8,512 nucleotides of DNA from the IMG/VR virus record IMGVR_UViG_3300027933_000045, positions 1-8,512 of that record; one strand, 5' to 3'. Positions within the stretch are counted from its first letter, which is position 1. Each line of letters begins with the position of its first letter. Both the position numbers and the translations under genes were made by a program. Under the pieces are notes generated by a model. It was not told the origin of the DNA. It did no database searches and saw only the letters and a program-made list of their open reading frames with translations. Positions 1-8,512 of the stretch are shown one piece after another.

Positions 1-277
1 CGAATCTGTGGCTCATCTGAGTGTAAGAGGCTATTCTATGTCTGACCAACTGGTGACTAGCGACTCTAGATATGTCCTCTATAGAGAAAGTATAAACGGA
101 GTGTTCCAAGACTGACCAATACCCGTGCAGTATAGCGTCTTTAATCCATGTTTCCATTTCTTCTTTGGTCATGTCTTTCTCATGATGTTCCCATCCCTTC
201 CTACTCCTGGACATCTTAGATGCTATAGCCACGACTTTCTCTCCATCTTTAGAAAAAGAAACTAATTGAATTTTCAT
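1..277 (-). CDS. thyX: Flavin-dependent thymidylate synthase ThyX, N-terminal 92 aa (runs off the left edge)
   Basis: Manual translation from ATG at 277: [92 protein letters not shown]. It contains the ThyX signature RHRxxSxxxxSxR ([13 protein letters not shown]), plus SVLEH and ISR-x3-QLVRHR. Not in the supplied ORF track. Confidence 0.95.
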
Positions 278-292
278 TTATATCATCTTTTT

Positions 293-481
293 CTATTTCA
301 ATCTCATTATTTTTTCTACTCTGGCTTTTGGATTTGTTTCTTTTTCCAATTCCTCTTGCAAGAACTTTTGTAACGCTAATCTTATCACTTCACTTCTATA
401 CATTCTATGATTCATTGCATATGTATCCATTTTTATTATTAGATCTTCATCAGCTTTGAATACAATTACTCTAAGTCCCAT
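293..481 (-). CDS. Ribbon-helix-helix (CopG-like) DNA-binding protein, 62 aa
   Basis: Alternating beta strand RVIVFKAD, helix, then RSEVIRLALQKFL (classic RHH helix B). The start abuts the upstream stop (TAAATG), with an SD-like GGGG upstream. Confidence 0.85.
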   Translation of the reverse strand: MGLRVIVFKADEDLIIKMDTYAMNHRMYRSEVIRLALQKFLQEELEKETNPKARVEKIMRLK

Positions 482-760
482 TTAAATTACCCCTTCTACT
501 CTCTTTACTGTATTCATTTTTCCTACAGTTATGCCAATTGTAAATTCTTTATCTTCTGAGAATTTATATAGCCTAATTTCAAAGTAAAAAGTTCTATTTC
601 TCATTGTTAAATAACCGTTAATTATTCTTTCCTTCTTTGTATAGAATAATATCTCGAATTTTCCAGAAAAATTTATTGCACCGTTTAAAATATTATATAT
701 ATCTTCCTCTTCCATTCTATTTATTATATTTTTAATTTCTTGAAGGGTTTGTGAGTCCAT
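482..760 (-). CDS. Hypothetical viral protein, 92 aa
   Basis: Clean ORF with SD GAGGAG just upstream and a TATA+GTC promoter at 787-798. Translationally coupled to the RHH gene. Confidence 0.75.
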   Translation of the reverse strand: MDSQTLQEIKNIINRMEEEDIYNILNGAINFSGKFEILFYTKKERIINGYLTMRNRTFYFEIRLYKFSEDKEFTIGITVGKMNTVKRVEGVI

Positions 761-782
761 TTCTCCTCAAGATCAGATAGGC

Positions 783-798
783 ATATGACGTTTAAAAA
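783..798 (-). promoter_or_regulatory. TATA+GTC promoter for the 92-aa/RHH(/thyX) unit
   Basis: Minus strand TTTTTAAA-C-GTC-ATAT. Confidence 0.7.
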
Positions 799-822
799 CA
801 TTTATATTTTTAGACTTTTAGT

Positions 823-1437
823 TCAGAACAGTGATCCATAGCATTTTCCTTTAAATTCACAGTTCTTACAGAAATATGAATTAACAGGCGGTATATTTTT
901 ATGATCTTCCATCTTTATATATTCTTTAAATTTCTTTATCCATTCTATCGCTTTTTGTATATATTCATCTATCAATTTCTTGTCTATTAAGAATTGTTTA
1001 ACTTCTCTATTTAGTCTATTCAAATATATAATATAGATATTGTCAATTTTATAATTCTGTTGCTGAAGTAGATAGTAATATATTGCAACTTGGTAAAGAT
1101 GATACTCTTTTATTTGGAAATAGTTAGTTGAGATTGTTTTTAACTCTATAAGATCATTATTACAAATTAGATCTATCCTTCCTGATATTTTCATTCCCTC
1201 AATTTCTCCATTTATTTCAATTTCAGGTTTACAATTTAGTTTTTCTTCAAAATAATGCTCAACTTTCTCATGATACTGTTCACCAAGATCAAGACTAATT
1301 TCATTTACTGCTTTCTCAAATTCAAATTTTCTACTAAAATAGCTTTTTCTAAAGCAAATTCCAATTTCGCTAGGAAATATTGTATCTTCTGGATATTTCA
1401 TTTTGAAACTTTGCTTAACAAATTCTTCATAATTCAT
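823..1437 (-). CDS. cas4: Cas4-like / RecB-family PD-(D/E)xK nuclease with Fe-S cluster cysteines (SIRV2 gp19/ORF207-like)
   Basis: N-terminal C (GICFRK), GRIDL...IELKT catalytic motifs, QVAIY (QxxxY), and C-terminal [10 protein letters not shown]. Third gene of the conserved rudivirus/lipothrixvirus cluster. SD GGTGA upstream. Confidence 0.9.
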
Positions 1438-1439
1438 AG

Positions 1440-2750
1440 TTATTCACCGCCAAAGTTGCTAAATCTCATAAAATTAATTATTTGGTTACAAATTTCATCA
1501 TTAGTTTTTTGGCCTATTTGAAGATCAATATCAAAGGCCTGAAGAATCAGTTGTATATCGATACTTTGTTCTTGTCTTCTGGACTGAAGAGTATCACAGA
1601 TTACATAATTTGTAGTTCTATTAATCTTATCTTGAATGATTTCTACTAAGGCCTTCAAAATTGAGGGATATAAAACTCTTCCATTTATTACTCTTTCATA
1701 AGTTTTTTTCACTGCTAATTGTATAATATGAATTCTGTCTAGAATAGCAGAAGTAAATATTTCATAATTGGCTAAATAGTCCTCAAGGTCAGGAGTTTTT
1801 AGTCGATCTATTGTCATAGAATATGGATTTCCTGCGTAAATAATTGGAATGCATTTTTGTATAGTTGCTGATTTGGATTCTGAACCGGCCCCTCTTGTCC
1901 ATATACAATTTTCAATTCCAGTTGATAAAGTTGAATTTATGGCACTTAATTCTTTTGCAGAAAATCCATCTTTCCAAGTTTGTATTTCGTCAAAAATTAG
2001 GCCATTTGATAAAAATACTGCACCGTACATATTATTTCTTGCATCATAAACCAAATTCGCATATGTTGGAGATTCTGTATAATAACGAAAGTTAAAGACT
2101 TCCTGAAGAATCATGAAATTTGTTGTTTTTCCAGTTCCTCTGTTGGAAATTTCGATAAAATTAATTTGTCTTTTTGTGATTGGAGATTTAAAAAGTGGCA
2201 TTAATCTAGGAAGTGTAAGAAATATATCATTTACTTCCATTTTTGTTGGGTCATATCCGAAAGCCTGAAGAAGAAGAGCATATGTTTGTTTTTCTGAATT
2301 AGCTATCTCGAATAATTCTTTTGCAATTTCATAATTATTTGGTGGTTCAATTGAATAAATATCTGATATATACCAATTTTCTACTCCTTTTCTTATTTTA
2401 ACAAACATATAGCTAGTTACTAAATTATAGAAATCATCTGGATTATCTGCAATTTGATGAGGATCAAAAGAGCCTACAAATCCATTTTGAAATCTTGCTA
2501 TTATTTCATTTCCTTTAACTTTAAAATTTGTTATCTTAGAGATGAATTTTATTTCGTTGAAAAATGGCAAGTTAGAGTTAAAATATTGTTGATCAGTCCC
2601 GCGTTTATAAGCCTTTAAAATTCCATTTTTCTTAGATTCTTCAATTTGTTTTTCACCAATTATAAGATTTAAAATTCTTTCAGTATCACGGGGGTTGTAA
2701 AAAAATGAGTGAGATTTTACTTTATCTAGAAATTGCGTTGAACTGTTCAT
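1440..2750 (-). CDS. AAA+ ATPase (MCM/BrxL-Lon-like ATPase domain; SIRV2 gp18/ORF436-like, ssDNA annealing)
   Basis: 436 aa. Walker [10 protein letters not shown], Walker B LIFDE, sensor-1 IYAGN, Arg-finger-like AILDRI. Size and position between the ssDNA-binding protein and the nuclease match the rudivirus cluster. Confidence 0.88.
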
Positions 2751-2766
2751 GTAGAAAAAAATGATC

Positions 2767-2781
2767 TATGACGTTTTAAAA
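2767..2781 (-). promoter_or_regulatory. Internal TATA+GTC promoter for the ATPase
   Basis: Minus strand TTTTAAAA-C-GTC-ATA overlapping the SSB stop codon, about 24 nt from ATG 2750. Confidence 0.6.
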
Positions 2782-3174
2782 CTCTTCCTCAACGTTCTTT
2801 TTACTTGCCTTTCTTGGTTTTTCCGCTTTTTCACTTTCTTCTTCATTACCAAGTTCCAATTCTTCTTCTCTTGGCATGTTACTATTTCTTGGAGTGAATC
2901 TTATGTATTCGTTCAGTAAGTCGGCATATTTATTTAAGAATTCGCTAATTAGTCTTAGATCTTCAGCATCACTCGCAGTTATTCCTATCTGTTTCCTAAA
3001 ATTATTAGCGGAATGTATTGTCATACTGTATCTTACCGAACTTCCGTTAGGTATTGCATTTAGCTGAACTACTATTCTCCGTATTCCCTTAATTTTTAGC
3101 ACTCTTGACATTATTTTATTTTGTTCTCTTGCTTGTTTACCTATCTCATCTATTATTTCTTTGAGGGACGCCAT
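2776..3174 (-). CDS. ssDNA-binding protein (SIRV2 gp17/ORF131-like)
   Basis: 132 aa with a basic folded core (RVLKIKGIRRIVVQLNA, NNFRKQIGI) and a disordered charged tail ending EEEF, typical of SSBs. First gene of the cluster. SD GGGAG. Confidence 0.85.
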   Translation of the reverse strand: MASLKEIIDEIGKQAREQNKIMSRVLKIKGIRRIVVQLNAIPNGSSVRYSMTIHSANNFRKQIGITASDAEDLRLISEFLNKYADLLNEYIRFTPRNSNMPREEELELGNEEESEKAEKPRKASKKNVEEEF

Positions 3175-3200
3175 ACATACTCCCTAACTAAAAACTTAGA

Positions 3201-3220
3201 ATATGACATATTTATATATT
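3201..3220 (-). promoter_or_regulatory. TATA+GTC promoter of the SSB-ATPase-nuclease operon
   Basis: Minus strand AATATATAAATATGTCATAT, nearly identical to the svtR promoter at 4308-4326. Confidence 0.72.
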
Positions 3221-3263
3221 TATAGCTATTCGGAAGAAGACAGAAGTAGATATAAAAAAATAC

Positions 3264-3554
3264 TTAACTTATTTGGAAGAATATAGATCTTATTATTTTA
3301 GCAATTTTAATATTATACTTTCTAGATAGTTCTTCTAATTTTTGGTAATATAGCTCATCTACCGTAAAAAATACTCTTTCGTCATAAATTTCTCTACTTT
3401 CCATTTCTCTAAAGTCTTTTTGTTGATTTAATATTTTGTCTATCTCTTGCTTTATTAGCTCACGTTTTTCATAAAAAAGATTTTTATACTTTGCGGGTAT
3501 TCTAAGTTCTATATACTTATTTTTTTGTTTCTTCATACTTTTCTCTTCTTTCAT
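3264..3554 (-). CDS. Basic 96-aa protein with RHH-like C-terminal domain (possibly tandem RHH)
   Basis: RVFFTVDELYYQKLEELSRKYNIKIAKIIRSIF fits the RHH pattern. The N-terminal KYIELRIPAKYK resembles a second ribbon. Confidence 0.65.
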   Translation of the reverse strand: MKEEKSMKKQKNKYIELRIPAKYKNLFYEKRELIKQEIDKILNQQKDFREMESREIYDERVFFTVDELYYQKLEELSRKYNIKIAKIIRSIFFQIS

Positions 3555-3576
3555 CTACAATATAAACGTTCCATAT

Positions 3577-3589
3577 ACATTTAAATGTC
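3577..3589. promoter_or_regulatory. Palindromic bidirectional TATA (rep / 96-aa gene)
   Basis: ACATTTAAATGT is a perfect 12-bp palindrome. TTTAAA lies 23 nt from rep ATG and 26 nt from the opposite ATG. GTC follows on the rep side. Confidence 0.6.
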
Positions 3590-3607
3590 AGGTTTTCATT
3601 TGAGGCT

Positions 3608-3955
3608 ATGGACTATGAAAAAGTTTTTAGCTTTCACTTTCTTTACGTTTATACTTATTTTATTACGATCGCAACAAATTATCGATATAATTCAGTTACT
3701 CCAATTTTTCAAAGATTTAAAAAATATGCTTATGGACATGATAAAAATTCACATATTTTTTCAGTTAAGGAATATACAACTAAGGCACATGGCTTACATT
3801 ATCATATTTTATATTTTACTAATAAAAAATTGGATTATTCTAGAGTTCATGAGAAAATGCCAAAACATTCAGATATCAGAATTCAATTAGTTCCAAAAAC
3901 AAAAAGTGACATAAAAAAAGTTTTTACTTATATGTTAAAAAATCAAATTACTTAA
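3608..3955 (+). CDS. rep: HUH-superfamily Rep endonuclease (SIRV ORF119-like replication initiator)
   Basis: Motif I-like YFITI, E..T...GLHYHIL (HUH motif II) and YMLK (YxxK motif III). About 115 aa, divergent from the SSB cluster as in rudiviruses. Confidence 0.9.
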   Translation: MDYEKVFSFHFLYVYTYFITIATNYRYNSVTPIFQRFKKYAYGHDKNSHIFSVKEYTTKAHGLHYHILYFTNKKLDYSRVHEKMPKHSDIRIQLVPKTKSDIKKVFTYMLKNQIT

Positions 3956-3956
3956 A

Positions 3957-4253
3957 TTATTTAGTTTGTTGAGTTTGCTGATTTTGATGTTGTTCAACTT
4001 TTTTCTGTGCTAAACTATTAACATCTCTTAATGTATCCATATTCAATAATGCATTAACACCAAGAGTTGTAGTATCTTTAATTGATTCAACTGCTGAAAT
4101 TGTAGATTTTGTCATTTGATCAATTGCTATTTGAAATGATTGATTTGCCTGTTTTTGATTGTATAAATGTACTACTTCTCCAACTACATAACTTGCAATT
4201 AATATGCCCATTAATGTTAGAAATCCTTCTAGTGCCACTGTTTCTAGGCTCAT
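3957..4253 (-). CDS. PVAP: virus-associated pyramid (egress/lysis) protein, SIRV2 P98 / STIV C92 family
   Basis: 98 aa with one N-terminal TM helix, then GEVVHLYNQKQ...AIDQMTKST...ESIKDTTTLGVNALLNMDTLRDVNSLA, recognisable as the SIRV P98 sequence. Confidence 0.92.
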   Translation of the reverse strand: MSLETVALEGFLTLMGILIASYVVGEVVHLYNQKQANQSFQIAIDQMTKSTISAVESIKDTTTLGVNALLNMDTLRDVNSLAQKKVEQHQNQQTQQTK

Positions 4254-4307
4254 ACTAATTCTATTTTTAGAAAGATGGTCAATAATAAACTTTTCTCAAA
4301 AAATCAA

Positions 4308-4333
4308 AATATATAAATATGTCATAATATTCA
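4308..4333 (+). promoter_or_regulatory. svtR promoter (TATA+GTC) with adjacent AATATTCA
   Basis: AATATATAAATATGTCATAATATTCA. Confidence 0.7.
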
Positions 4334-4351
4334 TTTGATGAATGAGGAAAA

Positions 4352-4513
4352 ATGGCAGAAAAGTTAAAAAGTCAAAAAGTAGTTTTTGGAATTAACATAA
4401 ATAAGGAATTAAAGTTGAAGTTGAAGAAATATTGTGTTGAGCAGGATAAAACGCTAACTGAGGCTATAGAAGAGGCAATTGTTGAATATCTGCAGAAAAG
4501 GGGAGTTAAATAA
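4352..4513 (+). CDS. svtR: SvtR-like ribbon-helix-helix transcriptional repressor, 53 aa
   Basis: Manual translation MAEKLKSQKVVFGININKELKLKLKKYCVEQDKTLTEAIEEAIVEYLQKRGVK resembles SIRV1 ORF56b (VFGI...LK.YC......LT.AIEEAI.EYLQKR). SD GAGG at 4344-4347, TATA+GTC at 4312-4323. Below the ORF-track cutoff. Confidence 0.88.
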   Translation: MAEKLKSQKVVFGININKELKLKLKKYCVEQDKTLTEAIEEAIVEYLQKRGVK

Positions 4514-4555
4514 AAATACTGAGAAAGTTTTTGAATTGAATAAAAAAACTCTTTT

Positions 4556-5074
4556 TTAACTATTAAATTTTGGCAATGTTACATTATTTTGATATTGATA
4601 TTTGCCATGATACGGATTTTCAACTGGTGTTAATGTCTTTGCAAAAATTAAATGTAGAAATCTTTGCCCAGTTTCAAGTTTTATTGGAAATTCTGAGCCT
4701 ACAATTTCTATAGTTAATTGTCCTCTAAATCCTGCATCCACAATTGTCGGCGGAATAAATAGGCCAAGTCTTGCGAAAGTTGAACGTAAATTTACAAATG
4801 CCATTACATCATTCGGGAGTTCTATATATTCAAGTGTTGTCATTAATGCATGTTCATGCGGAAAAACTATAAAATGATTAGAATTTGTGACAGTATAGAA
4901 ATCTTCAATATTTTTACCGATTTCAAAAACTTGATCTGTTTTTCTTAATCTTGCAAATTGTGGGCCAATTCTCAAATCTATGCCGTTTTCTCTTATAATT
5001 TCTTCTGAAAAAGGTCTAATAAAAATTAGGCCTTTTTCAAGATAATACTTTAAATCACGGTCACTTAAGATCAT
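4556..5074 (-). CDS. dcd: Trimeric dCTP deaminase/dUTPase family enzyme, 172 aa
   Basis: [40 protein letters not shown] and PYHGKYQ motifs, typical of Sulfolobales Dcd and the SIRV dUTPase. Exact activity cannot be determined from sequence. Confidence 0.9.
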
Positions 5075-5101
5075 GTTTGATCTGTTTTTTGACTTAAGAT
5101 A

Positions 5102-5120
5102 TGACGTATATATTTCTAGT
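5102..5120 (-). repeat. 19-bp promoter repeat, copy 1 (dcd/dUTPase promoter)
   Basis: tgacgtatatatttctagt, 18/19 identical to 5426-5444. Confidence 0.75.
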
Positions 5121-5245
5121 TATTTTAAAGCGTGAATTATTGTTAAAAATATAAGCGTAAGTAGAAAAATATCTAATGTAATATAAAAAAACATTATTAT
5201 TTTAAATTTTCTTTCAGTAAGCCATATTTTGTTTTTCTTATCCAT
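5120..5245 (-). CDS. Small single-TM protein, 41 aa
   Basis: MDKKNKIWLTERKFKIIMFFYITLDIFLLTLIFLTIIHALK: basic N-terminus plus hydrophobic C-terminal helix. Start overlaps the upstream stop, GAGGG lies upstream, and the ORF fills the gap exactly. Confidence 0.55.
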   Translation of the reverse strand: MDKKNKIWLTERKFKIIMFFYITLDIFLLTLIFLTIIHALK

Positions 5246-5408
5246 GTAGATCTAATCCCTCATCAAGTAATACAACATCATTCATGGGGGGGTATGTAGG
5301 AATGAATTTAACCCAGTGACCATAGCATAATATATAACAATCCTCTCCATCACATCTAATTTTATTTTTATCACATTCGGTTTTAAAAGACATGTTTTCC
5401 CATCTCAT
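5238..5408 (-). CDS. Small Cys-rich protein, 56 aa (alternative start 5393)
   Basis: MRWENMSFKTECDKNKIRCDGEDCYILCYGHWVKFIPTYPPMNDVVLLDEGLDLHG. Directly downstream of the TATA+GTC promoter at 5427-5439. Confidence 0.6.
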   Translation of the reverse strand: MRWENMSFKTECDKNKIRCDGEDCYILCYGHWVKFIPTYPPMNDVVLLDEGLDLHG

Positions 5409-5425
5409 CTTTACTTTTGGTTATC

Positions 5426-5444
5426 TGACATATATATTTCTAGT
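5426..5444 (-). repeat. 19-bp promoter repeat, copy 2
   Basis: tgacatatatatttctagt, 18/19 identical to 5102-5120. Confidence 0.75.
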
Positions 5445-5686
5445 CATGTCTTTCTTTTCAATATTTCAATTTCTAGTTTAAGTTCATCAATCTCATCATA
5501 AATATCAGCAAAAATATCATAAATTACAGTATATAAAAATGCAAAAATTCCAGATGCAAAAATTACTACTATTACAATATCTAACATATTTTTTGTTAGA
5601 ATTCCTAATGATAAAATTATTAAAGCTAAAAATGTAAAAAATAGAAAAAATAAGAAGAGTAATATTCTCCAAAAATCTCTATCCAT
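5444..5686 (-). CDS. Two-TM membrane protein with acidic coiled-coil tail, 80 aa
   Basis: Two long hydrophobic stretches, then DIYDEIDELKLEIEILKRK. TATA+GTC promoter at 5715-5727. Confidence 0.7.
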   Translation of the reverse strand: MDRDFWRILLFLFFLFFTFLALIILSLGILTKNMLDIVIVVIFASGIFAFLYTVIYDIFADIYDEIDELKLEIEILKRKT

Positions 5687-5741
5687 ATTTTGTCATTTTT
5701 ATTTTCAGTTTTCTGACAAATTTATAAGTTTCTATTTCAAA

Positions 5742-5864
5742 TTATTTGGAAGATTTTGTATTAAGCTCATAATATGCCTCAATCAACATTTTTCTAAATT
5801 CTTCTAAATCTTCTTTACTTTCAATCACTAAGTAACCTTCTCCATCTTTTTCTTCAATTCTCAT
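5742..5864 (-). CDS. Small acidic protein, 40 aa (in-frame alternative start 5888)
   Basis: MRIEEKDGEGYLVIESKEDLEEFRKMLIEAYYELNTKSSK, protein-like (beta-hairpin plus amphipathic helix). BRE/TATA AAAAGTTTTTTAAA ends 24 nt upstream, consistent with a leaderless mRNA. Confidence 0.65.
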   Translation of the reverse strand: MRIEEKDGEGYLVIESKEDLEEFRKMLIEAYYELNTKSSK

Positions 5865-5920
5865 GTATGAATATTTGTTATTAAACATTTAAAAAACTTT
5901 TCCTCATTCCTAATTTCTAA

Positions 5921-6220
5921 TTAAGAAGTTTCAGAGTTCGGTTTACCACAAAAAACTACAATATTAAACATATTTCTGTTATATCTCCAGTTTATAGTTA
6001 TATATTGTGGATATCGGAAAGTCTTTAGTATATATCTCAGAATTCCAATTCCCTTTTTTTCGTAAAATTTTATTGAAACATTCATTATAATTTTGATAGT
6101 TACTAGATTATTATCTTCCAAAACTAAATAATCATAAAGATTGTTAGTGTAACGTATTTTTAACCATTCAAATAGCTGAGTTGTATATTTTATACATTCG
6201 TATTTGACAATCTCATCCAT
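5921..6220 (-). CDS. Hypothetical protein, 99 aa
   Basis: ORF with AAAAAGTATTTAA promoter-like element about 25 nt upstream. No recognised motif. Confidence 0.65.
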   Translation of the reverse strand: MDEIVKYECIKYTTQLFEWLKIRYTNNLYDYLVLEDNNLVTIKIIMNVSIKFYEKKGIGILRYILKTFRYPQYITINWRYNRNMFNIVVFCGKPNSETS

Positions 6221-6383
6221 ATTACAGATTTAGCAATATGTCGATTAAATACTTTTTTCATGTTTTAGATATAGTGTCTAATACTGTATTTTATATGGGA
6301 AGTAAGAGTCAAATTGCAAACTAGTCATATACATAATATTATGAATATAGTATGTTTTCTTAGTGAAAGATCAATGACGACAA

Positions 6384-6424
6384 TAAATATTCATCATATT
6401 TATTATAAGGCGTGAATATTTAAA
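6384..6424 (+). promoter_or_regulatory. MCP promoter with 10-bp inverted repeat
   Basis: TAAATATTCA (6384-6393) and TGAATATTTA (6413-6422) with a 19-nt spacer. The right arm overlaps TTTAAA at 6419-6424. Confidence 0.6.
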
Positions 6425-6456
6425 ATATCAAATTGTGTAGATTAAATTGACCAAAA

Positions 6457-6861
6457 ATGGCAAAAGGTCACACACCAAGATCCTATTCGCAAAGATATGC
6501 TAAGTGGAGTGCAAAATTCACCTCATTTTCAAATCCTACCGTGGCATCTACTGTATTGTCTAATGTTGCACCAATCGCACAGCAAAATTTCCAAACTCAT
6601 GCCCCAAAGTTCACTGCTGTAAATGAGCAAGTATCCGCAGTTTTGAGCGAATATGGAATAACTGGGCCGAACAGGGCAATTTATCAAGGCTTTGGTCTTA
6701 AGATAGCTAGGGCACTGAACAGACTTGGAAGCGGGCCCGCATTAGCAAATATGATTAGCGGATTGAAGGCATATTATATCTCTGCATTCAATGCAAATCC
6801 AACTGTATTAGATGCAGTAACTAATATAATAACTGGATCGCCAACCGGATATGTAAGCTGA
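6457..6861 (+). CDS. Rudivirus major capsid protein (SIRV ORF134-like)
   Basis: 134 aa. MAKGHTPRSYSQRYAKW...YGITGPNRAIYQGFGLK...NIITGSPTGYVS is the characteristic rudiviral A-DNA-wrapping MCP. Confidence 0.97.
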   Translation: MAKGHTPRSYSQRYAKWSAKFTSFSNPTVASTVLSNVAPIAQQNFQTHAPKFTAVNEQVSAVLSEYGITGPNRAIYQGFGLKIARALNRLGSGPALANMISGLKAYYISAFNANPTVLDAVTNIITGSPTGYVS

Positions 6862-6876
6862 TTAATTCGTTTAAGC

Positions 6877-6900
6877 TATTTATTTTTCTTTTTTTGTTTT
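6877..6900 (+). terminator. Oligo-T archaeal terminator after MCP
   Basis: Long T-rich tract about 15-40 nt after the MCP stop, between convergent genes. Confidence 0.6.
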
Positions 6901-6907
6901 ATAAATT

Positions 6908-7072
6908 CTATTCTTCATATTTTGTTTCAACATATTCATAAGTTTTACTACTTATTCTTTTCATATTTCTCATTCTTACATTTGGGTGATGTTTTTTCAA
7001 ATGATAATTTGCATTTCTCCAAGTTTTGAATATTCTATTACAAACTGGACATTCGTATAGGAAGAGACCCAT
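6908..7072 (-). CDS. C2H2 zinc-finger protein, 54 aa (start revised from 7135 to 7072)
   Basis: YECPVCNRIFKTWRNANYHLKKHH is a canonical C2H2 finger. ATG at 7072 lies 23 nt from the minus-strand TATA at 7095-7102 and avoids overlap with the glycosyltransferase. Confidence 0.82.
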   Translation of the reverse strand: MGLFLYECPVCNRIFKTWRNANYHLKKHHPNVRMRNMKRISSKTYEYVETKYEE

Positions 7073-7077
7073 GAGAC

Positions 7078-7102
7078 TTTTTAATGTCATGACGTTTAAA
7101 AA
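7078..7102. promoter_or_regulatory. Interlocked divergent promoters sharing GTCATGAC
   Basis: TTTTTAA-T-GTCATGAC-G-TTTAAAAA. Each strand reads TATA-N-GTC with an ATG 23-25 nt downstream. Confidence 0.72.
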
Positions 7103-7108
7103 TTCTTC

Positions 7109-8140
7109 ATGGAAGTGTCGAACACAGTTCGCCACAAAACCGTAATTTTAACTATGAATTATTCTTCTATCCGAAATATTTCGGATGATATAGCCCAAGT
7201 CCTTAGAAAAAATGGTGAAATTGTCACAATTTCAACAAATCCGTATTTAATTCCACAATCTGATAAATTAATAATATTTATGCCGTTTCATCCCCCATCA
7301 TTAAATCCATATCTTTATACTTTTAGAGAATTTAAAGGAAAGAAGTACTTTTATACTACTTGTGATGGCACACCGAACTTAGAAATTGTTAATAAGTACT
7401 TATTAGAAAATATAACATTTATTCCAAATTCAAAGTTTACGGCTAAAAATTTACAAGAAGTTGGCCTACAAATTGATCTTCCAGTTTTCCACGGTTTAAA
7501 TTTTGAAATTGTAGAAAAAGCTGATAAATTAGCTATTCAGATGAAAGAAAAAATAGACAAAGATTTTCCTAGTTCCATAAAATTCGGAATAGTTTCAGGT
7601 TTGACAAAAAGAAAAAATATGGATTTGATGCTTAAGGTCTTTCAGGAAATAAATACTAAAATTCCAGAATTGGCCAAAAAAGTTCACTTTTTCGTTATTT
7701 CTCATAAGGACTTTAAGAATTATGAAGTTCCCGAAAATGTGCATTTTGTTAGTGAATTTGGTCTAAATCCCAGAGAATACATTTTCGCTTTCTATAAAAC
7801 TATGGATTTTGTTATTGTCCCTTCAGGAACTGAAGGATTCGGAATGCCGGTTCTAGAAAGCATGGCCATGGGAACTCCAGTCATTCATCAACTTATGCCC
7901 CCATTTGATGAATTTACATCTTGGCAATGGAACCTTTTGATTAAGTCTTCAGAAATTGAGGAATATTATGATAAAACTCATGGTCAAAAATGGAAAATTC
8001 ATAAGTTTGATATTCAAGATATGATAAATGCAATTATGATAGCAAACGAATTAAAAGATAAAGATGAAAGAAATAAGAATTTAAGAGAATTAGCTAAAAG
8101 ATATGATATTGAAAATTTATATGTTAGATTTTTAGAATGA
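7109..8140 (+). CDS. GT-B (GT4-like) glycosyltransferase, SIRV ORF335-like
   Basis: RKNMD and PSGTEGFGMPVLESMAMGTPVI (E-x7-E GT4 motif). Position next to the MCP gene as in rudiviruses. Confidence 0.93.
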   Translation: MEVSNTVRHKTVILTMNYSSIRNISDDIAQVLRKNGEIVTISTNPYLIPQSDKLIIFMPFHPPSLNPYLYTFREFKGKKYFYTTCDGTPNLEIVNKYLLENITFIPNSKFTAKNLQEVGLQIDLPVFHGLNFEIVEKADKLAIQMKEKIDKDFPSSIKFGIVSGLTKRKNMDLMLKVFQEINTKIPELAKKVHFFVISHKDFKNYEVPENVHFVSEFGLNPREYIFAFYKTMDFVIVPSGTEGFGMPVLESMAMGTPVIHQLMPPFDEFTSWQWNLLIKSSEIEEYYDKTHGQKWKIHKFDIQDMINAIMIANELKDKDERNKNLRELAKRYDIENLYVRFLE

Positions 8141-8141
8141 G

Positions 8142-8405
8142 ATGATTAATATGAATGAATTTAGATTAATTGAAATGAAAAATGGAATAAACATTCGATA
8201 TTTTTGTTTTATATGTAATACAATGTTAGTAGAAATTGAAAATAATACAATTAAAAGTTTTCAGTCATGTGAACATTTTCATACTGAAAGAATATCAAAA
8301 GGTTTCTTTTCGTCACCAACTATTAAAAATTCAAAATTTAAAGCTAAATTTATTGAGAAAGATAAAAATTATTACTATTTAATTGTTCCAAATGACAAAG
8401 ACTAA
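8142..8405 (+). CDS. Hypothetical protein, possible Zn-binding (CxxC...CxH), 87 aa
   Basis: CFIC...SCEHF. Starts 1 nt after the glycosyltransferase stop, so likely co-transcribed. Confidence 0.7.
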   Translation: MINMNEFRLIEMKNGINIRYFCFICNTMLVEIENNTIKSFQSCEHFHTERISKGFFSSPTIKNSKFKAKFIEKDKNYYYLIVPNDKD

Positions 8406-8455
8406 TAAATCAAAAAATTTATGTATGTCATAATATATATAACGATTGTGAGATC

Positions 8456-8512
8456 ATGGATAAGGTAATTATCGAATGTGAAAAAATGGCAAGATTTTAT
8501 GTTGATAAAAAT
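8456..8512 (+). CDS. Start of an ORF running off the right edge (MDKVIIECEKMARFYVDKN...)
   Basis: Open to the window end. Preceded by SD-like GTGA and a TATA+GTC promoter at 8418-8429. Confidence 0.5.
   Translation, partial: MDKVIIECEKMARFYVDKN

What the first reader, a model, noticed from the sequence alone, without database searches (positions are those of the whole stretch)
1..277. Unannotated, host-like thyX with foreign base composition
Seen: an ORF absent from the track carrying the full ThyX motif. Hand count gives about 43% GC over 1-240 versus about 25% over 481-720, with many G/C-ending codons (GTC, GTG, TCC, ACC, CTG, CAC, GAC), unlike its neighbours. Knowledge: the sequence reads like Sulfolobales cellular ThyX, and ThyX is patchy among rudiviruses (I recall it in ARV1 but not SIRV1/2). 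Inference: a recent, unameliorated capture from a host, appended 15 nt behind the RHH gene so it is probably read from the same promoter. It could also identify the host lineage.
Basis: partly seen in the sequence, partly recalled or inferred. Interest (0 to 1): 0.65.

Follow-up and report, generated by a model that had tools for sequence, protein, structure and literature searches.

The report
Truncated viral thyX, kin to Metallosphaera's
The left end of this hot-spring rudivirus contig holds the first 92 codons of a working thymidylate synthase gene (thyX); it really is richer in G+C than its neighbours and its closest cellular relative is the Metallosphaera yellowstonensis gene, but a whole lineage of related viruses carries it in the same place, so it is not a fresh capture.

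Summary
The minus strand 277..2 encodes the first 92 residues of ThyX, including the RHR..S....S.R motif, and the frame runs off the contig end. GC is 43.3% over 1-240 against 25.4% over 481-720. GC3 is 0.45 against 0.10-0.31 in the other genes. The start lies 15 nt after an RHH gene.

The reading "recent, unameliorated, private capture" does not hold.
- About 20 close and at least 15 distant SIRV-like metagenomic contigs carry orf92-RHH-thyX with the same spacing.
- thyX has diverged among them about as much as its neighbours have.
- In relatives the gene is complete (251-257 aa) and is followed by rudiviral terminal DNA, not host chromosome.
- The nearest cellular gene found is only 86-87% identical in nucleotides, with GC3 0.70.

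What survives is specific. The conserved core of this viral clade's thyX forms a 100/100 clade with the chromosomal thyX of Metallosphaera yellowstonensis. A CRISPR repeat exact to that organism flanks a spacer against this virus, although two other repeat types also target it. Composition favours host-to-virus transfer with partial amelioration. Tree tests leave the direction open.

Viral thyX in Sulfolobales viruses is already known, so this is a new member of a known kind.

The parts
2..277 (-). thyX, first 92 codons of a FAD-dependent thymidylate synthase; the frame runs off the contig end
   Evidence: Relatives with 94-99% nt identity hold ORFs of up to 251-257 aa.
5..43 (-). ThyX signature motif [13 protein letters not shown] (residues 79-91)
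   Evidence: Translation. The motif lies in the aligned part of the PF02511 and TIGR02170 matches.
278..292 (-). 15-nt spacer between the RHH stop and the thyX start, with a Shine-Dalgarno-like GATGA at 287-283 (relatives have GGTG or GGAG)
   Evidence: A gap of about this length (15-18 nt) is kept in L056, L057, L059 and L065-L066, and the motif sits at the same distance in two diverged clades.
293..481 (-). Ribbon-helix-helix regulator, aCcr1/SIRV2 gp21-like, the cistron just upstream of thyX
   Evidence: NCBIfam NF053762 aCcr1_fam at E 2.3e-15, 56.2 bits against a cut-off of 60. phrog_876 transcriptional repressor at E 5.8e-16. Family biology from PMC9976892 and PMC9976878.
482..760 (-). 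orf92, first gene of the conserved orf92-RHH-thyX run; homologue of SIRV9 gp11
   Evidence: phrog_8868 at E 8e-17. 39% aa identity to SIRV9 gp11. Present in all viral-context contigs.
4556..5074 (-). dCTP deaminase/dUTPase-fold enzyme, the likely supplier of deoxyuridine nucleotide to ThyX
   Evidence: TIGR02274 dCTP_deam at 176 bits against a cut-off of 92.8. PF22769 at E 1.8e-32.
575..616 (.). Protospacer found in an RNA library between copies of the repeat GTTTCATCCTCAAAGGAATTGAAAG, which is exact (104 copies) only in M. yellowstonensis MK1 among the 47 Sulfolobaceae genomes searched
   Evidence: (loose ends in run X17).

Best explanation
The feature is the 5' third of a functional viral thyX, cut off by the end of the contig. 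It is the last cistron of a conserved orf92 - RHH (aCcr1/gp21-like) - thyX unit in a Yellowstone-type, SIRV-like rudivirus lineage.

Shown:
- the gene identity and motif;
- the composition anomaly at synonymous sites;
- the conserved position and spacing in many related viral contigs;
- intact full-length genes in close relatives, with mostly synonymous differences, which indicates purifying selection;
- a 100/100-supported clade joining the conserved core of this viral clade's thyX with the chromosomal thyX of Metallosphaera yellowstonensis and its nearest kin.

Inferred:
(1) The gene is translated from a polycistronic RNA that starts upstream of the RHH gene.
(2) Together with the viral dCTP deaminase (4556-5074) it makes dTMP for a genome that is 72% A+T, while the RHH protein holds the host cell cycle.
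(3) The G+C-rich synonymous sites are left over from sequence that came from a G+C-rich M. yellowstonensis-like host. This sequence was most likely taken in by recombination into a thyX already resident at this locus, before the present viral clade radiated. It is now about half-way ameliorated: GC3 is 0.70 in the host, 0.35-0.45 in these viruses, and about 0.2 as the viral background.
For: Identity.

Composition.

Residence in the lineage:
- IMG/VR and metagenome contigs with RHH, orf92 and Cas4 next to thyX.
- Per-gene identities to the window: thyX 85-99% against 52-98% for the neighbours.
- In L057, a complete 257-aa thyX is followed by DNA matching SIRV8/9 termini.
- Contigs of independent runs cross 277-293.

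Cellular kin:
- thyX is single-copy in the two nearest genomes checked, G001 and G002, and lies in a conserved 415aa-DUF2175-thyX-nuoA-nuoC-nuoD context across the Sulfolobaceae loci examined.
- The window is 87% nt identical to M. yellowstonensis over 1-247, and 95% aa / 87% nt over residues 11-92. Other Metallosphaera are 71-75% nt identical to M. yellowstonensis there.

Trees:
- The core DNA tree gives 17 viral plus 10 M. yellowstonensis-group rows as one clade at 100/100.
- A smaller set using codon positions 1+2 also gives 100/100.

Direction:
- 21 of the 31 differences from the host gene are third-position host G/C against virus A/T.
- At two of the four fixed non-synonymous differences the host keeps the state of the two other Metallosphaera compared, and at a third the state common to cells.
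- Within the viral gene, GC3 is raised in the segments that resemble the host gene (0.30-0.46) and is virus-like in the variable insert and tail (0.13-0.29).
- The sister SIRV-like clade has thyX at the same locus with GC3 0.15-0.25, so the protein does not demand high GC3.

Operon: the conserved 15-nt gap and SD-like motif; RNA-library contigs cover 1-353 and 82-319.

Host contact: an exact MK1-type repeat flanks a spacer to 575-616, and MK1 holds a 30/34 match to the capsid gene in a repeat-flanked stretch.
Against: - Direction is not settled. In the best tree the host group is nested among viral rows, which read literally means virus-to-host.
- AU tests reject neither viral monophyly (p 0.44) nor placing the whole clade with the other Metallosphaera (p 0.23).
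- Protein trees of the whole gene put the viral clade as a weak sister of another Sulfolobaceae MAG, on a 0.29 stem. They do not reject one origin for both SIRV-like clades (p 0.34).
- Only 92 codons are in the window. Everything about the rest of the gene comes from relatives.
- Contigs in RNA libraries do not prove a single transcript.
- Two other CRISPR repeat types also target the virus. One genome has a perfect 30/30 spacer, so M. yellowstonensis need not be the present host.
Confidence: 0.62

Rival explanations
1. Virus-to-host. The M. yellowstonensis lineage replaced the conserved core of its own thyX with sequence from this rudiviral clade, then raised its GC3 to 0.70. On this reading the viral gene's raised GC3 has another cause.
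For: - The host group is nested inside viral diversity, with starred basal viral branches.
- In the core, the M. yellowstonensis gene leaves the other Metallosphaera.
- Holding it with them costs 32-44 lnL, with AU p 0.035-0.11.
- The host group sits on a 0.24 stem, as expected for amelioration upwards.
- The host's C-terminal tail stays Metallosphaera-like while its core does not.
Against: - AU does not reject viral monophyly (p 0.44).
- Host GC3 is uniform along the gene, 0.57-0.78.
- At two of the four fixed non-synonymous differences in the core the host keeps the state of the two other Metallosphaera compared, and at a third the state common to cells.
- This reading leaves unexplained why GC3 in the viral gene is raised in the host-like segments, and why the sister viral clade is at 0.15-0.25.
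- Parallel G/C-to-A/T loss in the viral lines can mis-root such a tree.
Confidence: 0.22
2. One reading: a recent capture by this particular genome of a whole host thyX, still unameliorated, appended behind the RHH gene.
For: - GC3 is 0.45 against about 0.2.
- The window has the highest GC3 and the highest nucleotide identity to the host gene of its clade.
- Fresh copies do exist elsewhere. Contigs L113 and L116 carry thyX 97.5-98.8% identical to M. yellowstonensis in 36-38% GC flanks.
Against: - The module is shared by dozens of related contigs, with the same 15-nt gap.
- thyX divergence is about the same as the neighbours' divergence.
- The best cellular match is 86-87%.
- GC3 is well below the donor-like 0.70.
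- In relatives the insert and tail of the gene are not Metallosphaera-like.
Confidence: 0.04
3. No transfer signal at all: the raised G+C reflects constraint on a conserved enzyme (amino-acid and codon choice), as in the capsid gene.
For: - The capsid gene is also 42% GC.
- The N-terminal part of ThyX is the most conserved part in every comparison.
Against: - The excess is at third positions, whereas in the capsid gene it is at position 2.
- Orthologous thyX at the same locus in the sister SIRV-like clade has GC3 0.15-0.25.
- Synonymous codon choices are shared specifically with the M. yellowstonensis gene.
- The N-minus-C identity contrast with that gene gives the top 3 of 990 pairs.
Confidence: 0.08
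4. Assembly artefact: host thyX reads were joined to a viral contig end.
For: - The gene sits at the very end of a metagenomic contig.
- Summed depth over 1-200 in one run is about 7 times that of the rest.
- Hybrid-looking contigs exist in these data (L115, L118).
Against: - The same join is present in many independent assemblies and runs, with co-varying divergence.
- The sequence is 13% different from the host gene.
- The high depth is explained by other thyX-bearing genomes at 90% likeness or more being laid on the conserved stretch.
Confidence: 0.02

Closest known systems
ThyX of other Sulfolobales viruses: rudiviruses SRV (ORF257) and ARV1 (ORF250); STSV1/2/4, ATSV, SMV3
   Same: Same enzyme family. 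They are 79-86% aa identical over the 92 residues. Each viral ThyX sits next to a cellular Sulfolobaceae ThyX in the tree: SRV with Stygiolobus, ATSV with Acidianus hospitalis, ARV1 and STSV each with a cell genome. SRV likewise shows thyX GC3 0.40 in 27% GC flanks.
   Different: The genomic place differs. In SRV thyX lies upstream of the ATPase gene near the terminal repeat, and in ARV1 it lies next to a glycosyl transferase gene. Here it is the distal cistron after an RHH gene. It belongs to a different ThyX branch, the one holding M. yellowstonensis.
Cultured SIRV-type rudiviruses (SIRV4-11, Usarudivirus; SIRV1/2)
   Same: 79-81% nt identity over window 822-8140, with the same order of Cas4, ATPase, dCTP deaminase, capsid and glycosyl transferase genes. 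SIRV9 also has the orf92 homologue gp11.
   Different: None of the 24 records has thyX. In SIRV9 the orf92 homologue is followed by an unrelated small gene, gp10, where the window has RHH + thyX.
Chromosomal thyX of Metallosphaera yellowstonensis MK1
   Same: 87% nt identity over window 1-247. 95% aa identity over residues 11-92. Joint clade at 100/100 on the conserved core.
   Different: GC3 is 0.70 against 0.45. It is chromosomal, single-copy, and lies between DUF2175 and nuoA. Its variable insert and C-terminal tail differ from the viral clade's.
aCcr1 / SIRV2 gp21 RHH cell-cycle regulators (PMC9976878, PMC9976892)
   Same: The gene just upstream of thyX matches the aCcr1 family model (E 2.3e-15) and has the RHH layout. 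Viral homologues are reported to block cell division and raise DNA content.
   Different: The score of 56.2 is just under the family cut-off of 60. Adjacency to thyX is not described in those papers: 'thymidylate' occurs 0 times in PMC9976892.

Membership tests
ThyX / Thy1, FAD-dependent thymidylate synthase (PF02511, TIGR02170) | Match to the family profile above its threshold | tested here: met
   PF02511 at 84.2 bits against a cut-off of 24.8. TIGR02170 at 86.6 bits against 87.9 for the 92-aa fragment, and 197-201 bits for the full-length genes of relatives L056 and L057.
ThyX / Thy1, FAD-dependent thymidylate synthase (PF02511, TIGR02170) | ThyX signature motif RHRxxSxxxxSxR | tested here: met
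   [13 protein letters not shown] at residues 79-91, conserved in all aligned relatives.
ThyX / Thy1, FAD-dependent thymidylate synthase (PF02511, TIGR02170) | Complete domain (C-terminal two thirds) with an open frame | tested here: inconclusive
   Not in the window, because the contig ends. L096, 98.6% nt identical, stays open for at least 241 codons. L097 and L057 have complete ORFs of 251 and 257 aa.
ThyX / Thy1, FAD-dependent thymidylate synthase (PF02511, TIGR02170) | dUMP-to-dTMP activity with FAD and methylene-tetrahydrofolate | not testable with these tools
   Needs an enzyme assay or a complementation test.
Rudiviridae, SIRV-like | Rudiviral major capsid protein and collinear core genes | tested here: met
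   PF12193 at E 2.2e-75 for 6457-6861. 79-81% nt identity to SIRV4-11 over 822-8140.
aCcr1 family RHH regulator (NF053762), for the upstream gene | Score at or above the curated cut-off | tested here: inconclusive
   56.2 bits against a cut-off of 60, E 2.3e-15, covering the whole 38-position model.
Recently transferred, unameliorated gene | Near-identity to a donor genome, and donor-like composition | tested here: not met
   The best cellular match is 86-87% nt identical in the core. GC3 is 0.45 against 0.70.

The most novel reading that the evidence does not exclude
thyX acts as a standing stretch of homology between Sulfolobaceae chromosomes and several of their viruses. Patches of sequence pass repeatedly between a resident viral thyX and the host's own gene, and mobile elements may even recombine into the chromosome through it. 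The window's gene would then be one snapshot of this traffic: a conserved core like M. yellowstonensis, with an insert and tail like other rudiviral thyX. Contigs L113 and L116 would be a fresher snapshot (thyX 97.5-98.8% identical to the host inside 36-38% GC, ORFan, phrog-bearing flanks). L115 would be a hybrid (element flank - thyX - host nuo genes).
Probability: 0.3. Interest if true: 0.6.

Novelty: new member of a known kind. Interest (0 to 1): 0.36.

Why it matters
Viral thymidylate synthases taken from hosts are a textbook case of auxiliary metabolic genes, and ThyX was already known in SRV, ARV1 and the large spindle viruses. Three things are modestly new here.

1. A whole, uncultured branch of Yellowstone SIRV-like viruses carries thyX as a bicistronic unit with a cell-cycle-regulator-like RHH gene. 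The cultured SIRVs lack it.
2. This thyX has a specific, well-supported tie to one host species, M. yellowstonensis, and CRISPR evidence agrees. That gives a testable host hypothesis for an uncultured virus.
3. The same data sets contain other elements with near-identical copies of that host gene, so the traffic can be studied at several ages.

It does not change what is known about how ThyX works.

Tried and rejected
- Simple two-part mosaic. N- and C-part protein trees differ, and informative sites at codon positions 1+2 give Fisher p 4e-4 with a break near column 95. But AU tests do not reject the alternatives (p 0.08-0.19). Sliding windows show that likeness to the host returns in columns 141-210. 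So the pattern is 'conserved core against variable insert and tail', not one break.
- Window as sister of the M. yellowstonensis gene. This vanished with denser sampling.
- Independent origin of thyX in the two SIRV-like clades. The protein tree suggests it, but one clade is not rejected (p 0.34).
- Polarising singletons among five relatives to detect ongoing G/C loss. thyX gave 9 S>W against 14 W>S, and the flanks gave 69 against 154. Per-site rates are alike, so the test is uninformative.
- RHH adjacent to thyX in cells, as a block capture. Not seen in Sulfolobaceae loci.
- tRNA and Rfam scans of the window found nothing.
- Not run: the search for homologous proteins and the search of protein representatives. 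The operators flagged them as costly, and tblastn, genome and contig scans had already settled the family. Structure and complex prediction were also not run, because the family is not in doubt.
- Operators' limits: read laying was given 3000 letters. No other genetic code was used.

Full report
WHAT IS THERE

The window is a complete 8512-base virus record. In the metagenome collection it is contig Ga0208549_101348 (L101). It is a SIRV-like rudivirus:
- The capsid protein gene at 6457-6861 matches PF12193 at E 2.2e-75.
- Positions 822-8140 are 79-81% identical in nucleotides to SIRV4-11, with the same gene order.

On the minus strand an ORF starts at 277 and is still open at position 2. Its 92 residues match Pfam Thy1 (E 1.4e-23) and NCBIfam thyX (86.6 bits). 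They include the motif [13 protein letters not shown].

- GC is 0.433 over 1-240 and 0.254 over 481-720.
- The excess is synonymous. GC3 is 0.446 against 0.10-0.31 in the fifteen other ORFs.
- The capsid gene is equally G+C-rich, but through codon position 2 (0.50).
- The thyX start lies 15 nt after the stop of a 62-aa RHH gene at 293-481.

IS IT A CHIMERA, OR PRIVATE TO THIS GENOME? NO.

- IMG/VR holds four contigs collinear with the window from thyX through the ATPase gene, at 82-90% nt identity (L056-L059). A further set is collinear at about 68% in 1-760 and about 75% in the core (L065-L075).
- The metagenome scan adds about 15 more close relatives, with thyX 84-98.8% identical to the window. 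Nearly all have RHH, orf92 and usually Cas4 beside thyX.
- In L057 the thyX is complete (257 aa). The 5.5 kb beyond it matches the terminal regions of SIRV8 and SIRV9.
- Contigs from independent sequencing runs cross the thyX/RHH junction. One of them runs about 208 nt past the window's first base.
- Among close relatives thyX is 85-99% identical to the window, while the neighbouring genes range from 52% to 98% in a gene-by-gene mosaic. So thyX has been in this lineage as long as these genomes have been diverging.
- Between the two SIRV-like clades, orf92 and RHH are only 42-58% aa identical while ThyX is 76-80%.
- The spacer is 15 nt in most contigs of both clades that I measured and 18 nt in L065.
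- SIRV9, a cultured Yellowstone virus, has the orf92 homologue followed by an unrelated small gene, and no thyX. RHH + thyX therefore behaves as a two-gene module.

HOST-LIKE? YES, AND SPECIFICALLY.

Viral ThyX of isolates are 79-86% identical to the fragment. Chromosomal ThyX of a Sulfolobaceae MAG and of Metallosphaera yellowstonensis MK1 are 90% and 89% identical. Other Sulfolobaceae are at 75-85%. There is then a gap down to about 50%.

The nearest cellular genes are native. thyX is single-copy in the two nearest genomes checked. Across the Sulfolobaceae loci examined it lies in a conserved 415aa-DUF2175-thyX-nuoA-nuoC-nuoD neighbourhood, and the MK1 flanks are closest to those of other Metallosphaera.

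At the nucleotide level MK1 stands out:
- It is 87% identical over window 1-247.
- It is 95% aa and 87% nt identical over residues 11-92. MK1 is only 71-75% nt identical to other Metallosphaera there.
- Synonymous third-position identity to the window is 0.64 for MK1 (n=73), against 0.34-0.52 for other G+C-rich Sulfolobaceae and at most 0.59 for any sequence outside the clade, MK1 and the L003 MAG. Codon choices are visibly shared.
- The excess of N-part over C-part identity for MK1 against the viral clade gives the top three of 990 pairs.

TREES

The whole-protein tree scatters viral ThyX among cellular ones in at least seven places. SRV sits with Stygiolobus, ATSV with Acidianus hospitalis, and so on. 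The window clade (100/100) sits on a 0.29 stem, weakly beside the MAG.

On the conserved core (columns 11-90 and 141-210, 450 nt) the results are:
- With 17 viral rows and 10 rows of the M. yellowstonensis group, all 27 form one clade at 100/100.
- With a smaller set, codon positions 1+2 alone also give 100/100.
- In the best tree the host group is nested among viral rows.
- AU tests reject neither viral monophyly (p 0.44) nor the whole clade joining the other Metallosphaera (p 0.23).

The kinship is solid. The direction of transfer is not.

DIRECTION AND AGE

Evidence for host-to-virus:
- 21 of the 31 differences from MK1 in the N-core are third-position host G/C against virus A/T. At two of the four fixed non-synonymous differences MK1 keeps the state of the two other Metallosphaera compared, and at a third the state shared by the cellular sequences.
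- Inside the viral gene, GC3 is high where it resembles MK1 and virus-like (0.13-0.29) in the variable insert and the tail.
- MK1's GC3 is even along the gene.
- The sister viral clade has GC3 0.15-0.25 at the same locus.

Evidence for virus-to-host:
- The nested topology.
- MK1's core leaving its genus (AU p 0.035-0.11).

In relatives, the insert and tail of the viral gene are nearer to other rudiviral thyX than to MK1. I therefore favour replacement of parts of a resident gene by recombination over de novo capture of a whole gene.

On age:
- No cellular-context sequence closer than 86-87% was found in the species genomes or the metagenome contigs.
- GC3 lies midway between the 0.70 of the nearest cellular relatives and the viral background.
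- The event precedes the radiation of a clade whose members now differ by up to 15%.

'Recent and unameliorated' is therefore wrong. 'Host-related and partly ameliorated' fits.

HOW IT LIKELY WORKS

ThyX makes dTMP from dUMP. The same genome encodes a dCTP deaminase-type enzyme at 4556-5074 (176 bits), which can supply the deoxyuridine nucleotide. A genome that is 72% A+T has an obvious need for thymidylate. This step is inference from the known roles of these families.

The gene upstream is an aCcr1/gp21-like RHH protein. Viral members of that family block host cell division and raise DNA content (PMC9976892, PMC9976878).

Several observations argue that thyX is a distal cistron:
- The conserved 15-nt gap.
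- The Shine-Dalgarno-like GGTG/GGAG (GATG in the window) 5-8 nt before the start, in both viral clades.
- RNA-library contigs covering 1-353 and 82-319.

None of these proves a single transcript.

HOST CLUES FROM CRISPR

In two metatranscriptome libraries, short window pieces are flanked by CRISPR repeats.
- The repeat around 575-616 is exact, in 104 copies, only in M. yellowstonensis MK1 among the 47 Sulfolobaceae species genomes searched.
- MK1 itself has a 30/34 match to the capsid gene within a repeat-flanked stretch.
- The repeat around 2005-2048 is exact in another genome, G168. That genome also holds four spacers to the window, one of them 30/30.
- The repeat around 2231-2262 is exact in two further genomes.
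- The thyX of those other genomes is only 74-84% like the window's, or barely matches at all.

thyX and CRISPR thus agree on contact with M. yellowstonensis, but do not single it out as the host.

VERDICT

The feature is an ordinary kind of thing, a viral auxiliary thyX. It is newly seen in SIRV-like viruses, in a conserved RHH-thyX module, and it has a specific tie to M. yellowstonensis.

The most interesting open reading is recurrent exchange through thyX. Other contigs from the same springs prompt this reading: they carry thyX 97.5-98.8% identical to MK1 inside low-GC, ORFan flanks, and there is one hybrid contig. These could be assembly chimeras and need long reads.

Noticed in passing
L113 (Ga0209012_1013625), L116 (Ga0080003_1002421), L115 (Ga0208661_100319), L118 (Ga0208028_100044), L123, L132: L113 and L116 match M. 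yellowstonensis at 97.5-98.8% nt over the thyX ORF only (GC3 0.71). Their flanks are 36-38% GC and ORFan, one ORF hits phrog_17595, and the two contigs share flanks at 89%. L115 has the same upstream flank, then thyX, then host nuoA/nuoC at 99.5%. L118 has host pieces between low-GC flanks. L123 and L132 share one flanking ORF (88% aa) and upstream DNA (85% nt) with L116 and may be the same kind of element; their thyX is 84% like the host's. This is either a fresh capture or integration through thyX, or assembly chimeras.
   Followed up: partly
window 575-616, 2005-2048, 2231-2262; also 3572-3601, 3752-3783, 6662-6725, 8089-8137: Protospacers. Three window pieces appear in RNA libraries between three different CRISPR repeats. 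These repeats are exact in M. yellowstonensis MK1, in genome G168, and in genomes G175 and G176 respectively. G168 holds four spacers to the window (one 30/30), and MK1 holds one 30/34 match. None lies in thyX.
   Followed up: yes
window 293-481 (-): The RHH gene next to thyX is aCcr1/SIRV2 gp21-like (cell-cycle regulator family), 56.2 bits against a cut-off of 60. Among close relatives it varies from 52% to 98% nt identity to the window while thyX beside it stays at 85-99%, so it is swapped independently.
   Followed up: partly
window 6457-6861 (+): The capsid gene is a second G+C island (42%), driven by codon position 2 (0.50) with GC3 0.31. It is a composition island that does not need transfer to explain it.
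   Followed up: yes
window 5742-5888 (-): A 48-aa ORF (phrog_30262, E 5e-27) is 83% nt and 74-80% aa identical to stretches of two different host genomes (G001 contig 17 and G168), although its G+C is virus-like. Its function and the reason for the sharing are unknown.
   Followed up: partly
window 1-3098 against L056-L059, L096-L111: There is strong gene-by-gene mosaicism among co-occurring relatives. For example, L097 is 94% in thyX, 54% in RHH, 95% in orf92, 96% in Cas4 and 80% in the ATPase gene. This points to frequent recombination among these rudiviruses.
   Followed up: partly
window 1-200 in run X1: Summed contig depth is about 75,000 over 1-200 against roughly 3,000-33,000 elsewhere. 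Most likely thyX of other genomes at 90% likeness or more is being laid on the conserved stretch.
   Followed up: no
window 4563-4831: The dCTP deaminase gene is 73% nt identical to the chromosomal homologue of genome G168. It is a second nucleotide-metabolism gene with a cellular counterpart, but it has virus-like GC3 (0.16).
   Followed up: no
L024 (SMV3, KP282677.1 45994-46753); L012 (Aramenus MAG contig24, 8 kb): SMV3's thyX is annotated as two overlapping ORFs, so the frame is broken. One MAG holds a second thyX on a short contig with no detectable DUF2175 or nuo neighbours, which probably means a viral contig was binned with the host.
   Followed up: no

What the first reader, a model, noticed from the sequence alone, without database searches (positions are those of the whole stretch)
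1..5074. ThyX plus dUTPase/Dcd together: possible complete viral dTMP supply route
Seen: both genes in one window flanking the replication block. Knowledge: Dcd/dUTPase yields dUMP (directly or via dUTP) and ThyX converts dUMP to dTMP. As I recall, the model rudiviruses carry one or the other (SIRV dUTPase, ARV1 ThyX). Inference: this AT-rich virus may reroute dCTP/dUTP (e.g. from degraded host DNA) to dTTP and keep uracil out of DNA, which matters because archaeal family-B polymerases stall at uracil.
Basis: partly seen in the sequence, partly recalled or inferred. Interest (0 to 1): 0.6.

Follow-up and report, generated by a model that had tools for sequence, protein, structure and literature searches.

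The report
Rudivirus carries host-derived dcd and thyX
This fragment of a rod-shaped virus of hot-spring archaea carries two host-derived genes that together can make the DNA building block dTMP, but the same pair is already annotated in a described relative and is common in uncultured ones, so it is ordinary.

Summary
The window is a whole 8,512-bp IMG/VR contig of a SIRV-like rudivirus. It has a ThyX gene start at 2-277(-), 92 codons cut by the contig end, and a 172-aa Dcd-family gene at 4556-5074(-). They flank the SSB/ATPase/Cas4-nuclease/Rep block.

The implied novelty does not hold. Stygiolobus rod-shaped virus, deposited in 2008, already annotates a putative thymidylate synthase and a putative dUTPase around the same block. 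STSV1 and STSV2 also carry both. I could assess both gene slots in 20 rudivirus genomes or contigs: 10 carry both, 1 ThyX only, 5 Dcd only and 4 neither. Each gene is a presence/absence cassette, and each has 60-81% identical orthologues in 45 of 47 Sulfolobaceae genomes.

An overlapping contig with a near-identical allele keeps thyX open for 241 aa, so truncation here is probably an assembly edge.

The Dcd-like protein passes the dCTP-deaminase model. It retains the Ser/Arg/Glu deaminase residues that dedicated archaeal dUTPases lack. Its SIRV1 homologue has measured dUTPase activity, so a bifunctional dCTP-deaminase/dUTPase feeding ThyX is the likeliest reading, untested.

No thymidylate kinase was found, so the route ends at dTMP. 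Low interest: a new member of a known kind.

The parts
2..277 (-). thyX, first 92 codons of a flavin-dependent thymidylate synthase; the gene runs off the contig's left end
   Evidence: Pfam Thy1 E 1.4e-23. TIGR02170 86.6 bits. [13 protein letters not shown] motif. The near-identical allele on L085 is open for 241 aa and covers the whole TIGR02170 model at 197 bits.
293..481 (-). 62-aa ribbon-helix-helix regulator directly upstream of thyX (15-nt gap)
   Evidence: phrog_876 transcriptional repressor E 6e-16. It is conserved next to thyX in related contigs.
482..760 (-). 92-aa conserved rudiviral protein of unknown function
   Evidence: phrog_8868 E 8e-17.
823..1437 (-). Cas4-like PD-(D/E)XK nuclease (204 aa)
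   Evidence: Pfam PDDEXK_1 and Cas_Cas4; phrog_1706 E 1e-59.
1440..2750 (-). 436-aa ATPase (BrxL/Lon-like ATPase domain), a conserved rudiviral core gene
   Evidence: Pfam BrxL_ATPase E 2e-15; phrog_6542 E 2e-233. Annotated as ATPase in SIRV3 and as putative Holliday junction helicase in SRV.
2776..3174 (-). 132-aa ssDNA-binding protein (PHA01746-like)
   Evidence: Pfam PF21017 E 6e-53. The SIRV3 homologue is annotated as ssDNA binding protein.
3264..3554 (-). 96-aa RHH protein
   Evidence: Pfam RHH_3; phrog_11115 E 2e-43.
3608..3955 (+). 115-aa Rep-like protein (117-like_vir / REP_ORF2-G2P)
   Evidence: Pfam PF21578 E 2e-44 and PF23343 E 2e-6.
3957..4253 (-). P98 pyramid-forming egress protein
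   Evidence: phrog_8367 E 1e-53.
4352..4513 (+). 53-aa 56B-like RHH protein
   Evidence: Pfam PF21432 E 1e-9.
4556..5074 (-). [quoted passage not shown]
   Evidence: TIGR02274 176 bits above the 92.8 cut-off. The archaeal dUTPase model NF002598 scores 54 bits, below its 130 cut-off. E123 aligns with the catalytic Glu of M. jannaschii DCD-DUT. The residues are conserved in all rudiviral and host orthologues.
5102..5118 (-). promoter-like A/T box followed by GTC, 27 nt upstream of the dcd ATG; a second copy lies at 5426-5442(-) upstream of the 56-aa ORF
   Evidence: Exact repeat TAGAAATATATAYGTCA, 2 matches against 0.23 expected. Promoter function is inferred only.

Best explanation
The window is a fragment of an uncultured SIRV-like rudivirus, nearest the Yellowstone Usarudivirus isolates. 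It carries two separate accessory cassettes of host (Sulfolobaceae) origin.

The first is a Dcd-family enzyme, most likely a bifunctional dCTP deaminase/dUTPase that turns dCTP, and dUTP, into dUMP. The second is the flavin-dependent thymidylate synthase ThyX, which methylates dUMP to dTMP.

Expressed during infection, they would duplicate the host's own route. That would raise dTMP supply for a 72% A+T genome and lower dUTP. Phosphorylation of dTMP and all cofactors remain host functions.

Shown: gene identities, conserved catalytic residues, cassette-like presence/absence, host-like sequences, and frequent co-occurrence. Inferred: bifunctionality, expression, benefit to replication, and intactness of thyX in this particular genome.
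For: The rudiviral context is an MCP hit to PF12193 at 252 bits plus P98, and about 79% nucleotide identity to SIRV4-11 over 822-8140.

Catalytic residues: the deaminase Ser/Arg/Glu and the Asp are conserved in the window, in all rudiviral copies including SIRV1/2/3, and in host orthologues. The Glu aligns with that of M. jannaschii DCD-DUT and of 4XJC. The Thermococcales-type chains 8Y1W and 9LN0 have Met there, and the S. tokodaii 'dUTPase' 2YZJ has Ala. SIRV1/2 dUTPase activity was confirmed biochemically, according to PMC1796864 citing Prangishvili 1998.

Host origin: 45 of 47 Sulfolobaceae genomes have ThyX at 65-81% identity and a Dcd orthologue at 60-72% identity, and most also have a distant Dut-like paralogue. 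In the ThyX tree viral and host sequences interleave; SRV groups with Stygiolobus at SH-aLRT 98.

Cassette behaviour: all four presence/absence combinations exist. ThyX changes state at least 4 times and Dcd at least 3 times on the ATPase tree. A clean ~1.25-kb thyX indel separates L026 from L004.

The thyX of a near-identical overlapping contig is open for 241 aa and scores TIGR02170 197 bits. Complete relatives encode 249-257 aa.
Against: No enzymatic data exist for this protein. The only characterised viral homologue was reported as a dUTPase, and I could not read that paper to see whether dCTP was tested.

The two genes lie 4.3 kb apart, with an opposite-strand gene between them that implies separate transcription units. 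No correlated gain or loss could be demonstrated, because there were too few independent pairs. G+C of contigs with and without the genes overlaps at 25-30%, so there is no sign that the genes track base composition. The 3' two-thirds of thyX is absent from this contig.
Confidence: 0.75

Rival explanations
1. The Dcd-like protein is only a dUTPase, as the SIRV1 enzyme was named. It sanitises the dUTP pool and supplies dUMP from dUTP alone, with no rerouting of dCTP.
For: SIRV1/2 dUTPase activity was confirmed biochemically. There is precedent that an archaeal protein annotated as dCTP deaminase (P. furiosus) is an efficient dUTPase without deaminase activity (PMC5122711). SRV and STSV records name the homologue dUTPase.
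Against: The dedicated archaeal dUTPase-type chains lack the catalytic Glu: Met in 8Y1W and 9LN0, Ala in 2YZJ. The window protein, SIRV1/2/3 and the host orthologues all keep Ser/Arg/Glu. It passes the dCTP-deaminase equivalog at 176 bits against 92.8 and fails the archaeal dUTPase equivalog at 54 bits against 130. Hosts keep a separate distant Dut-like paralogue beside this orthologue.
Confidence: 0.3
2. The two genes are unrelated accessory cassettes that happen to sit in the same genome. There is no selected two-step module, and each is gained and lost on its own.
For: All four combinations occur: 10 both, 1 ThyX only plus ARV1, 5 Dcd only, 4 neither. The independent-pairs test gives no signal. 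The genes sit in different slots 4.3 kb apart.
Against: Both is the commonest state among assessable genomes. It recurs in several ATPase-tree lineages, in SRV, in bicaudaviruses STSV1/2, and as adjacent genes in haloarchaeal tailed viruses and in contig L112. The reactions are consecutive steps of one pathway. The sample is too small and too related for a real test.
Confidence: 0.35
3. thyX in this virus is a truncated or decayed remnant, so the route is not functional here.
For: Only 92 codons are present, and the contig ends inside the gene.
Against: The fragment has no stops and keeps the ThyX motif. Contig L085 overlaps the left end with 4 mismatches in the first ~370 nt, and its ORF continues for 241 aa across the whole TIGR02170 model. 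Relatives at 93-98% identity over the 92-codon fragment have intact 251-257 aa genes.
Confidence: 0.07

Closest known systems
Stygiolobus rod-shaped virus (SRV, Azorudivirus; FM164764 / NC_025375)
   Same: It is a rudivirus with both ORF257 'putative thymidylate synthase' and ORF168 'putative dUTPase' on either side of the ATPase (ORF440) and nuclease (ORF199) block. ThyX is 80% and Dcd 52% identical to the window's.
   Different: The gene order and orientation differ: in SRV, dcd follows the nuclease and thyX sits near the terminal repeat. Its ThyX groups with a Stygiolobus host gene rather than with the window's clade. It belongs to a different genus.
SIRV1/SIRV2 dUTPase (ORF158) and the Yellowstone SIRV5/6/7 'dCTP deaminase'
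   Same: They are orthologous Dcd-family genes in the same slot, at 59-60% and 79% identity, with identical catalytic residues. The SIRV enzyme has measured dUTPase activity.
   Different: These viruses have no ThyX (all Sulfolobus-named hits are accounted for by STSV and SMV). SIRV7 has other ORFs where the window has thyX.
ARV1 thymidylate synthase ThyX
   Same: A rudiviral ThyX, 79% identical over the fragment.
   Different: ARV1 has no Dcd-family gene, and its thyX sits elsewhere in the genome.
STSV1/STSV2 (Bicaudaviridae) thyX + dut
   Same: Sulfolobales viruses with both genes: ThyX 86% and Dcd 68-70% identical to the window's.
   Different: An unrelated virus family with 75-kb genomes; the genes lie about 13 kb apart.
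M. jannaschii bifunctional dCTP deaminase/dUTPase (PDB 1OGH) and 4XJC
   Same: Same family. The catalytic Glu, Ser and Arg align. This is the proposed working model for the viral enzyme.
   Different: Similarity to 1OGH is restricted to residues 76-165 at E 2e-20. The viral and Sulfolobales proteins are shorter (172 against 204 aa) and have a PPT loop where 1OGH and 4XJC differ. Activity is untested.
Haloarchaeal tailed viruses (HF1/HF2, HRTV, HJTV) with adjacent dCTP deaminase and thymidylate synthase
   Same: Archaeal viruses that pair the same two steps (the annotations under the matches).
   Different: Only about 29% identical. The genes are adjacent. They are tailed viruses of halophiles.

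Membership tests
ThyX, flavin-dependent thymidylate synthase (PF02511 / TIGR02170) | Match to the Thy1/ThyX profile above the curated cut-off | tested here: met
   Pfam Thy1 scores 84.2 bits against a cut-off of 24.8 for the 92-aa fragment. TIGR02170 scores 86.6 against 87.9 for the fragment and 197 bits for the near-identical allele on L085.
ThyX, flavin-dependent thymidylate synthase (PF02511 / TIGR02170) | ThyX signature motif RHRxxSxxxxSxR | tested here: met
   [13 protein letters not shown] at residues 79-91.
ThyX, flavin-dependent thymidylate synthase (PF02511 / TIGR02170) | Complete catalytic domain (about 210 model positions) in one open frame | tested here: inconclusive
   The contig ends after codon 92. 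L085, with 4 mismatches in the shared ~370 nt, is open for 241 aa and covers model positions 2-210 of 211.
ThyX, flavin-dependent thymidylate synthase (PF02511 / TIGR02170) | FAD/NADPH-dependent methylation of dUMP | not testable with these tools
   Needs an enzyme assay or thyA complementation.
dCTP deaminase family (TIGR02274; trimeric dUTPase superfamily) | Profile match above the equivalog cut-off | tested here: met
   176.4 bits against a cut-off of 92.8, covering model positions 1-179 of 180.
dCTP deaminase family (TIGR02274; trimeric dUTPase superfamily) | Catalytic Ser, Arg and Glu of the deaminase site. Residue roles are from my own knowledge of E. coli Dcd S111/R115/E138 and M. jannaschii E145. 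| tested here: met
   S98, R102 and E123 are present. E123 aligns with the Glu in the LEIV stretch of 1OGH and the LTLEL stretch of 4XJC. All are conserved in 38 viral and host orthologues.
[quoted passage not shown] | Both deamination of dCTP and hydrolysis to dUMP by one enzyme | not testable with these tools
   Indirect only. The homologue SIRV1 ORF158 has dUTPase activity and keeps the deaminase residues. I know of no sequence signature that separates mono- from bifunctional enzymes.
Archaeal monofunctional dUTPase (NF002598; P. furiosus / MJ1102 type) | Profile match above cut-off, and loss of the deaminase Glu | tested here: not met
   53.9 bits against a cut-off of 130. The Glu is retained, whereas 8Y1W and 9LN0 have Met and 2YZJ has Ala.
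Rudiviridae | Rudiviral major capsid protein plus the conserved SSB-ATPase-nuclease block and the P98 egress protein | tested here: met
   PF12193 scores 251.6 bits. The MCP is 90-91% identical to SIRV4-11.

The most novel reading that the evidence does not exclude
The rudiviral 'dUTPase', including the classic SIRV1 enzyme, is really a bifunctional dCTP deaminase/dUTPase. Its repeated pairing with an independently captured host ThyX is a selected two-step module that converts dCTP directly into dTMP. This would shift the infected cell's pyrimidine pool toward T for a 72% A+T genome that is replicated by uracil-sensing host polymerases.
Probability: 0.35. Interest if true: 0.35.

Novelty: new member of a known kind. 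Interest (0 to 1): 0.15.

Why it matters
It matters little on its own. Viral capture of dUMP- and dTMP-forming enzymes is a classic auxiliary strategy. This exact pair is already annotated in a rudivirus (SRV), in STSV1/2 and in haloarchaeal viruses.

The modest value lies in three points. First, dcd and thyX behave as independent host-derived cassettes in otherwise syntenic rudivirus genomes, with natural plus/minus variants that could serve as a fitness experiment. Second, the textbook SIRV 'dUTPase' retains a full dCTP-deaminase site, so its substrate range deserves re-testing. Third, the route stops at dTMP, so the virus still depends on host thymidylate kinase and folate-type cofactors.

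Tried and rejected
Literature: full-text searches combining rudivirus, thymidylate synthase and dUTPase terms gave 0 to 3 papers, none discussing the pair. The two key papers, Prangishvili 1998 (JBC) and Vestergaard 2008 (J Bacteriol), are not held. I therefore could not check whether dCTP was assayed on the SIRV enzyme, and I used the GenBank annotation of SRV instead. The ThyX entry in the figure legend of Baquero et al. 2020 suggested that ARV3, MRV1 or SSRV1 might carry it. Whole-record Pfam searches found none in those three, nor in ARV2 or SMRV1.

Coupled gain/loss: an independent-pairs test on the ATPase tree is uninformative, with 1-3 usable pairs. This gives no verdict for or against coupling.

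Base composition: contigs with and without the genes overlap at 25-30% G+C, so I dropped the idea that the genes track A+T content within the family.

'Complete route': thymidylate kinase (PF02223) was not found in five related rudivirus records, three of them at least 90% complete.

Absence calls: for fragments, absence refers to the syntenic slot only. Whole-record checks confirmed no ThyX in five further contigs, including one complete 25.5-kb genome with terminal repeats.

Not used, because the family scans settled identity: the large protein searches, structure prediction, fold search, complex prediction and read mapping. The sigma-70 promoter scan was not used because it does not apply to archaeal promoters.
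Full report
**What the window is**

The window is an entire IMG/VR record of 8,512 bp, with CheckV completeness 27%. It is identical to metagenome contig Ga0208549_101348. G+C is 28%.

Its gene set is rudiviral. It has the Sulfolobus rod-shaped virus coat protein (PF12193, 252 bits; 90-91% identical to SIRV4-11), the P98 pyramid protein, a GT1 glycosyltransferase, and the SSB/ATPase/Cas4-like nuclease block. At the DNA level, positions 822-8140 are about 79% identical to the Yellowstone SIRV isolates of genus Usarudivirus. Positions 1-822 have no match there.

**Checking the observation**

On the minus strand, 2-277 encodes the first 92 residues of a ThyX (Pfam Thy1 E 1.4e-23; phrog thymidylate synthase E 3e-32; TIGR02170 86.6 bits). 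It carries the RHRxxSxxxxSxR signature and runs off the contig.

Also on the minus strand, 4556-5074 encodes a complete 172-aa Dcd-family protein (Pfam DCD E 1.8e-32; TIGR02274 176 bits against a cut-off of 92.8).

The genes between them are, in order:
- RHH62
- a 92-aa protein
- the nuclease
- the 436-aa ATPase
- the SSB
- RHH96
- a 115-aa Rep-like protein on the plus strand
- P98
- a 56B-like RHH on the plus strand

thyX follows RHH62 after only 15 nt, at the end of a long minus-strand gene string. dcd ends a different minus-strand string. An A/T-rich box followed by GTC lies 27 nt upstream of its ATG, and this box is repeated upstream of the 56-aa ORF. Promoter function for the box is only inferred.

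**Is thyX broken?**

This contig cannot say. Contig L085 (Ga0208447_103188) overlaps the window's left end, with 4 mismatches in the first ~370 nt, and extends 446 nt further. Its thyX frame stays open for 241 aa to its own end and covers the full TIGR02170 model at 197 bits. Relatives that are 93-98% identical over the 92-codon fragment have intact 251-257 aa genes. Truncation is therefore most likely an assembly edge.

**Is the pair unusual in rudiviruses?**

No. tblastn and whole-record Pfam searches of the 23 distinct rudivirus genomes in the phage collection gave these results:

| State | Genomes |
|---|---|
| Both | SRV |
| ThyX only | ARV1 |
| Dcd only | SIRV1 (two variants), SIRV2, SIRV3, SIRV5, SIRV6, SIRV7, SBRV1 |
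| Neither | ARV2, ARV3, MRV1, SSRV1, SMRV1, SIRV4, SIRV8-11, three OM4017xx isolates |

The SRV GenBank record already labels ORF257 'putative thymidylate synthase' and ORF168 'putative dUTPase', on either side of ORF440/ORF199. STSV1 and STSV2 also have both. Several haloarchaeal tailed viruses have adjacent dCTP deaminase and thymidylate synthase genes.

In IMG/VR, many uncultured rudivirus contigs share the window's order: dcd, P98, Rep, RHH, SSB, ATPase, nuclease, p92, RHH62, thyX.

I scored a slot as absent only when its flanks were present. Of the 20 genomes or contigs in which both slots could be judged, 10 have both (including the window and SRV), 1 has ThyX only, 5 have Dcd only and 4 have neither. 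ARV1, which has ThyX only, is not counted in that table. One 'neither' case is a complete 25.5-kb genome with terminal repeats.

On a tree of the core ATPase, the 'both' state occurs in several lineages. ThyX changes state at least 4 times and Dcd at least 3 times. L026 differs from its close relative L004 by a clean ~1.25-kb indel that removes thyX.

So both genes are presence/absence cassettes, and their co-occurrence is common. The test for correlated gain or loss had too few independent pairs to say anything.

**Origin**

In the Sulfolobaceae, 45 of 47 genomes encode a ThyX 65-81% identical to the viral one. 45 of 47 also encode a Dcd orthologue 60-72% identical to the window's, and most carry in addition a second paralogue at 29-42% identity.

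In the ThyX tree, viral and host sequences interleave. SRV pairs with a Stygiolobus genome (SH-aLRT 98). ARV1 falls with an Acidianus MAG. The window's clade is separate (a quick tree with few hosts sampled).

The virus therefore duplicates functions its hosts already have, using host-derived genes.

**What the Dcd-like enzyme does**

It passes NCBI's dCTP-deaminase equivalog and fails the archaeal dUTPase equivalog, at 54 bits against a cut-off of 130.

In the HMMER alignments to solved structures, its E123 sits at the position of the catalytic Glu of the M. jannaschii bifunctional enzyme (1OGH; the listed variants 2HXB, 2HXD and 3GF0) and of 4XJC. S98 and R102 match the RSSxxR motif. The short Thermococcales-type chains 8Y1W and 9LN0 have Met at that position. 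The S. tokodaii 'hypothetical dUTPase' 2YZJ has Ala. The roles of these residues come from my knowledge of E. coli Dcd (S111, R115, E138) and M. jannaschii E145.

All rudiviral copies, including SIRV1/2/3, and all host orthologues keep S, R, D and E. The SIRV enzyme is reported to have biochemically confirmed dUTPase activity (PMC1796864 citing Prangishvili 1998). A P. furiosus protein annotated as dCTP deaminase is a pure dUTPase (PMC5122711), so annotation alone is unsafe.

Taken together, a bifunctional dCTP deaminase/dUTPase is the most likely reading, at roughly even odds. A plain dUTPase is the main rival. Either way the product is dUMP, the ThyX substrate.

**How complete is the route?**

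The two steps from dCTP or dUTP to dUMP to dTMP are covered. Thymidylate kinase was not found in five related rudivirus records. These include a 90%-complete near-identical relative, a 100%-complete 40.7-kb contig that has both genes, and SRV. FAD, NADPH and the C1 carrier must also come from the host.

The proposed benefits are more dTTP for an A+T-rich genome and less dUTP for uracil-sensing host family-B polymerases. These rest on established enzymology and on analogy (for example the A+T-rich genome argument in PMC10733785), not on anything tested here. Within the family, G+C does not differ between carriers and non-carriers.

**Verdict**

The biochemical reading is reasonable. This is a new, uncultured member of a known kind: a rudivirus with host-derived dUMP- and dTMP-forming auxiliary genes. 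Interest is low.

Noticed in passing
L112 (G020:C24:1-8023), genes at 2277-2810(-), 2834-3370(-), 3316-4062(-): This 8-kb, 45% G+C contig is binned in a Sulfolobaceae MAG, the same genome as locus L065, which is titled Ca. Aramenus sulfurataquae. It carries second copies of dcd (59% identical to the window's) and thyX (74% to the L002 ThyX). Between them lies a 178-aa ORF that weakly matches thymidylate kinase (Pfam 22 bits, below the cut-off of 27; phrog_761 E 4e-6). The other ORFs are orphans plus an RHH protein. It may be a mobile element or virus with a thyX-tmk-dcd cluster, which would be a fuller dTTP module than the rudiviral one.
   Followed up: partly
window 5102-5118(-) and 5426-5442(-): An exact 17-nt repeat, TAGAAATATATAYGTCA (an A/T box followed by GTC), lies about 17-27 nt upstream of the ATGs of dcd and of the 56-aa ORF. 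There are 2 matches against 0.23 expected by chance. It looks like a shared archaeal-virus promoter element.
   Followed up: partly
L026:3173 versus L004:5535-6782: L026 and L004 are collinear at 84% nucleotide identity up to this point and sit in the same small ATPase-tree clade. They differ by a clean ~1.25-kb indel that holds the end of the RHH gene and the whole thyX. This gives a natural plus/minus thyX pair.
   Followed up: yes
L078 (JAVYOH010000020.1, Saccharolobus sp. MAG, contig end): A Dcd fragment at the end of a MAG contig is 87% identical to window residues 86-172. That is far closer than any host orthologue (60-72%). It is probably rudiviral DNA binned into, or integrated in, a host MAG.
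   Followed up: no
window 482-760(-) versus L002, L003, L085: The 92-aa protein (phrog_8868) between the nuclease and RHH62 is far more divergent among close relatives (66-70% identity) than its neighbours (97-100%). The L085 overlap also turns mismatch-rich from about position 469. This points to a local recombination or diversification hotspot.
   Followed up: no
window 6908-7135(-): A 75-aa ORF overlaps the start of the glycosyltransferase gene on the opposite strand. It has a C2H2 zinc-finger match just under the Pfam cut-off (24.7 against 25.2 bits) and belongs to phrog_6283.
   Followed up: no

What the first reader, a model, noticed from the sequence alone, without database searches (positions are those of the whole stretch)
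3957..4513. Pyramid lysis gene PVAP head-to-head with the SvtR repressor: candidate lysis-timing switch
Seen: PVAP (-) and an unannotated svtR (+) diverge across a 98-bp gap holding both TATA boxes about 20-25 nt apart. PVAP also ends 1 nt from the convergent rep stop, with no room for a terminator. Knowledge: PVAP alone builds the seven-sided egress pyramids. SvtR is an autorepressing RHH reported to repress late genes. In SIRV1/2, as I recall, svtR neighbours rep while P98 lies far away. Inference: here the lysis gene sits between rep and svtR, so one operator region could couple SvtR autoregulation to egress, and rep read-through could act as antisense to PVAP.
Basis: partly seen in the sequence, partly recalled or inferred. 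Interest (0 to 1): 0.7.

Follow-up and report, generated by a model that had tools for sequence, protein, structure and literature searches.

The report
Rudivirus pyramid gene beside SvtR repressor
The archaeal virus's cell-opening "pyramid" gene does sit back-to-back with a small repressor gene, but this is the normal layout of a whole genus of Yellowstone rod-shaped viruses, and the sequence gives no sign that the repressor controls lysis.

Summary
The stops of rep and PVAP lie 1 nt apart, and the 98-bp gap holds two back-to-back BRE/TATA promoters.

The layout is not special to this contig (IMGVR_UViG_3300027933_000045). The same 1-nt and 98-bp geometry occurs in the nine Yellowstone isolates examined (SIRV4, 7-11, V3, V60, V65). 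It also occurs in about 30 metagenomic relatives.

Joining the flanks of a roughly 361-bp PVAP cassette recreates the continuous rep-svtR junction of SIRV2. The cassette is bounded by an 11-nt exact (18/21) direct repeat. PVAP's BRE/TATA matches that of SIRV2, where svtR lies 23 kb away. So PVAP moved as a module with its own promoter.

The probable SvtR autoregulatory site is a palindrome at 4329-4343. It occupies the position of the SIRV1 site, on the side of the svtR TATA box away from PVAP.

Several results argue against a shared operator:
- The two variable flanks show no covariation.
- SIRV4 combines different flank types.
- Five natural variants carry two genes between PVAP and svtR.

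Oligo-T termination signals lie inside both converging genes. Coupling by SvtR spreading remains possible but is unsupported. Interest is low to moderate.

The parts
3608..3955 (+). rep, the HUH replication initiator (homologue of SIRV1 ORF119). The HYH motif and Tyr108 are retained.
   Evidence: PDB 2X3G at E=5.8e-47. PF21578 at 1.9e-44 and PF23343 at 2e-6.
3937..3957 (.). Left copy of the imperfect direct repeat (AAAAAATCAAATTACTTAAAT). It covers the last rep codons and the stop.
   Evidence: the repeat finder family D1, 18/21 identity and 11 nt exact, spacing 361. The repeat is present in the window, L019, L020 and partly in V3, V65, SIRV11 and others.
3957..4253 (-). PVAP, the pyramid-forming egress protein. 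It is 98 aa with an N-terminal membrane segment.
   Evidence: phrog_8367 at 1.4e-53. tblastn hits to SIRV ORF98 and STIV C92. Hydropathy profile.
3913..3942 (-). Oligo-T runs on the PVAP strand (T6 at 3942-3937, T7 at 3919-3913). These are the likely archaeal termination signals for PVAP, embedded in the antisense of rep's Lys codons.
   Evidence: The T7 run is present in all 28 sequences scanned (27 relatives plus the window); the proximal run is conserved in most of them. The termination function is inferred.
3999..4004 (+). T6 run on the rep strand, 43 nt past the PVAP stop. It is the likely rep terminator, inside the variable C-terminal tail of PVAP.
   Evidence: Present in about two thirds of relatives and absent in 8 of 28.
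4259..4272 (.). A/T-rich palindrome TTCTA-TTTT-TAGAA over the predicted PVAP transcription start and short leader.
   Evidence: It is not conserved in SIRV4 or L016, which carry the same SvtR type.
4280..4297 (-). PVAP core promoter. TATA is TTTATTATTG (4289-4280) and BRE is GAGAAAAG (4297-4290). The predicted start is near 4258, giving a near-leaderless mRNA.
   Evidence: TAATAA at 4283-4288 is invariant in 29 sequences. The 17-mer is 14/17 identical to the SIRV2 ORF98 upstream region at the same distance, P about 0.004.
4298..4318 (.). Right copy of the direct repeat. It covers the BRE/TATA region of the svtR promoter.
   Evidence: It aligns with the 3' end of SIRV2 rep.
4310..4328 (+). svtR core promoter: the TATA box TATATAAA followed by the rudiviral TGTCATAAT element.
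   Evidence: This is the most conserved stretch of the 700-nt region, with top-base frequency 0.94-0.99. It is homologous to SIRV1 'promoter 56', which is active in vitro (PMC1635249). The motif recurs at many rudiviral promoters.
4329..4343 (.). Palindrome ATTCAT-TTG-ATGAAT, the candidate SvtR autoregulatory operator over the predicted svtR transcription start.
   Evidence: It occupies the position of the SIRV1 site ATAATTCAAAATCTTAAAATG. The stretch is hypervariable between relatives. The palindrome was found.
4352..4513 (+). svtR, a ribbon-helix-helix repressor of 53 aa.
   Evidence: PF21432 at 1e-9. PDB 2KEL at 7e-13.

Best explanation
This is the ordinary rep / PVAP / svtR block of a Usarudivirus-type genome, the Yellowstone clade of Sulfolobus islandicus rod-shaped viruses.

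The block arose when a minimal PVAP module was placed into the ancestral rep-svtR junction. The module consists of the ORF plus about 44 bp carrying its own BRE/TATA. It landed just upstream of the svtR TATA box, duplicating about 11-21 bp of that junction. This event explains two features. The two stop codons are 1 nt apart because the present rep stop lies in the duplicated copy. The two core promoters abut back-to-back in a gap fixed at 98 bp.

The two promoters most likely work as separate units:
- PVAP is transcribed from its own TATA box (4289-4280) as a near-leaderless mRNA. It ends at T-runs inside the rep 3' end.
- svtR is transcribed from the canonical rudiviral TATA+GTC promoter (4310-4328). 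SvtR represses it by binding the palindrome at 4329-4343 over its own transcription start.

Shown here: gene identities, geometry, conservation, synteny and the empty-site match.

Inferred: transcription starts, terminators, operator identity and the independence of the two promoters.
For: - Identical geometry (1 nt, 98 bp) in SIRV4, 7, 8, 9, 10, 11 and V3, V60, V65.
- The same geometry in about 30 IMG/VR contigs, with no indel in the gap across 29 distinct sequences.
- SIRV1/2 have rep followed by svtR with the svtR TATA box inside the rep 3' end.
- The window with 3948-4308 removed aligns colinearly with SIRV2. Identity is 77% over 157 nt and 34/39 at the junction. The score is 176 against 125 for the unjoined control.
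- A direct repeat flanks the cassette.
- The PVAP BRE/TATA is conserved with SIRV2, where it is far from svtR.
- The svtR promoter fragment of SIRV1 is an autonomous promoter in vitro (PMC1635249).
- The only exact genome-wide match in SIRV1 to the published SvtR consensus (with 4 rather than 5 unspecified bases) lies between the svtR TATA box and the ATG. The window carries a perfect 6+6 palindrome at that position.
- There is no covariation between the PVAP-side and svtR-side variable stretches.
- Natural variants have 2 genes between PVAP and svtR, with the svtR-type promoter duplicated.
- T-runs follow the stop codons on both strands.
Against: - The 11-nt exact repeat is not significant on its own. 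In Markov simulations, 28% contain a repeat at least as long. The case for insertion rests on its position and on the empty-site alignment.
- Outgroups (SBRV1, SRV) do not show which arrangement is ancestral.
- A second TTCnn...nnGAA palindrome (4259-4272) sits at the mirror position on the PVAP side. Only 3 such palindromes occur in the 8.5-kb window. This is what a two-operator design would look like.
- SvtR is reported to repress SIRV1 gp30 from a site about 80 nt away (PMC5569661). A 50-bp distance therefore does not rule out an effect on PVAP.
- No transcription start, 3' end or binding data exist for any usarudivirus in the material I could read.
- The primary SvtR paper (Guilliere 2009) was not available.
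Confidence: 0.62

Rival explanations
1. Shared control. SvtR bound at its own operator spreads across the 98-bp region, or also binds the PVAP-side palindrome at 4259-4272. It would then repress PVAP together with svtR and tie pyramid production to the SvtR level.
For: - The two core promoters abut, with 20 bp between the TATA boxes.
- Similar TTC...GAA palindromes lie over both predicted transcription starts. Two of the three such palindromes in the window are here.
- SvtR is proposed to polymerise along DNA and to act over about 80 nt at gp30. The related AvtR protects about 100 nt spanning two promoters (PMC5569661).
- The gap length is strictly constant.
Against: - The PVAP-side palindrome is lost in SIRV4 (L015) and L016, which encode the same SvtR type.
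- There is no k-mer covariation between the two sides (P=0.58 and 0.70).
- Five relatives separate the two genes by 1.1-1.5 kb.
- The PVAP promoter is conserved in SIRV2 far from svtR.
- No SvtR-consensus match lies near SIRV1 ORF98.
- An autorepressor holds its own level steady, so it is a poor timer.
- PVAP transcripts are reported to rise steadily, and the opening trigger is not transcriptional (PMC4456609).
Confidence: 0.18
2. Promoter interference without SvtR. The two abutting TBP/TFB complexes compete or cooperate, so firing of one promoter influences the other.
For: The BRE/TATA of PVAP (4280-4297) and the BRE/TATA of svtR (about 4303-4317) are separated by about 5 bp. The spacing is invariant in 29 sequences. 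In the variant loci the PVAP promoter still keeps a divergent svtR-like TATA partner.
Against: There is no direct evidence. Constant spacing is also expected from simple purifying selection on two packed promoters. In SIRV2 the PVAP promoter works without this partner.
Confidence: 0.1
3. Antisense control. rep transcripts read through into PVAP, or PVAP transcripts into rep, and modulate the partner mRNA.
For: The stops are 1 nt apart in every relative. Eight of 28 relatives lack a T5+ run on the rep strand within 150 nt. The predicted 3' ends overlap by about 60-90 nt in the window.
Against: The window has a T6 run 43 nt past the PVAP stop, and very T-rich sequence immediately after the rep stop. 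PVAP has conserved T6 and T7 runs. The overlap covers only the variable Q/K-rich tail of PVAP (93-99 aa in relatives). The 1-nt spacing is explained by the insertion geometry.
Confidence: 0.1

Closest known systems
Usarudivirus isolates SIRV4-SIRV11 and V3/V60/V65 (Yellowstone; Bautista et al. 2017, PMC5454432)
   Same: The gene order is the same: RHH, rep, PVAP, svtR. The 1-nt stop spacing and 98-bp gap are the same, and the promoter core is nearly identical. PVAP is 82-94% identical and SvtR 66-94% identical.
   Different: The window is only about 79% identical at the DNA level. It lacks the second small RHH ORF that overlaps the svtR stop in those isolates. Its operator palindrome is perfect, whereas it is imperfect in SIRV7.
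Icerudivirus SIRV1/SIRV2 rep-svtR operon-like pair and 'promoter 56' (Kessler 2006, PMC1635249; SvtR reviewed in PMC5569661)
   Same: The rep and svtR genes are homologous. The svtR TATA+GTC promoter and the position of the SvtR site between the TATA box and the ATG are also homologous.
   Different: In SIRV1/2 no gene lies between rep and svtR, and PVAP is about 23 kb away near the right end. The centre of the operator has diverged, with 11/21 identical positions.
AvtR of Acidianus filamentous virus 6, which acts on the gp29 and gp30 promoters
   Same: It is a viral RHH regulator whose footprint spans about 100 nt and two neighbouring promoters. It regulates its own gene and its neighbour (PMC5569661).
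   Different: AvtR is a tandem-RHH monomer from a different family. Its neighbour is another regulator, not a lysis gene. No binding data exist for the window.
Phage P22 immI region (Arc/Mnt RHH repressors at the divergent Pant/Pmnt promoters). This comparison rests on established knowledge and was not tested here.
   Same: Small RHH repressors sit at compact divergent promoters and autoregulate.
   Different: It is a bacterial sigma-70 system with a defined operator overlapping both promoters. Here the only candidate operator with homology support overlaps one promoter only.

Membership tests
PVAP (SIRV2 P98 / STIV C92 pyramid-forming protein) | Sequence homology to P98/C92 over the whole roughly 90-100 aa protein | tested here: met
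   phrog_8367 at 1.4e-53 covering 1-96 of 96. It is 70% identical to SIRV1/2 ORF98 and 62% identical to STIV C92.
PVAP (SIRV2 P98 / STIV C92 pyramid-forming protein) | N-terminal hydrophobic membrane segment without a signal peptide | tested here: met
   Kyte-Doolittle 19-residue windows score 1.3-2.0 over residues 1-32. Absence of a signal peptide was not tested separately.
PVAP (SIRV2 P98 / STIV C92 pyramid-forming protein) | Self-assembly into seven-sided pyramids in membranes | not testable with these tools
   This needs expression and electron microscopy. The property is reported for SIRV2 and STIV (PMC4456609).
SvtR / 56B ribbon-helix-helix repressors | RHH domain homologous to SIRV1 gp08 (PDB 2KEL) | tested here: met
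   PF21432 at 1e-9, above its curated cut-off. 2KEL at 7e-13 over residues 5-51.
SvtR / 56B ribbon-helix-helix repressors | Binds and represses its own promoter | tested here: inconclusive
   A perfect 6+6 palindrome (4329-4343) lies at the position of the SIRV1 site over the predicted transcription start. There is no binding assay.
SvtR / 56B ribbon-helix-helix repressors | Represses a late structural gene (gp30/ORF1070) | not tested
   The homologue lies outside the window. In SIRV7 no copy of its own operator motif was found upstream of ORF36.
Rudiviral Rep (SIRV1 ORF119, HUH superfamily) | Homology to ORF119 with the HUH motif and active-site tyrosine | tested here: met
   2X3G at 5.8e-47. 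HYH and Tyr108 align. That Tyr108 is the catalytic residue is from memory of Oke et al. 2011.
Single-operator bidirectional switch (one repressor site controlling both divergent promoters) | The operator overlaps both core promoters, or matched operators sit at both | tested here: not met
   The homology-supported site lies downstream of the svtR TATA box only. The PVAP-side palindrome is not conserved with the SvtR type, and there is no covariation.
Single-operator bidirectional switch (one repressor site controlling both divergent promoters) | Adjacency of the two genes maintained wherever both occur | tested here: not met
   SIRV1/2/3 keep the two genes about 23 kb apart. Five usarudivirus-like contigs have 1.1-1.5 kb between them.

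The most novel reading that the evidence does not exclude
In the Yellowstone clade, moving PVAP next to svtR placed the egress gene under SvtR. The repressor would bind its hypervariable operator over the svtR start, then spread or bind the mirror palindrome at 4259-4272. That would shut both divergent promoters, giving these viruses a repressor-gated control of pyramid production that Icelandic rudiviruses lack.
Probability: 0.15. Interest if true: 0.6.

Novelty: new member of a known kind. Interest (0 to 1): 0.27.

Why it matters
What decides when an archaeal virus opens its host is unknown. A repressor wired to the pyramid gene would have been a first handle on that question. The evidence instead points to a genus-typical gene order produced by relocating a self-contained promoter-plus-gene module.

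Two by-products are modestly useful. First, the breakpoints of the PVAP relocation between Icelandic and Yellowstone rudiviruses can be mapped precisely. A second, independent insertion is bounded by the same roughly 20-bp svtR promoter sequence. This hints that promoter sequences serve as recombination junctions in these genomes. Second, a hypervariable stretch lies exactly where SvtR binds in SIRV1. It is a good candidate for repressor-operator co-divergence and is easy to test by EMSA.

Tried and rejected
- The published SvtR consensus ATnnTTCAAnAnnnnnAAAATG gave only a 3-mismatch hit in the gap (4332-4353, minus strand). It has no match with 1 or fewer mismatches even in SIRV1. A version with four n's matches exactly once, at the SIRV1 svtR promoter, so I used position rather than motif.\n- The Sta1 consensus ATNT-N8-WNAT is too degenerate to be informative, with 82 hits against 68 expected.\n- I searched SIRV7 for further copies of its own operator, for example upstream of the gp30 homologue. 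Nothing exceeded chance, with 5 hits against 4.4 expected.\n- The near-copy of the operator inside PVAP (4112-4124) is explained by the conserved Asp-Gln-Met codons. It also occurs in SIRV2 and SIRV7.\n- A global alignment of the PVAP upstream regions of the window and SIRV1/2 was not significant. Only the BRE/TATA 17-mer is.\n- The direct repeat taken alone is not significant.\n- The outgroups SBRV1 and SRV did not show which arrangement is ancestral.\n- Rfam found no RNA family in the window.\n- Guilliere 2009, Okutan 2013 and Quax 2013 are not held in the library. Kessler 2004 did not turn up in a search. Mapped SIRV transcription starts and the four SvtR targets could therefore not be read directly.

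Full report
**What is there.** The window is the IMG/VR contig IMGVR_UViG_3300027933_000045. It is a rudivirus fragment about 79% identical in DNA to the Yellowstone isolates SIRV4-11 of the genus Usarudivirus.

The three genes in the finding are real and correctly named.
- rep (3608-3955, +) matches the solved SIRV1 ORF119 Rep at E=5.8e-47, with the HYH motif and Tyr108 aligned.
- The 98-aa ORF at 3957-4253 (-) matches the PHROG 'pyramid forming protein' at 1.4e-53. It is 70% identical to SIRV1/2 ORF98 and has an N-terminal hydrophobic segment.
- The 53-aa ORF at 4352-4513 (+) is a 56B-type ribbon-helix-helix protein matching SvtR (PDB 2KEL) at 7e-13.

The rep and PVAP stop codons are separated by one base (3956). 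The divergent gap 4254-4351 is 98 bp.

**Is the arrangement special?** No. The same order, the same 1-nt stop spacing and the same 98-bp gap occur in SIRV4, 7, 8, 9, 10, 11 and in isolates V3, V60 and V65. They also occur in about 30 further hot-spring contigs in IMG/VR. In an alignment of 29 distinct sequences the gap has no insertion or deletion.

There rep is followed by svtR on the same strand after 24 bp, and ORF98 lies about 23 kb away near the right end. Bautista et al. 2017 had already noted that core genes outside the structural block are syntenic among Yellowstone SIRVs but rearranged relative to Icelandic ones (PMC5454432).

**How the arrangement arose.** In SIRV1/2 the svtR TATA box lies inside the last codons of rep. 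In the window an imperfect direct repeat brackets a 361-bp segment. The repeat is 11 nt exact and 18/21 overall, at 3937-3957 and 4298-4318. The segment holds the PVAP ORF and about 44 bp upstream of it.

Joining the flanks in a script gives a sequence colinear with the SIRV2 rep-svtR junction. Identity is 77% over 157 nt and 34/39 across the junction. The alignment score is 176, against 125 for the unjoined control. The present rep stop codon falls in the left repeat copy, at the place of the TAA in the TATA box of the right copy. This accounts for the 1-nt stop spacing without invoking selection.

The 11-nt repeat alone is not statistically remarkable, since 28% of simulations contain one at least as long. 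The argument therefore rests on its position and on the empty-site match. The outgroups SBRV1 and SRV do not settle which state is ancestral.

The PVAP BRE/TATA 17-mer (reverse complement of 4281-4297) is 14/17 identical to the sequence at nearly the same distance (a 2-nt offset) upstream of SIRV2 ORF98, with P about 0.004. PVAP therefore carries its own core promoter wherever it sits.

**Anatomy of the 98-bp gap.** Conservation across 29 sequences picks out two elements.
- TAATAA (4283-4288) is invariant. On the minus strand it belongs to TTTATTATTG, preceded by the purine-rich GAGAAAAG. This is the PVAP TATA/BRE.
- ATATAAAT-n-TGTCATAA (4311-4327) is invariant and is the most conserved stretch of the whole 700-nt region. 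This is the svtR promoter.

Using the usual Sulfolobus spacing of about 26 nt from the TATA centre (established knowledge), the PVAP start falls near 4258, giving a leader of about 5 nt. The svtR start falls near 4340, giving a leader of about 12 nt that holds a conserved GAGG.

The TGTCATAAT element is not specific to svtR. It follows TATA boxes at many gene starts in SIRV1 and SIRV7, and once more in the window at 8426. The homologous SIRV1 fragment, 'promoter 56' (5547-5679), is an autonomous promoter in vitro and is stimulated by the host factor Sta1 (PMC1635249).

**Where SvtR probably binds.** I could not read the primary SvtR paper. A review gives a putative consensus and states three things (PMC5569661). 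SvtR represses its own promoter. It represses gp30 from a site about 80 nt away. It may polymerise along DNA.

In SIRV1 the printed 22-nt consensus has no match with 1 or fewer mismatches. The same consensus with four unspecified bases matches exactly once in the genome. That match is at 5576-5596, between the svtR TATA box and the start codon.

The window's homologous 21 nt are 4324-4344. Their ends are conserved and their centre has diverged. They contain a perfect palindrome, ATTCAT-TTG-ATGAAT, at 4329-4343 over the predicted svtR start. This stretch is the most variable part of the gap. Its variants tend to go with particular SvtR beta-strand variants, but the match is not strict and physical linkage would explain it.

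The candidate operator therefore sits on the far side of the svtR TATA box, about 50 bp from the PVAP TATA box.

**Tests of the coupling idea.** One point favours it. A second palindrome of similar form, TTCTA-TTTT-TAGAA (4259-4272), lies over the predicted PVAP start. Only three TTCnn...nnGAA palindromes occur in the whole window. This pattern was defined after seeing the data.

Several points count against it.
- The PVAP-side palindrome is absent in SIRV4 (L015) and L016, which encode the same SvtR type. SIRV4 combines the window's svtR-side type with the other PVAP-side type.
- Shared 5-mers and 6-mers between the two variable stretches of the same genome are no more frequent than between shuffled pairs (P=0.58 and 0.70).
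- Five relatives (L027, L030, L039, L041, L045) carry two unknown genes between PVAP and svtR. There the PVAP promoter keeps a divergent TATA partner, and svtR has its own second copy of the promoter.
- No consensus-like site lies near SIRV1 ORF98.
- A review states that PVAP transcripts rise steadily through infection, that pyramid formation is gradual, and that the trigger for opening is unknown (PMC4456609). An autorepressor also holds its own level steady rather than timing an event.

**The convergent end.** Archaeal termination uses oligo-T tracts (established knowledge), so no intergenic space is needed. On the PVAP strand a T6 run and a T7 run follow the stop at +15 and +38 (3942-3937 and 3919-3913). 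They are made by Lys codons of rep on the other strand. The T7 run is present in all 28 sequences scanned. On the rep strand a T6 run lies at 3999-4004, 43 nt past the PVAP stop. It is present in about two thirds of relatives.

The predicted overlap of the two mRNAs is therefore about 60-90 nt. It is confined to the variable Q/K-rich tail of PVAP, which varies between 93 and 99 aa in relatives. Other convergent junctions in the window have gaps of 42 and 46 nt with T-runs on both strands. An antisense effect is possible but has no specific support.

**Verdict.** The synteny contrast with SIRV1/2 is real but already present in published, annotated genomes. The 'lysis-timing switch' is not supported by any test I could run, although spreading of SvtR across the gap is not excluded.

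The most likely account is an autonomous PVAP module relocated into the rep-svtR junction, leaving two independent back-to-back promoters and an svtR-only operator (confidence about 0.6).

Noticed in passing
window 4320-4328 and 8426-8434; L060 (SIRV7) and L013 (SIRV1), many sites: TGTCATAAT directly after a TATA box recurs upstream of many rudiviral genes. It looks like a virus-wide promoter element. The PVAP promoter lacks it.
   Followed up: partly
window 3264-3554 (-) and 3608 (+), gap 3555-3607: A second RHH gene (96 aa, PF12651, phrog_11115) is head-to-head with rep across only 53 bp. rep too has a divergent regulator as its neighbour.
   Followed up: no
window 4514-4555, compared with L001 2086-2244 (SIRV7 ORF13): SIRV4-11 have a second small CopG-type RHH ORF (48-52 aa) overlapping the svtR stop. 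SIRV9 gp19 is treated as an aCcr1 cell-cycle regulator homologue in PMC9976892. The window lacks this ORF, so svtR is monocistronic here.
   Followed up: partly
L039 1116-2479; L030 1418-2337; L027 1128-2407: Five IMG/VR relatives have two genes of unknown function between PVAP and svtR. One is 240-264 aa and the other is a 188-aa multi-pass membrane protein, truncated to 64 aa in L030. Neither has a Pfam hit. The insertion is bounded by duplicated copies of the svtR BRE/TATA sequence (AAAAAATCnAnATATAT).
   Followed up: partly
window 4112-4124: TCATTTGATCAAT inside PVAP is 12/13 identical to the candidate operator at 4331-4343. It encodes the conserved Asp-Gln-Met and is also present in SIRV2 and SIRV7, so it is probably coincidental.
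   Followed up: yes
L002 4369-6509 (SIRV2), compared with L060 27740-29868 (SIRV7): The amino-acid permease and tRNA-guanine transglycosylase genes lie next to svtR in SIRV1/2 but near the right end in SIRV7. This is the converse of the PVAP position and suggests an exchange between the genome arms.
   Followed up: no
window, whole length: Matches to the degenerate SvtR consensus with 3 or fewer mismatches are twice the shuffled expectation (22 against 11.5; 0 of 200 shuffles reach 22). This is probably a composition or strand effect, but it is unexplained.
   Followed up: no
window 6908-7135 (-) and 7109-8140 (+): As called, the divergent ORFs overlap by 27 nt at their 5' ends (a zinc-finger-like 75-aa ORF with a GTG start, and the glycosyltransferase). 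One start codon is probably miscalled.
   Followed up: no
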